From Synechococcus sp. (GTDB lineage: Bacteria > Cyanobacteriota > Cyanobacteriia > PCC-6307 > Cyanobiaceae), in contig JBJBEO010000001.1 in assembly GCA_047284725.1 (NCBI GenBank), positions 984,203 to 1,048,202 of the forward strand: a stretch of 64,000 bases of DNA, in the 5' to 3' direction. Positions within the stretch are counted from its first letter, which is position 1; each line of letters begins with the position of its first letter. Of the stretch, positions 1-64,000 are shown piece by piece. The notes beneath the pieces are model-generated. The model was not told the origin of the DNA and ran no database searches. It saw nothing but the letters and a program-made list of their open reading frames with translations. Made by a program: the position numbers and the translations under genes.

Positions 1-33
1 ACTCGCCTCCATGCAGGAGTACCGGTAGCCTGA
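1..33 (+). CDS. 3' end of upstream gene, possibly diaminopimelate decarboxylase (partial)
   Basis: Frame 1 reads TRLHAGVPVA* and ends 22 nt before cdaA. The lysA-cdaA-uppS order is known in cyanobacteria, so the identity comes from synteny only. Confidence 0.3.
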   Translation, partial: TRLHAGVPVA

Positions 34-55
34 GGTGATTGATCGAGGAGTCTGA

Positions 56-913
56 GTGAGCTGGCCGGTGTGGTTCGACGCGCGCCTGCTTGATGTTGCT
101 CTCGCCTCTGCTCTCGGTTTCCTTCTGTTCTCTCGCATCAGTGAGCAGCGCTCTCTGTGGCTTTTGCGGGGCTACCTCCTGCTGGTTGCGTTGGCTTGGG
201 CCTTCAAGCGCTTTGAGCTGCTTCCTCTCACAGCCGCGCTCATCGAAGCGCTCGTGCTGGCCTGCTCGCTTTCCTTGGCGATTCTCTGGCAGGGGGAATT
301 GCGCCGCTTGATGGAGCTTCTGGGGACGTGGCGAATGGATGTGTTGCTGGCCAATCCCGCGAGCAAGCTGCGGGTCAAAGCCGGCACCGTGGCCCAGCTC
401 ACTGACGCCGCCGGACGCCTCTCTCAGAGTCGTCGTGGCGCGTTGATCGTGGTGGACCTTGGCAGTGATCTCCGGCCTGAAGACTTTCTCAACCCTGGTG
501 TGGGCATTGACGCCCAGCTGAGCAGTGAATTGCTGCTCAATCTCTTCGCTTCCGATACCCCTCTTCACGACGGTGCTGTTGTGGTGAAAGGAAATCGGAT
601 CGTTGCTGCCGGTGTGATCCTGCCGTTGTCCCGCCAGGGTCACAGTCGTTATGGAACCCGTCATCTGGCGGCCCTGGGGATCACCGAACGTTTTGATCGC
701 TGTATCTGTGTGGTGGTGTCGGAGGAAACTGGCACCCTGTCTCTAGCCAATCACGGCCGTCTTGAACGCCCCATCACCAGCAGCCGACTTCAGGATCTCC
801 TCACCGAGCTCATGGGCGTGACGCCCGCTGTGGCGACCGCTTCCGCTCTGCCTGTATCACCATCGTCATCTGGACGTAGCGTGTCGGTTACCAACCAGGA
901 CAGCGTGTCGTGA
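56..913 (+). CDS. cdaA: Diadenylate cyclase (membrane-anchored, DisA_N/DAC domain)
   Basis: Three N-terminal TM segments; PLHDGA and GTRHxAA motifs; VVSEETG. Confidence 0.93.
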
Positions 914-1707
914 GCCGTCATTTGGCCGCCACCTCAAAGGACTCGATGCCTGGAATCTGCCCGGCTGAACTCGATCCCTGCCGTCTGCCCGCGCACGTGG
1001 CGGTCATCATGGATGGCAATGGGCGTTGGGCTCAGGCCCGTGGCCTGCCCAGGGTGATGGGGCATCGAGCAGGGGTTGAAGCTCTGAAGGCCACCTTGCG
1101 GATCTGTAGTGACTGGGGTGTGAAGGCGCTGACTGCCTACGCCTTCTCCACCGAGAACTGGTCGCGTCCCGGCGACGAGGTGAATTTTTTGATGACCCTG
1201 TTTGAACGGGTGCTGCAACGGGAGCTGCAGAGTCTCGAAGCCGAACAGGTGCGCATTCGTTTCCTGGGTGATCTCGATGCTCTCCCGGAAAAACTGCAGG
1301 CTCTGATCGCTGATGCCACAGAACGAACGGCGGCGAACACCGGCATTCACTTCAATGTCTGCACCAATTACGGCGGCCGTCGGGAGCTGGTGCTGGCGGC
1401 CCAGACTCTGGCGACGCGGGCCGCTCGGGGTGAGCTGGACCCGTCCAGCATCGACGAGAACACCCTGGCCGCTGAGCTGTTTACCGCCGGCGAACAGGAT
1501 CCAGATCTGCTGATTCGCACAAGCGGCGAACGGCGCATCAGCAATTTCCTGCTCTGGCAACTCGCCTACGCCGAGATTCATGTCACAGATGTGTTCTGGC
1601 CAGATTTCAACCGAGAAGCCCTATTGGAAGCTCTCCTGGATTACCAGGGACGAAGCCGCCGTTTTGGTGGGCTGGATGACCTGAGGGCCGGCGCTCTGGG
1701 ATCCTGA
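910..1707 (+). CDS. uppS: Undecaprenyl diphosphate synthase (isoprenyl transferase)
   Basis: [42 protein letters not shown]. Confidence 0.97.
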
Positions 1708-1727
1708 ATAACAGCGGTACGGCCTTG

Positions 1728-2705
1728 ATGACGGACTCGGTTGCCTTGCGCCACGACTGGAGCGTGGAGGAGATCCAGGAGATCCTTGAAGCCCCGCTGA
1801 TGGAGCTGCTTTGGCGTGCTCAGGCAGTGCACCGGGAGGCGAATCCGGGTTATCGCGTGCAACTGGCGTCGTTGCTGAGCGTCAAAACCGGAGGCTGTGA
1901 AGAGGACTGTGCCTATTGCCCCCAGTCGATGCATCACAGCAGTGATGTCACCGGTCAGCCCGAGTTGGATGTGGAGCCTGTGTTGGCTCGTGCTCGGGCG
2001 GCCAAGGATGCCGGCGCTGATCGCTTCTGCATGGGCTGGGCCTGGCGGGAAATCCGTGATGGCGCCCCTTTCGAAGCGATGCTTTCGATGGTGCGTGGAG
2101 TCAGAGAGCTGGGGCTCGAGGCCTGCGTGACAGCCGGCATGCTCACCGATGAGCAGGCCACGCGCCTGGCGGATGCCGGTTTGACGTCTTACAACCACAA
2201 CCTCGACACCAGCCCTGAGCACTACGACCGGATCATCACCACCCGCTCCTACCAGGAGCGTCTGGAGACGCTGCAGCGGGTGCGCAATGCCGGCGTCACC
2301 CTCTGCTGTGGCGGCATTATCGGGATGGGGGAAACCAACCGAGATCGGGCATCGATGCTGCAGGTGCTGGCCACAATGCACCCCCACCCGGAGAGCGTCC
2401 CCCTCAATGCCCTTGTGGCCGTGGAAGGCACGCCTCTTGAAGAGCAAACACCGGTGGACCCATTGGAGTTGGTGCGCATGGTGGCAACGGCCCGGATCCT
2501 GATGCCCTGTAGCCGGGTGCGCCTCAGCGCAGGCCGCGAGACTCTGAGCCAGGAAGCCCAGATCCTGTGTCTCCAGGCTGGTGCAGATTCGATTTTCTAC
2601 GGCGAGACCCTGCTCACCACGGGCAATCCTGAGGTGGAAGCGGATCGTGCCCTCCTGGCTGCTGCTGGTGTGCAGGCCAGCTGGCAAGACTGCCCTGCGG
2701 CATGA
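1728..2705 (+). CDS. bioB: Biotin synthase
   Basis: Radical SAM motif [24 protein letters not shown]. Confidence 0.97.
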
Positions 2706-3673
2706 GCACTGCAGCTCACAACCCCCTTCTGGTCGCGGCGTTCTACGCCTTTACTCCGCTAACGGAGGCCACCAGAGCCCAGTTACTGGAGGCTCTCCCC
2801 GGGCTTGCTGAGACCGGTGATGTGCGTGGATCAGTGCTGGTGGCCCTTGAAGGGGTGAATGGCACCATCAGCGGGCCTGCTCCAGGTGTTGAGGCTGTGC
2901 TCAACCTGCTGCGGCAGCAGCTCACCCTGGGCGATGCGCACTTTGCCCGCCTCGAGGTCAAGCGCAGTTGGTGCGAGCAGCAGGCCTTTCGTCGTTTCAA
3001 GGCCCGTCGCAAACAGGAGATCGTCACGATGGGGTGTCCTGACGTCAGTCCGGTCCGCACGGTTGGCACCTACGTGGAACCCAGGCACTGGAATGCACTG
3101 ATCGATGATCCCGACACGCTGGTGATCGACACACGCAACAGCTACGAGGTGGCGATTGGCAGCTTTGAAGGCGCGCTTGATCCCGGCACTGAGAGTTTTC
3201 GTGAATTCCCCGCGTGGGCAGAGCGCACCTTGCGTCCGTTAGTGGAGCGCGATGCCCCCAAGCGCATCGCCATGTTTTGCACTGGAGGCATCCGTTGCGA
3301 GAAAGCGAGCAGTTACCTGCAGCAGCAGGGTTTTGGTGAGGTGCATCACCTCAGGGGAGGCATTCTCAACTATCTGGAGGAGGTGCCTGAAGCCGACAGC
3401 CGCTGGTCGGGAGAATGCTTCGTCTTCGATCAGAGGGTGGCTCTCAACCACCGCCTTGAGCAGGGTGTGTACCGGTTGTGTCATGCCTGTGGCTTGCCCC
3501 TCACCCCTGGGGAACGGCAGCTTCCGAGTTACATCCCAGGGGTCCAGTGCCTCCATTGCATGAGCCGCTTCACCGAAGCTGATCGCCAACGTTTTGCTGA
3601 GCGCCAGCGGCAGTGGGATCAAGCCAAAGCCAGTCAGCAGCCGTCTCAGTCGTCGCATCCGGCGGAGCGATGA
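2702..3673 (+). CDS. trhO: Rhodanese-domain tRNA uridine(34) hydroxylase (TrhO/YceA family)
   Basis: [34 protein letters not shown]-terminal CxxC...CxxC. Confidence 0.88.
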
Positions 3674-4665
3674 GGCTGCCGGTTCTCTACAGCTTCAGGC
3701 GTTGCCCTTATGCGATGCGGGCCCGGTGGGCGTTGCTCCAGGCTGGCCTGCTGGTGGAGTGGCGGGAGGTGGCATTACGCCATAAACCGGAGTGTCTGCG
3801 CCAGGTTTCCCCCAAAGCGACCGTGCCAGTTCTGGTCACTGCTGACGGCCGCGTGATCGATGAAAGTCTGGCGGTGATGCGCTGGGCTCTCCGGCAGGCT
3901 GATCCCTGTGACTGGCTCGGTGTGGGTCTGGCAGCAGAGCAGCGAAAGGCAATCGCGATGCTGATCGAGGAGAACGATGGGCCGTTCAAGCATCATCTTG
4001 ACCGTTTCAAGTACACGGACCGCTATCCCGGAGCCTCGCGGGAGAAGCACCAGCGCCAGGGATTGGCGTTGCTGGAATCGTGGTCAACCCGCATTGCTTC
4101 CACCGGCTGGCTGGTGGGCCAACGTTGCAGCCTGGCTGACGCAGCACTCTGGCCTTTTGTGCGGCAGTGGCGCATCGCCGATCCCATTGGTTTTGATCAA
4201 TATGCCCCTCTGGCTTCCCTGCGGTTGTGGTTGCAAAGGTTTCTTGATGCACCTGCGTTTGACCGCTTGATGCAGCGCATCGAGACCTGGCAGCCCGGCG
4301 ACCCATGCCGTTTGTTCCCTGGTGATGCAGCTCCGATCGACGTGAGTGCGCCTGTGTTTCATCTTGCGCTTGCTGATGACTGGGCTGAGGCTCAGAGGAC
4401 CGGCCGCTACTGCATCTCCAGTCGTGGGCTCAGCTTGGAGCAGGTGGGGTTCATCCATGCCTCTCAGGCTGAGCAGGTGGCCGCTACGTATCAGCGCTTC
4501 TATGCCGATGCTGGTGCTGTGGTGCTGCTGACCATCGACCCCCAGCGGATCAAGCATCCTTGGCGTGCCGACCCAGCCCCCGGGGGAGAGCGCTTCCCTC
4601 ATCTCTACGGACCGTTGCCCGTCACGGCGGTCACCGCGGTGGACCCTTATCCCACGCTCTCTTGA
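3670..4665 (+). CDS. Glutathione S-transferase fused to a C-terminal DUF952-like domain
   Basis: LYSFRRCPYAMRAR, KATVPVL and ESL (GST); GFIHAS...FPHLYGPL (DUF952-like). The ATG overlaps the trhO stop. Confidence 0.85.
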   Translation: MRLPVLYSFRRCPYAMRARWALLQAGLLVEWREVALRHKPECLRQVSPKATVPVLVTADGRVIDESLAVMRWALRQADPCDWLGVGLAAEQRKAIAMLIEENDGPFKHHLDRFKYTDRYPGASREKHQRQGLALLESWSTRIASTGWLVGQRCSLADAALWPFVRQWRIADPIGFDQYAPLASLRLWLQRFLDAPAFDRLMQRIETWQPGDPCRLFPGDAAPIDVSAPVFHLALADDWAEAQRTGRYCISSRGLSLEQVGFIHASQAEQVAATYQRFYADAGAVVLLTIDPQRIKHPWRADPAPGGERFPHLYGPLPVTAVTAVDPYPTLS

Positions 4666-5171
4666 TGACCGCTTTTTCCCTGGACTCTTTGGAGCGTCAG
4701 GCCAAGGCCAGAGACCTTCTGCTGAGGCTGAAGGTGCAACGTCCACTTGGACTCTGGACTCTGCGCCTGGTGGTGGCTGCCCCCATGGCTGACGGCCGCG
4801 CTCAGTTGCTGGCGGAACTGAAAGGCTGGGCCCACGGCGGTGGGCGCGGGTTGCAGCTCGACACGATGCGCGTGCTCCCTCAGGCACCTGCCGGTGTTGG
4901 TGCCCTGGTGTGGGCGGCCACCTGTGCCTGGGCGCTCCAGGCAACGCCCTGCCGCCAGGCCAGGTTGCTGGCCATTGAAGACGATCCCCGTCAGCATCGA
5001 CGCCTTGTTCGGTATTTCCAGAGCCTTGGCTTTCAGCCCACCCGCAGGCTTGGGTCCTCTGCTGCCGATCTGCCTCTTCGGATGATCTGGGGGGGTGCCG
5101 GACAGTTGATGATCGGAGAGGTCGATCAGGTGTTGGAGCGGTCCTCACGCCGCTGGACGTTGTCGGTTTGA
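4665..5171 (+). CDS. Conserved hypothetical protein, GNAT-like C-terminus
   Basis: TGATG coupling to the upstream gene; LLAIEDD...RLVRYFQSLGF resembles the GNAT motif. Confidence 0.65.
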   Translation: MTAFSLDSLERQAKARDLLLRLKVQRPLGLWTLRLVVAAPMADGRAQLLAELKGWAHGGGRGLQLDTMRVLPQAPAGVGALVWAATCAWALQATPCRQARLLAIEDDPRQHRRLVRYFQSLGFQPTRRLGSSAADLPLRMIWGGAGQLMIGEVDQVLERSSRRWTLSV

Positions 5172-5188
5172 TGGCGCCGGAATCAGGC

Positions 5189-6103
5189 TCAAACTGGCAT
5201 CGCCGCGTGATAGCTGCTTCGTACCAGCGGGCCACTGCGGACATGACTGAAACCCATGTCCTTGGCGCGTTGTTCAAGCCTCTCGAAGGCGTTTGGAGGC
5301 CAGTAGCGCTGCACCGGCAGGTGGGCGAGGGAAGGGCGCAGGTACTGGCCGATCGTGATCCGATCACAACCCGACTCCCGCAGAGCTTCCAGTGATGCCA
5401 ACACTTCGTTCTCGGTTTCACCCAGGCCCAGCATCAATCCGCTTTTAGTGGGAATGTCGGGTGCGATCTCCTTCGCGACTGCAAGCAGACCCAGGGACCG
5501 TTCATAGGTGGCGCCGCGACGCACCTCCCCCTGGAGGCGTTGGACGGTTTCCAGGTTGTGGTTGAAGCACACCGGCTGGGCATCCAGCACCGTTTGCAGG
5601 CGTGCGCGCTGCGCCTCGATTCCAGTTTTGAGGTCGGCATGACCGCCCCAGAAATCGGGAGTGAGCACCTCGATCGCCACCAGGGGATTGCGGGCCCGGA
5701 TCGCGGCCATCGCAGCGGTGAACAGTCCGGCGCCATGGTCGGCCAGATCATCGCGGGCCACGGCGGTCAGCACGACATAGCGCAGCCCCATGTGCGCCAC
5801 TGCATCAGCAACCCGCTCCGCCTCGGCCGGGTCGAGAGCCATCGGTGCTTTGCCTTTCTCCACTTGGCAGAAGGCGCAGCTGCGGGTGCAGATCGACCCT
5901 CCCAGGAGGAAGGTGGCGGTGCCTGCGGCGTAGCACTCAGCGCGGTTGGGGCAGCGGCCCTCCTCGCAGATCGTGTGCAGTCCGCGGGCTTTGACCAATC
6001 CCTGCACGGTCTCCAGTTGGGAGACCGTGCCCACAGGCCTCCTCAACCACTCCGGCAGGCGTTCGTGGGGGCGGATCTGGCTGTAGCGGGTGGGCTTGCT
6101 CAT
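5189..6103 (-). CDS. lipA: Lipoyl synthase
   Basis: [12 protein letters not shown] and CTRSCAFC motifs; RSSYHA. Start placed at MSKPTRY. Confidence 0.96.
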
Positions 6104-6122
6104 CAGAGACCGGATCCTGAAC

Positions 6123-6722
6123 TCATTCAACGGTTCGTCGCCCTTCGAGGGCACGGGTGAGGGTGACATCGTCGGCGAATTCCAATTCGCTGCCTACTGG
6201 CAAGCCGTAGGCGATACGACTCACCACCGTGAAGGGTTTGAGCAATCTGGCCAGATACAGGCTGGTGGTGTCTCCTTCCACGCTGGGGGTGAGGGCCAGG
6301 ATCACCTCCTGCACGCCCTCTGCTTCCACCCGTTTCACGAGGCTGGTGATCTGCAACATCTCCGGGCCGATGCCATCCATCGGCGAGATCAATCCGCCCA
6401 GCACGTGATAAAGGCCGCTGTATTCGCGGGTTCGTTCCAGGGCCAGCAGGTCGCGGGAGTCGGCCACCACACAAATCACGCCGGTCCTGCGCTCAGGGTT
6501 GCGGCAGATCTCACAGCTGGGTTCAGCGCTGAGGTGGAAGCAGGTCTGGCACTGGCCCACCTGGCTGCGGGCGGCCAGCAGGGCCTCCGCAAAGCTTTGG
6601 ATTTGCTCCTCAGGCTGTCGCAGCAAATGCAGGGCCAGCCGTTGGGCTGTGCGGGGACCAATGCCCGGCAGGCGCTCGAATTGATCGATCAACCGGGCCA
6701 GCGGTCGGGTGAAGCCGCTCAG
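6123..6722 (-). CDS. recR: Recombination mediator RecR
   Basis: [13 protein letters not shown]hH, CxxC..CxxC zinc finger, Toprim domain. Probable CTG start at 6722; alternative TTG at 6692. Confidence 0.96.
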
Positions 6723-6792
6723 AGCTCTGATGCAAGTGTGAGAAATCTAGGCAGGGCAATCAGGGCAGAATGGGAACACGTCAGGATCTGGG

Positions 6793-7350
6793 TTGATGCG
6801 ATCGTTGCTGCACTCACCACTTCGTCTGCTGATGACGCTGATGTGCGTGGTGATGCTCACCGCCTGCAGTGGTACGGCAGCTGGTCTCAATTCCTTTCAG
6901 AGCCCAGACGGTCGCTATGCCTTTCTCTATCCAACCGGTTGGACACGGGTGGCGGTCAGCAATGGTCCCCAGGTCGTCTTTCACGATCTGATCAACAGCG
7001 ATGAAACCGTCAGCCTGGTGGTGTCGGATGTGGATGCCGACGATGAGCTTCAGCAGCTTGGCAGTGCCGTTGCCGTCGGAGAGCGTTTGCGCCGGGATGT
7101 CATTGCCCCAGCCGGCAGTGGCCGTGATGCTCAACTGGTGGAGGCCCATGAACGTGAGGCCTCAGGCCATACGTTTTACGACCTCGAGTTTGCGGTGCAT
7201 CTTCAGGATCGCGATCGCCATGAACTCGCCACCGTGGTCGTTGATCGGGGCCGCCTCTACACCCTGGCGACCAGCACCAATGAGAGTCGCTGGCCCAAGG
7301 TGAAGGGTCTGTTCGAGAGGGTGGTCAGCTCTTTCACCCTGTTGATCTGA
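6793..7350 (+). CDS. psbP: CyanoP / PsbP family lipoprotein
   Basis: Lipobox LTAC; DGRYAFLYPTGW; RGRLYTL. Confidence 0.9.
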   Translation: MMRSLLHSPLRLLMTLMCVVMLTACSGTAAGLNSFQSPDGRYAFLYPTGWTRVAVSNGPQVVFHDLINSDETVSLVVSDVDADDELQQLGSAVAVGERLRRDVIAPAGSGRDAQLVEAHEREASGHTFYDLEFAVHLQDRDRHELATVVVDRGRLYTLATSTNESRWPKVKGLFERVVSSFTLLI

Positions 7351-7380
7351 AGCGAGCGGATGGTGCTGGTGGGCGTGTTG

Positions 7381-8319
7381 TCAGAACAGGGGGCGTGTTC
7401 GCCAGCTGTTCGCTGGTTCTGCCTCTGAAGGTTCGCTCTGCGCTTGGTGATCACGCGAAGGCCATTGCGTGTCGAGGTAGCTGATGCCGTCCAGGTCAAA
7501 CGGTCTGGCGTCGAGCTGTTCTGTGTGCAGATCGGTGGTGCCCATGGCGGTGATCAATCCCCCCAGTTCCATTGGGCCCAGATCAGTTTTGAGGTTGCGG
7601 CCTGCTGCCGTGATCAGTGCGGGGAGTCGCATCACATTGTCTGGTCTGGTGAGTGATGAAAACAGGCTCTTGATCACTAGCTGTTGCCGTTGCAATCTCC
7701 CGAAATCCCCCTCACCGTCGTTGCGCCATCGCAGGAAACCCTCAAGCTCGCGTCCTTTCAGCAGCTGTGGGCCTGGTTGCAGGTCGATGTAGAGCCCCTG
7801 CGCGTTGTCAACGTAATAGAGGCGTTTGGGGACATCCACAGTGACCCCTCCCATCAGGTCGCTGATGGTGCGGATTCCTTCAAGATTCACAAGAAGGTGA
7901 TGCTGAATCGGGCGACCCATCAGGCGGGTCAGCTCCTGTTTCACCGCGTCCGTGCCGCCGTAGGCGTAAAGAGCATTGATTTTCATCGGTCCGAACCGGG
8001 CCGAATTGATGTAGCTATCGCGGGGAATCTGGATGATCTCGGTCTGGCCGTTCTCCACCCGAATGGTGAAAATCGTATCGGTATTGCCGCCACCGGCATC
8101 CATTCCGAGCACCACCACCTCCCGATCACCGATGCTTGTCCATGAGGAGAACGGATTGCTGACCGGCAGACCCAGCAGCGACAGCTGTTCACTGCTGTTG
8201 GGGAGCAGGGTCGAAGACAAGGGGATCGACAGCAGCAGACCCGAACCAAGCCCAAGCGCGATGGAGATCGCCAGTGATCTTGCGCGTGGACCAACCCGTT
8301 CGGGCAGAGGTGTTGTCAT
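7381..8319 (-). CDS. LytR-CpsA-Psr (LCP) family protein
   Basis: N-terminal TM; GNTDTI, IPRDSY, KINALY, RWR...GDFGRLQRQQ. Confidence 0.92.
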   Translation of the reverse strand: MTTPLPERVGPRARSLAISIALGLGSGLLLSIPLSSTLLPNSSEQLSLLGLPVSNPFSSWTSIGDREVVVLGMDAGGGNTDTIFTIRVENGQTEIIQIPRDSYINSARFGPMKINALYAYGGTDAVKQELTRLMGRPIQHHLLVNLEGIRTISDLMGGVTVDVPKRLYYVDNAQGLYIDLQPGPQLLKGRELEGFLRWRNDGEGDFGRLQRQQLVIKSLFSSLTRPDNVMRLPALITAAGRNLKTDLGPMELGGLITAMGTTDLHTEQLDARPFDLDGISYLDTQWPSRDHQAQSEPSEAEPANSWRTRPLF

Positions 8320-8422
8320 GGAAAAACTCTAGATCTCGCTTGCTCTGGTGATGGAAGGAGGCGCCGTGATGCTGGGTGAAGAGAGATGCGGGTTAAGCGC
8401 GAAGGGGCTGATCCAACACGCA

Positions 8423-10510
8423 TTAGAGCAGCGGCTCGCTGATCACCATCGATGGGCAGGGCAGTTGACTGATCAGTCCACTGGTCCGGTCGCTGGCGGG
8501 GATTCGTAGGCCCGCCACCCGCCGACGCTGCGAGCGCAGGATCACCAGATCATGGTCTTTGCTCATGCGTTGGATTGTGGCGTCGATACCAGGGCCACGC
8601 ACCAGTGCAATGCGGATGTTCTGGCCCATGGCCCCACTGGGAATCCAGCGCGTCAGTTCCTGTTCCATCCACAGCCGGTCTTCGCCGCCAAAGCGGGGAT
8701 CGTGGATGTGAAGCAGCGAAATGTGGGGGGTCTTCGCTTCCGGGCATGAAGCCATCAAGCGCAGGGCGAGTTCAAACTGTTCCCTGGCACTGGCGGAGAG
8801 ATCTTTGATCGGCACCAGGATCCTGGCCAGCTGTTCGGCCTTCTGATTGGCCAGATGCACCACCACAACAGGGCAATGAGCGCTGCGACAGACGCTGTCG
8901 ACCAGGTCTCCGAACAGCCACTTGCTCAGCCTGTCGGGACGACCGGTGCCAATCAGCAGCAGGTCGGCGCCCTGCTCGAGCGCACTTCTGCTCATGCCAC
9001 CGGCAATGTCTTCATCCAGCCTCAGCAGGCAGTGGGTGGTGACCTTGAGTTGCTGGCCGATCAGGGCCGCATGGCTGAGCCGACTGCGCGCCGCGGCGAT
9101 GGCGCGATTCAGGCCTCCCCGGGCATCTTCCACACTCGGGCAAACCAGAGCCAAGGGAATCAACGTTCCACCAGCCCGTGTGGCCTGATGACCGGTCAGC
9201 AGTTTTGAGGCGATGCGCAGCAGTGCTTGTTCCGTGGCAGGGTTGGCGACTGGTACCAGGACGCTCAAGGGACGCTGCACCACCTCCGAGTAGCCGCTGG
9301 TCTGCGCGGAGGCCTGGCTGCTTGAAGGATCGCTGGGCTCCACCAGACGGGTGACCGATCGAGTCGTCAGAACCGGGCCAAGGGTGGCTGTGACAACCAT
9401 CAAGGCCAGGACGCTGTTGAGGACGACGGCATCGAGCAGTCCTGCCTGATAGCCCACGAAGGCGGTTGCCAGGGTGGCTGCGACCCTTGGGATCGACAGC
9501 GACCACATCATCAGGATCTGGTTGCCGGTGTAACGGAACCAGCGACCGGCGATCAGAGACGCGAGTCCTTTGCATCCCAGGGCCCCGATCAGCATCAGCG
9601 CCGTGAATTCGAAATTGCTGATGCTGGCGCCAAGGCTGTTGATGTCGAGCAGAAGGCCGAGGTAGATGAAAAAGATTGGAACGAACAGGGCTCCACCCAC
9701 AAAGATCACCAGCTCTTTCGTTTTGCCTTCAGGCAGCACGGAATTGACGGCAAGGCCAGCGAGGAAGGCCCCCACAATCTTCTCGACCCCGGCCAATTCG
9801 GCACCCAGGGAGGCGATGAACAGCACCAGGATCACCGCCAAGAAAACCCTGTTCTCGTCAGTGATGCTGCGCAGCCATAGCCGTTTGCCGATGGCACGGA
9901 TCCCGAACACAACCAGGGCTGCAAAGACCACGATGCTGATCAGCAGGCCGATGAATCCTGTGGGTGTGAGGTTCCCTTTCGCCAGGCCAAGGGTGACGGC
10001 AAGCAACATCAGGGCAGCGATGTCGGTGAGGATTGTGCTGCCGACGCTCACAATCACCGACTCATCTCGCTGAGCGCCATAGCTGCGCACGATCGGGTAA
10101 CCCAGTGGGGTGTGGGTGGCCATCAAGGCCCCCAACAAGAGACACGGGACGAGGCCGAGGCCAAACAAAGAGCCGATGCCAACACCGGTACCGACGCCGA
10201 GCACAAACACCAACAGTCCAAAGCTCACCGAACGGTGCTTGACCCGGTTGAATTCCTCTAGGTCGATCTCCAGCCCAACGATGAACAGCAGATAGATGGC
10301 ACCGATATCGGAGAGCAAACGAATCGTTTCTCCATCGGCGTCCAACCAGCGAAGGCCATGGGGACCGGCTACCAGCCCTGCCAGCAACAACCCCACGAGG
10401 TCGGGAAGACCAAAACGGCGGATCAGGGGCGGAACGGCCACGGTGATCGCCACCAGCAGCGCAAAGGTGCCCAGTGGGTGGTGCATCAGATGGGAGAGCG
10501 ATGCACCCAT
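8423..10510 (-). CDS. CPA2-family cation/H+ antiporter with C-terminal USP-like domains
   Basis: About 12 TM segments; LFIVGLE, GAFLAG; C-terminal LVPVANP...GDLVDSV...CPVVVV. Confidence 0.9.
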   Translation of the reverse strand: MGASLSHLMHHPLGTFALLVAITVAVPPLIRRFGLPDLVGLLLAGLVAGPHGLRWLDADGETIRLLSDIGAIYLLFIVGLEIDLEEFNRVKHRSVSFGLLVFVLGVGTGVGIGSLFGLGLVPCLLLGALMATHTPLGYPIVRSYGAQRDESVIVSVGSTILTDIAALMLLAVTLGLAKGNLTPTGFIGLLISIVVFAALVVFGIRAIGKRLWLRSITDENRVFLAVILVLFIASLGAELAGVEKIVGAFLAGLAVNSVLPEGKTKELVIFVGGALFVPIFFIYLGLLLDINSLGASISNFEFTALMLIGALGCKGLASLIAGRWFRYTGNQILMMWSLSIPRVAATLATAFVGYQAGLLDAVVLNSVLALMVVTATLGPVLTTRSVTRLVEPSDPSSSQASAQTSGYSEVVQRPLSVLVPVANPATEQALLRIASKLLTGHQATRAGGTLIPLALVCPSVEDARGGLNRAIAAARSRLSHAALIGQQLKVTTHCLLRLDEDIAGGMSRSALEQGADLLLIGTGRPDRLSKWLFGDLVDSVCRSAHCPVVVVHLANQKAEQLARILVPIKDLSASAREQFELALRLMASCPEAKTPHISLLHIHDPRFGGEDRLWMEQELTRWIPSGAMGQNIRIALVRGPGIDATIQRMSKDHDLVILRSQRRRVAGLRIPASDRTSGLISQLPCPSMVISEPLL

Positions 10511-10543
10511 GGTCAGAACCGTGTTCGCTGAGGGTTGGAAGGG

Positions 10544-12349
10544 TTAGATCACCAGGGCTTCGCCGGGCAGCAGCCCTGCTTGCACACGCCAGAGGTCGGC
10601 GTAGGCACCACCTCGGCGCAGCAGGGTTGGGTGATTGCCCTGTTCCACGATCCTGCCCTGGTCCATCACCACAATCTGATCAGCGTGCCTCACGGTGCTG
10701 AGACGATGGGCAATCACCAGTGTGGTGCGGTTGGCTGTGATGTGCATCAGGGATCGCTGGATCGCCGCTTCTGTTTCATTGTCGACAGCTGCGGTGGCTT
10801 CATCGAGTACCAGAATCGGTGCATTTTTCAGAATCGCCCTGGCCAGAGCGATGCGCTGGCGCTGTCCACCAGAGAGGCGTTGTCCCCGCTCCCCGACGAT
10901 GGTGTCGTAGCCCTGGGGCAGAGAGGTGATGAAGCCATCGGCTTCCGCCAACTGGGCGGCTTGGATCAGGGATTCGCGGGAGGTCTCCGGTGCGCCATAG
11001 GCGATGTTCTCGGCCACTGTGCCGTGGAAGAGATACACGTCTTGGCTGACCAGGGCGATGCAGCGTCGCAAGTCGCCCAGCTCAAGACTGTCGATCGGAT
11101 GACCATCGAGGAGGATCGTGCCGCCGCTCAGGGGATAGAGCCGCAGTAGCAATTTCACCAGAGTGCTCTTGCCTGAGCCGGTGGCACCCACGATGCCGAT
11201 GGTCTGCCCTGCCTTGATCTGCAGGCAGAAGTCTTTGAGCAGCAGCGGACGATCGCGGTAGTGGAAAGCCACATGGCGATACTCGATCGCTCCTCCCACC
11301 ACCTCGTGCGCCAAACGATTGGTGCCGCTGGTGATCTGGATCGGGGTATCGAGGAGATCGAGCACCCGGCGCGTGGAGGCCATTGAACGTTGGTAATCGT
11401 CGAGGGTGCGGCCCAGGGTGGTCAGCGGCCACAGCAGCCGCTGGGTGATGAACACCAGAAAGCTGTAGGTGCCGATCGACAGCTCACCTCGCCAGGTCTG
11501 CAAGCCGCCGATGAGCAGGATGGCGATGAAAGCAAACAGAATGGCGAAACGGATCAGAGGGATGAATGCTGCCGACAGGCGGATCGCTCGTCGGTTGCTC
11601 TGTCGGTAGGCATCGCTGGCTTGGCGGAGCCTCTCCAGCTCCCAGCCTTCAGCAGTGAAGCTCTTGATCGTGAGCATGCCGCTGAGGTTGTTGGCCAGGC
11701 GAGATCCAAGACTGCCGGCCTGATCACGCACCTCCCGATACAGCGGTGCAAGTCGCCGTTGGAATTGCAGGGACCCCCACAGAATCACTGGAATCGGCAG
11801 ATAGGCGAACAACGCGACCCCAGGAGCCAGCAGCGCCATTGCACCACCCACCAGCAGCACTGTGGTGACCAACTGCAGAATCTCGTTGGCGCCGCGATCG
11901 AGAAAGCGTTCGAGCTGATTGATGTCCTCATTGAGCACGGTCAGCAACCGGCCGCTGCTGTCGTGCTCGAAGAAGTCCATTTCCAGGTTCTGGAGATGGT
12001 CATAGGCCTCGAGACGCAGGCTGTGTTGCGTGGTTTGGGCCAGATTCCGCCAAAGCACGCCGTAGAGATATTCGAACAGGGATTCTGCCGTCCACACAAG
12101 AAATGACAGGGCTGCAAGCACCAGCAACTGCGTCGGGACTGTCGCTGCTCCCAGTTGTGCAAGCAAGGCCGTTTGTTGTTGATCACGGCTGCTGGCTGCA
12201 AGCACATCCACCGCAAGGGCAATCAACACAGGCGGTGCCAGATCAAACACCTTGTTCGTGATGGAGCAGAGCACTGCCCAGGCCACCAGGCGCTGTTGGG
12301 GTTTGAGGTGTTGCACTAACCGCTGCAGGGTTCGTCCCGTTGGATTCAA
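10544..12349 (-). CDS. ABC exporter, fused permease/ATPase (MsbA/MdlB-like)
   Basis: GATGSGKS, LSGGQRQR, LVLDEAT, IAHRLST. Start uncertain; TTG at 12349 chosen. Confidence 0.93.
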   Translation of the reverse strand: MNPTGRTLQRLVQHLKPQQRLVAWAVLCSITNKVFDLAPPVLIALAVDVLAASSRDQQQTALLAQLGAATVPTQLLVLAALSFLVWTAESLFEYLYGVLWRNLAQTTQHSLRLEAYDHLQNLEMDFFEHDSSGRLLTVLNEDINQLERFLDRGANEILQLVTTVLLVGGAMALLAPGVALFAYLPIPVILWGSLQFQRRLAPLYREVRDQAGSLGSRLANNLSGMLTIKSFTAEGWELERLRQASDAYRQSNRRAIRLSAAFIPLIRFAILFAFIAILLIGGLQTWRGELSIGTYSFLVFITQRLLWPLTTLGRTLDDYQRSMASTRRVLDLLDTPIQITSGTNRLAHEVVGGAIEYRHVAFHYRDRPLLLKDFCLQIKAGQTIGIVGATGSGKSTLVKLLLRLYPLSGGTILLDGHPIDSLELGDLRRCIALVSQDVYLFHGTVAENIAYGAPETSRESLIQAAQLAEADGFITSLPQGYDTIVGERGQRLSGGQRQRIALARAILKNAPILVLDEATAAVDNETEAAIQRSLMHITANRTTLVIAHRLSTVRHADQIVVMDQGRIVEQGNHPTLLRRGGAYADLWRVQAGLLPGEALVI

Positions 12350-12422
12350 GCGTTCTGTTGCGGATGAACGGTTTTTTCCTGCAGTCAGTTCTAGACCTGA
12401 ATCAGAGATCGATGAGGTGTCT

Positions 12423-12620
12423 ATGACCCGTTCCCGCTCGATCAATCGGTTCCATCGCTTTGTCGCCCGCAAGCGTCGCCGCGGTCTTCGCGCGGCGTTG
12501 CCTCATCTGCGGGTTGATCACTTCGAGATGAGTGAACCGATCGATGTTTCCGATCGGTTGATCAACCGCACCGCTGACGCGGATCTGCGTCAGGAGATGC
12601 AGGAGCTCTCCGACGCCTGA
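12423..12620 (+). CDS. Small hypothetical protein (basic N-terminus, acidic C-terminus)
   Basis: GAGGT SD-like site upstream of the ATG; 65-aa ORF filling the gap. Confidence 0.55.
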   Translation: MTRSRSINRFHRFVARKRRRGLRAALPHLRVDHFEMSEPIDVSDRLINRTADADLRQEMQELSDA

Positions 12621-12669
12621 AGGTTGATTGGGGCGAGCAAGTTTGATGCCTGAACGAAGTCCAGTCATC

Positions 12670-12695
12670 AAAAAGGCCACTACTCAGTAGTGGCC
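12670..12695 (-). terminator. Rho-independent terminator of rbp
   Basis: GGCCACTAC-TCA-GTAGTGGCC hairpin with AAAAA on the + strand (U-tract on the - strand), ~30 nt after the rbp stop. Confidence 0.75.
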
Positions 12696-12726
12696 GGCAA
12701 TGGATGGAAGGGCGACAGGCCTTCGA

Positions 12727-13032
12727 TCACCAGCGGTTGCCACCGCCACCGCCACCGTAGCCACCGCGGCCACCGCCACCACCGGTGCGCTCACGGGGGG
12801 TGGCTTTGTTGACGCGGATCATGCGACCCATCCATTCAACGTTCTGGAGATCGTCGATGGCTTTTTGTTCGTCGGCGTCGCTGTTCATTTCAACGAAGCC
12901 GAAACCCCGCTTGCGACCGGTTTCGCGGTCGAGGGGGAGGCTGGCGCTCTTCACCTCGCCGTACTGGCTGAACAGGTCAAGCAGATCTTCCTGCTCAGCC
13001 TGGAAGGAGAGGTTGCCGATGTAGATGGTCAT
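12727..13032 (-). CDS. rbp: RRM RNA-binding protein with Gly-rich tail (cyanobacterial Rbp family)
   Basis: RNP2 IYIGNL, RNP1 RGFGFVEM, GGGGGRGGYGGG tail. Confidence 0.95.
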   Translation of the reverse strand: MTIYIGNLSFQAEQEDLLDLFSQYGEVKSASLPLDRETGRKRGFGFVEMNSDADEQKAIDDLQNVEWMGRMIRVNKATPRERTGGGGGRGGYGGGGGGNRW

Positions 13033-13218
13033 TCCTGTGGGGACCGGTGGACGTTTGTGATCAGTGAAGCCGTGGTCCGAAAAGGAAGTCCTTGATGCTG
13101 AAGCTGGTGAGCTGAAGCCTGGGGGAGCGAGCCGATCAGAGCCGAACGCTGAAGCTGATGCCTGACCAAGCTACAGCGCAACAGGAGCGATTCGTTTTTT
13201 TAAAGGCGCGAGCCCGGT

Positions 13219-13509
13219 TCAGAGTTTGTAGCGGGCCGCTGCTTTTGTCTTGCAGCTTGCTTGTGCGGCCTCGATCGCTGCACCCGTTTTGACTTCGTTG
13301 AGGAAGCAGTCGCAGGTGAACGTTCCCATGCCATCGGGGGGTGTTTCCCCTGCCGTGTTCATGGCCGCATGGAACGCAGCTAGACAGAACTGAGTGATCA
13401 GTCCGTCGTCAGCGCGGCCGGCTCCCGACCCGCTCAGGAGTCCCATGGCCAGAGTGAAAGGCACCAGGCTGGCCTTCAAGAAAGCGGCAGGAGGTGGTGC
13501 CATGGCCAT
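13219..13509 (-). CDS. Hypothetical secreted protein with 4 Cys
   Basis: Signal-like N-terminus; C...CDC...C pattern; TGATG-coupled to the helicase. Confidence 0.6.
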   Translation of the reverse strand: MAMAPPPAAFLKASLVPFTLAMGLLSGSGAGRADDGLITQFCLAAFHAAMNTAGETPPDGMGTFTCDCFLNEVKTGAAIEAAQASCKTKAAARYKL

Positions 13510-15329
13510 CAGGATGCGGGACGAATTTGCAGTTCCTTGTTCATCACCTTGAGGCGCTGAAGGGAGTTGAAAACATCCTGAGGCATTCCCTTGGGCAGAT
13601 CCACAAAACTGTGCGATTCAAAAATCTGGATCCTTCCGATCATGCGGCCCTGCAAGCCAGATTCGTTGGCGATGGCTCCCACCAGATTGCCAGGTTTGAC
13701 CCGATCGCGATGGCCCACTTCCACGCGGAAGCGCTCCATGTTCTCTTCAGGGGGCCGGGATGCACGCTCCGGTCTGCGCCGATCACCACGATCGCTGAAG
13801 CGCCCGTCCCTGCGTTCGAAACGCTGTCCCTGCCGTCCAGTGTTCTGCAGCCAGCTTTCGTCGCCTTGCACCAGCAGCGGACCATCGCCCACCGCCAGGG
13901 TGAGAGCAGCAAGGGCAAGCCTGGAAGGTTCCAGATCGTGCTCCTGCGCAACGCGCTGCAGTATCTCCTGCAGCAGCACAGCTTCATCGGATTGCGCGGA
14001 GTCGGCAGTGGCTGCATCCGTCAGACGCTGACGAAGTTTGTCCAGGCGTGATTGGTTGATTTCAGCGTTGCTGGGAATGGCCATCGGCTCGATGGCCTGG
14101 CCAACGGCGCGCTCAAGGTTGTTGACGAAGCGGCGCTCTCTGGGTGTCACAAACAGGATGGCTTCACCACTGCGACCGGCTCGACCCGTGCGGCCGATGC
14201 GATGCACATAAGCCTCACTGTCAAAGGGCATGTCGTAGTTGATCACAAGTCCGATGCGATCAACATCGAGGCCGCGGGCTGCCACATCGGTGGCAACAAG
14301 GATGTTCACGGTGCCTTTGCGCAGCCGTTCAACGGTGCGCTCCCTCTGGTTCTGGGGAACATCGCCATTGAGAACCGCCACATCATGGCCAGCCGCTTCC
14401 AAGGATTCCGACACGTTGAGGGTGATCGCTTTGGTGCGGGCAAAAATGATCACCCCTTCACCCGTCACCGCCTCGAGGACCCGGTTCAAGGCTTCCAGTT
14501 TGTGACTGTTCTGAAGGGTGATGCAGCGCTGGCGAATCCGACGGGCTTCCTTGTCTTTTGTTTTGATCGTGATCTCTGCTGGTTCTCGTAGATAACGCTT
14601 CGACAGCCGTCGGATTTCCGACGGCATCGTGGCGGAGAACAGCACGACCTGGCGTTCTTCAGGCAGTTGATCAAGGATCCATTCGACGTCGTCGATGAAG
14701 CCCATCCGCAGCATTTCGTCGGCTTCGTCAAGCACGAGACTGCGCAGTCCGCTGGTATCGAGGGTGCCCTGGCGCATGTGGTCCATCACCCGGCCGGGCG
14801 TTCCAACCACCACGTCAACGCCACGTTTGAGGGTGTTGATCTGGGACCGGAAATCAGATCCGCCGTAGATCGCCAGCACCTTGAGATGGGGGTGACCTGC
14901 GGAGTAGGCCTTGAAGGAGTCGGCCACCTGCATCGCCAATTCCCGGGTGGGAGCCAGCACCAGGGCCTGGGGTTTGGAGGCATCCTTCTGGAGCCGTTCG
15001 AGCAGGGGGAGGGCAAAGGCGGCTGTCTTGCCGGTGCCGGTTTGGGCCTGGCCGACCAGATCACGGCCCAGCATCAGCTCAGGGAACGTGGCCGCCTGAA
15101 TTGGGGACGGTTCCTTGTAGCCCTTGGCGGCGAGGGTATTGAGCAGAGCTTCACTGAAGCCGAAACCTTCGAAACCGGAACTGGATTCGCTTGCAGGTTC
15201 GATCACTGTGGTGAACACATCGGCCGATTCAGCACTCTGTTCAGGTGTGGGGTCTGTCGTGGTCTGCAGATCTGTGGCGCTGAGATCCACTGAGCACGCG
15301 AAATCACCGTGCGCTGCACTCTGAGTCAT
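13509..15329 (-). CDS. deaD: DEAD-box RNA helicase, DeaD/CsdA type with DbpA-like C-terminal domain
   Basis: AQTGTGKT, PTRELA, DEAD, SAT, ARGLD, HRIGRTGR; C-terminal VGHRDRVKPGNLVGAIANE. Confidence 0.95.
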   Translation of the reverse strand: MTQSAAHGDFACSVDLSATDLQTTTDPTPEQSAESADVFTTVIEPASESSSGFEGFGFSEALLNTLAAKGYKEPSPIQAATFPELMLGRDLVGQAQTGTGKTAAFALPLLERLQKDASKPQALVLAPTRELAMQVADSFKAYSAGHPHLKVLAIYGGSDFRSQINTLKRGVDVVVGTPGRVMDHMRQGTLDTSGLRSLVLDEADEMLRMGFIDDVEWILDQLPEERQVVLFSATMPSEIRRLSKRYLREPAEITIKTKDKEARRIRQRCITLQNSHKLEALNRVLEAVTGEGVIIFARTKAITLNVSESLEAAGHDVAVLNGDVPQNQRERTVERLRKGTVNILVATDVAARGLDVDRIGLVINYDMPFDSEAYVHRIGRTGRAGRSGEAILFVTPRERRFVNNLERAVGQAIEPMAIPSNAEINQSRLDKLRQRLTDAATADSAQSDEAVLLQEILQRVAQEHDLEPSRLALAALTLAVGDGPLLVQGDESWLQNTGRQGQRFERRDGRFSDRGDRRRPERASRPPEENMERFRVEVGHRDRVKPGNLVGAIANESGLQGRMIGRIQIFESHSFVDLPKGMPQDVFNSLQRLKVMNKELQIRPAS

Positions 15330-15433
15330 GTTGAAAAGGCAGTGGCCTGATTGATCCCTTCAAGTCAGGCCTGCAAAGTCCAACACGGCCGTAACCGTTC
15401 TGATTGCTTGCCTTCCCCATCAAGGTTGATTCA

Positions 15434-15811
15434 TCAACTTAACACTCTGCCGAAATCATCTTCCAACCGTTCAATGTCGCTTTCCTGCAGGACTGCACCG
15501 TGCTGGACTTCGATCAGCAGCAGACCCTGGTCACCGGCTTGGGCACGATGAAGGGCCCCGCAGGGGATGGACAGCGTGCTGCCTGCGCGTGCTTCGCTCC
15601 AGGTGTCGTGACAGAACAGAGCTCCTGCACCTTCCGCAACCGTCCAGTTTTCGCTGCGATGGTGATGTCGTTGCAGGCTCAGACGTTGCCCTGGGTTGAG
15701 CCAAAGGCGTTTGAGCTTGTATTCAGGACCTTCGAGAAGATCCTCGTACCACCCCCAGGGGCGAATCACCCGTGTGTCTGTCTTGGTCACCGCAACCCTG
15801 CAGGGTTTCAA
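15434..15811 (-). CDS. Mannose-6-phosphate isomerase type II C-terminal cupin domain protein
   Basis: RPWGWY, LSLQRHHHRSENW, IEVQ, DIERLEDDFGR. The start may instead be GTG at 15790. Confidence 0.88.
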   Translation of the reverse strand: MKPCRVAVTKTDTRVIRPWGWYEDLLEGPEYKLKRLWLNPGQRLSLQRHHHRSENWTVAEGAGALFCHDTWSEARAGSTLSIPCGALHRAQAGDQGLLLIEVQHGAVLQESDIERLEDDFGRVLS

Positions 15812-15845
15812 GCATGGCGAGGCTGGTCCTTGCTGGCCAGCGGCA

Positions 15846-17507
15846 TCAGTCCTGAGGCGTGATCAGCAGCACCTTGTGACGGGCTCGGGTCAGTCCTGTG
15901 TAGGCCAGGCGGGGATCCTGATGACGTACTGGGGGGAGCAGCAGTGCTACCTCGGAGTACTGACTCCCCTGGGATTTATGCACCGTCAGGGCGAAGGCCG
16001 GCTCCGCGCCCGTCAGCTGTGCAGGGTGGAGCAGCCGTTGTCCTGGAAGCAAGACGCGGGTGTCATGAGCCCGCGTGACCACCACGCCGATGTCGCCATT
16101 GGCCAGCCCCTGGTCGGCTCGGTTGTGACGGTTGAGCACCGGAGTGCCTGAGGGCCAGTGCTGCACGGATCGTCGACTGTGATCTCCCAGGACAACGCGG
16201 TTGAGAGTCTCCACCCCCCAGGGGCCTTGTCGGACGGGGCTGAGGGCAACCCAGGCTTCGAGCTGTTCCAGCAGCGCGGCAGCATCGTCGGGGTGGGGTT
16301 GATCGCCGTGCCAGCGCAGGGCCGTGGCCAGAGCACTAAGGCGTGCTTGATGGGCCTGCAGATCGTTCAAAAGCAGCTTTGGCAGCTTCTGGGGTTTGGC
16401 CTCCAGCCATTGCACGTTGTCGTCGGGCTGCAGTCGACTGAGCTGCGCCTTGTTGAACCCTGAACTGCCCCCTGAGCTGCCTAGACGCAGTTGATGGGCC
16501 AGAGCTGCGATGGCACCGTTGTTGCGGTAAGTCGTCTGCAGTTCAACCGCCGCCGCTCCAAGCCGTTGGCGTCGCTGCGGTTGACTCAATTCCTGAAGCA
16601 CCGCCCCAGGGCCAACGGGGGGGAGCTGATCGGGATCACCCACCAGCAGCAACTGGGCCTGGTCTGGAAGGGCCTCGAGTAGGGCTTCCATCAAGGGAAG
16701 ATCCACCATGGAGACCTCATCCACCACGAGCAGATCAACCACCAGCGGCAGGCTGCGGTTGCGTCGGTAGCGGTTCTCCCCCTGGGCCTCCAGCAAGCGA
16801 TGCAGGGTGCTGCTCGGGAGGCTGCTCAGGTGTTGCGTGGCATCGGAATTCAGTGCCTGGCTTCCTGCGCTGACGGCCTGCTGCAGCCGTGCGGCGGCCT
16901 TGCCGGTCGGGGCAGCAAGCTGAATCCGGATCGCGGGATTGCAGGTCAGCGCCGCAGCCAGCATCTGCACCACCGTTGAGGTTTTGCCGGTGCCGGGCCC
17001 GCCGGTGAGCAGCACCAGGCGGTGTCGCAGCAGCGCGAGCACCGCCTGGGTCTGTTGCTCATCAAGACCCGCCTGCTTGGCTGCGGTCCGGGCGGCATTG
17101 CCTTGGTCGTCTGACAGGGCTCGTGGCAAGGCAGTGCTGCCGCGTTCGAGCAGCTGCTCGAGGCAGTGGTGCAGATGCCGATGCCAGCGCCGCCAGCGCA
17201 ACCAGTGGCCGTCCTGCACGATCGGAGCCTCCGGTGTCGCGTTGAGGACATCCGCGCTCACCAGCCAGCCGCACTCCTTCAGGGCGGTGATCACCTCATT
17301 GGGCCATGCCGTCGCCTCCAGCCCATCCGGTGCGGGCCCGTTGAGATCGAGCCCCAGCTCGCCCCGTTCGAGGGCGTCCGCGAGGGCCATCACAGCTGCT
17401 TCCCTGGTCGCTGTTGTCTCGGCCGTGGCCTCTCCCGTGGCGCCAGGGCGTTGCGGCACAAGGCGGGTCAGGCTTTCGGTCAGGGCCAGACCGAGGGCGC
17501 TGCTCAT
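15846..17507 (-). CDS. recD: Exodeoxyribonuclease V alpha subunit
   Basis: GGPGTGKT, PTGKAA, VVDEVSM, GDPDQL, TVHKSQGS, YTGLTRA. The ATG at 17507 overlaps the recB stop. Confidence 0.93.
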   Translation of the reverse strand: MSSALGLALTESLTRLVPQRPGATGEATAETTATREAAVMALADALERGELGLDLNGPAPDGLEATAWPNEVITALKECGWLVSADVLNATPEAPIVQDGHWLRWRRWHRHLHHCLEQLLERGSTALPRALSDDQGNAARTAAKQAGLDEQQTQAVLALLRHRLVLLTGGPGTGKTSTVVQMLAAALTCNPAIRIQLAAPTGKAAARLQQAVSAGSQALNSDATQHLSSLPSSTLHRLLEAQGENRYRRNRSLPLVVDLLVVDEVSMVDLPLMEALLEALPDQAQLLLVGDPDQLPPVGPGAVLQELSQPQRRQRLGAAAVELQTTYRNNGAIAALAHQLRLGSSGGSSGFNKAQLSRLQPDDNVQWLEAKPQKLPKLLLNDLQAHQARLSALATALRWHGDQPHPDDAAALLEQLEAWVALSPVRQGPWGVETLNRVVLGDHSRRSVQHWPSGTPVLNRHNRADQGLANGDIGVVVTRAHDTRVLLPGQRLLHPAQLTGAEPAFALTVHKSQGSQYSEVALLLPPVRHQDPRLAYTGLTRARHKVLLITPQD

Positions 17508-20500
17508 GGTTGTCCCTCCCGTAGCAACGCATCCAACGCCAAGACCCGCTCGAGGCTGGGTTGATCGACCAAAACACCAGGTGTTGGCGTTTCGTGCTTC
17601 TGGTGATCCTGCTCCAGGGCGCCAGGAACACCTCGGAGGAAGACGTAGGCATATCCCCCCAGGTGCTCTTCCGGCTTGTAGCCAGGCAGGCGCCAGTGGA
17701 GATAACGGTGCAGGGCAACCAGATAGAGGTGGGCCTGGAGCGGGTAATGGTTGCTCACCATCAGCTCCACCATGGCCTCCTGGGTGTAATTGGCGGGGCC
17801 GCATTGCTGCACCGTTCCCTGGCCATCCCGTTGCCCCAGCCAGTTGCTTTTCCAGTCAGCGACCCACCATTTCCCCTCCCAGCAGAAGACAAGGTCGATG
17901 GAGCCGGTGAGAAACCCTCGGCTGGCCACCTCCAAGAGGTTGAGCTGTTGGCCATAGTCCCCATCAAACAAACCTCCGGGATGGGCGATGAAGACGTTGG
18001 CCAGCCCACTGCTTCGCACCAGATGGTCCGGTTGCGTGTGGGCCAGTGGCAGGTCGAAATTCATCTCATTGAGCCATTTGCCGTTGTGCAGGTCACCCAG
18101 TCGGCAGGCGCCCAGCGCACCACCCATCGGCGTGTGCATCAGCTGGCACAAGCCCGTGATCAAGGTGTCGGTCCACTCAAGGCTCAGGCCAGCGCGGGGG
18201 AGTTCCTCGGCCACCACCACGCGGGCCTGGGCGTCATCTCCTGCGGCGAGGCTGCCGTAATCGATGCGCTCCAGGATGCGATGCAGGGCATCTCCAGGAC
18301 CCGCTCCACGAGGAAATTCGGCAAGAGGTCCGAGGCCGGGCCAGGACGTCTGCTTTTCGGGTAGGGGAGTTGTGCCGTCATCTGGGATCGATGCCGTCTG
18401 CTCCGCTCCCGGCTGCAAGTTGATGGCGTCGGTATCGCGTCCGTCTTCGCGCATCTCCGGCGGCACGGCGACTTGCGAGTGGGCCCAGGCTGAATAGCTC
18501 GCCCGTCCCCAGCGACTGTCGAGGGGCCGGGACGGTGTTGGACCAAGCGCAAGGGACCCCTGGGGGGGCTCTGGCTGCCAGGGTTGGAAGGTGTTGCCTA
18601 CCTGCGTCTCGCATCGATGCAGGGGCAGGTTGCGTTCCAGGCCGCCCTCCACCAGCCAGGGGCTCAGGGGGTTGGCTGGCTCAGCCAGATCCTCTCCAGG
18701 CCAGCCGAGCACCAGCAGGTGACAGGCGCGGGTACAGGCCACATAGGCCAGACGTTCGGCTTCAGCGGCCTGTGACCGTTGATCCTGCTGGGCTGCTTGC
18801 CGTCCCTGCCCCCAGTGGGGATTGAGGTGAAGATCCAGGTGGGGCTGAGCCTCAGGCGATGGCATCCAACGCCGTCCGAGTTGGCGGGCACCGGCCTTGA
18901 TCGCTTTGCTGCCTTTCCAGAGAAAGGGGCAGATCACCACGGGATATTCCAGCCCTTTGCTCCGGTGCACGGTCACCACGGCGATGGCGGATTCGGCCGC
19001 ATCGCTGCGGCACAAATGGGCCTCAGGGCTTTCGCCGTGGTCCTGGAGCCGCTGGCGCCTGAGCCAGTCGGCCGCCTGGAGTGCCCCCAGCCCCAGCTTG
19101 TGCATCTGTTCCTGCACCAGTTCAGCGGCCTGTTGCAGATCCGCCAGCGTTCGTCCTCGCAGAGAGAGGCGGGCTAATCCTTCGCTGCCCTGCAGTTGCG
19201 CCAGCACTGTGGTCAGTCCCTGGTGGGGTAAGCGCTCCGCCAGATTGCTCAGCGCAGCGGCGAGTTGATCCCAGTCCTGCGGCTGGGCGTTCTGGATGTC
19301 TGCTGCTGACCAGCCCAGCAGTGGTGATCCAGCCAGCAGACGCTGGCGACCGTTATGGCCTGGCAGCGCAAGAGCATCAAGAAAGCGTTGTAGAGCTGCG
19401 GCTCCAAGACTTTCAAACACATCGCCCTTGCTCACCAGACGACTGGGGAGATGGTGGCGTTCCAGGGCGGCCCTCAAAGCTTCCGCCTGGGAATGCTGGC
19501 TTACGAGCAGGCACAGATCCCCCGGTTCGAGAACGCGGCTTCCCTGCTCCGAGCGCAGCGGCCATTGCTCCTGCAGAAGCTGTTGGCAGAAGGTCGCCAC
19601 TTGGCTGTCGAGCTGATGGGGATCGAGGTTCAGCAGTTGGAGTGGTGATTGCCCATCCGGCAAGGCCAGTTCGCCTTTGTCGGCCATCGGCTCCACGGAA
19701 GGGACTGGCAGCTCGGAACGCCCCAGTCCTGGGCGCATCAGGGCGTTCAGGGCCTGAACCAGGGGCTCGCTCGAGCGGCGGTTCTCATAGAGCCCGTAGC
19801 AGTGCTTCGTCTTGCTCGCGGCTAGGCGATAGGTGGAGAGTTCGCCGCCGCGGAACCGATAGATCGCCTGTTTGGGGTCTCCCACCATCACCAGCAGGTG
19901 TTGGGGGGGATCCGCGGTGAAGGCCCGCTCCAGGATGCGCCATTGGATCGGATCGGTGTCCTGAAATTCATCGATCAGGGCCGCGCGGTAGCGCTGACCA
20001 ACGGCCTGGAGCAGCGGATTAATCGCACCGTCTCCAGTCCCTGGATCCAGTTGCTCGAGAAGTTGGCCGAAGCTCATCTGTCCGCTGCGCTCGCGGCGAC
20101 GCGTCAGCTCTTGGCGGCCCCAATGGCCGAAATGGAGCAGTACCGCTTCAGCGGGTCCATCCACCAGGTCTGCGATCGCTCTCAGCAGCTCCGCCTGAGG
20201 CAGCGACACCAGGTCGCCATGGGCTGCTGCCGCCACCTTGGTGAAGGGCCCGGGATGGAAATAGTTCTGCAGTTCGGCTTGGGTCAGAACAGCGTCGTAC
20301 CCGGGTGTGCGTCCCTTAAGGCTGGCGACCCAGCCCTGCACCTTCTGCAGTCGATCCGGTTTGGGTTTGAGGCGGTAGGGGCTGTAGGGCAACGCCAGGC
20401 TCTTGAGCTCGGCTGCGGCCGCGGCCAGGTCCTGTTCAAGAGCCTCTGCACTGCTGTCCCACAGCGTCAGAAATCGCTGCCATCGTCTGGGCCATGCATC

Positions 20501-21169
20501 CTCGAGCTGCGCAGCAAGCAGCAGATCAGCCTCCTGGCCTTCCGGCAGCGTATCCAGCTGGAGGGCGGGATCGCCATCCAGGCTGGCCAGCACCCTGAGC
20601 AGGCCATCGGGGTGGATGCCGCGCTGTTGAAGCCCGGCCAGCACTGGTGTCGACAGGGGCAGGACGTGCTGCTGCCAGTAGTCGTGCACCAGTTGTTCAC
20701 GACGTTCATGGCCTTGGCTTTCCAGGCTCACCGCAGGCCCCAGTCCGGCTTCGAGGGCTTGGCGTTGCAGGGTGCGTCTGCAGAAGCCATGGATCGTGGT
20801 GATGTCGGCATGATCGAGCCGTTCGAGAGCCAGCAGCAAGCGGCCTTCCATGGCACGATGCATGGACGGGCTCTGGGCTGTGATCCACTCCTGCAGCGGG
20901 CGATCCATGGCGTCAGCGTTTGCTCCTTGCAGCAGGGCCAGGGCCTGTTGCAGGCGGCGGGCGATGCGATCTCTCAGTTCTGCCGCAGCCGCTTCCGTGA
21001 AGGTGACCACCAGCAGTTGGTCCACCTGCAGCGGCCTCGGCCCTTCACTCAGGAGTCGCAGCACTAGATGGGCGAGCGCGAAGGTTTTGCCAGTGCCAGC
21101 GCTGGCCTCCAGGAGACGCAGTCCCGGCTCCAGTGGGAACTGGTTCGGTTCGAAGCGGGGGTGATTCAA
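17504..21169 (-). CDS. recB: Exodeoxyribonuclease V beta subunit
   Basis: EASAGTGKT, DEFQD, GDPKQAIYRFRG, KGLEY; C-terminal nuclease GSIDLVF...DWKSN. Confidence 0.95.
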   Translation of the reverse strand: MNHPRFEPNQFPLEPGLRLLEASAGTGKTFALAHLVLRLLSEGPRPLQVDQLLVVTFTEAAAAELRDRIARRLQQALALLQGANADAMDRPLQEWITAQSPSMHRAMEGRLLLALERLDHADITTIHGFCRRTLQRQALEAGLGPAVSLESQGHERREQLVHDYWQQHVLPLSTPVLAGLQQRGIHPDGLLRVLASLDGDPALQLDTLPEGQEADLLLAAQLEDAWPRRWQRFLTLWDSSAEALEQDLAAAAAELKSLALPYSPYRLKPKPDRLQKVQGWVASLKGRTPGYDAVLTQAELQNYFHPGPFTKVAAAAHGDLVSLPQAELLRAIADLVDGPAEAVLLHFGHWGRQELTRRRERSGQMSFGQLLEQLDPGTGDGAINPLLQAVGQRYRAALIDEFQDTDPIQWRILERAFTADPPQHLLVMVGDPKQAIYRFRGGELSTYRLAASKTKHCYGLYENRRSSEPLVQALNALMRPGLGRSELPVPSVEPMADKGELALPDGQSPLQLLNLDPHQLDSQVATFCQQLLQEQWPLRSEQGSRVLEPGDLCLLVSQHSQAEALRAALERHHLPSRLVSKGDVFESLGAAALQRFLDALALPGHNGRQRLLAGSPLLGWSAADIQNAQPQDWDQLAAALSNLAERLPHQGLTTVLAQLQGSEGLARLSLRGRTLADLQQAAELVQEQMHKLGLGALQAADWLRRQRLQDHGESPEAHLCRSDAAESAIAVVTVHRSKGLEYPVVICPFLWKGSKAIKAGARQLGRRWMPSPEAQPHLDLHLNPHWGQGRQAAQQDQRSQAAEAERLAYVACTRACHLLVLGWPGEDLAEPANPLSPWLVEGGLERNLPLHRCETQVGNTFQPWQPEPPQGSLALGPTPSRPLDSRWGRASYSAWAHSQVAVPPEMREDGRDTDAINLQPGAEQTASIPDDGTTPLPEKQTSWPGLGPLAEFPRGAGPGDALHRILERIDYGSLAAGDDAQARVVVAEELPRAGLSLEWTDTLITGLCQLMHTPMGGALGACRLGDLHNGKWLNEMNFDLPLAHTQPDHLVRSSGLANVFIAHPGGLFDGDYGQQLNLLEVASRGFLTGSIDLVFCWEGKWWVADWKSNWLGQRDGQGTVQQCGPANYTQEAMVELMVSNHYPLQAHLYLVALHRYLHWRLPGYKPEEHLGGYAYVFLRGVPGALEQDHQKHETPTPGVLVDQPSLERVLALDALLREGQP

Positions 21170-24100
21170 CCCTTCACCTCCTGCCGCCGTTCCAGCAGCG
21201 GTCCATGGAGCGTGAGCGCCAAGGCCTGGCTGTCATCAGTGAGCAGATCACCCAGGGGTAGATCGGAGCCGAAACAGAGTTGCTGAACGGCGTCGCGTCG
21301 CTCCCCTGCCAGCACGGCATTGCCTTCCCAGGCGTCGCGGGCTTTGCTCCACCCCTTCCCCTGGGCCTTCGCCTCTCCTGCGGCGAAGGCCCAGCCTGTT
21401 TCCGGAGGCAGGGGCCAGCACTGCTGCTGGTACTGATCGCGCCAGGCTTGGTGCTGATCCAGCAGAGCAGTGCACTGGTCGCGGCTGGGGGGGCTGATGC
21501 GCTCGAGCATCCGGAAGCGATGACCGTCGCGACCGACCAGCACAGCGGAGCGGAGCTTGCAGCCCGCGGCAGTGGCCAGGAGTAGCTCCAGCCACAGCTG
21601 CTGACGCTGTGGGCTGCGGGGCCGGGCCGTGTGTACCAGCACCAGTTGCTCATCTCGCAACAACAGCTCCGCCTGCCATGGACCCATGCTCACGGCTTCG
21701 CGTCGCTCCTCTCCCAGGCACGACAGGCAGTTGCTGAGGCTGGTCCAGCGTTGCTCCAGCTGGTGGGCTTCCAGTGCACCAGCTGAAAGAGGGGGGAGCT
21801 GTCCCTGCCCGCGGTCGAGAGCGAGCCAGTCGGGCTCGGCATGGTCCTCCCGGTCGCGGCCCAGTTCTCGCCGCAGCAGTGCTGACCGTTGTCGCTCATC
21901 GAGGCTGAGGTCCTCCAGGTCGAGCACAGCCTTGTCGTGTTCTCGTGGCCGCAGTCCCAGTTGTTCCAACCACTGCTTTTGGGGAGCTGTGACCCAGGAG
22001 ATCAGGTCACTCCAGGCGCTGAGGGGTGAGGCCTGAGCTTCCGGTTCGGTTGTTTGAGTGATGCTGAACGCCAGGCCAGCAGTTCCCCCGATGGTCCCTG
22101 CATCGAGGTGTTGCCTTACCTGCAGCAGACGTTGATCGCAACTGGCGGGGGGCCAGGCATCAGAGGGAAGAAAATTGCTGCGCTCCAGGGCATTGGCGGC
22201 ATGCTCACGCACCGGCACCTGGGGGAGCAGGTCGATCCACTGACGCACCGGCGTGGAGGCTTCCAGCTGTTCGCCGGTGCGTTCGTCACGGCAGCTCCAG
22301 CTGACCAGCAGGTGTTGGCGAGCGGAAAGCAGGGCCTCTAGCAGCACATACCGGTCCTGGTCTCCACTGCTGGGATCTCCCAGAAGGCGTTGCTGCTCCA
22401 TCAAGTGGAATCCGGGGCGTTGGCGTTGGCGCGGGAAGGCGCCCGCATCCAGTCCCATCAGCACAACCACCTTGTGGGGAATCGCCCGCATCGGTTCCAA
22501 GGCGCTGATGGTGAGGGCACCGGAGCGATGCCCAAAACGACCACTGCCTTCACTGAGGCGTTCTGCCAGCACCTCCCCCACCACCGGTGCAGAAAGCTGC
22601 AGACTGCTGGTCCCCGCGACGTCACCCCAGTCCGTCAGTACGGAATGGATGGTCTGCACTTCCCAGGCCCAGTCACCACCGTCACCGAACAGCGCCATCA
22701 GCTGTGGGCGCAGGCCTTCCACCCAGGCCTGAACCGAGCGGTTGTGGCTGAGCCACTGAAGGCTGCGCTGCAGTTGACGCAGCAGTCCCAGCCAACGTCC
22801 CTGTTGTTCCAGGCTCCCAGGCAGGGGCATGGGGGCCGTGTCACCAAGGGCCAGACCAGGTGTCTCCGGGAACACCACTCCGAGCACCAGTCGGTCGATG
22901 ACCCAAGCCAGGCTGTGGGTGGGATCGCCGCCTCGGTCATGGCTGTCGAGTCCCCAACGGAAGCCGGCCTGTTGAAGCATCTGGGTGATGCCTTCCGCAT
23001 CCTCGGGCTCCAGTTGATGGGCGCGCAGAAGCGGGGCATTCCCCAGCATTGTTTCCAGGGCGGAGGCCGTGAGTCGCTCTCCGCCAAGGGCCAGCAGTTG
23101 CAGGAACCCCTGGCTGATTCCGGCTTCATTCTGCTGACTGCGGTCTGTGAGACGCCAGGGGAGGCGTACGCCAGTGGCGTCGTGGTCACCAAACACCGCG
23201 CCCACTAAGGGAGCAAACGCTTCCACCTGGGGTGTCATCACCAGGATTTCGCGTGGTTCCAGGCTGTCGTCGTTGGCCAGCAGTTGGAGGATCTGGTCCC
23301 GGAGCACCTGTAACTGCCGCAACCGTCCAGGGCAGGCATGAAATTGGAGCGATTGATCGTTCGCTGTTCGTGTCAGGAGATCGGTCGCTGTTCCATGAAC
23401 CAGGTGTTCCTGGAGTTGCTCCAGCAGCGTGGGCTCCTTCCCTTGTGAACTGGCAGTGGTGGCAGGGAAGAAAAATGGATCCAGAGCCCGCCAGCTGCCG
23501 AGCTGGGTCTCGCCACTGCCCTCCAGGAGTTGCTGGAATTCAGCGCCGAGTCGTCCGAACCGCGCTTCAACGCTGGGGACGGTCAGAAGCCACTCCTCAT
23601 CAAGGGGCGCCTGAGATTCAAGGCTGCTCTGCCGCTGCCAGAGGTCTGGGCAGGGGGTCAGCAGATACAGCTCGATGCTGCGCAGACAGGAGAGGGCCTG
23701 AAGCAGTTCCACCTGCACCGGCGCCAGGCTGCTGAGGCCAAACAACCGCAGAGGTGGTTGGGGGGGAAGGTCTGGACGCCATCCCTGCTGCAACCGCCGA
23801 ATCAGTTGCCGGGCTCGCATGCCGAAGGGCAGGCAGCCGAGCCGGCTGTGCAGTTGCTGCATCAGTTGCGGCTGCCACAGCATCGTTGCGGCGAGGGGCG
23901 TTCCTCGGGCATCCGTGGTTTGTCCCGTCAGCCAGGCCTCGAGCATGGCGGGCCGGTAAAGGCTGTAATCGTCGATGGCATCTGCAATGGCGCGGGCCAG
24001 TTGCCATAACGGTGGGTCGAGCACTTCAAGCGTTGCGGTCTTGCGCGTGTTCAACCAGTGCTGCAACGGGGCACTGGTTGGATGGTCCAAAAGCTCTGGT

Positions 24101-24408
24101 AACAGCTCCAAGAGGGGCCAGACCAGGTTCTGTGCTCGCCACGGGTCGGCTCCTGTCCCTGAGCTCTGCTGTTCCAGAAGCCCATCCACCATCTGCCGCA
24201 GCAGGCTTGTCGGGAAGGGAAAGCGCAGATTGGCGGTGATGCCACAAGGGTTGGCAAGCGCCAGTTGCTCCCCCAGCCATCGACTTGTGGGCCAGGTGTT
24301 CACCACCACCTGGGCCTCGTCCAAGACACCAGGTGGATGAAGGCTGAGGTTGGCGGCTAATACATCCGCCAGAACTTCAGAACGGTTGCTGCGGTAGAGG
24401 GTCAGCAA
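21166..24408 (-). CDS. recC: Exodeoxyribonuclease V gamma subunit
   Basis: MLTLYRSNRSE N-terminus; PMRAIP; DRYVLLEALLSAR; lies in an operon with recB and recD. Confidence 0.93.
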   Translation of the reverse strand: MLTLYRSNRSEVLADVLAANLSLHPPGVLDEAQVVVNTWPTSRWLGEQLALANPCGITANLRFPFPTSLLRQMVDGLLEQQSSGTGADPWRAQNLVWPLLELLPELLDHPTSAPLQHWLNTRKTATLEVLDPPLWQLARAIADAIDDYSLYRPAMLEAWLTGQTTDARGTPLAATMLWQPQLMQQLHSRLGCLPFGMRARQLIRRLQQGWRPDLPPQPPLRLFGLSSLAPVQVELLQALSCLRSIELYLLTPCPDLWQRQSSLESQAPLDEEWLLTVPSVEARFGRLGAEFQQLLEGSGETQLGSWRALDPFFFPATTASSQGKEPTLLEQLQEHLVHGTATDLLTRTANDQSLQFHACPGRLRQLQVLRDQILQLLANDDSLEPREILVMTPQVEAFAPLVGAVFGDHDATGVRLPWRLTDRSQQNEAGISQGFLQLLALGGERLTASALETMLGNAPLLRAHQLEPEDAEGITQMLQQAGFRWGLDSHDRGGDPTHSLAWVIDRLVLGVVFPETPGLALGDTAPMPLPGSLEQQGRWLGLLRQLQRSLQWLSHNRSVQAWVEGLRPQLMALFGDGGDWAWEVQTIHSVLTDWGDVAGTSSLQLSAPVVGEVLAERLSEGSGRFGHRSGALTISALEPMRAIPHKVVVLMGLDAGAFPRQRQRPGFHLMEQQRLLGDPSSGDQDRYVLLEALLSARQHLLVSWSCRDERTGEQLEASTPVRQWIDLLPQVPVREHAANALERSNFLPSDAWPPASCDQRLLQVRQHLDAGTIGGTAGLAFSITQTTEPEAQASPLSAWSDLISWVTAPQKQWLEQLGLRPREHDKAVLDLEDLSLDERQRSALLRRELGRDREDHAEPDWLALDRGQGQLPPLSAGALEAHQLEQRWTSLSNCLSCLGEERREAVSMGPWQAELLLRDEQLVLVHTARPRSPQRQQLWLELLLATAAGCKLRSAVLVGRDGHRFRMLERISPPSRDQCTALLDQHQAWRDQYQQQCWPLPPETGWAFAAGEAKAQGKGWSKARDAWEGNAVLAGERRDAVQQLCFGSDLPLGDLLTDDSQALALTLHGPLLERRQEVKG

Positions 24409-25061
24409 GGTGCGCTGCTGATCAGTGCAGGCTCCACTGCTGGGGCATTCATGGTCGGTTGGGTGATTGTTTTGGCAACAACCTTTTTGGATGCAGCTTC
24501 AGTGGGGGCAGTGTTCTGCACCTGCACCACTGCATCGGTTTCTGGGCAGTAAGCCGTCAGGCGCCCTCCGTACACGGCCCCTGTGTCGATGATCACAATC
24601 TGTCCCTGGCGCCGCACGTCAACCGCTGGGGTGTGAGCCACCACCACCTTGCCGAAACGTCCGTCATACCCCTGCCAGAAGGGCTCGCGGATCTCGAGAT
24701 TGGGCTGCCCTTGCGCGTCGAAACCGGCATGGGTCGCGACCCATCCAACTCCCTCGAACACCAGCGGCAATCCCTTCAGTCGTTCCACCCATTGTTGGAC
24801 AGCCTCGGCATCGCCAGGCCACACGCTCCGCTGCAGATCCGCTTGACGGATCAACCGCTGTTCATGGTTCCCCTGCAGCCAGGTGGCTCGACCCGAACAG
24901 ACCATGCTCCAGACCGTTTCGATCGACGCACGCACCTGAGGCCCCCGACCGACCACATCACCACAAAAAACAAGATGATCAGCGGATGGAATCAGCCCGA
25001 GAAGAACGTCAAGGGCCTGATGACAGCCATGCACATCGCCAATTACCCAGTGATGAGTCAT
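24402..25061 (-). CDS. Calcineurin-like metallophosphoesterase (PrpA/ApaH-like)
   Basis: GDVHG, GDVVGRG, GNHE, HAG, IDTG. Confidence 0.88.
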   Translation of the reverse strand: MTHHWVIGDVHGCHQALDVLLGLIPSADHLVFCGDVVGRGPQVRASIETVWSMVCSGRATWLQGNHEQRLIRQADLQRSVWPGDAEAVQQWVERLKGLPLVFEGVGWVATHAGFDAQGQPNLEIREPFWQGYDGRFGKVVVAHTPAVDVRRQGQIVIIDTGAVYGGRLTAYCPETDAVVQVQNTAPTEAASKKVVAKTITQPTMNAPAVEPALISSAPC

Positions 25062-25139
25062 CGATTCAGCAGCACACTGGCTGAATTTGCTCAGGTTTCA
25101 TTGTCGTACAAAGCATGACCGGTCACTCCCGATGCCGGA

Positions 25140-25460
25140 TCAGAACAGGCCAAGGAATTTCTTCCGCTTCGGCTCTTCGTCGGCACGTTCAACGTTCTGC
25201 TGGTAGCGAGGTTTGCTGTCTCCGACAGTGAACAGGGGGTCGTTGTTTCTGAACCAGATCCAGTCTCGGATCGGGGGCGTTTCGATGAGATCCCGCCGCT
25301 TCAGGCTGAGACCAAGCTTTGCCGATGCTCCCAGAAGGATCTCCACCATTTCGTCTCCGTTACGGCAATTGGCGAGGGCCTCGTTGGTGCGCTTGGCACC
25401 ATCAAGAGCCTTCACCAGCAAGGCGATCTGCTGAGTCACCGGCAGTTGGTTGGGCTGCAT
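25140..25460 (-). CDS. Hypothetical protein (weakly Nif11-like N-terminus)
   Basis: Clean 106-aa ORF with a helical N-terminus and a DWIWF motif. Confidence 0.6.
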   Translation of the reverse strand: MQPNQLPVTQQIALLVKALDGAKRTNEALANCRNGDEMVEILLGASAKLGLSLKRRDLIETPPIRDWIWFRNNDPLFTVGDSKPRYQQNVERADEEPKRKKFLGLF

Positions 25461-25582
25461 GCTTCCACTGGCGGATGAATCCTGTGTTAATCGATCGCAG
25501 AGCAGCTCAGCGGTCAGTCAAAGGGCGGTTGTTATCGAATGTTGCTGGAATGCCAGGCTGAGAGCAGCCTTGCAGACCCCGA

Positions 25583-25900
25583 TCAGGTTTCGGCAAGGGC
25601 GTCGCTGATGGTGCTGGTCGGGGCTTCAAACTGGCCTTCCAACACAAACTCCAGTCGCAGCTTCATGAAAGTGATGAAGGTGGAGTCGGTTGAGACGACC
25701 GCCGCAGACGGTTGGGGAATTTGTTTGGCCAGATTGGCCATTTCGGGTGCTTGGAGGAAGGCAGGACGTCGCACCAGCCAGAAGTCGATCTCCTTGCCCT
25801 CTTCGCCGTAGTGACGTCGGCGCTCCTTCAGCACTTCCTCCAGAGGCTCTTCCTCAGTGAGGAAGCGTTCGCTGGCGGCAACGAAGTGATAGGTGGTCAT
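25583..25900 (-). CDS. ycf54: Mg-protoporphyrin IX monomethyl ester cyclase accessory protein
   Basis: YHFVAASERFL, EPLEEVLKER, DFWLV, FMKLRL. Confidence 0.93.
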   Translation of the reverse strand: MTTYHFVAASERFLTEEEPLEEVLKERRRHYGEEGKEIDFWLVRRPAFLQAPEMANLAKQIPQPSAAVVSTDSTFITFMKLRLEFVLEGQFEAPTSTISDALAET

Positions 25901-26646
25901 CAGTTCTGACGTCCGAACAAGGGGTCCCGGCGTGGATTCTCTATCAGACGGCGCATCTCGCTCACCGCTTGTTGCAGTCCGACCGCCAGGGATCGAGCCA
26001 CGATCGTATGGCCGATGTTGAGTTCCTCCATCCCTTCGATGGCTGCCACGGGCTCCACGTTTTGATAGGTGAGGCCATGGCCTGCATTCACCCTGAGGCC
26101 CAAGGCGCGTGCTTGGGCTGTCGCCTCGGTGAGACGGGCGAGCTCAGCGGGTTGTTGTTCCCAGCCGCACTCGGCATAGGTGCCGGTGTGCAGTTCGACC
26201 CAGCGGGCCCCGCTGGCCTGACTGGCTTTGAGTTGGTCCGGATCAGGATCCACAAAGAGGCTGACGGGGATGCCGGCCGATTGGAGAGCCTGCACCATCA
26301 TCGTCAAGCTGGCCACTTGGCTTGCAACGTCCAAACCCCCTTCAGTGGTGACTTCTTCGCGTCGTTCGGGAACAAGGGTGACCATGTCGGGTTTGATCCG
26401 CAAGGCGATGGCCTGCATCTCCTCAGTCGCTGCCATCTCCAGGTTGAGCCGACTGCGGACGGTTTCCCTCAACAGCTCGACGTCGCGATCCTGAATGTGG
26501 CGACGGTCTTCGCGCAGATGCACCGTGATGCCATCCGCTCCGCCCAATTCCGCCAGGAGTGCCATGGGCACGGGGTCGGGCTCAACCGTTTTGCGCGCCT
26601 GCCGCACGTTGGCGATGTGGTCGATGTTGACGCCAAGGCTGGCCAC
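25900..26646 (-). CDS. pdxJ: Pyridoxine 5'-phosphate synthase
   Basis: [30 protein letters not shown]. Confidence 0.97.
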
Positions 26647-26777
26647 AGTGCTTTCGCTGGTTTGAGGACTCTATTCAGATTGCGTGAGTCGGCCGCAGGA
26701 CCAACTGCCCAGAGATTGGTTCAATCCAGCTCCTCCAGCCTTAACTTCTCGATGAAATGACCGAATGAGCCTTCGCG

Positions 26778-27476
26778 GTGACCTCGAGCCTGGCGACTCG
26801 CGAACAAGCTCTGGCCTCTGGGATCGACCCCTTCTTGGCACCGTTGGCCATGGTGGTGACCCAGGATTTGACCCTCAAGGGCTATTTCAGTCGGCGGATT
26901 GTCCAGGGCCTTGACCATCTCCCGAGGCAGGGACCTGTGCTGTTGGCGCCCACCCACCGGGCTCGGTGGGATGCGTTAATGCTGCCTTTCGCTGCGGGGC
27001 GTCGCATCACCGGACGTGATTGTCGTTTCATGGTGACCCGCACCGAGATGGTGGGACTGCAGGGGTGGTTCCTGCATCGATTGGGCTGCTTTGCCGTTGA
27101 CCAGGGGCGTCCATCGATGACCACCCTGCGCTTCGCCATTGATCTCTTGGCGGCAGGCGAGCAAGTGGTGGTGTTCCCTGAGGGCCGGATCAATCGCACC
27201 GACGATCCCATCCGATTGCAACAGGGGTTGGCACGGCTTGCGCAATTGGCGACACGCCAGGGGGTGCCAGTGCAGGTGGTTCCCGTTGGTCTGGCCTACA
27301 GCGAGGTGCGGCCGCGGCCTTGCGGTCGGGCTGCCGTCTGTTTTGGAGAGCCTCTCCGTGCTGATGGCCACGGTCGAGAAGCAACCCGCACGTTCAACCA
27401 ACACTTGGCTAGGCGCATGCGATCAGCTGAACAAGCGGCCCGTGAAGCGGTTGGTCGCCCCCTCCGTTCCCCCTAA
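26778..27476 (+). CDS. plsC: 1-acyl-sn-glycerol-3-phosphate acyltransferase
   Basis: HRARWD (HX4D) and VFPEG motifs. Confidence 0.85.
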   Translation: MTSSLATREQALASGIDPFLAPLAMVVTQDLTLKGYFSRRIVQGLDHLPRQGPVLLAPTHRARWDALMLPFAAGRRITGRDCRFMVTRTEMVGLQGWFLHRLGCFAVDQGRPSMTTLRFAIDLLAAGEQVVVFPEGRINRTDDPIRLQQGLARLAQLATRQGVPVQVVPVGLAYSEVRPRPCGRAAVCFGEPLRADGHGREATRTFNQHLARRMRSAEQAAREAVGRPLRSP

Positions 27477-27503
27477 AGTCCCGCCAATCTCTGTGGTGTG
27501 TTC

Positions 27504-28046
27504 ATGCGTTCCCGCCTTTCGCTGACTGCCCTGACCCTGATGGCTGGCCTGGCGGTTGCTCCTGCAGCCTCCCTGGCTCAGGTCACCAATCAGGAGTCTG
27601 GTGATGTCACCAAGGTGCTCGCTTCCGGTGGTGCCGGATTCAACACAGTTGCTGTGGAGTCTTTGTTGAAACGGGGTGATGCGGCCGCGGCGGCCGGGAA
27701 TCTGGCTGAAGCACGCAAGCATTACGACGATGCCCGTTCGGCTTCGAAGCAACTTCTGAAGTTTTATCGAGACCTCAGTGGTGCGTTCCGTGGCCTTGAT
27801 GCCCGAATCCCCCGGGAAATGGATGCCAAGGGACGCTCAGCCCTCGCCCTGCTGGCTCAGGCCAACCTCCGACTTGCGGCCCTTTTTCGCCGTCAGAACC
27901 AGCCCGAAGTGGCCGTTCCTGTGCTTGTTGAGGTGGTCCGTCTGATGACCCCATCCCAGCCGGAGGGACAGAAGGCTTACCAGAGCCTCCTTGAGCTTGG
28001 TTTTGTGGAAACCCCGTTCGCTGGTGCCAAGGCTGGCACCAACTGA
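27504..28046 (+). CDS. Conserved secreted helical (TPR-like) protein
   Basis: Signal peptide ending ASLA; helical body. Confidence 0.75.
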   Translation: MRSRLSLTALTLMAGLAVAPAASLAQVTNQESGDVTKVLASGGAGFNTVAVESLLKRGDAAAAAGNLAEARKHYDDARSASKQLLKFYRDLSGAFRGLDARIPREMDAKGRSALALLAQANLRLAALFRRQNQPEVAVPVLVEVVRLMTPSQPEGQKAYQSLLELGFVETPFAGAKAGTN

Positions 28047-28099
28047 ACCTGATGATCGACCATTGATCTGCCAGCATCCACACCAGCAACCCATTGAGC

Positions 28100-28333
28100 A
28101 TGGTTCAACCTGATGCAGTGGTGGCGGTCATCCGCCAGGCACTGCCCGACGCCACAGTTGACGTCGAAGACCTCACTGGAGGTGGTGATCATCTCCAGGT
28201 CACGGTTGTGTCGTCTGGGTTCAGTGGCTTATCCAAGATCAAGCAGCATCAGCTTGTCTACAGCGCTCTGAAGGATCAGCTCGCCAGTGAAGCCATTCAT
28301 GCCTTGGCTCTGAAGACCTCCACGCCTGCCTGA
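28100..28333 (+). CDS. bolA: BolA family protein
   Basis: GGGDHL, QHQLVY, IHALAL. Confidence 0.93.
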
Positions 28334-28362
28334 AACGACCCCATTTCTCCTGAATTAATTCG

Positions 28363-28686
28363 ATGGATAGCCAGACCAAAGCCCGCATTGAAGCGCTGAT
28401 TCAATCCAGCCCGATCTTCGTGTTCATGAAGGGCACCAAGTTGATGCCTCAGTGCGGCTTCTCTAACAACGTGGTGCAGATTCTCAATTCTCTTGGTCTG
28501 AGCTTTGAGACCTTTGACGTTCTCTCCGACATGGAGATCCGTCAGGGGATCAAGGAGTTTTCCGAGTGGCCCACCATTCCTCAGGTGTACGTCAAAGGGG
28601 AATTCATTGGTGGCTCCGACATCCTGATCGAGATGTACAACTCAGGAGAGCTCAAAGAGAAACTTGAAATCGCACTGGCTAGTTGA
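28363..28686 (+). CDS. grxD: Monothiol glutaredoxin Grx4
   Basis: CGFS active site, WPTIPQ, GGSD. Confidence 0.96.
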   Translation: MDSQTKARIEALIQSSPIFVFMKGTKLMPQCGFSNNVVQILNSLGLSFETFDVLSDMEIRQGIKEFSEWPTIPQVYVKGEFIGGSDILIEMYNSGELKEKLEIALAS

Positions 28687-28793
28687 TTGAACTGATCTCC
28701 AAGTGGATCCCAAGGACTTCTTCGGAAGTCCTTGGGAGAGCCCAGCATTGCTGAGATTCAGAGGCGTGTGCAGGGAGAGTTCATCGACACAGT

Positions 28794-29063
28794 TCATCCC
28801 AGTTCCGGTTGTCGAAACAGGGTTCTCATATCGCCATCGGGGCCAATGAAGCTGGATGGATCGAGGATCCAACGGTCGATCAATGTCTCAAGCTTCGCCA
28901 GTTCTCTTGAGTCGAGACTTTCGCTGCGGCGAAGAGCGTGAAGATAGCCATCGGCGTAAAGCCGTAATTCAGAAGGGCTGTGATATCGATGCGTCAGTTC
29001 CTGGCAGGCATCACAGAGAGACTGAAAATGTCGGATCGCCTGTGGATGTTGCAGGGATGTCAT
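28794..29063 (-). CDS. Conserved cyanobacterial hypothetical protein
   Basis: IRHFQSLCD, LRLYADGYL, DPSSF pattern recognised from cyanobacterial small proteins. Confidence 0.75.
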   Translation of the reverse strand: MTSLQHPQAIRHFQSLCDACQELTHRYHSPSELRLYADGYLHALRRSESLDSRELAKLETLIDRWILDPSSFIGPDGDMRTLFRQPELG

Positions 29064-29127
29064 GACCTGTGAGGACGGCAGCCTCCGCTACCAGTTTGCC
29101 ATTGAATTGGCCTAGCGTAGGCAAACG

Positions 29128-29904
29128 TTGGCGATTGATGTGACCTCCTCTTCCCGCGATCTCGGTTCCGCTGCTGTGGTGCAAGATCCGGCGCCAGCAT
29201 CGATTGCGCCTGGATCGCTCCCCAAGGAGCCCTCGCGGGTCTTGATTGTTGAGCCCCATCCCACCTTGCGCACGGTGTTGGTGCAACGCCTCCGGCAGGA
29301 CGGACATCTCACTGCTGCAGTCGGCTCAGCGGAGGACGCCCTGGAAGTCTGCCAGGATCAGTCCCCAGATCTGTTGGTCAGTGCAGAGCTTCTGGAACGC
29401 AGCTCAGCTTTACGACTCGCCCAGCATCTCCGTTGCCCTGTGATCGTGCTCACTGCTCGAACCGGTGCCGAGCCGGTGGTGGGGCTTCTTGATGAAGGTG
29501 CTGACGATGTGTTGCGCAAGCCTTTCGGGCTGGAGGAACTTGCCGCTCGTTGCCGCACCTTACTGAACCGCGGGCGGTCAGGACTGCAGGAACGTGTCAC
29601 GGTGGGCCCTCTGGAAGTGCATCTGCTGCTGAGACAGGTCACGCTTCGGGAGAAACCGGTGGAGCTCAGCCCAAGGGAATTCGCTCTCCTTTGTGCGTTG
29701 CTGATGCCGCCAGGAGTGGTGCGCAGCCGTCAGGATCTGCTGCGAATGGCGTGGCCACCATTCAGTGGTGGACCACGCTCTGTGGATACGCAGGTGCTCA
29801 CCTTGCGCCGCAAGCTTGAGCAGGCTGGGCTGGGTGATGGAGGTGGCATCACCACCGTGCGCCAACAGGGCTATCGCTTCAGCTTGGACCACCTGCCGGA
29901 CTAA
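29128..29904 (+). CDS. OmpR-family response regulator with atypical receiver
   Basis: Receiver fold plus winged helix (LSPREF, RSVDTQV, VRQQGYR); the acidic pocket is degenerate. Confidence 0.88.
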   Translation: MAIDVTSSSRDLGSAAVVQDPAPASIAPGSLPKEPSRVLIVEPHPTLRTVLVQRLRQDGHLTAAVGSAEDALEVCQDQSPDLLVSAELLERSSALRLAQHLRCPVIVLTARTGAEPVVGLLDEGADDVLRKPFGLEELAARCRTLLNRGRSGLQERVTVGPLEVHLLLRQVTLREKPVELSPREFALLCALLMPPGVVRSRQDLLRMAWPPFSGGPRSVDTQVLTLRRKLEQAGLGDGGGITTVRQQGYRFSLDHLPD

Positions 29905-30466
29905 CCAACCAACCTTCTGCAACGGCGATGGCCGTTGCCAGTTCCGCGGTGATCATCAGCACGGCAAGACCGGCCAGCAATCGATAGGTCCAGGCTGGCG
30001 TCAGCCTCCCAATCCGGGAGGTATCCACTCCACTGTGATAGTGGACCAATGCGAGAAAGTCCTGGAAACGCTCGAGCCGCTGGGGAAGCAGCCGGTGGCG
30101 TTGATCATGGGTTTTCAAGTAGTGAACCGTTCCTCCCTGACTGGTCCTCACTGGCACAAGCCCCCGGATTTCATGCCACTGCAGGATCCATCCACGTTGA
30201 AGGATCCAATTACACCAGGCTGGATAGCCCACCTGGATCCCGGTTTCGTTGACAAGCACCTGCTCTGACAGCAGGGCCGTAACCAGGACAAGGCCAAGAC
30301 CAGCTGCAACGACCAACCAGACCTGCAGGGATGTGGGAGCCAGGGCTGGAAGCGGCAGCACCAGAGCCAGGTAGACCGCCAACAAGGTGAAGCGAATCAG
30401 AGGAGACAGCAGGAAGCGTTCGCCTGGCATCTGTTCTGAAGCGGGCCTGTGTGCATCAGCGGTCAT
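29879..30466 (-). CDS. Hypothetical membrane protein
   Basis: Two N-terminal and one C-terminal TM segment around a beta-rich core. Confidence 0.7.
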   Translation of the reverse strand: MTADAHRPASEQMPGERFLLSPLIRFTLLAVYLALVLPLPALAPTSLQVWLVVAAGLGLVLVTALLSEQVLVNETGIQVGYPAWCNWILQRGWILQWHEIRGLVPVRTSQGGTVHYLKTHDQRHRLLPQRLERFQDFLALVHYHSGVDTSRIGRLTPAWTYRLLAGLAVLMITAELATAIAVAEGWLVSPAGGPS

Positions 30467-30740
30467 CCGAGGAGCCTGGCAAGGGTTCGATCACGTCGCT
30501 GGGTTTGTACTGCCCACCAAAGACTTCCTTTTCGCGCCCTTTCCAGAACGCGCCAAGGCGCATCAGATCAGAATGGGCATCCTGAATCGAATGGAGGTAC
30601 TCCTCGGCAGTCATCGAGTCACGTTGTTCTTTGAGCTTTGCCAGCCGTAACAGCTGCAGCATCCATGGCTTGCTCAAATCGCCGCGGCTCTCGAGATAGC
30701 GCGCTAGATCGTCCGATCTGGGTTGTTTTGATCGCGTCAT
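30456..30740 (-). CDS. Conserved hypothetical protein
   Basis: Clean ORF overlapping the next gene; FWKGRE motif. Confidence 0.7.
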   Translation of the reverse strand: MTRSKQPRSDDLARYLESRGDLSKPWMLQLLRLAKLKEQRDSMTAEEYLHSIQDAHSDLMRLGAFWKGREKEVFGGQYKPSDVIEPLPGSSDDR

Positions 30741-30801
30741 AGCAACCCATACTTCCTGATAATTCTAAAAAGCCCGGACCTGCTTTCGCGCGGCCGTTTG
30801 T

Positions 30802-32361
30802 TCAGGCCGGTAGAGCCCAGGGATTGAGTCCAAGATCGGCGCCAATGCGGTGGCTGCAGGCATAACCACTGAAAGCCACGGCATTCAATCCCTGGCCCGG
30901 GAAGCATGAGTCGCCCACGCAGTACAGGTTCTCCAGGCCTGTGCGGTTGAACGGCATTGGAAGCAGTCCAGGAAGACGGCCCGCAGGGATCGGCCCATAG
31001 CTGCCCCCCATCCGGCCGAGGAAACGCCTGTGGGTACGAGGTGTTCCCACTTCCTTGACCTCGATGGCGGCTCCGAGTCCGGGAAGCAGTGCCTCAAGCC
31101 GCTGGATCAGTCGGTTGGCATCCGCTTGTTTCTTGAGGGCATACTGCTTCGGCCCTAACCCTCGCCAGTGCTTCATATCGCTCATGGTGAAGGTATGCAC
31201 GATGTGTCGGCCTTCCGGGGCCAAGGAGGGGTCGAGAAGGGTTGGGATCGACACAAAGATCACTCCTTGTTCGGCTTCCATCGCCTGCCAGTCCTCCAAA
31301 AGCAGGTGATGACAGTGAAGGCCGCTGGGAATGACCTCAGCCTTCACGCCTAGATGCAGGGAGAGAAAAGAACTGGAGGGTTGATAGCGGCGCCGCCAGG
31401 TGGCTTCAGCCGAAGGGGTGTTCTCAGCGTTAACCAGCGTTGAAGGGGGGGATCCTTCTCCAGCAAAGGTGTCCCAGCGGGTTGCATTGCTGACGATGCG
31501 ACGAGCTTTCAGGGTTTGTCCATCAGCCAGCTGAACCCCGACGGCTTTGCCGTTTTCCACCAGCACGTTGGTGACTCGGGCTCGATAACGGATCTCACCA
31601 CCATGGGCCTGGAGGCCGGCCACCAGTCTGCCGGCGATGACGCCCACGCCTCCTTTGGGGTAGTTGATGCCGCCGGCGTGCCGATCGGAAAACACCATGC
31701 CGGCATTGATCATCGGTGTGCGATCAGCTGGCATCACAGACCAGCAGAAGCATTCCATATCGATCAGTCGAAGCAGCTCCTGATCGCGGATGTGCTTGCG
31801 AGCCACATCGCCCACGTTGAAGGGAAGCCAGCGAGCCAGGCCCAGGCAGGCCAGTGGTGCTCGGACAAACACTTTGGCGAGATAAGCCGGGTCTTCGAGC
31901 GAGAGCAGGGGCATCGCATCGAGACAGCGGAACACCTGCCAGCACGTGTCGTAAAAAGCGCGGATTCCCTTGGCTTCATGGGGGAATCGGGCGCTCATGC
32001 GCTTGATGAACCCTTCGTAATCGCGGTCGACGGCCATGGTCAGTCCACCCGGCAGGTGGTACTCCAGTTGGACCGGATCAGGCACCGTCTCGCAGCGCTG
32101 TCCAAGATCGGCAAGGGCCCTGGTCAGCAGGTTGGTGTGCCCGCTCTCTCCGAAACCGAAGATCATGGAGGCACCCACATCAAAGGTGTATCCCTTTCTT
32201 TGGAAGCTGCCTCCAGATCCTCCTGGAATCAGATAGCGCTCCAAAACCAGCGTTCTTGCCCCTTTCATGGCCAGCTGGGAGGCGGTGACCAAACCGCCGA
32301 TCCCGGAGCCGATCACAATCACGTCCCAGGCGGTTTCGGTCACAACTGGTGTCAATCTCAA
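30802..32361 (-). CDS. crtH: Carotenoid isomerase
   Basis: GSGIGG FAD motif, FDVGASMIFGFG, GDSCFPGQGLNAVAFSG. Confidence 0.94.
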   Translation of the reverse strand: MRLTPVVTETAWDVIVIGSGIGGLVTASQLAMKGARTLVLERYLIPGGSGGSFQRKGYTFDVGASMIFGFGESGHTNLLTRALADLGQRCETVPDPVQLEYHLPGGLTMAVDRDYEGFIKRMSARFPHEAKGIRAFYDTCWQVFRCLDAMPLLSLEDPAYLAKVFVRAPLACLGLARWLPFNVGDVARKHIRDQELLRLIDMECFCWSVMPADRTPMINAGMVFSDRHAGGINYPKGGVGVIAGRLVAGLQAHGGEIRYRARVTNVLVENGKAVGVQLADGQTLKARRIVSNATRWDTFAGEGSPPSTLVNAENTPSAEATWRRRYQPSSSFLSLHLGVKAEVIPSGLHCHHLLLEDWQAMEAEQGVIFVSIPTLLDPSLAPEGRHIVHTFTMSDMKHWRGLGPKQYALKKQADANRLIQRLEALLPGLGAAIEVKEVGTPRTHRRFLGRMGGSYGPIPAGRLPGLLPMPFNRTGLENLYCVGDSCFPGQGLNAVAFSGYACSHRIGADLGLNPWALPA

Positions 32362-32476
32362 CGCTGAACCCTAGGTGCTGGCAACCATGACCAGCGCGTA
32401 GAACAGCACCCGATCGTTCAGAGGGATGCTGATTCCCCATGGCCCGCGTTTCTCTCACGCGATGGAGCATCGGACG

Positions 32477-33451
32477 TCAGGACAGCCGTGCTTCACTGGA
32501 CGAAAAAGGGGGGGTGGCGGTAAGGATCACCTCGGAGCGTACGGGGCTTGTCATCAGCTCACGGCATCGTTCCTCGATGCGCAGGCGGATCACATCAATG
32601 GCTGCTCCATCCATCGGCTGACTTGGGTTCAGATACACCACCACGAACGCGGTTCGGCCCACCTGCATCACAGTGAGATCCAGCAGCCAGCAGGACAGTC
32701 CCGTCAAGAGATCTTCAAGGGCAGCTCGGGTGGATCGAATCGTGTCGCTTTCAGCCGATGCTCCGGAAGTTTGTCCAAGGGCTGTCAAAAAAGCCTGGAG
32801 TGGTTCACGCAAAACGGCCGCACTCACCACCAGCACCAAGAGTGAATCGGTGATTGGCGTCAGCACCTGAAGGGCTGTTCCACGCAGGAGGGGGGCCCCG
32901 AGCAGGGCAAGGCCCGTCAGGCCGCTGATCAGACCATCCACCTTTGCCGCCCTGGCTTCTGTGAGCAGAAGTTGTGACTGCGCCCCCGTTCGTCGCCAGT
33001 CGCGGTAATGACACCAGGCCAGCCCCCAGCAAATCACCACCATCGCGATCGAATACAAGGCGACGGGACCGAGGTTCACCTCTGCGATTGGTTGCCCTTT
33101 GGCGTAATCAATCACCGTCCCCAGACCGGCGGCGGCAGCAAAGGTGAGCACTCCGATCAGGACCAGGGAGCGGAACAGCACATAAAGCGCTTCCTGGCCG
33201 TCGTAGCCGTAGGGATAGGCGCGATCAGGTGGCCTTACCACGTTGCGGCTAATCCTTGCGGCGACCAAGCCCGATCCAACCATCACGGCGGAGTAGAGCC
33301 CATCGAGGAGCAGGGCATAAGACCCTGACAGCACGTGAACCGAGAGACCGGCCATCGCCATCACGGCACTGGCTCCAACACCGATGCGCAGCGATCGCTG
33401 TTCAATCAGTCGATGGCGCCGCGCCTGAGAGGGCTCCTGCTCCGTTGCCAT
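32477..33451 (-). CDS. Cation diffusion facilitator family transporter
   Basis: Six TM segments; SGSYALLLDGLYS, PDRAYPYGY. Confidence 0.85.
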   Translation of the reverse strand: MATEQEPSQARRHRLIEQRSLRIGVGASAVMAMAGLSVHVLSGSYALLLDGLYSAVMVGSGLVAARISRNVVRPPDRAYPYGYDGQEALYVLFRSLVLIGVLTFAAAAGLGTVIDYAKGQPIAEVNLGPVALYSIAMVVICWGLAWCHYRDWRRTGAQSQLLLTEARAAKVDGLISGLTGLALLGAPLLRGTALQVLTPITDSLLVLVVSAAVLREPLQAFLTALGQTSGASAESDTIRSTRAALEDLLTGLSCWLLDLTVMQVGRTAFVVVYLNPSQPMDGAAIDVIRLRIEERCRELMTSPVRSEVILTATPPFSSSEARLS

Positions 33452-33488
33452 GTGCTGACGCCGTCTATGTCTCTGGTAGCAAGACGCC

Positions 33489-34883
33489 TCAGGCGGCGGC
33501 TTCGGTGGCTACTGGGTTGATCACGGTCACGCCCTGCTGCAGTGCATGTCTGCAGAGGTCGGACAAGGCGCGGTCGCGATAGGCCCCATAGCGGCGACGT
33601 TTGTCGCGGATGCGCTCGGGCAGGGCTGGCAGGAGGCCGAAGTTTGGGGGCATGGGTTGAAACTTGCTCGAAGGTGCTTCACTGATGAAGTGGGTCAGGG
33701 CCCCCACCATGCAGGTGGGAGGAAGCTCGATGGGCTCCAGCCCCTTCGCGAGACGTGCCGCATTGGTTCCGGCCAGCCAGCCTCCAGCCACGGCGGCGGC
33801 ATACCCTTCCGTGCCAGTGATCTGTCCTGCAGCCAGCAACCGCTCGCGGCTGCGGAACTGAAGTGTGGGTTGCAGCAGCTCTGGTGCCTCGAGGAACGTA
33901 TTGCGGTGCATCACACCGAAGCGCACGAAGTCAGCCTGTTCAAGTCCAGGAATCATGCGAAGCACACGCTTCTGTTCTCCCCATTTCAGGTTGGTCTGGA
34001 ACCCCACCAGATTCCAGAGCCGTCCGTCCTTGTCTTCCTGGCGGAGTTGCACCACGGCGTAAGCCCGTTTGGCCCGACGCACCTCTCTGTCGTTGACGTC
34101 GCCCCAGCGGGGATCCCAGAGTCCGATCGGCTTCAGCGGGCCGTAGCGCATGGTGTCCTCGCCGCGTCGGGCGAGCTCCTCGATGGGCAGACAACCCTCA
34201 AAGAATGTGGCGGTGTCTTTCTCGAACTCCTTGAGTTCGGCTTGTTCAGCACCAAGCAGAGCTTCGCGGAACTGGATGTACTCCGCCTGGTCCATCGGGC
34301 AATTGATGTAGTCAGCATCGCCCTTGTCGTAGCGGCTGGCCCGAAAAGCCTTGCCCATGTCGATGCTTTCACCCTCCACGATCGGGCTGGCAGCGTCGAA
34401 AAAGTGGCAGTCGTCGCGGCCGGTGAAGTGGCGGAGATCGTTGGCGAGGGAATCGCTGGTTAGAGGGCCCGTGGCGAGCACGGTGATTTGATCGGAATTG
34501 GGGAGCTGAAGCTGTTCACGACGTTCGATCGTGACGAGAGGGTGTTGCCCCAGGGCCTCCGTGAGGGCTGCGCTGTAGCGACCTCGATCGACGGCAAGTG
34601 CTCCCCCTGCGGGAACGGCATGGTGATCTGCCGTGCCAATCACCAGGGACCCCAATCGTCTCAGTTCTTCCTGCAGCAACCCCGCTGCGCGATCACTACT
34701 GAGGGATCCAAAACTATTACTGCAAACTAGTTCTGCGAATTCGCTGCTGTGATGCGCCGGAGATCGCTTGACCGGCCGCATCTCGATCAGTGTCACAGGA
34801 ACACCAGCAGCAGCAGCCTGCCAAGCCGCTTCGGTGCCGGCCAGGCCTGCACCGATCACAACAATGTTGTTTTCTGCTGTCAA
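33489..34883 (-). CDS. trmFO: tRNA (uracil-5) methyltransferase, folate/FAD-dependent
   Basis: [34 protein letters not shown]. Confidence 0.96.
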
Positions 34884-34928
34884 AGGGGTTGAGACATGCG
34901 CTGACTCTGAACCTTACGGAGCAGAGCT

Positions 34929-35051
34929 TCAGGCTCGACTGCGCTTGATCATCAGCTGGAGCTGGCCGACCGCGGCTCGACCGATGTTGAAGCCAGCCCA
35001 GCCCAGTGCCAGAAGAATCGGAGAAGCCACGAGGACGAGCCGGAGGTCCAT
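34929..35051 (-). CDS. psbY: Photosystem II protein Y
   Basis: MDLRLVLVASPILLALGWAGFNIGRAAVGQLQ (40 aa), nested in a longer spurious ORF. Confidence 0.93.
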   Translation of the reverse strand: MDLRLVLVASPILLALGWAGFNIGRAAVGQLQLMIKRSRA

Positions 35052-35112
35052 GGGTCGATCAGAAAAGCCCAATGATCTTAAAGACCATGGCTTGCTCCCG
35101 GTAAGGCTTCGT

Positions 35113-35646
35113 TCAGCTCGTTTGGTTTTGCAGCATTTCGGCATGACGTGCATGCTGCATGGCCAACGTCCTGTAGTGGAGTGCGTGCTCGATCTGCTGC
35201 TGCATCGCCTCCTCGCTGAGTTCTTTCTTTGCCTGAGCAGGAATGCCTGCGACCAGGGTTCGTTCCGGAACGTCTTTGGTGACAACAGCACCAGCCGCAA
35301 CGATGGCTCCTTCGCCCACGGTGACGCCATTGAGCACCACGGCTCCGATCCCAATCAGACAGCTGTCCAGAAGCGTTGCGCCATGGACAACAGCACGATG
35401 TCCAACCGTGACGTGCTTTCCGATGGTGACGGGCTGGCCGGGGTCCCCATGCAGTACAGCCCCGTCTTGCACGTTGCTGCATTCGTCAATGCTGATGCAG
35501 GCCAGATCGGCCCGGGCGACAGCAGTCGGCCAGAGGCTGCTGCCTGGTGCCAAGCGAACATCCCCAATCACCACGGCGCTGGGTGCGACCCAAGCCGTCG
35601 GGTGGATGGTGGGCTCAGGCCAAGGAAAGGATGGCGACGAGGTCAT
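35113..35646 (-). CDS. Gamma-class carbonic anhydrase family protein (left-handed beta helix)
   Basis: VIGDV, NVQDGAVLH, VGHRAVVHGA; hexapeptide repeats. Confidence 0.9.
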   Translation of the reverse strand: MTSSPSFPWPEPTIHPTAWVAPSAVVIGDVRLAPGSSLWPTAVARADLACISIDECSNVQDGAVLHGDPGQPVTIGKHVTVGHRAVVHGATLLDSCLIGIGAVVLNGVTVGEGAIVAAGAVVTKDVPERTLVAGIPAQAKKELSEEAMQQQIEHALHYRTLAMQHARHAEMLQNQTS

Positions 35647-35789
35647 GACAGGTGCAGGCAAAACAGGCTCCGGCCGGTTCCATCCCGTCTCTCAGTGAAT
35701 GAGGCTTTGAAGAGGGAACCACCGGGTGATACGTTCTGATGGTGCCTGAAGGGCACTCCCGTTCCTGGGCAAAAGCCGGGGTTCTGGAA

Positions 35790-35861
35790 GGGTCGCTAGC
35801 TCAGCGGTAGAGCATCCGGCTTTTAACCGGCTGGTCCTGAGTTCGAATCTCAGGCGACCCA
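35790..35861 (+). tRNA. tRNA-Lys (anticodon TTT)
   Basis: GGGTCGC/GCGACCC acceptor stem; anticodon loop CTTTTAA; GTTCGAAT T-loop. Confidence 0.97.
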
Positions 35862-35929
35862 TTTTTTCTTTCTTCCACCATCGCCAGGGATTTGCGTCAG
35901 GATGGTGGGTAATCCCGAGAGGTTGGCGA

Positions 35930-36331
35930 GTGGACGATGGGGGAACCCTGAAGTCGAACGTGCTGGTCGCTGTTGTGGACGACGACCCAAGGCTGAGGGA
36001 CCTCCTTGAGGATGAGCTGGTGGATCTGGGGGTTAATCCCTTGATCTGCAGCAGTGGTGTTGATCTCCTCGAGTTGCTCGATAGCACGACTGTCGACTTG
36101 ATTCTTCTGGATCTGATGATGCCGGAGATGGATGGTTTCTCCTGCTTGCAGGCGCTGCAAGAGCGCAACTATCAGGGGGATGTCGTGGTGGTCAGTGCCC
36201 ACGGGGATGCCAGTTACAGGCAGCAGGTGATCAAGGCCGGTGCCTCAGAATACGTTCGCAAACCGGATCTGTTTGATGCCTTGCCTGATCTGCTCAATCA
36301 ATTTTTAAATCAGTCATCGGTTTCTAGTTGA
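35930..36331 (+). CDS. Single-domain response regulator receiver (CheY-like)
   Basis: VVDDD, LLDLMMPEMDG, VVSA, RKP; all canonical residues present and no output domain. Confidence 0.9.
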   Translation: MDDGGTLKSNVLVAVVDDDPRLRDLLEDELVDLGVNPLICSSGVDLLELLDSTTVDLILLDLMMPEMDGFSCLQALQERNYQGDVVVVSAHGDASYRQQVIKAGASEYVRKPDLFDALPDLLNQFLNQSSVSS

Positions 36332-37489
36332 TGATTGAGGTGTTAGATTCTGGCATGGAAAGTGAATTAAAATGCAGGCGCCATGATTGTCAAATGAAAT
36401 ACTTTCTTGGTCCATCAAAATTTCAACCGTTCCACCCATGCCGACGATGAGCTCTTGAACAACCGTCAGGCCTAGGCCACAGCCTTCTTCTCTTGTGCTG
36501 GAGCGATGTTGCTCAAGTCGTTGAAACCGATCGAAAACGGAGTCGATTTTGTCTTGTGGTGTCTCAGTAATGCCTAGACCTTTGTCCTTGAATAATAAAT
36601 CAATGCCGCCACGAGAATTTCTGATGTCGATCGTAATCGAGACGGTTTGATCGCTGAACCGAAGGCTGTTGGACAACAGTTGATCAAGCACAATCTCTAG
36701 TGCATGACTGTCCAATCTGACACTCTTCAGCTCTGGATCGGCTTTCATGCTGATCAGTTCCTGTTGGTGCTGCGGAAGATGATCGATCCACTGACGCATG
36801 GAATCCTTGATCGATTGCTCCTGAATAGACCAAGGGAAAAGGGCCGTGTCCAAGTCTGAAAGCAACATCAGATTGTCCACGAGGGTTCTCAGGCGAAGGC
36901 TTTCGGATTGTGCTGTCTGAAGTGCATTGATGGCCAGGCTGGGGGCGGTCACCAATCGGCCCAGCCGGCGAAGACTTCCGGAGAGAATGGCCAGGGGTGT
37001 GCGGAGTTCATGGGCCAGCTGTTGTACAAACAACCGTTGCTTCTCAAAAGCCTGTTCGATGGGGTCAAGATTTCTGAAAGCAATGAGATGAAAGGGTTCT
37101 CGAGTGTTTGTGATTGCTTTCCAGCTCACGTTGTTCAGTGGTGCGTGGCGCTCAGGATTGTCGCTGACTCGTTTGACCCGTAGGCGCATATCGCCAGCGT
37201 TTTGCGTCAGGAGAAGAGATCTGGCATCCAGTGGTCTGGCTTCTCCATAGGGGGCTAACAAGATGATTCGATCTGCAAAGGATTGAGAGATCAGCGTTGC
37301 TGTCATTCCACGGCTGAAACGGTCGGCGGCTGTTTGATTGGCCCAGCGAATGGTGTAGTCACGATCGAGAATGACCATGGCATCACTAGCGCTGTCGAAT
37401 GCCACTTGAAGGAGTCCCAGTGACTGTCGCATCTGCGCCAGGAGTTCCTGCTCAGGCTCCTGCCTGTGTGGCCTGCTTTCAGCAGGCAT
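36314..37489 (-). CDS. Cytoplasmic PAS-domain sensor histidine kinase
   Basis: PAS-like N-terminus; AHELRTPL H-box, LLSNSLRF N-box, DKGLGI, VFDRF, GCGLGL. Confidence 0.9.
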   Translation of the reverse strand: MPAESRPHRQEPEQELLAQMRQSLGLLQVAFDSASDAMVILDRDYTIRWANQTAADRFSRGMTATLISQSFADRIILLAPYGEARPLDARSLLLTQNAGDMRLRVKRVSDNPERHAPLNNVSWKAITNTREPFHLIAFRNLDPIEQAFEKQRLFVQQLAHELRTPLAILSGSLRRLGRLVTAPSLAINALQTAQSESLRLRTLVDNLMLLSDLDTALFPWSIQEQSIKDSMRQWIDHLPQHQQELISMKADPELKSVRLDSHALEIVLDQLLSNSLRFSDQTVSITIDIRNSRGGIDLLFKDKGLGITETPQDKIDSVFDRFQRLEQHRSSTREEGCGLGLTVVQELIVGMGGTVEILMDQESISFDNHGACILIHFPCQNLTPQSSTRNR

Positions 37490-37862
37490 GGGGGCCTTCG
37501 AGGGGTCGAAGTGTCGCAGCGAAGCTCCAGCTTCCCGAGGTTTCGCGTTCGGCCACGATGAAGTGTTCGCTACGGATGGATGTGCCGTCACTGCAGAGAG
37601 TGACAAGCTCAAGGGGGTGATTGACGAGCTTGGAGGTCTCCGTGAGTTTGAAACGTGAGAAGCCGCTGTGGTGCTGCTCGCGGAATGAGGAAGGCAGGAT
37701 CACACCAATTGATTGGCCGACAATTGTGGTGTCCCAGCCATAGACCGTCTGGAACCTGTCGTTGAATTCAACGACATGGCCTTCTGCATCCGCTCGAACA
37801 AAGGGCAGATCATGGAGTTTCCTTAGGGCTGCAACGGCTCCGGGAGTCCAATCATCGGCCAT
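37479..37862 (-). CDS. Stand-alone PAS domain protein (FixL-like)
   Basis: FN..F...YGW....VGQSIGVILP..FREQH..GF.RF PAS pattern. Confidence 0.85.
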   Translation of the reverse strand: MADDWTPGAVAALRKLHDLPFVRADAEGHVVEFNDRFQTVYGWDTTIVGQSIGVILPSSFREQHHSGFSRFKLTETSKLVNHPLELVTLCSDGTSIRSEHFIVAERETSGSWSFAATLRPLEGPHAC

Positions 37863-37938
37863 GAACGGGAGGCAATGGTTGTCAGATTAGAGCGCTTCGC
37901 CTGCTCCGTCTGCCAACGGCCCGCTACAATCACAACTC

Positions 37939-38012
37939 CGGGGTATAGCGCAGTTTGGTAGCGCGCCTGCTTTGGGAGCAGGATGCCGGGGGTTCAAATC
38001 CCTCTACCCCGA
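37939..38012 (+). tRNA. tRNA-Pro (anticodon TGG)
   Basis: CGGGGTA/TACCCCG acceptor stem; anticodon loop TTTGGGA; GGTTCAAAT T-loop. Confidence 0.97.
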
Positions 38013-38500
38013 CTCCAGTTCAAAGTCAGTCAATGACTGAGGTCGACGCCTGGTTTGCAGGTGACTCTCTTTTTGCCTCCAACCAGCGATCCCCCTGGAT
38101 GCTGCGCCGACGGCGTCGACTGGTGGCGCCTTTGTGGCTTGTGGAGTGCATGTGCCTCCGTTTTGGCTAATGGGCAGAACCGCTTGGTTCGAAGGTTGTA
38201 TCCAGCGATTGTCTGAGCGATGCCAGCAAGCAGGCGCTGTGCACGTGTATGGGGATTGTCGTGAGTACCTGGCCGCTTGCCTTTGGATCACTCGTTGGGC
38301 CTGAGATGTTCTCTGGCTTGCCGTGAAGGCTTCTGCATGGCTCGATGGCGTGGTTTTTATCCATTCCATGGCATCAGAAGGAGGGCTTATGCATCAACCA
38401 GTCAAAGTCCATCGAACTTGCAAGGGGACCAGCAAGTAGGGTGATAGAAATGCTGAATCCTTCGTGAAGGTCGATTGCCAAGGTGCCTTCAGGGGGCTGA

Positions 38501-38743
38501 GTGATGAGTGATGCCCAGTTGATCATTCAACGGCTGACAGAGATTCTCGAGGTTGATTACAGTTGGCATGAAGAGTGTCGAGAAACCTGGGAAGGCAAGG
38601 GAGACACCAGCTGGATTGTGGCTGCTTTGCGTCAGGCTGATGAAGCTGCGGTGATTCGGTCTGCTGCTCACTCTGAATCTGTTGGAGAGGCTTTGGATTT
38701 TGTCGCCATGATTTTCGGTTGGGGGCTCACGGATGGGGATTGA
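38501..38743 (+). CDS. Small acidic hypothetical protein
   Basis: 80-aa ORF with protein-like composition. Confidence 0.5.
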   Translation: MMSDAQLIIQRLTEILEVDYSWHEECRETWEGKGDTSWIVAALRQADEAAVIRSAAHSESVGEALDFVAMIFGWGLTDGD

Positions 38744-38910
38744 GGGTTGCTTCTGCTGTGCAGTGGTGGCCTTGCGCTATTCCGATGTCACCAGGCTTGC
38801 GGAAGTTTGAAATGTCTAACGATCGTCTTCAATGCTCTGATTGGCTTCATCAGAAAAGCGCGAACCTGCGGCACCGTCGTGCGGACGACTGTCATGGTTT
38901 TTGTTGGCTG

Positions 38911-39210
38911 ATGGCTGCTGCTTCGGTGATGATCGTGGGCATGCCAGGTTTGGCTGGGCTGAATGCCTACACAGCGTTTGAACGGTTGGGTAATTGGCTG
39001 ATTGAACGAAAAACAACAGTTGATGGTGAGCATTCCTGCAGGGCATCGATCCCTTCAGGTGGTGCATGGTTCAACGAAAATATCCATCTGGATCGACAGG
39101 GCAAGTTGGTCATTCCTTCAGGTGTGAAGGGGGAGGCTTACCGGGATCGGATCCCTCAGGTTCGTGTCGTTTTGCAGCGATGTCGAGAAGAGAGCTATCA
39201 GCTTGAGTGA
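38911..39210 (+). CDS. Hypothetical secreted protein (start uncertain)
   Basis: Hydrophobic N-terminus; WLIERK...CRA...WF...IHLD...C pattern. Confidence 0.5.
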   Translation: MAAASVMIVGMPGLAGLNAYTAFERLGNWLIERKTTVDGEHSCRASIPSGGAWFNENIHLDRQGKLVIPSGVKGEAYRDRIPQVRVVLQRCREESYQLE

Positions 39211-39396
39211 AGCAGTAAGGGATTGGTGGTGAGAATGCACTATTTTCAAGCCATTTGTTTAATGGTGCGTTTGGGGCTTTGTTGACAGTTGACTGCTTGT
39301 TTGTTTGAAACAGGCACTGATTGTTGACCCAAGCAATCGATCGAGTTTGTGCTTTCACTGGATCTGAGACGGTCTGGGTTTTTTGTGCCGCCCTTC

Positions 39397-39752
39397 CTAG
39401 ATGAGACTTGTTGAGCCATTTTTGTCATGAAGATATGCCTTGGAGCGTTTGATTACTGCACCGGCTTTGTCCTCCGATTGGAAGACGATTGTGATTCTGC
39501 TTTGATTGCTCTTCAGGTCAGTAGCTTCTTTTTCTCGTGAGAATTTGATTCTTGTGTAGCTCTCTGGATGTGCCAGGCCTGAGACAATGAGGTCTTCGCA
39601 TGCTTGGGCCGCTTTGGACGCCATTAGCAAGGCGTCTGTTCGTGTGGGGCTGACGCGTTGATGGTGGAGTCATGGTCGCTCCACGCCGTGAGGGTGGTGA
39701 TAAGAGCTAGGAGTGGGCATGCAATCTTGAGGAAAGTGATTTGTTCGGCCAT
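39397..39752 (-). pseudogene. Possible frameshifted lipoprotein-like gene
   Basis: A signal-like ORF (39752-39624, ...LITTLTAWS) overlaps a second-frame ORF (39630-39397, AAQACEDLIVSGL...). Confidence 0.35.
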
Positions 39753-39785
39753 GGTCTTGATCAATCAGTTGTCTTTTCGTGGGGC

Positions 39786-39989
39786 TCAGTCTTCCAGCCA
39801 GTCTTCTGAGTTCATGTATGCATCTTCGAGTCGTGCCAGTGCGCCGAGCGTGGTTAAAGCGCGTTGTGCTGCTTTGCTGGTTTTGTCTTCACAAAGATGT
39901 TTGATGAGTGTGTCTCGGAGCGGTTGGTTCTCCATTTGTTTCTGTTCTTTTGACCATTTCAGCTTCGACGACGTTCTGCTTCTTGGCAT
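39786..39989 (-). CDS. Small hypothetical protein
   Basis: 67-aa ORF with basic N-terminus and acidic C-terminus. Confidence 0.45.
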   Translation of the reverse strand: MPRSRTSSKLKWSKEQKQMENQPLRDTLIKHLCEDKTSKAAQRALTTLGALARLEDAYMNSEDWLED

Positions 39990-40096
39990 CCCCCGTATGG
40001 GGGTATTGCTGTAGTGACTTTCTTGTGGCGGTTGATATCAAGTTCGCTTCTTGTGCCAATCGGGATTCGTGATTGGCGTCTTTGCTCTTTGAACGA

Positions 40097-40795
40097 TCAG
40101 TTCTCGTTCAGCCCAGCCTTAATGGCAATCACAGCAGCTGCCGTGCGGTCTTTGACGCCCAGTTTCCCGATGACAGCACTGACATGGCTCTTGACCGTTT
40201 CGGGTGAAACAAAAAGACGCTCGGCAATCTCTTTGTTTGTTCCTCCTGCGGCCAAGCAGGACAGAACCTCTCGTTCTTTATTGGTGAGGTCCTTGGGTAA
40301 GGGATGCTGTGGTTCGCTGGCATAGTCGGCGGCCCTGAGAACGTCCCGTGGGTAGTAGGTCGCTCCTGAGATGGTGCTGCGGAGGGCACCCATGAAATCG
40401 CCGTCCCCTCTGCCACCAAGGGATGATACAAACATCACCCCATTTGCGCCTGCTTCAATGCAATCTTGAACCAGAGATTTGGTCTCAGTGCGTAGAAAGA
40501 GGAGGCATATTGTGTCGGGACAACGTTGCTTGACGTTTCGGACCAGTGAGAGCCCTGAGCCTTGTTCGAGGTCTTCGGTGGCAAACAGCAAATCGGGAGT
40601 TGTGGTTTTCATCAGCTCCAGCACTTCCTCCTCCGATGTGCAGGCGCCTAGCAGACTGCGGGCAACGGGAGGGATGAGGCAGAAGGAGCCAAGTGTGAGC
40701 TGATCAGCCATGCAGGCGATGGATTGTGTGCCGCTCAGCAACTCAAAGGCCTCGCGCATTAGCTCGCTGTCGGGATTCTGAACGGCGTATTGCAT
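40097..40795 (-). CDS. NarL/LuxR-family regulator with atypical receiver
   Basis: C-terminal LTNKEREVL...GGTNKEIAERLFVSPETVKSH...KLGVKDR HTH. Confidence 0.9.
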   Translation of the reverse strand: MQYAVQNPDSELMREAFELLSGTQSIACMADQLTLGSFCLIPPVARSLLGACTSEEEVLELMKTTTPDLLFATEDLEQGSGLSLVRNVKQRCPDTICLLFLRTETKSLVQDCIEAGANGVMFVSSLGGRGDGDFMGALRSTISGATYYPRDVLRAADYASEPQHPLPKDLTNKEREVLSCLAAGGTNKEIAERLFVSPETVKSHVSAVIGKLGVKDRTAAAVIAIKAGLNEN

Positions 40796-40993
40796 GACGT
40801 TGAGGCTTTGTCCGAAGCCTTGTTCAACTTAGGCATGCTTCATCCTGTTTTCAGAGCGGGGCCTCCCCAGACGAGTCATGGTCCGAGAGCTGCCACTGAT
40901 GGCTTCATTTGACAGAGGCTGAGAGTGCGCCTTCTCCGATCGTGCTTCCTGGGTCACCCGCAGGCGTAGCGTTGAGCGACTGATGCCCATGCC

Positions 40994-41224
40994 ATGACCG
41001 TTGCTTCTGCGTGTCGGACGCCTGTATCTGAAGACACTTTGATTGATGCTCTGCGGGGTTGCGTGAAGGCGTCGCAGCTTTTGCAACTGAGAGATCAGTT
41101 GGCCAAGAATGATGCCAATCCCCCCCTGTTCAACTGGGTTTGCAAACTGTTGGTTGACCGCCGCATCTCCCGAGGACTTGCGTCCAGGGTGTTGCTGCAG
41201 CTGCATCACGATCAACCTCTTTGA
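40994..41224 (+). CDS. Small hypothetical protein
   Basis: 76-aa ORF; LFNWVCKLLVDRRISRGLA. Confidence 0.55.
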   Translation: MTVASACRTPVSEDTLIDALRGCVKASQLLQLRDQLAKNDANPPLFNWVCKLLVDRRISRGLASRVLLQLHHDQPL

Positions 41225-41233
41225 TGCGATTAC

Positions 41234-43342
41234 TTAGGCACTGACCAACCATCGCCCACTGATGGCGATTGTGATCATCAACACGCAGGCTGTCAGCCAG
41301 GCTCTGCGGTGGTGACAGAGGAGTCGTCTCAGGGTGATCACACTCGCCATGCCGCCTGCTGCGATCACGGCCGACTGACAGAAGCCGATCACGTGGGGAT
41401 CCGCTTGCCAGGATGGAAGATCCTTGATCCAGCCTGACGTCAGGGGGCTGAAGCTCACCGGCAACAGAGAGCCAGCTTCCTGCATGCCGATTGGCAGGTG
41501 AGAGGCCAGTAGCAGCGCCCAGAGCAGAGGTAACAGCCCGTACAACGTGCGTTGCAATCGCTGTGTTTCGAACACGAGGTGTGCGAGTTGGTAAATCGCC
41601 GCCGGCAGGGCCAGGCAGAGGCACGCCATGGCGAGGCGTGGCAGCCATGGTCCGCTGTGCATTGATGCCGGCGCGAGGGCACTCCAACCCCAGAGCGCTT
41701 TCCAATGCTGCAGACAGATGCTCCCCGTCAGCACCAGCAAGAGCCCCGGTTCTCCCCTGGGGATGACCATCTGACGCTGCAGATCGGCTGCTGGTGGGCG
41801 CACTCTCAACTGCACTGAGCGATGGGGGCAGGCCTGGGCACAAGTGAGACAGAGAACGCAGTTGCGGTTGTCGCGCAGGTGGGCCGGATGTGTGCCGAGT
41901 GGACACCCGCCCGAGGCCATGCCCTCGCCTTCTGATGGACCGCCCTTGAAACAGGCATAGCTGGAGCAGTTGCCGCTGCAGACCCCCGCCTGGGCCCGTA
42001 ATTCCAGAATCGAGAGCTTGGCGAACAATCCATTCATCCCTCCGATGGGGCAGAGATAGCGGCACCAGAAGCGCTTTTCGAAGCGGAGCGAGCCCACCAC
42101 CGCGCCCGTCGTGATCAGCAAGAGAAGCCCACTGCTCAGCCTGGCGTTCTGGGGAAGATCACACAGGCTTTCCCACAGGAGAATCGCCGCAAATCCGCCG
42201 GCCAACCAAGGTGACGCCCAGTCATCGTGATCTCCCCGAGGCCACGGCGCAGGCATCCAGCCCAGACGCTTGCTCAACCGCTGCACAATCTCTCCCCAGA
42301 CCATGAAGGGGCAGAAGGAGCACCACAACCGGCCCACCAGCGGGAACCCCACCAGGATCAGCGGCCACCACCAGGCCCAGAACAGATTGAGGGCTCCGTT
42401 GTGGGAACGATCCTGAGGCCCAATCCACAACCACAGATTGATCAGCACGAACAGCCAACTCACCAGGCCGAACAACAGGCCATTCCATAGCTTGGGCGAA
42501 CGCATCCATGGCCTCAGCTGAGGCTTCCATGTCCAGAGGTCAAAGCGAGCGACTGGTTTCGTGGGCGATGTCCAGAACACATCGGCGGGCACAGCCGTCG
42601 GTCGGTCCTCCTGGCGTCGCATCTGCTGCAGGGCCCGTTCGATCAGTGCTTCGAGTTCGCGCAGGTTGTTGGGGAAGTCGTAGTTCTGCAGTTCCTTCAC
42701 GACAGACAGGGGAACCGCGGGGGCCTGCTGCATGCCGAGACGCTGGCTTTGCTGCCGGATGCCGTAGCGCAGCCATTCCCCGAGGTCTTGCCGGCGCACT
42801 CTCAGGGGAGGAACCCGGATCAGTTGCACCACCGACATCAGTTCGGGGATGGCCTGTTCGGCCGTGATCAGCAGGCGCCCTGAAAAAGGGTGGTTGATGC
42901 CGGGTTGGGCGACCGATGGCCAGCTTCCATCGGTCGCCAACTGAACCAATGCTTTGCGCCCCCCTGGTTCCAACTGCTCGATGTTGTCGATCAGAAGGCT
43001 TCCCTCGCCAACAAGCTCCACCAGCGCAGGCCTGTTCTTGTTGTCGCCTTGGCCAAACAAGACGCTTTCATCGCTGGACATCTGGGCTGCGTCCAATCTC
43101 AGCATCAGATGGTGTCTGCGCCTTGATCCGAAGTGGATCAGCGCTGCCAGGTTGTCTTTCTCGAGGCCGGGCTCGCCCACGAGCAACACAGGCCTGGTGC
43201 TGGGGTCTGACGAGGCTTGATGCAGTTCTTCGCGAAGACGCTTGGCCTGGCGACTGCTGCCAACCACGCCGCGGCGGGGGCGGCCTACCAGGTAGGGGGC
43301 CAGTTGCAGCAGCGTTGCCTCGGGTGCCCAGTCCCCGTTCAT
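41234..43342 (-). CDS. Sigma54-activator-like AAA domain fused to a membrane 4Fe-4S polyferredoxin
   Basis: VVGSS...GEPGLEK...VPPLRVRRQDL...FPNNLREL, then TM segments with WCSFCP, WCRYLCP and CVLCLTCAQACP. Start at 43342 or 43357. Confidence 0.88.
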   Translation of the reverse strand: MNGDWAPEATLLQLAPYLVGRPRRGVVGSSRQAKRLREELHQASSDPSTRPVLLVGEPGLEKDNLAALIHFGSRRRHHLMLRLDAAQMSSDESVLFGQGDNKNRPALVELVGEGSLLIDNIEQLEPGGRKALVQLATDGSWPSVAQPGINHPFSGRLLITAEQAIPELMSVVQLIRVPPLRVRRQDLGEWLRYGIRQQSQRLGMQQAPAVPLSVVKELQNYDFPNNLRELEALIERALQQMRRQEDRPTAVPADVFWTSPTKPVARFDLWTWKPQLRPWMRSPKLWNGLLFGLVSWLFVLINLWLWIGPQDRSHNGALNLFWAWWWPLILVGFPLVGRLWCSFCPFMVWGEIVQRLSKRLGWMPAPWPRGDHDDWASPWLAGGFAAILLWESLCDLPQNARLSSGLLLLITTGAVVGSLRFEKRFWCRYLCPIGGMNGLFAKLSILELRAQAGVCSGNCSSYACFKGGPSEGEGMASGGCPLGTHPAHLRDNRNCVLCLTCAQACPHRSVQLRVRPPAADLQRQMVIPRGEPGLLLVLTGSICLQHWKALWGWSALAPASMHSGPWLPRLAMACLCLALPAAIYQLAHLVFETQRLQRTLYGLLPLLWALLLASHLPIGMQEAGSLLPVSFSPLTSGWIKDLPSWQADPHVIGFCQSAVIAAGGMASVITLRRLLCHHRRAWLTACVLMITIAISGRWLVSA

Positions 43343-43411
43343 GGAACGAGCATGCATGGCCAGCTGTCTGTGTTCATGGCTATGGAGTGAGTGGCACCCG
43401 CCAGCTCCACC

Positions 43412-43795
43412 ATGGCTCGACTTTCGAATGCTGCCCTTCTTGTGCTGCTGGCTTCCGGTTTTGGTGCGGTTGCATCGGCTCAGCCCCGATGGGCTTTGCC
43501 CTTGAGTGCAGGACAACCGATTCTGGAGGCTGATGCGGTGTTGTTGGCTTCGGGCTGGAGGCCACACCCCCAGCAACGACCCCTGGCGATGGATCAGCAA
43601 CGGGCCGGGGTGCCGCTGACCAGCCTCTCGGCCTGTTCCGGGACCGGGGAGGGGTTTTGCCGCTTTGATTACCGCCGAAACGGACGCCAGTTGTCAGTGG
43701 TGACCATCCCCACGGGGCTCGGCCCGGATCATGCCTCTCAGCTTGGAGGTGTGGTGAAGCGGTGGTGGATTGAAACAGTGTCGGGAAGGCATTGA
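43412..43795 (+). CDS. Hypothetical secreted protein
   Basis: Signal peptide ending ASA; CSGTGEGFCRF disulfide-like motif. Confidence 0.65.
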   Translation: MARLSNAALLVLLASGFGAVASAQPRWALPLSAGQPILEADAVLLASGWRPHPQQRPLAMDQQRAGVPLTSLSACSGTGEGFCRFDYRRNGRQLSVVTIPTGLGPDHASQLGGVVKRWWIETVSGRH

Positions 43796-43838
43796 TCGGC
43801 TGATGGCTTGATTGCCTCACTCAAGCGAAGCGTTCCTC

Positions 43839-44087
43839 TCAGCCGATGGGCATCGTCAGACGGACTGTGCCCCACAGGTCGAAGACGCAAAAAATTACAC
43901 CGATCACGATGATGTCCCAGGCACGATGGCGCAGGGCCCAGGGAGCCAGAAACAATTCGGCGACGCCATGCAGGGCCGTTCCCACCGCAACATGCTCCAG
44001 CACCAAAAGCCCATGGGCAAGGAGGAATAAGGCGCTGGCGACGCACCGCATCAGAACTTCCCACGACCCGCTCAGAGCTTTCAGCAA
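43839..44087 (-). CDS. Small membrane protein (about 3 TM, several His)
   Basis: Hydrophobic 82-aa ORF divergent from the Fur gene. Confidence 0.6.
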   Translation of the reverse strand: MLKALSGSWEVLMRCVASALFLLAHGLLVLEHVAVGTALHGVAELFLAPWALRHRAWDIIVIGVIFCVFDLWGTVRLTMPIG

Positions 44088-44230
44088 AAGTGCATCAAGA
44101 CTTAAGGCGCCAGCACCTTAAGCCGGGCTAACGACCGCGTAAACAGGATCGGAGCTCTGACCCGTTGAGCAGGGTGAGAAGAGCTCCTTCCGCTCTCAAG
44201 AGTGGGTACTGTTGAGAAGACCGTCACCGG

Positions 44231-44689
44231 ATGGCGATGACTAGAGGAGCGTCTTCGGCACCAGTGCAGGACCCCCTTCAACGGGGCCTGCACCGCGATG
44301 GTCGTCGCCTCACTCCCCAGCGACAAACAATTCTCGCGTTGTTCGAGCAGATCGGTGCTGGCCGCCATCTGAGTGCTGAGGATGTGCACCAGCGGTTGCT
44401 TGAGTCCGGCACCAAGGTGTCCCTCGCCACGATCTATCGCACCTTGCGCCTGCTCGTTGAGATGGGCTTCCTGCAGGAGTTGGAACTCAGTGAAGCCGGT
44501 CGACGCTTTGAGTTGTCGTCAGGAGAGCACCGCGACCACCACCATCTCGTTTGCATCCGCTGTGGTCGCACCGAAGAGTTTGAGAACACGTCGGTGCTTG
44601 ATGCCGGTCAGACGGCTGCAGATCGGCATAGTTTTGATTTGATTGAGTCCACGCTCAATGTGCGTGGAGTCTGCCCGGATTGCCGTTGA
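44231..44689 (+). CDS. fur: Fur-family metalloregulator
   Basis: RLTPQR, HLSAED, SLATIYRTL, HHHLVCIRCG, CPDC. Confidence 0.93.
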   Translation: MAMTRGASSAPVQDPLQRGLHRDGRRLTPQRQTILALFEQIGAGRHLSAEDVHQRLLESGTKVSLATIYRTLRLLVEMGFLQELELSEAGRRFELSSGEHRDHHHLVCIRCGRTEEFENTSVLDAGQTAADRHSFDLIESTLNVRGVCPDCR

Positions 44690-44726
44690 GTTGAAACCGG
44701 TGTTGGTGAAGCTCAGTGCAGGTTGA

Positions 44727-45188
44727 TCAGTGTGAATCTGTGGGGTGCTCGTTGCAGGGCATCCACAGTTTCCCCATGGCGTGCACCCCTGTGCAGCCAA
44801 GCTTTTCAGCTTCCTTTTCTGCTTGCTCTCGGCTTGGATAAGCCATCAGCGCGGGATTATCAGTCTTCTGATCACCGTGGTGTTGATGGGCGGAATCTGA
44901 GCCTTGGGGTTGGTCCAATCGAACCAGGCCCATGGAGAGTGGGCCAGCGGTCCAGACGCCCATGGTGTTCACCCCCACCGCCAGCAGACCCATCCCCACG
45001 ACGGACAGGTTGATCACTCCCATGGCCACGACCCCAATGGAGACGACGCCCATGGGGACAACGCCGATGCAGACCACACCCATGGGCACAATCCCGATGG
45101 AAACGGTTCCCAGCGGTGCGATGCCGATGGCGAAGCGCTTGGGCTTGCTGCCGCAGTGGGCAGGGCCGGAGTCCACAGGCGCGCTCAT
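44727..45188 (-). CDS. Gly-pentapeptide repeat protein with C-terminal DUF3721-like domain
   Basis: 14 x 5-residue repeats (13 begin with Gly); C-terminal AEKLGCTGVHAMGKLWMPC. Confidence 0.75.
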   Translation of the reverse strand: MSAPVDSGPAHCGSKPKRFAIGIAPLGTVSIGIVPMGVVCIGVVPMGVVSIGVVAMGVINLSVVGMGLLAVGVNTMGVWTAGPLSMGLVRLDQPQGSDSAHQHHGDQKTDNPALMAYPSREQAEKEAEKLGCTGVHAMGKLWMPCNEHPTDSH

Positions 45189-45245
45189 CCAAATCGGAGG
45201 TGTGTTGTTGTGACCCTAGGTGTTGACCCTCTTCTTGAAGCTGGT

Positions 45246-46349
45246 TCAGCTGAGAGCTCCACCACAGCTGCTGCCGCTTCCGGCTGTGCAACCGAAACAA
45301 TGCTCGGCCACCGTGATCGGTTGCTGTTCGATCTGTTCCGCGTTGCTGTTGAGCAGATCCTCCAGCGTCTGGGCCTCGGCTCCGCAAGTTAATCCCAGTT
45401 GTTGATTGAAGTCGCAGTCGTAGAGGGCTCCCTGCCAATCGACGCTCAGCAGGGAGCGGCACATCACCGCCTGGAGATTGTCGACCCGGAATGACTGGCG
45501 CAGAAGTTGCCGGTACTCCAGCAGTTGCCCTTTCTGTTCGAGGTCTCTGGCGAAGCGTTCGATCGCCATGTTGGTGATTGTGAGCAGCTGGTTGAACTGA
45601 ATGCCATGGTCGCGTTGGAGCGCTTCCCGATAGTGCGCTTCCAGGCCTGCCTGGGCTGGAGGGAGGCTTGGCCCCGCAGGGTTGTAGACCAGATCGAGCG
45701 CTAATCCCCTTTGGGGGTTGCCGAAGCCAAGACGGTTGAGTTGCTTCAAGCCTTCAATGCTGCGTTCAAAGACACCTCCTCCGCGTTGACGGTCGACCCT
45801 CTGTTGTTCCGTGCAGGGGAGTGACGCCACCACATGAACACCTTCGCTAGCGAGAAACGCTGCCAGATCCTCCTGTCCTGGTTCGTTGAGGATGGTGAGG
45901 TTGCACCGATCAATCACCTCCACGCCGAGGCTGCGGGCGGCCCTCACCAGATCGCGAAAACGGGGATGCAGTTCCGGGGCTCCACCGGTGAGGTCGAGCA
46001 CCTTGAGCTTGAGATGCTGCAACACCTGGGGAATCAGATCAATGTGGCGATCGGCCATCATTTCCCTGCGCCAGGGTCCTGCATTCACGTGGCAGTGACT
46101 GCAGCTTTGATTGCAGCGGTAGCCGAGGTTGACCTGAAGCGTTTGCAGGGTGCTTCGGTGGAGTGAAGGAAACAGCGTCGGTGCGGTGGAGGCTGGGGTG
46201 CTGTTGGGGTTTGACGTGATCAGAGGACCCCTCAGAAGCAAGCACCATTGTGAAAGATCAGGTGTGCCTGCATCGTTTGCGGTTCTGTTCTCTGAGGTGC
46301 ACCTGTTGGTGCAGGTCGTGGGATCTGAGGCCGCTTGACGGCCGACCAT
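45246..46349 (-). CDS. arsS: Arsenosugar biosynthesis radical SAM protein (ArsS family)
   Basis: LQVNLGYRCNQSCSHCHV, TGGAPE, DCDFNQ, C-terminal HCFGCTAGSGSSCGGAL. Start uncertain: TGATG-coupled ATG at 46349 or near 46223. Confidence 0.88.
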   Translation of the reverse strand: MVGRQAASDPTTCTNRCTSENRTANDAGTPDLSQWCLLLRGPLITSNPNSTPASTAPTLFPSLHRSTLQTLQVNLGYRCNQSCSHCHVNAGPWRREMMADRHIDLIPQVLQHLKLKVLDLTGGAPELHPRFRDLVRAARSLGVEVIDRCNLTILNEPGQEDLAAFLASEGVHVVASLPCTEQQRVDRQRGGGVFERSIEGLKQLNRLGFGNPQRGLALDLVYNPAGPSLPPAQAGLEAHYREALQRDHGIQFNQLLTITNMAIERFARDLEQKGQLLEYRQLLRQSFRVDNLQAVMCRSLLSVDWQGALYDCDFNQQLGLTCGAEAQTLEDLLNSNAEQIEQQPITVAEHCFGCTAGSGSSCGGALS

Positions 46350-47551
46350 CAGGCCGTTCGAGCGGCGAGCTGGCGGAACCACTGCACATAGTGCCGTGGC
46401 CCCCCAGGCATCAACACGTTGACCTGCAGTGGATCTTCGGGATCGCTGATGCCTCGAAGGTCGGGATCAGCGAGGCTCGGTCGATCCACTTCGCCGCCGC
46501 TGCTGTCCACCAGCACCACGCGGTTGGGCTGGTTGTAGCGCTCTCCGATTTCCTGGAGCAGGCTGAGGAAACCTCGGTCACTGCCGCCGCGCAACCAGGT
46601 GCCAGTCTCAGAGCAGAAGGTGGAGGTGACGGTATCGCCAATGCCGACAAGAAGGGGCATTTGGTCAAGGGGGATGGCCTGCTCGCAGAGCTTCAGCAGT
46701 TCTTCGTGGTCATGGGGAGCTGTGCGCACGTTGAAATCGTCCCCAAGAGGGGCCGTCCCGGTGCGAGCGGCGATATGGCGATTGATCAACACCAACAGGC
46801 CGGCCTCCTTGATGGCCCCGCGCAGCATGAATTGAATGTCGGTTGAGCCCACATCACCGGGTTGAGCCGGTTTCAGGCGCTCCTGTCCGGCAGCATCACG
46901 CCCCAGATTGGGGGCCACGTGGAGAAAGAAGGAGCTGCCCAGGCCATGGTCCGTGGCCTGCACGAGCAGGTCTTGCATCAGGTCCTCCAGCATGTGCTGC
47001 AGGGCCTGTTGCAGGCTGACGTCGTTGGGGCAGAGCGCAAACAGTCCGTTGAGATTGATGGTGGGAGATACCTGGGTGTCGAGCACCGCCTTGGTCACTT
47101 CCTGGCGCAACACGTCGTTTGGCAAGGACGGCATCAGCGGGGCAACTCGCGTCTCCAGTGCGGTTTCCATCCGCTTTGGCAAGGCAGCCAGAAATGCCAT
47201 CTCTGCTTCACTGACGCCGGGATGCGACAACTGGCCGTGATTGTCTTGCAGTTGAACCCCTCCAGCTGCAAGGCCTGGAAGGTAAAGCCCGTCGCGCGCT
47301 GCCCGGTCGGGATCTCCCAGGGCCTGTTCCACCAGTCGATTCACCCCTCGCTTGCCTTCGTGCTCACCGTTGGTGAGGACGAAGAAATGTCCGCTCATCT
47401 GTGCCACCGCCTCGACGTAGTCGGGATCCATCCGGCGGGTCAGGGGATCCTTCACCAGCTCCATGCAGACGCCATCGAGGTCTTGAACGATGAGCAGGTT
47501 GTCGATGCCTGAGATCTCGTTCAGCAGTTCATCAGGAGTCAATCTCGGCAC
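46349..47551 (-). CDS. stpA: Glucosylglycerol-phosphate phosphatase
   Basis: HAD motif QDLDGV; LTNGEHEG, GDTVTS, RGGSDRGFL, VDSSGGEV. Confidence 0.92.
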   Translation of the reverse strand: MPRLTPDELLNEISGIDNLLIVQDLDGVCMELVKDPLTRRMDPDYVEAVAQMSGHFFVLTNGEHEGKRGVNRLVEQALGDPDRAARDGLYLPGLAAGGVQLQDNHGQLSHPGVSEAEMAFLAALPKRMETALETRVAPLMPSLPNDVLRQEVTKAVLDTQVSPTINLNGLFALCPNDVSLQQALQHMLEDLMQDLLVQATDHGLGSSFFLHVAPNLGRDAAGQERLKPAQPGDVGSTDIQFMLRGAIKEAGLLVLINRHIAARTGTAPLGDDFNVRTAPHDHEELLKLCEQAIPLDQMPLLVGIGDTVTSTFCSETGTWLRGGSDRGFLSLLQEIGERYNQPNRVVLVDSSGGEVDRPSLADPDLRGISDPEDPLQVNVLMPGGPRHYVQWFRQLAARTA

Positions 47552-47749
47552 AGCGGGGCTTGGGCACGACGTTTAAGCCCTGGACCCTACGCCAGATTTT
47601 TGGAGGGTTGTCTGGGTGGACTCCAACCATGCAGCCTGGGGTCTGAGGCTCCGAGACGTCCCCTGGCGGGTCAACAGCAAGGTCTGCGTTGACGACTGTC
47701 AGGCACCTTGAGGGCACACTGGAGTCTGCTCTCGGATGGCCGGGTCGTT

Positions 47750-47992
47750 GTGCCTGATTTCAACAGCTCTGAAGAAAAGCGAGCCCGATTCGGAAAAGTG
47801 TTCGCCCCCCGCATCGAGAAGTTGATCGAGGATCTTCAGGCTGTGGCGAAAACGGCCAATTTGGACATCTATGAATTTGACGATGCCCTTGTCAAAAAAC
47901 TCTTCGTTGAGCTGGCTCGTCGCTTCAGAACCACGGCCCATCGGTTTGGTATTGAATTTGAGATCAGTGTGGAGGGTGAAGTCGTGGAGTAG
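47750..47992 (+). CDS. Conserved hypothetical protein
   Basis: EEKRARFGKVFAPRIEKL...KTAN...YEF helical ORF; start inferred. Confidence 0.65.
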   Translation: MPDFNSSEEKRARFGKVFAPRIEKLIEDLQAVAKTANLDIYEFDDALVKKLFVELARRFRTTAHRFGIEFEISVEGEVVE

Positions 47993-48347
47993 TGATCGCC
48001 CGCTTCTCCATCGATCGCGTCTTTGGCTTCACCCTCCCTGGCCTCATCCGGCCACGTTGTTGCAGCGTTGCAGGAGTCGAACCTCCTGTTCGACCATCAA
48101 TTGATGCAGAGAGGCGGCGGGCATCAGTCCACCAAGGGTTGCAGACCGGTTGCTGGGCAGGGCCACCAGCCAGCCCTGCGGTTTCGAGGCCGATGACCGA
48201 CTCACAACAGACGACAAGCGATGCATAGGCGTTGCGATTGAGATGACGATGGACGTGCCCTGGATTGGCGGGTCATGACGTCATAGAGCCCTATCGGCTA
48301 GTGTGCTATGAGCAAAGTGGCCTATTTGCTCTTGTCTTGCCTGGGCT

Positions 48348-48935
48348 TTAGGCGGGAAGTCCCATGGCCTTGCGGTAGGCCGGTCGTTGTTGCACCGATG
48401 CGATCAAAGCCTGGATTGTTGGGTAGGGACTGAGGTCAAGCTCGGGGAAGAACACAGGCAGGTAGGCCAGGTAGGCCTGCACGGCGCAGTCAGCGGCCCC
48501 CCACTGCTCTCCCACCAGTGGCGTCTGGAGGTCAAGCATCCGATCGAGCTCGGCCATCAGGCGAGCAAACTCCCGCTCCCGGTTGCTTGGCACAAACAGA
48601 GCAATGGCCAATGTGGCATTGGCGAAGAGCAGCCATTGTGCCGTCAAGGCCCGTTCAGCCTCTGATCGGATGTCGTTGCTGTGACGCTCTGCCAGATGCA
48701 AGAGAATCGCACCGCTTTCAAACAGCTTGAGTGGTTCGCCATTCGGATCAGGCACGCTCGGATCCACGAGGGCAGGCAGCTTGCCGAAAGGGTTGACGGC
48801 GAGAAATTCCGGCTGCTGGTGTTGTCTGGCCTGGAGATCCAGCTCGATCAGTGCATAGCTGATGCCCTTCTCCTCCATGTACCAGCGGGGCATCGAGGCT
48901 CTTGTGCGTTGACCGCCGTAGAGGGTGAGGGGCAT
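48348..48935 (-). CDS. Glutathione S-transferase family protein
   Basis: TRASMPRW, NPFGKLPAL, LFESGAIL. Confidence 0.92.
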   Translation of the reverse strand: MPLTLYGGQRTRASMPRWYMEEKGISYALIELDLQARQHQQPEFLAVNPFGKLPALVDPSVPDPNGEPLKLFESGAILLHLAERHSNDIRSEAERALTAQWLLFANATLAIALFVPSNREREFARLMAELDRMLDLQTPLVGEQWGAADCAVQAYLAYLPVFFPELDLSPYPTIQALIASVQQRPAYRKAMGLPA

Positions 48936-48991
48936 CGCTCTTGCTGCTTAGGGTGTAACCGGATCATGGTGCAGGGGCTGGGACGCAACGG

Positions 48992-50530
48992 ATGACGCTC
49001 GAGAAGGGTTTAGACAGCAACGCCTTTTTTCCCCGCAGCCTTGATGGCGATCTGATCAAGCAGCGCATCCTCGACCTGGAGACAGGCAAGGTGGGCTTCT
49101 ACAGCGTGGGCCTGTATCCAGCTTCGCTGGCGTACAACTGCGCTATGCAGCAGGCCACCGAGCACAGCCTGATGTTGGCACCGCGCCCGGGCCGTGCCTT
49201 GCTGGGAGCCTTCCCTTCAGCTGCGCGTGAGGGCATGGATGCCACCCATGTGGCCTGTCTTGAGCGAATGGCGACCCACCTGGAGGGTGATGCACGGGTC
49301 CCCAACACCCTCGGTGATGTGATTCGGGAGTGCGAGCTCGTGGTGCTTGCCGCCAACAGCAATCACATTGAAGAAGATCTCCAGGAGGCTTGCCGTCTCC
49401 GGCGGGCCTTGGGTCGTGACCACGTGGTGCTGGCCTGTCTGGCCGGCTCCTTCACCCACGACCCCATCACCAATGAGTCCTACGTGTTGTGTGAGCGCGA
49501 GCCGAATCTCGCCTTCTTTTCCGGCTTCCATCGCCACGGCGCACTGCGCAATCCGCTCGATAGCTTCACGGCCAACTTCTGCCATCCGAATGCGCTCACC
49601 GCTCTGCTGGGTGCGCGCATGCTCGATCGCCTGTCTCCCAACATTCAGGTATCCCCAGGCGTTCACAACGTCGAGGGGCAGTACATCAAGGCGGCCAAGA
49701 ACATGTCCTCGGTGTTCGCCGGCTTTGGCTACGCCTACCACCAGGACAATCCCGGCGTGCTGCCCACCCTGCTCACGCTTTTGCTTGATCAATGCCTGGA
49801 TCAGGCTGCCACGGTGTCGATGGCACGCCGCGATCGCCAACGCCTCTACAACCGCCAGCCTTTCCCGCTCACGGAACTGGGTTACGGGGTTCAGAGGATC
49901 GAGGCCGCACTGGTGCGAGGTGGGGACATGGAGAAAGTGCGTGACCACACGTTTGCGCAGCTCACCGCGATGGTGGCCGATGTGCGCGGCAGCATGATGC
50001 TGCCCGTTTCGGGAACACCCACTCGTAATTTCCAGGCCGGTCAAGTGCTCGCTGATCGCATGCGCGATCTGAAACGCTGTCCGACGTCCATGGAAGAACT
50101 GGAACAGTGGTGTGAAGAGCAGGGGTTGCGCAAGGGTGGCCTCGAGGGGCTGAAAGCGCTGCGGTACTGGCCGCAGATCGTGCGCAAATACGCCATTCCG
50201 GTGCATGACGCTTCCATGGTGAATCTGCTTTACATGGCGATTTATGGAAAGCCGTCCACCAAGCAGGTGGCGTTTTCGGTGATGTCTGATAGCCGTGAGT
50301 TATCGGCCTACTGTCAGGAATCGGTCCGGCCCACGCACAGCCGGCGCTATGCCGAGGCGTTGCAGAACCTGCAGCAACCTGAGGCGATGGATCTGATTGT
50401 CAACGCGGTGATTGCCGATAATGCCCGCAAGGCGATCCGCGACGATCTTGCCCTCGAGGAAGGCAGTGAAGCAACGGATCCACCGGCCTATCTCCGTGCC
50501 ATGCACGTGATCGAAACCGCTCTCGATTGA
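48992..50530 (+). CDS. Hypothetical protein, divergent GpsA (NAD(P)-glycerol-3-phosphate dehydrogenase)-like
   Basis: Ordered motifs ELVVLAANS, AAKN, D, TRN..AG..L, EG, LY. The ORF is solid; the family call is by eye. Confidence 0.6.
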   Translation: MTLEKGLDSNAFFPRSLDGDLIKQRILDLETGKVGFYSVGLYPASLAYNCAMQQATEHSLMLAPRPGRALLGAFPSAAREGMDATHVACLERMATHLEGDARVPNTLGDVIRECELVVLAANSNHIEEDLQEACRLRRALGRDHVVLACLAGSFTHDPITNESYVLCEREPNLAFFSGFHRHGALRNPLDSFTANFCHPNALTALLGARMLDRLSPNIQVSPGVHNVEGQYIKAAKNMSSVFAGFGYAYHQDNPGVLPTLLTLLLDQCLDQAATVSMARRDRQRLYNRQPFPLTELGYGVQRIEAALVRGGDMEKVRDHTFAQLTAMVADVRGSMMLPVSGTPTRNFQAGQVLADRMRDLKRCPTSMEELEQWCEEQGLRKGGLEGLKALRYWPQIVRKYAIPVHDASMVNLLYMAIYGKPSTKQVAFSVMSDSRELSAYCQESVRPTHSRRYAEALQNLQQPEAMDLIVNAVIADNARKAIRDDLALEEGSEATDPPAYLRAMHVIETALD

Positions 50531-50531
50531 G

Positions 50532-53243
50532 TCACCTCAGTTCAACAACGGCATCGGCAACAGCGCGGTAGGGGTCTCCATCACAGCTGAGCACGACCAC
50601 CTGCAGTCCATCGTCTGCGGCTTGGCGCAACATTGACAACACCGCTTGCAAACGGGTTGGGTCGGTATTGCTGAAGGCATCGTCGAACAGCACAGGTAGA
50701 CAACCGTCGTGGCCCGTGCGCAAGGTGTCGGCCAGGGCTAGACGCAGCGCCGCGTTGAGTTGCTCCCTCATTCCCCCGCTGAGGTTGGCAAAGGGCAGGG
50801 TGAGGCCATCCCGTTGGAGGCGTAAATCTCCTAGCCCGTTCTTGGCGTCATAACTGAGGCTGCACAGGGCATCGGGCTGAGGCAGCAGTGGCCCGAGGTA
50901 GTGGGCAATGCTGCGGCTGAGCGGTGCGGTGTAGCGCTGCGATAAGTCGCTGCGTGCGGTGTCGAACAGGTTCAGGAGATGCTGGTGCGCCTTCACCTGC
51001 AGCGCTTCATTGCTGTGGGCCCGTCGTGCCTGCTCCAGCTGGGTGCGAGCTTCCTCGGCATGGGCGTAGGGATCCCGGCGACCCAGGCTGTTGCAACGCT
51101 CCCGCAGGGCACCCCGCTCTGAACTCAGGCTCTGCAGGCGTTCCTGCAGTTGCTGCAGCTGTTGTTGCACCGCGTTCAGCCGGCGTGCGATCGCCGCTTC
51201 TGGGTCGTTGTTGGATCCATCAGCCTGGGGCAAGGCTTTCAGCTGCTGCTGCAAGTTGCCGATCTGTTCCTCCAGCTGCTGGAGGTCAGCGGTGATGCGT
51301 TCTGCGTCGCCGTGATCGCGAATCAAGGCGAGGCGCTGTTGATCAAGGCTGCGGATTTCTGCTGTCAGGGCTTCGCGTTGCAGTTGCAAAGCCTGTTGCT
51401 GCTGCTGTTGCCCCTTGAGCAAGGTCTCCTGTTGTTCCAGTTGCTGCAGAAGGGATTGGCGTCGTTCGTTCGTCTCGCGGTAGTGCTGGCGGCAGGTGAT
51501 CAGAGCTTGTTGAATGGCCTCCGCATCCTGAGGCGAAAGCCTTTCACTGGTTGCCTGAGCGCCATCGTTGAGCTCTTGCTCCAGGCTCTGGAGGCGTTCT
51601 CGTGCCGATGCCTCTTCGGCTTTGATGACCTTCTGATCATCGGCTTCAGGGGTTTGCTGCTGGAGCAGTGATTGGCGGGTGAGTAACTCCATGCGCTGTC
51701 GGCCACGGGCCTCCAGTTCGGCAACGCTGTCGGCCTGCCAGTGGCTGAGGCTCGCTTGGATGGTTTGTGTGAGCGCTTGATGCTCACGATGGATCGCCTC
51801 CAGGCCGTCGCCTCCCCCCGGGGCGATCCGCAGTTTCACGCCCTTGCCCACGGTCAGGGAGAAGGTGTTGGTGCGCCGCTGGGACTCCCCTGGCTCCATT
51901 GGGGCGTCATCGAGGCGCACCTGTTGATCACTGCACTCGAGGGTCACCACCGCAGCCATGGCATCACTTCGGATGGCGAGGGCTTCGAGTTGGCGCGTCT
52001 GGTCCTGCAACGTGACCAGGGCCTCATGCTCTGGGGCCCGGAGGCTGCTGAGGGCCGCGGTGATCTCCTTGTGTTGGCGCTCCCAGCTCAGCAACTGTTG
52101 TTGCTGCCGGTCCAGTTGCGTGAGGCGTTGTTCCAGCTGCAAGCGTTCCTCCAGGCGACGCAGCTGCTGACCTCGCAGTTCAAGGCCACTGCGCTTCTGC
52201 TCCAGTTGATCGCGGCCAAGCATCAACTGCTTCACGGCGTCGCTTTGCTCCACCAGCAGGCGTTGGAGGCGCTCCAGTCCGGCGGTGACACGGACGTTCT
52301 GCTGCTGTTGGTTCGCCAATGTCTGTTCGGTCTCCCGGAGCCGACGCAGTTGCAGTTGCAGTTGTTGGCGTTGCTGACTGAGAGGCGTGAGCTGCTGCTC
52401 CACTGCCTGGCGTGCGGCCTTGGCCTGGGCCTGTTGCCGCTGCTCGTCGAGCAGCTGGTTCTGTTTTTGCTCCAGCTGCGGTTTGCGCTCTTGTTCCAGC
52501 TGGCGCTGTTCGTCGTCGAGGGCATCGAGGCTGGTGCTTGCCTCCTCGTAGTCGTGCAGCTCAGCCGTGGCGGAGGCAAGTCGCTCCTCACTGGCCTTCA
52601 AGGCCTGTTCGCAGTGCCAAAGAACGCTCTGATGGCGAGTCCCTCGCGTGGTCAGGCTTGAGGACACCAATTGCTCAAGCCGGTCGTGCAGCTGTTGATC
52701 CAGAGGCGATTGCAGAGCAGCATCAGCTCCTTGCTCGAGTTGGTCGATCAGGCTGCGCAGGTCGTAGTGCTCGCCACCGAGCTTGAGCAGATCGCGGCCT
52801 CCTTCCCCCTGCATCACCCAGAGGTGGGCCCAGCGTGTGGGAAGCACCCGTCCTGCCTGGCGACTGCCGATGATCTCATCAACACCCAGCAGTGTTGCAA
52901 GCTGCTCTTCGGCTTCGCTGCCGAGGCGGGCAGGCTCGCCCGCACCGTTCAAGCTCGTCGTGCCGCTCTGGCCGCTGAAGCGTTTTTGAAGCATCCAGCT
53001 GCGGCCTTTGGCTTCGAAGTTGAGGGTTACCTGGGGATGACCACTGTGTTGCAGCGACCGCAGCTGCTGCACGGGAGCTCCCGTGGCGTTGCCGCGTAGA
53101 AAGAGGGTCCGGTGCAGGGCCTCCACCAGGGAGCTTTTGCCGCTTTCGTTGGCGCCTGTGATCAGGGTCAGGCCTGGATGGAAGTCCAGCTTCAGCGCGG
53201 CATGGCGGCGAATGCTGTGGAGATCGCAGCTGAGTAGCTTCAC
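50532..53243 (-). CDS. SMC/Rad50-like ATPase (SbcC/YhaN-like)
   Basis: GANESGKS Walker A, long Gln-rich coiled coils, LSGG signature, VLFDDAF Walker B. Confidence 0.9.
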   Translation of the reverse strand: MKLLSCDLHSIRRHAALKLDFHPGLTLITGANESGKSSLVEALHRTLFLRGNATGAPVQQLRSLQHSGHPQVTLNFEAKGRSWMLQKRFSGQSGTTSLNGAGEPARLGSEAEEQLATLLGVDEIIGSRQAGRVLPTRWAHLWVMQGEGGRDLLKLGGEHYDLRSLIDQLEQGADAALQSPLDQQLHDRLEQLVSSSLTTRGTRHQSVLWHCEQALKASEERLASATAELHDYEEASTSLDALDDEQRQLEQERKPQLEQKQNQLLDEQRQQAQAKAARQAVEQQLTPLSQQRQQLQLQLRRLRETEQTLANQQQQNVRVTAGLERLQRLLVEQSDAVKQLMLGRDQLEQKRSGLELRGQQLRRLEERLQLEQRLTQLDRQQQQLLSWERQHKEITAALSSLRAPEHEALVTLQDQTRQLEALAIRSDAMAAVVTLECSDQQVRLDDAPMEPGESQRRTNTFSLTVGKGVKLRIAPGGGDGLEAIHREHQALTQTIQASLSHWQADSVAELEARGRQRMELLTRQSLLQQQTPEADDQKVIKAEEASARERLQSLEQELNDGAQATSERLSPQDAEAIQQALITCRQHYRETNERRQSLLQQLEQQETLLKGQQQQQQALQLQREALTAEIRSLDQQRLALIRDHGDAERITADLQQLEEQIGNLQQQLKALPQADGSNNDPEAAIARRLNAVQQQLQQLQERLQSLSSERGALRERCNSLGRRDPYAHAEEARTQLEQARRAHSNEALQVKAHQHLLNLFDTARSDLSQRYTAPLSRSIAHYLGPLLPQPDALCSLSYDAKNGLGDLRLQRDGLTLPFANLSGGMREQLNAALRLALADTLRTGHDGCLPVLFDDAFSNTDPTRLQAVLSMLRQAADDGLQVVVLSCDGDPYRAVADAVVELR

Positions 53244-54445
53244 ACCGCCATCTCCTGGTCACAGGGCGACTGGGCACCAGCGCTGAGGCGATGCAGTTCA
53301 TACAACGCTGTCTCCAGCAGGGCAACTTGGTCGTGCTGGTCGGGGGGCGTCTGCTCGAGGGTTTGCTGCAGTTGCCGGGCAATGCTGCCCATCAATGGGG
53401 CCTCTGAACGATCCAGAAGCGTGCTGAGCTCAGTGGCTTCCGGGCGCCTGTGGCATTGGCCTCGAACGCGCAGGTGGAGCAGTCGGGTGCGTAACCGGGT
53501 CAGGATTTGTTCGAGTTGCTGGTGATCGACCAGCCCAAGCTGTCCGTCGATTTCGAGCCGCAGCAGGTCACGTCCCACCCGTCGTTTGGTGAGCGTTGTG
53601 ATCCGCTGCTGCAAGCGCTCGAGGTCGTTGCGTCCCCTCAACTGTATTCGTTCGTTGTGCCACTGCATGCTTGCGGTGCTGATCGTTTCGACCTCGGGTG
53701 TTTGGCCCCGCTCCACGTCGGCGATCAGCACTTGGCCGCGCTGATCGTCCTCACTGGAGGGGAAGCGGTCTGGTTCAGGGGTGCCGGGATACCACCCTTT
53801 TGGTGGCACGGCCTTGAAGGCATGCCAGTCGCCTAAGGCGAGGTAGTCGTAGGCCCCGCTGTCCCAGCGGGCTGGATGCAATTGATTGGTTCCCGCGCGT
53901 GTGTCGTTGTCGTAGTCAACGGCGGAAAAGCCCTGAATGGAGCCATGGGCCAGCACCACCCGGGCCTGATCAGGGTCAAGGCTGTCCCAGTCGAAATGGT
54001 CCAGCCAGGCGCCAGGACTCAACGTCTCATGTTGGCGTCGCAGTGGACAGGGCAGCACCGTGATTCCGGCGATGCCAAGGGGTTCAGGTTTTAGCAGCAA
54101 CCGCAGATTGGTGGCTCTTTGGAGCATCTCCTGTTGCACATCCGGACGGCGCCAGACACCGCCAGCACCACCATGGTCGTGATTGCCAGGAATGACCAGC
54201 ACGGGGGTGTTGATCGAGCCGATCAGCTCCAGCACCTCCATCACCAGGGCGCCATCCACGGTGCTGCTGTCGAATAAGTCTCCAGCCACGAGCACCGCAT
54301 CAATGGCGCGTTCTTCAACAAGTTCAATGATGCGTTCGACGGCCTCCATGCGCGCCCGTTGCAGTCGACTGCGCCGCTCGGGGTCTTCGATCCAGCGATA
54401 GGGCTTACCGATTTGCCAGTCAGCGGTGTGGAGCAGACGAGGCAC
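53240..54445 (-). CDS. Mre11/SbcD-like metallophosphoesterase nuclease
   Basis: HTADWQIG, AGDLFD, PGNHD, AHG, LGDWH, YPGTPEP. Confidence 0.9.
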   Translation of the reverse strand: MPRLLHTADWQIGKPYRWIEDPERRSRLQRARMEAVERIIELVEERAIDAVLVAGDLFDSSTVDGALVMEVLELIGSINTPVLVIPGNHDHGGAGGVWRRPDVQQEMLQRATNLRLLLKPEPLGIAGITVLPCPLRRQHETLSPGAWLDHFDWDSLDPDQARVVLAHGSIQGFSAVDYDNDTRAGTNQLHPARWDSGAYDYLALGDWHAFKAVPPKGWYPGTPEPDRFPSSEDDQRGQVLIADVERGQTPEVETISTASMQWHNERIQLRGRNDLERLQQRITTLTKRRVGRDLLRLEIDGQLGLVDHQQLEQILTRLRTRLLHLRVRGQCHRRPEATELSTLLDRSEAPLMGSIARQLQQTLEQTPPDQHDQVALLETALYELHRLSAGAQSPCDQEMAV

Positions 54446-54840
54446 GGCGATTGTTGAGGTGTGAAGGGTCGCTCCATGGTGCCTTGTGTGACGGGACCTG
54501 GCGAATCAGGGCGATGATGGGGACTGGTTTTGAAGGTGATGCCATGGCGATGCGATCCGTCTTGTCGCGGGAGTCCAAGGCCTTGCCCTGGCTTCAGTCG
54601 CGAGTTCCGTTCTGCTGACCCCAGTTGAGGCCAGAACGACGCGCACGTTCAGTGGTTCCAACCCCGCTGAGGTTGAGAAGAATGCCCGCCGTGCCGGCTT
54701 CGACTATCCCGATGGGGAGATGACATGCAGCAGCCGCTGTAACCAGCGCTGGGCCAAAGAGTGACGCGGAGCGGCTGACGATCTGCACACTGATCAGCCC
54801 AGCCCCCCAGCAATCGCGGCAGTGTTGCGTTCCGAGACGC

Positions 54841-56013
54841 ATGCGATCCGTTGTGACCCTGGCCGCCTCGAGCACCGGACGCCACCTTGAGGTCATCGCG
54901 GGTCGATTTCATCCGCCGGAACAGATCGACGCGATCCACCCGATCGGCTCGGGCAACGTCAATGACACGTTTTTGGTGCGGCTCGCGGTCGCAACCGCAG
55001 AAGGATCTGATGCGTTTGTGATGCAACGGTTGAACACTGATGTGTTCAACCGTCCAGATCTTGTGATGGGCAATCTGATCGCTCTCGGCAGTCATGTGCA
55101 GGAGCGGATGGCGACAGGCATGCCTGAGCTGCAGGGGCGTCGCTGGGAAGTGCCCCGGGTGATCCCCGCCCGCGGTGATCACGGGCATTGGGTGGAACAC
55201 GAGGGCCAGTTCTGGCGTTCGATTTCCTACATCGATGCCGCGATTGCCCATGACGTCATTTGCGATGCCAAGCATGCGCGGGAGGTTGGTTACGGGCTGG
55301 GAACGTTCCATCACTTGATCAGTGATCTGCCTGTTGCCCAGCTCGCTGACACCCTTGAGGGGTTTCACGTTACGCCAGTATATCTAGATCGTTACGACAC
55401 CGTGCTTGATCGTTGGTTGGATCGTGCTGAGCCCCGTGAAGTCACTGAATCGCGCCTGGTGTCAGCTCTGGCCTTCGTGGCCGATGGGCGTGATGGGGCT
55501 GATGTGCTCGAGGCGGCCTGTCGGCGCGGTGAACTTCAGCGCCGGCCGATTCATGGTGATCCCAAGATCAACAACGTGATGATCGATGCAGGTAGTGGTC
55601 AAGCAGTGGGGCTGATTGACCTCGACACCGTCAAGCCTGGTTTGGTGCACTACGACATTGGCGATTGCCTGCGCTCATGTTGCAATCCTGTGGGGGAAGA
55701 AGTCACTGATCTCACGACTGTTCGCTTTGATCTGGACCTCTGCCGGTCGATCCTCGAGGGGTATCTCACCGTTGCGAGTTCGTTTCTCTCCCCTGCCGAT
55801 GTGTCGTACCTCCCCGCCTGCATCCGCTTGATTCCTTTTGAGCTTGGTCTGCGCTTTCTCACCGACCATCTCGACGGTGATCGTTATTTCAAGGTGGAGA
55901 AGCGTGGTCAGAATCTCGATCGTGCCCTTGTGCAGTTCTCCCTGATGCGGTCCATTGAGGACCAGTTCGAGGCCATTGAATCCCTCGTGCAGCAGCTCAC
56001 CGGCCCTCTCTGA
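54841..56013 (+). CDS. APH/choline-kinase-fold sugar kinase (N-acetylhexosamine 1-kinase-like)
   Basis: GSGNVNDTF, HGDPKINN, IDLDT, YDIGDCLRS, ELGLRFLTDHL. Confidence 0.85.
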   Translation: MRSVVTLAASSTGRHLEVIAGRFHPPEQIDAIHPIGSGNVNDTFLVRLAVATAEGSDAFVMQRLNTDVFNRPDLVMGNLIALGSHVQERMATGMPELQGRRWEVPRVIPARGDHGHWVEHEGQFWRSISYIDAAIAHDVICDAKHAREVGYGLGTFHHLISDLPVAQLADTLEGFHVTPVYLDRYDTVLDRWLDRAEPREVTESRLVSALAFVADGRDGADVLEAACRRGELQRRPIHGDPKINNVMIDAGSGQAVGLIDLDTVKPGLVHYDIGDCLRSCCNPVGEEVTDLTTVRFDLDLCRSILEGYLTVASSFLSPADVSYLPACIRLIPFELGLRFLTDHLDGDRYFKVEKRGQNLDRALVQFSLMRSIEDQFEAIESLVQQLTGPL

Positions 56014-56025
56014 CGGAACCCTTCG

Positions 56026-56610
56026 ATGGCACGCCACTCCACGCTGGTCTGCCAGATCTGCCATTTGCGGCCTTTCCCCGATACGAATGTTCCCTCTCTT
56101 GTCATCAGTGCAGAACTGATTTGGCGCGAGGAAGGGCCCTTCACTCTCAGCTACGGCCTGCTCCCTGATCCGCCGTTCGAGGGCCGTTCCTTGCGAGACC
56201 AGTTGATGGGGCCCTGGAACCCTTCACGTTATCTCGGGTCTCGTCGTGATCAGCTCTGGCAACACACCTGCTTTGAGGCTTTTTTGGCGCTTCCGGGTCA
56301 GCAGGCCTATTGGGAACTGAATGTGTCCCCCTCCGGGGACTGGAATCTCTATCGCTTCAGTGGCTACCGCCAGGGGGGAGAGCCCGAGCCCAAGGCAGTG
56401 GCGCCCTCGGTCTCGCTTCAACGCATGGCCCGTGGATTGCGGTGCACCATCGAACTGGACCCGAGTGGGTTCTGGCCCCCGTCACTGGTTCCGGAGGTCG
56501 CTCTGACCACGGTGGTGGAGCAACGCGATGGATCCTTGAGCTATTGGGCGTTGTCCCATTCTGGTGAACAGGCCGATTTTCACGATCGCCGCAGTTTCTT
56601 GATCCTTTAA
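56026..56610 (+). CDS. DOMON-like domain protein
   Basis: LWQHTCFEAF, YWELNVSPSGDW, YWAL.H....DFH. Confidence 0.8.
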   Translation: MARHSTLVCQICHLRPFPDTNVPSLVISAELIWREEGPFTLSYGLLPDPPFEGRSLRDQLMGPWNPSRYLGSRRDQLWQHTCFEAFLALPGQQAYWELNVSPSGDWNLYRFSGYRQGGEPEPKAVAPSVSLQRMARGLRCTIELDPSGFWPPSLVPEVALTTVVEQRDGSLSYWALSHSGEQADFHDRRSFLIL

Positions 56611-56624
56611 CGCGTGCTTGTGCC

Positions 56625-57644
56625 ATGACTGCTGTGCGCCGTTGGTGTGTTGTGTTGGCCGCTGTCGGGGCTCTCCCGTTGGCGTTGCTGGCTCAGCACC
56701 GGATTGCGTTACAGGCCGAACAGGAGCCTGCTGACGTTGCTCGTTCAAACGCTTCCGACGCCGACGCTCGTGATTTAGACGTTGCGGTTCCCCGGCTGCC
56801 CAGTCATCCGACCCTTCCTCGTACGGCCCAAGGGCGTCATTACCCCCTGTTGCCCCAGGACCCGCAGGCCACCGCCGCATTACTGGGTGCTCTCGAGGCG
56901 GCGATCCGTGATCCCGCGGTACCGGCGGATCGCATCCCGCCTCTCGCTCATCAGCAGCAAGTGATCTATCGGGTGCTGTCCCGTGATCCTCAGCGCGCTG
57001 GAGCCGTGCGAACCGCGTTGGCGCCCCGGTGGCGCTGGGTGTTTGACCAACACATTGCGGCGCGGCGGGAGTTTCTGGCCATGCATCGGGGGCCGGCAAC
57101 TCCTCGGGTGCCCGCCTGGCGCATCCAACAGCCTGCACCGCAGGAGCAACTGTTGCGCGCCTATCGCAGTTCGGCCAAGGCCACTGGCATTCCCTGGACT
57201 GTTCTGGCGGCGGTGAATCTGGTGGAAACGGGGATGGGCCGCATCGATGGGGTGTCTGTGGCCAACGCCCAGGGCCCGATGCAGTTCCTTCCATCCACCT
57301 GGGCTGAACCGGGGATTGGTCAGGGGGGTGATATCCGCAATCCGTGGGATGCCATCCATGCGGCGGGTCGATACCTGGTGCGCCGCGGTGGTTTGCAGGA
57401 CATCCGCCGCGGGCTCTGGGGGTACAACAACAGCGACCATTACGGCGAAGCAGTGCTGCGCTATGCCGCGCTGCTCGACCGTGATCCTCTGGCCTACCGC
57501 GGTCTGTATCACTGGCAGATCCACTACGCCTCTGCCGCTGGGGACCTTTGGTTGGAGGAGGGCTATGCCCGCACCAGGCCGGAATCCGCCCATCAGCACA
57601 CGCGTGAGTTTCCCCACAGCAAACCGCCCTCTACGCTGCCCTGA
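56625..57644 (+). CDS. Lytic transglycosylase (SLT domain), exported
   Basis: Signal/TM anchor; LAAVNLVET (catalytic Glu), AQGPMQFLPSTW, YNN. Confidence 0.88.
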   Translation: MTAVRRWCVVLAAVGALPLALLAQHRIALQAEQEPADVARSNASDADARDLDVAVPRLPSHPTLPRTAQGRHYPLLPQDPQATAALLGALEAAIRDPAVPADRIPPLAHQQQVIYRVLSRDPQRAGAVRTALAPRWRWVFDQHIAARREFLAMHRGPATPRVPAWRIQQPAPQEQLLRAYRSSAKATGIPWTVLAAVNLVETGMGRIDGVSVANAQGPMQFLPSTWAEPGIGQGGDIRNPWDAIHAAGRYLVRRGGLQDIRRGLWGYNNSDHYGEAVLRYAALLDRDPLAYRGLYHWQIHYASAAGDLWLEEGYARTRPESAHQHTREFPHSKPPSTLP

Positions 57645-57666
57645 TCAAACACACACACGCAGCTGA

Positions 57667-58371
57667 GTGGCGAAGGAACTGACCCATCGCGCCGATGAAC
57701 TCCAGGCCCTCGGTTGGTCTGCTGAGGATGTGGCCCGTTACGCCGAGCTCTGGGACTACCGCCAGCGCTGGGGTGCGATGAATCTCGAGCGGGAGGATCG
57801 CCTTTTTCTGCGCAAGGCCGAAGCGGCTCTTCCCGCGATTGTCACCGGCAAAGCTGCAGCCAAAAAAGGGATCCGCGAGAAGTCCTATTACCGCTGGCTG
57901 CAGTTCCACCTCGATGCGATGACGGAGGCCGAGCAGCACTTTGCCTTGCAGGACGGCTCCCGTGGCGCCTGGGCGATCCTTCTGGATGAAGAACTGCGCT
58001 TGCTGGATTACTACCAGCCTGTGCTTGGTCTGCCCGACACCCTCAAAGCCAAAGCCTTGGATGCAGTGCGTTCGGAGATGGCCGCAGATGCGGTGTCATT
58101 GGCTTCCGACGGCGGCTCCCTGCAGCAGTACGACTTCAAGGCAGCGCTCGACGCTCTCAAAGCTCAGGAGAACAACCGGTGGCGTCACCTTCTGGATCAG
58201 GACGGTTCCCAGCCCTACCCGGTGCTCAGCGGAGCCACTGCCACCAGCTTCCGCCAGCAAGTTCGAACCCGTCTTGGCGCTCTCGTTCGCGAGACCTTGC
58301 CTTCCCTGGTGGATACCGAGAAGCCGATCCCTGCAGACGACTGGGTCCGTCCCGTCGAAGCCGACAGCTAG
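57667..58371 (+). CDS. Conserved hypothetical protein
   Basis: Clean ORF; YAELWDYRQRWGAMNLE. Confidence 0.75.
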   Translation: MAKELTHRADELQALGWSAEDVARYAELWDYRQRWGAMNLEREDRLFLRKAEAALPAIVTGKAAAKKGIREKSYYRWLQFHLDAMTEAEQHFALQDGSRGAWAILLDEELRLLDYYQPVLGLPDTLKAKALDAVRSEMAADAVSLASDGGSLQQYDFKAALDALKAQENNRWRHLLDQDGSQPYPVLSGATATSFRQQVRTRLGALVRETLPSLVDTEKPIPADDWVRPVEADS

Positions 58372-58391
58372 AACTGGGACAGGACGCCTGA

Positions 58392-59726
<1,335 letters not shown>

Positions 59727-59747
59727 GACTTCGAAGTCTGTTCCTTC

Positions 59748-60641
59748 ATGGCTCTGATTCTTCCGCGCAACTATCACAAAATCGCTGCGGTTGAACGCAA
59801 CCGGATTTCCTGGATTGAGCCCGATCTGGCTGAACGTCAGGACATCCGGCCCTTGCGCATTGGCATCCTCAATATCATGCCGCTGGGTAAGCAGTACGAG
59901 TTCAATCTGCTGCACCCGCTTGGCTTATCCCCTCTGCAGATTGAGCCGATTTGGATTCGTCTCACCAGCCATTCGTACAAAACCTGGGACAACAGCCATC
60001 TGGATCAGCTCTATGTCACCTGGGAGGAAGCCACAGCGCATGCACCCCTCGATGGGCTGATCATCACCGGTGCTCCGGTTGAGCATCTGCCGTTTGAGCA
60101 GGTCAACTACTGGGCAGAGCTGGTGGAGTTGATCGATGATGCCCGGCGCACCTGCGCCAGCACGCTTGGCTTGTGTTGGGCGGGGTTTGCTCTGGCTTAT
60201 CTGGCTGGTGTCGACAAGCTGCCCTTCGCGCAGAAGTTGTTCGGCGTTTACCCGATGCGAAGTCTTGTGCCTGGACACCCTTTGATGGGGACGCAAGACG
60301 ACGTGTTTGTGTGTCCCCAGAGCCGCCATGCCGGCTTGCCAGAAGCAGCGATGGAAGCAGCACAGCGGCAGGGCCGGTTGCGTCTTCTCGCCCATGGAGA
60401 AGAGGTTGGTTACACAATTTTTGAAACCACAGATCAACGCCAGTTGATGCATCTCGGGCATCCTGAATACAACGCCGGCAGAATTCTGGAAGAGATGGAA
60501 CGTGATAAAGCCAGAGGTGATGTGCCCCCTCCGGAGAACTTTGATCCCGATCAAGCCCAAACCCTCTGGCGATCCCATCGCAACCTGCTGTTTCAACAGT
60601 GGGTGTGGTTCTGCTATCAGCGGGTCAGCTTGAATGCCTGA
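59748..60641 (+). CDS. metA: Homoserine O-acyltransferase (MetA family, likely acetyltransferase)
   Basis: QDIRPLRI, LNIMP, TGAPVE, CWA, SRH, GHPEY. Confidence 0.95.
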   Translation: MALILPRNYHKIAAVERNRISWIEPDLAERQDIRPLRIGILNIMPLGKQYEFNLLHPLGLSPLQIEPIWIRLTSHSYKTWDNSHLDQLYVTWEEATAHAPLDGLIITGAPVEHLPFEQVNYWAELVELIDDARRTCASTLGLCWAGFALAYLAGVDKLPFAQKLFGVYPMRSLVPGHPLMGTQDDVFVCPQSRHAGLPEAAMEAAQRQGRLRLLAHGEEVGYTIFETTDQRQLMHLGHPEYNAGRILEEMERDKARGDVPPPENFDPDQAQTLWRSHRNLLFQQWVWFCYQRVSLNA

Positions 60642-60891
60642 TGAATGCACAGATGCAATGTGCGGTTGATGTGTATCTCCCGCACATTGCTGCTCTCAAG
60701 GCCAGAGGACTGTGTTCAAAGCTGAGTTGGATTGAGTGGCTCGAACGATGAGCTTCATCAGGGCTGATTCCTTCAAGCTTTGTTGAGCCCATTTTTTCCT
60801 GGATTAGTCCTGTGGCCAAGGCTCCAGATGTTGTTATTGACCTGTCCGCCTGAATAATGATAGAAATGGGCAGAAGCACGCTAAGCATTTC

Positions 60892-61182
60892 ATGTACGTC
60901 ACCTGCGTTCACGTCAAGGTTAAAGCAGATCACGTCGCCGAATTCATTCAAGCGTCAGAAAAGAACCATGCTTGCTCTATTAAAGAGTCCGGTAATTGCC
61001 GGTTTGATGTACTGCAAAGTCTTGATGATCCAACGATCTTTGTTTTGTACGAAGCCTATGCATCCAAGGCTGATGCCGCAGCACACAAGGAGACGGAGCA
61101 TTATCTGAAATGGCGAGAGACCGTTGCGGATTGGATGGCGGAGCCGAGAAATGGAATTTCCTACAATTCAGTAGCGCCTTGA
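60892..61182 (+). CDS. ABM/LsrG-like dimeric alpha-beta barrel protein
   Basis: GNCRFDVLQ, FVLYEAY, AAAHKETEHY. Confidence 0.85.
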   Translation: MYVTCVHVKVKADHVAEFIQASEKNHACSIKESGNCRFDVLQSLDDPTIFVLYEAYASKADAAAHKETEHYLKWRETVADWMAEPRNGISYNSVAP

Positions 61183-61204
61183 TCGCTGATCTTCTGAATA
61201 GCTG

Positions 61205-62389
61205 ATGGGATTGTCTTTCTCGTTGTCTCGAATACCCACAATTCACTGTGGAACAGGCATTCTCGACAACATCACCGATTGGCTGGTCGGGCGACATGCA
61301 AAGTTTGTCCTGCTGGTCACCGGCTCGTCCTCGCTTGAAAGGCATGGACATCTGGGCAGAGTCCGGCATTTAATCTCCAACTCGGGAGCCACTTTTGAGC
61401 ATATCCAAAGTCAAGGCGAACCCGGCTCGGATTTTGTTGATGCTGTTTCGCAACGACTTCATTCGCAGAAGCTGGATGCGGTGATCGCTGTTGGAGGAGG
61501 CAGTGCCATTGATCTGGGGAAGGCCTTGGCGGCAATGATTCCTGTTGGAAATTCAGTCCTGGATCATCTTGAGGGGGTTGGAAAAGGAATCAGCCATGGC
61601 GGCGAGATGCTTCCCTATCTGGCGATCCCTACAACCTCTGGAACCGGTGGTGAGGTCTCTAAAAATGCTGTTTTAAGTCAGGTTGGAGTTGATGGATACA
61701 AGAAATCATTGAGGCATGAAAATTTCATTCCTCATGCTGTCATTTTAGACAGTGACTTGCTGATCGAGACTGAGCCCGAGATAACGGCTGCGTGCGGAAT
61801 GGATGCCTTGACGCAACTCCTGGAACCCTATTTTTCTGATCTGGCATCTCCAATCACCGATGCCATCGTTTGGAGCGGACTGGAGTCATTGGTGCCAAAC
61901 CTGCTGGCTGCGTGTGGTGATGGAGCGGGACGTCACGACGTACGACTGGCGATGGCGTATGGAGCTCTTTGTTCCGGGATCGGCCTGGCAAACGCGGGGC
62001 TCGGCATTGTTCATGGTCTAGCGGGGCCTATCGGTGGCTGGTTTGATATCCCTCATGGGGTGATCTGTGGCACGTTGATTGGTTCGGCTCAACGGCAGAA
62101 TTGGTTGGCCATTCAGGATCGCGCGCCTCACCATCCGGTGATCAGGCGAATGGCACGGGTTGGCAGCTTGATGCCAGGCGCTGAAGCGATCAAGGATGAG
62201 TTTCAGCTTGTTGAGCACCTGACCACCAAGCTTGAGCAATGGGTTGATGCTCTTGCCATTCCACGACTTGGTGTCTTCGGGTTGAAATCCGAAGATCTGG
62301 ATCGTCTTGTTCTTGCGGCCAGTAATCGCAACAATCCAATTCAACTGTCAGCGACAGAGATCAGATGTTTGCTGGAAAGGCGCCTCTAA
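61205..62389 (+). CDS. Iron-containing alcohol dehydrogenase family protein
   Basis: GGGSAID, PTTSGTGGE, GMDALTQ, GIVHG, PHG. Confidence 0.9.
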   Translation: MGLSFSLSRIPTIHCGTGILDNITDWLVGRHAKFVLLVTGSSSLERHGHLGRVRHLISNSGATFEHIQSQGEPGSDFVDAVSQRLHSQKLDAVIAVGGGSAIDLGKALAAMIPVGNSVLDHLEGVGKGISHGGEMLPYLAIPTTSGTGGEVSKNAVLSQVGVDGYKKSLRHENFIPHAVILDSDLLIETEPEITAACGMDALTQLLEPYFSDLASPITDAIVWSGLESLVPNLLAACGDGAGRHDVRLAMAYGALCSGIGLANAGLGIVHGLAGPIGGWFDIPHGVICGTLIGSAQRQNWLAIQDRAPHHPVIRRMARVGSLMPGAEAIKDEFQLVEHLTTKLEQWVDALAIPRLGVFGLKSEDLDRLVLAASNRNNPIQLSATEIRCLLERRL

Positions 62390-62549
62390 CCTGGACGTCA
62401 CGATTGATTGAGCTCGTGTTGAGGTTTCGGCTCTGGGCGATTGATCTTTCAGATCATGCAAAATCACTTGCTTTTCTTGAGGTGGCAAGTTCCTGACAGC
62501 GCCGACTCTGATTGCCCGGCGCTGCAGCTTTCTTCCTTGCGATGCAAGA

Positions 62550-62906
62550 CTAGTGTCGAAAGCCTTTTTCAACCTTGAACAAAACGGGGCTTAGCGGAGC
62601 GACTTGTTCCTGCATGGCGGCAAGTTGCTGTTCGGTGCCATGAATTTCAAGTCGTTCAAGTTTGGCGTACTCAAGGGCTTCCTTCAGTTCGTCGCCAACA
62701 TTGTTGAGGTGATGCAATGCCGATTCGGCATCGCTATAGCTTTCGCGGCAGAAGGCTCTGTCCCCTGAGAAGGAAAATCCATAGTTCAAGCATCCTTTTT
62801 CTTCCAAGGTTTTGGCAATCATTTTGTCGCACACGGCTCTGAACTGATCGCCGCACCCTGGGTTGATGAGAAAGTAAGGATGAATGGAAACGGATTGATC
62901 GTTCAT
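62550..62906 (-). CDS. ABM-like (putative quinol monooxygenase fold) protein
   Basis: EKGCLNY, RESY.D...AL.HL pattern. Confidence 0.7.
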   Translation of the reverse strand: MNDQSVSIHPYFLINPGCGDQFRAVCDKMIAKTLEEKGCLNYGFSFSGDRAFCRESYSDAESALHHLNNVGDELKEALEYAKLERLEIHGTEQQLAAMQEQVAPLSPVLFKVEKGFRH

Positions 62907-63165
62907 CTGTCGATTGCCGACTTTAAAGATTCATCATTCTATCATTTTAGTGTCTCCGTTCTTTCTGCCATGCCTGTGGTCTTCGTGTTCGATGCATTGG
63001 TGATAACAAAACGCGTCATGGAATCGTTGAAGACTCGGGTAGACATTCTCAAGTCTGCCGCTGCCGCATGGCCGCCATTCCCGCATCGACCTATTAGCCA
63101 ATTCGGCGGAAGGACCTGACAACCAGGTGATGCGTGGTCAGTGTGTGTGTTTGCACTCTTTGAGA

Positions 63166-63462
63166 ATGCTTCGCCTCCGTTCGGCCCTCGCTGTGACCTT
63201 CGCTGCAGCACAGGTCAGCCTTCTCTCCTCCCTGCCAGGGCAAGCCCACAATCACGACCATCACCACAACCACCACCATGGTGATCATTACGTCTGCGCC
63301 ATCGGTTATCACTTCGCAGGCAACGGTCGTTGTGTCCGGAATGGTCCTTGGTGGACTGGTCGTCGACCTGTCGAATGGGGACCCTATTACGAGCCTCGAC
63401 GGAAGTCTGGCAGCGTCTCTTTTGAGGGCCCGAACGGAGGCGAGATCAAATTGAGGTGGTGA
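63166..63462 (+). CDS. Small secreted His-rich protein
   Basis: Signal peptide ending GQA, then HNHDHHHNHHHGDH and a CAIGYH...GRC motif. Confidence 0.65.
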   Translation: MLRLRSALAVTFAAAQVSLLSSLPGQAHNHDHHHNHHHGDHYVCAIGYHFAGNGRCVRNGPWWTGRRPVEWGPYYEPRRKSGSVSFEGPNGGEIKLRW

Positions 63463-63588
63463 CCAGTTTGCAGTTGAATTTCTGATGCCGGTTTGATGAC
63501 AGCCCCGTGTCGTTTCCTCATTCCATTGGGTTGAGGTCAGCGCGGTGCTGTTACCCCTGGCTGAACTTGATTCACCTCAACAGAGATC

Positions 63589-63771
63589 TTGATGAAGTCA
63601 TACCTCAAGGCGCTTAAGGCAGGCCTCCAAGAGCCGATCCCGCTCTGGGAGCTGCCAGTTCTGCTCGCCATCGCGGTGATCGATTTCACAGTTGGGCTTG
63701 GCTGGCTCAGATATCTCTTCATCGCGGCTGTGGTCTGGTCACTGGTCGCGGTTGCGAAAAAACGTCACTAA
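63589..63771 (+). CDS. Small membrane protein
   Basis: 60 aa with two hydrophobic segments and a basic C-terminus. Confidence 0.5.
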   Translation: MMKSYLKALKAGLQEPIPLWELPVLLAIAVIDFTVGLGWLRYLFIAAVVWSLVAVAKKRH

Positions 63772-64000
63772 TACTTTTGGTCCGTTGCTCCCCCGCGGGC
63801 AGCGCGGCTGCCAAAGGCTCCGTCCCATGCACGACCCCACCAGCTACGGCTGGTGGAGCGATGTGGCAATCACATCAGGCCATCATTGCAACCGTGACCT
63901 CGCCTCGATCGCTGTCACTTCGTGTCAAGCGCTGGGAACCTTCGTTGGTGGCGAGGAGCGCGTCACCACTGATCGGAGAACTTCGCTGGGTCGATTCAGT

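Follow-up and report, generated by a model that had tools for sequence, protein, structure and literature searches.

The question raised by this locus in Synechococcus sp. is what a protein can do that is named in databases, like its homologues, as a sigma-54 activator or transcription factor, but ends in a membrane iron–sulfur domain and is encoded in a genome from which sigma-54 is missing. The gene lies in the window, the whole stretch of 64,000 nucleotides analysed here, and its frame of 702 residues (P0001) has zero internal stops. A preliminary description had read it as a degenerate sigma-54-activator AAA domain fused to a membrane polyferredoxin, and all motifs quoted there were found again: VVGSS (residues 26–30), GEPGLEKD (56–63), LLIDN (116–120), VPPLRVRRQDL (177–187), FPNNLREL (223–230), WCSFCP (340–345) and WCRYLCP (426–432); on reading the translation, GAFTGA was indeed absent. 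Pfam profiles over cut-off were Sigma54_activat (E 2e-8), AAA_lid_14, Sigma54_activ_2 and Fer4_5, with the AAA core and lid placed within the N-terminal 260 residues and Fer4_5 matching twice in the remainder. Helix-turn-helix (HTH) families of Pfam were not matched at E ≤ 0.1, in agreement with the earlier reading, and the NCBIfam models for enhancer-binding proteins (bEBPs) and NapH all scored well under their cut-offs. The best 120 of 2495 matches (from 8000 candidates) covered 93–100% of the query, and a contig of another public run spanned the domain junction with 11 of 500 letters different and zero gaps. The fusion of the two halves is therefore genuine, and a sequencing artefact or chance fusion is ruled out. 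A promoter and terminator scan at the gene gave chance levels. Contigs labelled as metatranscriptome, but flagged as probably DNA, cover the gene only in parts and are no evidence on expression.

Table 1 Features of the gene in the window.
Feature	Coordinates	Strand	Evidence or remark
Whole gene, 702 aa	41234..43342	(-)	Degenerate AAA+ module plus membrane polyferredoxin; no N-terminal cNMP-like domain, unlike other cyanobacterial members
Enhancer-binding-type AAA+ core and lid, residues 24-257	42572..43273	(-)	Pfam; fold match to DmpR and NtrX; dN/dS
Walker A GEPGLEKD (56-63)	43154..43177	(-)	Lys retained; Glu replaces the Gly preceding Lys
Shortened loop at the place of GAFTGA, residues 95-113	43004..43060	(-)	Median 16-18 residues in cyanobacteria vs 24 in bEBPs and anaerobe members
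Walker B LLIDN (116-120)	42983..42997	(-)	Catalytic Glu lost
Sensor I position Glu162, deleted arginine-finger helix and PPLRVRRQD motif	42785..42859	(-)	Alignment columns, spacing
Sensor II region FPNNLREL (223-230)	42653..42676	(-)	Arg kept
Membrane domain, nine long helices	41240..42496	(-)	AlphaFold residues 265-702; conserved columns
First Cys-Pro motif C341-x2-C344-P	42308..42322	(-)	100% in 124 + 26 cyanobacterial sequences; at least 90% in 125 wider sequences
Second Cys-Pro motif C427-x3-C431-P	42047..42064	(-)	Both Cys invariant in 125 sequences
Ferredoxin-like domain, Cys 455, 459, 464, 480; 495, 498, 501, 505	41825..41980	(-)	Eight Cys invariant in 125 sequences

The AlphaFold model of the AAA module (pLDDT 76.7) was structurally most similar to DmpR (Z 19.9, rmsd 3.1 over 230 residues) and NtrX (Z 19.4, rmsd 3.8 over 229 residues), and FlrC, FleQ and VpsR were in the same range (Z 17–20 for all five). 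The module has the AAA+ core of the bEBP clade, but lacks the GAFTGA loop, the Walker B DE pair, the sensor I Asn, the arginine finger and the C-terminal HTH which, together with a genomic rpoN, characterise a sigma-54-dependent bEBP. The Walker A Lys, overlooked in the preliminary description, is intact, but the P-loop deviates from the canonical GESGTGKE found in 3/3 true bEBPs at neighbouring loci, and the Glu ahead of the Lys may block phosphate binding. Residues G56, E57, G59, L60, K62, D63 and N64 are present in 124/124 picocyanobacterial and 26/26 other cyanobacterial sequences, whereas the Lys is retained in only 72–79% of anaerobe and algal members. Counted by alignment columns, which may err in distant rows, GAFTGA occurred in 0/151 aligned family representatives and the Walker B DE pair in 0/109 near-full-length ones, that is, after removal of 42 of the 151 rows with less than 85% of the core covered; Walker B reads NN in 95% of the other, non-picocyanobacterial members from cyanobacteria. 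The sensor I Asn is replaced by Glu162, which is invariant in the main cyanobacterial clades, the spacing from sensor I to PPLR is 16–17 residues compared to 28 in bEBPs, and the arginine-finger motif was found in 0/132 family members but in 3/3 bEBPs. The sensor II Arg is retained in 95% of the picocyanobacterial and 50% of the other cyanobacterial members (20 sequences each). As judged from alignments and model, the module shows a bEBP fold without the residues for hydrolysis and ring coupling, which would be able to contact neither sigma-54 nor DNA, and it looks catalytically dead. Hence the earlier claim of degenerate Walker motifs can be extended: not only the catalytic Glu, but also the sensor I Asn and the arginine-finger helix are gone.

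Four motifs are invariant in a 32-sequence alignment (G-x-S, G-E-x-G-L-x-K-D-N, P-x-x-R-V-R-x-x-D and D-F-P-x-N-x-x-E-L), and these are nucleotide-pocket motifs in bEBPs. Between close pairs of relatives, dN/dS was 0.04–0.08 for the Fe-S core and approximately 0.12–0.17 for the AAA module and, therefore, the latter is still maintained by purifying selection. The earlier term pseudo-ATPase fits this dead-looking module; that it still binds a nucleotide, and whether the protein serves electron transfer, metal reduction or sensing, we can only infer.

The membrane half (residues 265–702) was modelled with a pLDDT of 95.8 and a pTM of 0.93 and contains nine long helices. Since the conserved alignment columns hold no conserved His in the membrane helices, there is no sign of haem. 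PF12801 (Fer4_5) matched with 34.2 bits against a gathering score of 22, in two stretches, and this match, two Cys-Pro motifs and the ferredoxin Cys motifs identify a Fer4_5 membrane polyferredoxin, as had been proposed. Twelve Cys are conserved in 125 sequences, 10 of them invariant and 2 at 90% or more, and all 12 are present in 105/109 near-full-length representatives. A Pfam Fer4 match at residues 491–507 was under cut-off; the eight Cys of the ferredoxin domain would suffice for two [4Fe-4S] clusters. From helix counting, the AAA module, both Cys-Pro motifs and the ferredoxin domain are predicted to lie on one, the cytoplasmic, face.

Other Fer4_5 polyferredoxins (NapH/MauN, CcoG/FixG/RdxA, FtrD, NosR) share with the query a Cys-Pro motif after helix 2, another after helix 4 and ferredoxin motifs behind them, but the query has five extra helices, the fused AAA module and an atypical first cluster motif (C-x3-C-x4-C-x15-CP). 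It is not a quinol dehydrogenase of the NapH/MauN type according to TIGR02163 (37.1 of 213 bits) and PRK09477 (24.3 of 234 bits). Among the neighbours examined neither a napG nor a ccoNOQP context was seen, and no ccoNOQP or ftrABC operon recurred beside the gene. Searches for a solved structure of the membrane half gave nothing convincing with Foldseek (best E 0.083), generic helical bundles in the VIA fold search (best Z 8.9) and a best E of 0.37 by sequence, which does not demonstrate a new fold.

The distribution of sigma-54 bears on how the motor was lost. In the source genome (99.98% complete), the check for rpoN suggested earlier was negative, with a control profile that matched 4/14 genomes; PF00158 had five matches there, of which this gene was the best, and rpoN was over cut-off in 1/251 genomes of the window's family. 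Cyanobacteria are described as being without sigma-54 (PMC3162934). A profile built on distant representatives detected at least 80 loci in Thermodesulfobacteriota, Nitrospirota, anammox Planctomycetota, Bacillota and others, most of them with the same fusion and some with added GAF or FHA domains. The Walker B DE pair was found in 0/89 distant representatives and a GAF-like remnant was kept in 12/89; both loops are at full length in the anaerobe members and were shortened later, in phototrophs. Of these anaerobe-type genomes 50 (for the at least 80 loci) were tested and 42 contained rpoN. Because the ATPase is dead in anaerobes as well, 42/50 of them with rpoN, sigma-54 loss is not the cause of the decay and is ruled out as its driving force, and the repurposing is not peculiar to a lineage without sigma-54, as the preliminary description had implied. 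On the evidence of these sequences, motor function was lost in hosts that had sigma-54 or, at the least, its loss was not tied to that of sigma-54, which is new here. Sensor domains differ among the anaerobe members (cNMP, GAF, FHA), which have adenylate cyclase, SpoIIE/RsbW/STAS proteins and kinases as signalling neighbours, but no conserved metabolic partner among the loci examined; the commonest neighbour cluster (hisD, gidB, a leuB-like gene and prs) was present at 9–11 of 80 loci listed, mostly from related Desulfobulbia-type or delta genomes.

The family, which is found in cyanobacteria, algae and anaerobes, is old and not a local oddity. A sample of the phylum (families f1–f29) gave matches in 81/127 genomes and 25/29 families, nearly all full-length and mostly of about 850 residues with an N-terminal cNMP-like domain; 33 additional matches outside the class were weak and partial. 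In the window's family, 141/251 genomes had a match (139 once the weak matches G400 and G539 were removed), and one genus (g4; listed genomes of 1.6–1.7 Mb) had the gene in 0/23. Named algal members come from Trebouxia, Picocystis, Edaphochlamys, Ostreococcus and Chromera. In a FastTree phylogeny of the membrane domain, which resolved neither root nor donor, the oxygenic phototrophs (cyanobacterial plus algal or unnamed rows) formed a single branch with a support of 100 and a stem of 1.21; the tree of the AAA module alone was too poorly resolved for a direction of transfer. A second cyanobacterial paralogue has the canonical P-loop GKT in 13/14 rows. It adjoins cysK at 10/13 loci first classed as paralogue, one of which (L171) groups with the main clade, and has rhodanese, petC, ArsR, psbA or cydAB genes in its vicinity at several loci.

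The picocyanobacterial proteins are shorter: 0/20 had an N-terminal part of at least 120 residues, and a profile of the cNMP part matched 0/121 of them and nothing at the window locus, its single match elsewhere in the genome (contig position 16 kb) being weak and distant (E 6e-4). The GE motif of the cNMP-like domain is absent in 20/20 main-clade cyanobacterial members, whereas in 44 distant representatives the Gly is invariant and the Glu is kept in at least 90%, as counted in an alignment that was used in place of regular expressions, since the latter undercounted the cassette in anaerobes. The picocyanobacterial form has lost an N-terminal cNMP-like domain, which is also new here.

A protein of Synechocystis PCC 6803 (P0310, BAA18301.1) is 43% identical to the query over 682 residues; it is equated here with Slr1529 by the shared product name ('nitrogen assimilation regulatory protein', 'NtrX') only. 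Homology is collinear over the AAA and membrane domains and both proteins fall into one phototroph clade; by sequence, the query is a member of the Slr1529 family. Slr1529 (835 aa) has the same AAA and Fer4_5 domains but carries a degenerate cNMP domain that the query (702 aa) lacks, and the query was, therefore, treated as a variant. Slr1529 is mis-annotated as a transcription factor, too, and only growth, metabolite and transcript data were found for it. A slr1529 deletion strain grew normally in air and light (p 0.74; PMC5318462), as would be expected of a conditional function, and showed metabolite shifts at 72 h. Slr1529 mRNA was down under high copper (0.29) and in iron deprivation (log2 -1.17 at 12 h), which fits a role in metal metabolism equally well. 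The 2005 study of FesM reportedly dealt with a 4Fe-4S protein with a cAMP-binding domain, which would match the long form of the family but not the query, which has no cNMP-like domain. A requirement in cyclic electron flow and photoheterotrophic growth would further mark a FesM. FesM of Synechococcus sp. PCC 7002 is a membrane iron–sulfur protein that was linked to cyclic electron flow (Xu, Liu and Zhao 2005, Plant Physiol 138:1586; PMID 15980195). The query is probably an orthologue or kin of FesM, a likeness by description and not by sequence, as none of the sequence searches run returned a sequence named FesM.

The gene is a solitary one in the window; it borders a segment of lower GC with two tRNAs, and a Fur-family gene is 0.9 kb away. 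Among relatives, it is frequently found next to a cluster composed of acsF, ho, hemN, an ado paralogue, a desaturase, a pentapeptide protein, an ArsR regulator and, in some cases, psbA. The set chlAII(acsF)-ho2-hemN is known as a low-oxygen set which is induced by low oxygen in model strains (PMC4500134). The gene is found at either end and in either orientation relative to the acsF-ho2-hemN cluster: directly behind hemN on the same strand (L151–L153), convergent with hemN (L191) or beyond the ArsR and pentapeptide genes (L160, L190, L192–L194). Of the 251 family genomes, 87 had hemN and the gene, 2 hemN only, 52 the gene only and 110 neither. The gene was thus present in 87/89 hemN-positive genomes, and also in 27/27 cydA-positive genomes and 105/109 genomes with the cluster ArsR. 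Within four mixed genera, the nesting of hemN gave p values of 0.08, 0.023, 0.047 and 0.14 compared to 0.40, 0.37, 0.35 and 0.14 for the control feoB, in tests that ignore kinship, although relatives are not independent; the nesting is thus retained within genera for hemN, but for the most part not for feoB. Since feoB co-occurs too (gene in 96/107 feoB genomes), habitat and genome size account for part of the pattern. In at least 12 of the 87 genomes (12/25 same-contig pairs; 5 genera), the gene was within 10 kb of hemN, as read by eye from tables in which 13 matches of the family scan have no listed place; it was within 8 kb of the cluster ArsR in 16 genomes of 8 genera.

The source genome has the gene, but hemN, ho2, a second acsF, the cluster ArsR and cydA are all absent. 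As 52 genomes, the source genome among them, have the gene but no hemN, the link to low oxygen is not obligatory, and near the main copy in other cyanobacteria the cluster was seen at none of 8 loci (L182–L189). The window protein groups with the hemN-adjacent copies (support 89 in the membrane-domain tree, 98 in the AAA tree), which suggests that the gene has outlived the low-oxygen cluster here. The family itself is already known; the low-oxygen association is a further new part of the finding, and it does not hold in the source genome. A literature search found no published low-oxygen expression of the gene.

The question arose of which function unites a maintained but apparently dead motor with a membrane polyferredoxin. 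We tentatively favour, at a little under an even chance, a membrane electron-transfer protein for cyclic or respiratory flow. The cNMP-less picocyanobacterial form of Slr1529/FesM would be an integral membrane iron–sulfur protein, probably of the thylakoid, whose clusters could carry electrons between soluble ferredoxin and either NDH-1 or the plastoquinone pool as membrane acceptor. This transfer would be important under low oxygen or with an over-reduced pool. The AAA module would act as a switch or scaffold without hydrolysis, possibly reading ATP/ADP via its conserved P-loop and lid, and would in this way gate the redox domain.

An unlikely alternative is a metal reductase of the CcoG/FtrD kind, in which the clusters donate electrons to Cu(II) or Fe(III) bound by the two Cys-Pro motifs to provide metal for oxidases or Fe-S enzymes, with any effect on cyclic flow secondary. 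An AAA-less, FtrD-like homologue (27.9% over residues 320–521) is encoded on a Rhizobium plasmid, where it follows genes for an iron transporter, a cupredoxin and FTR1, but this FtrD-like row sits on a very long branch (2.89). The Pfam family and the Cys-Pro motifs are shared with CcoG, a cupric reductase (PMC8267372), and the response of Slr1529 mRNA to copper and iron points in the same direction. Fur-family genes lie within about 6 kb at 6/43 cyanobacterial loci, the window included, but no metal transporter recurs beside the gene in 80 non-cyanobacterial loci listed and feoB was not enriched within three of four genera. Equally unlikely is a membrane oxygen or redox sensor, akin to RdxA/NosR, with the Fe-S domain as input and the dead AAA module as docking surface for the output. 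The partner in picocyanobacteria would possibly be the ArsR that is divergent from acsF, in the place held by ChlR in PCC 7002. Whereas ChlR uses an oxygen-sensing cluster (PMC4500134), the cluster ArsR cannot hold one of this type because it has no Cys in 11/11 copies read. Its frequent presence together with and close to the gene argues for a sensor, and so do the varied sensor domains and signalling neighbours in anaerobes; against it, ArsR is absent in 34 gene-positive genomes, the source genome included, the gene is retained in algae, and domains ahead of the AAA module suggest that a signal is relayed to the membrane domain and not from it. A more specific version, two-part oxygen sensing instead of ChlR, is still less probable: the membrane Fe-S protein would read oxygen or the plastoquinone redox state and the dead AAA+ module would hold or release the Cys-free ArsR, switching on acsF2-ho2-hemN-psbA.

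Very unlikely is a slow ATPase in which Glu162 at sensor I stands in for the Walker B Glu and would power a conformational cycle in the membrane domain. Neither K62 nor E162 varies among the 124 + 26 main-clade sequences from cyanobacteria and the sensor II Arg is common in picocyanobacteria, but the arginine finger is missing, NN prevails at Walker B in the other cyanobacteria, and E162 is found in only 7% of the paralogue clade and 16% of anaerobes. Largely refuted, and hardly credible any more, is the NtrX-like transcription regulator, dependent on sigma-54 or sigma-70, that the database names imply. The atypical bEBPs VpsR, Brucella NtrX, TyrR and HupR share the AAA+ fold with the query, VpsR also lacks GAFTGA and the Walker B DE pair, and VpsR and NtrX function without GAFTGA or Walker B (PMC6158489). 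However, these proteins keep an HTH and act on DNA, whereas the query ends in membrane helices, nine in all, with an Fe-S domain, has the arginine-finger helix deleted, and is found in algal genomes and in hosts without rpoN. The earlier conclusion that the protein is not a transcription activator holds, as there is no rpoN, no HTH and no GAFTGA and the C-terminus is membrane-bound.

The electron-transfer protein favoured here would have evolved in steps: a bEBP of anaerobes, composed of sensor and AAA module, may have exchanged its HTH for a membrane polyferredoxin while its motor motifs disappeared, the dead loops would then have been deleted in phototrophs and, finally, picocyanobacteria would have dropped an already degenerate cNMP domain. 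A transcription motor would thus have been converted stepwise into the regulatory module of a membrane redox protein, and if two-part sensing were true, a former sigma-54 motor would have been re-wired as a membrane signalling adaptor. Members of the family, present in cyanobacteria, algae and many anaerobes, wrongly bear the name of a transcription factor, and their membrane half is without a solved structure. If the protein is FesM, the link to low oxygen gives a testable condition, microoxia or over-reduced plastoquinone in standard laboratory strains, to a twenty-year-old, little-followed component of cyclic electron flow.

The gene under study lies next to a Fur-family and a GLTT-repeat/DUF3721 gene, which are convergently oriented and adjoined by arsS, and the same block also flanks the family gene at locus L150. 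The lower-GC stretch of the window has the appearance of a genomic island and carries genes for a histidine kinase, a response regulator and a LuxR-type regulator, as well as a small PAS-like ORF.

Features surrounding the gene under study
Feature	Window position	Remark
Fur-family gene and GLTT-repeat/DUF3721 gene	44231-45188	convergent pair
arsS	45246-46382	adjoins the Fur-family and GLTT-repeat/DUF3721 pair
Lower-GC stretch (0.49-0.55)	35790-41000	around tRNA-Lys and tRNA-Pro

In the acsF-ho-hemN cluster of picocyanobacteria, an ArsR-family regulator is encoded divergently from acsF (L151-L153, L160, L162, L168, L190-L194). PCC 7002 has ChlR at this site. The ArsR-family regulator is strongly conserved, contains no cysteine and was found in 109 of the 251 genomes of the window's family. 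The cluster also frequently includes a pentapeptide-repeat gene and a paralogue of aldehyde-deformylating oxygenase. An rpoN-like match above the cut-off was seen in one picocyanobacterial assembly (G555:C15:26718-27152), which comprises 150 contigs with 3% contamination; the match is probably a contaminant.

The family also occurs in other forms. In genus g135 the protein is shorter (about 657 aa), its Walker B motif is further decayed and a Zur-like regulator adjoins the gene (L158, L166, L167). AAA-less homologues of the membrane half, of roughly 460 residues, were found at L062, L100, L101, L104, L108, L113 and L145, with hosts including Actinomycetota, Chloroflexota, NC10 and Deinococcus. 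Among anaerobes, the family gene is immediately preceded by a CHASE2 adenylate cyclase gene in anammox members (L042, L045, L079). At L051, L055 and L063 it lies downstream of a kinase gene and the gene of a canonical NtrC-type regulator, and in Bacillota (L058, L085) it is followed by SpoIIE-RsbW-STAS genes.

A second cyanobacterial paralogue, about 880-970 aa long, carries a canonical Walker A motif (GKT) (L148, L149, L172-L181, protein P0130). At these loci cysK usually lies immediately downstream, with rhodanese, DsrE, DUF2892, a petC paralogue, ArsR, psbA or cydAB encoded nearby; in two cases the region is located on a plasmid. This neighbourhood resembles an island for sulfide or low-oxygen conditions.
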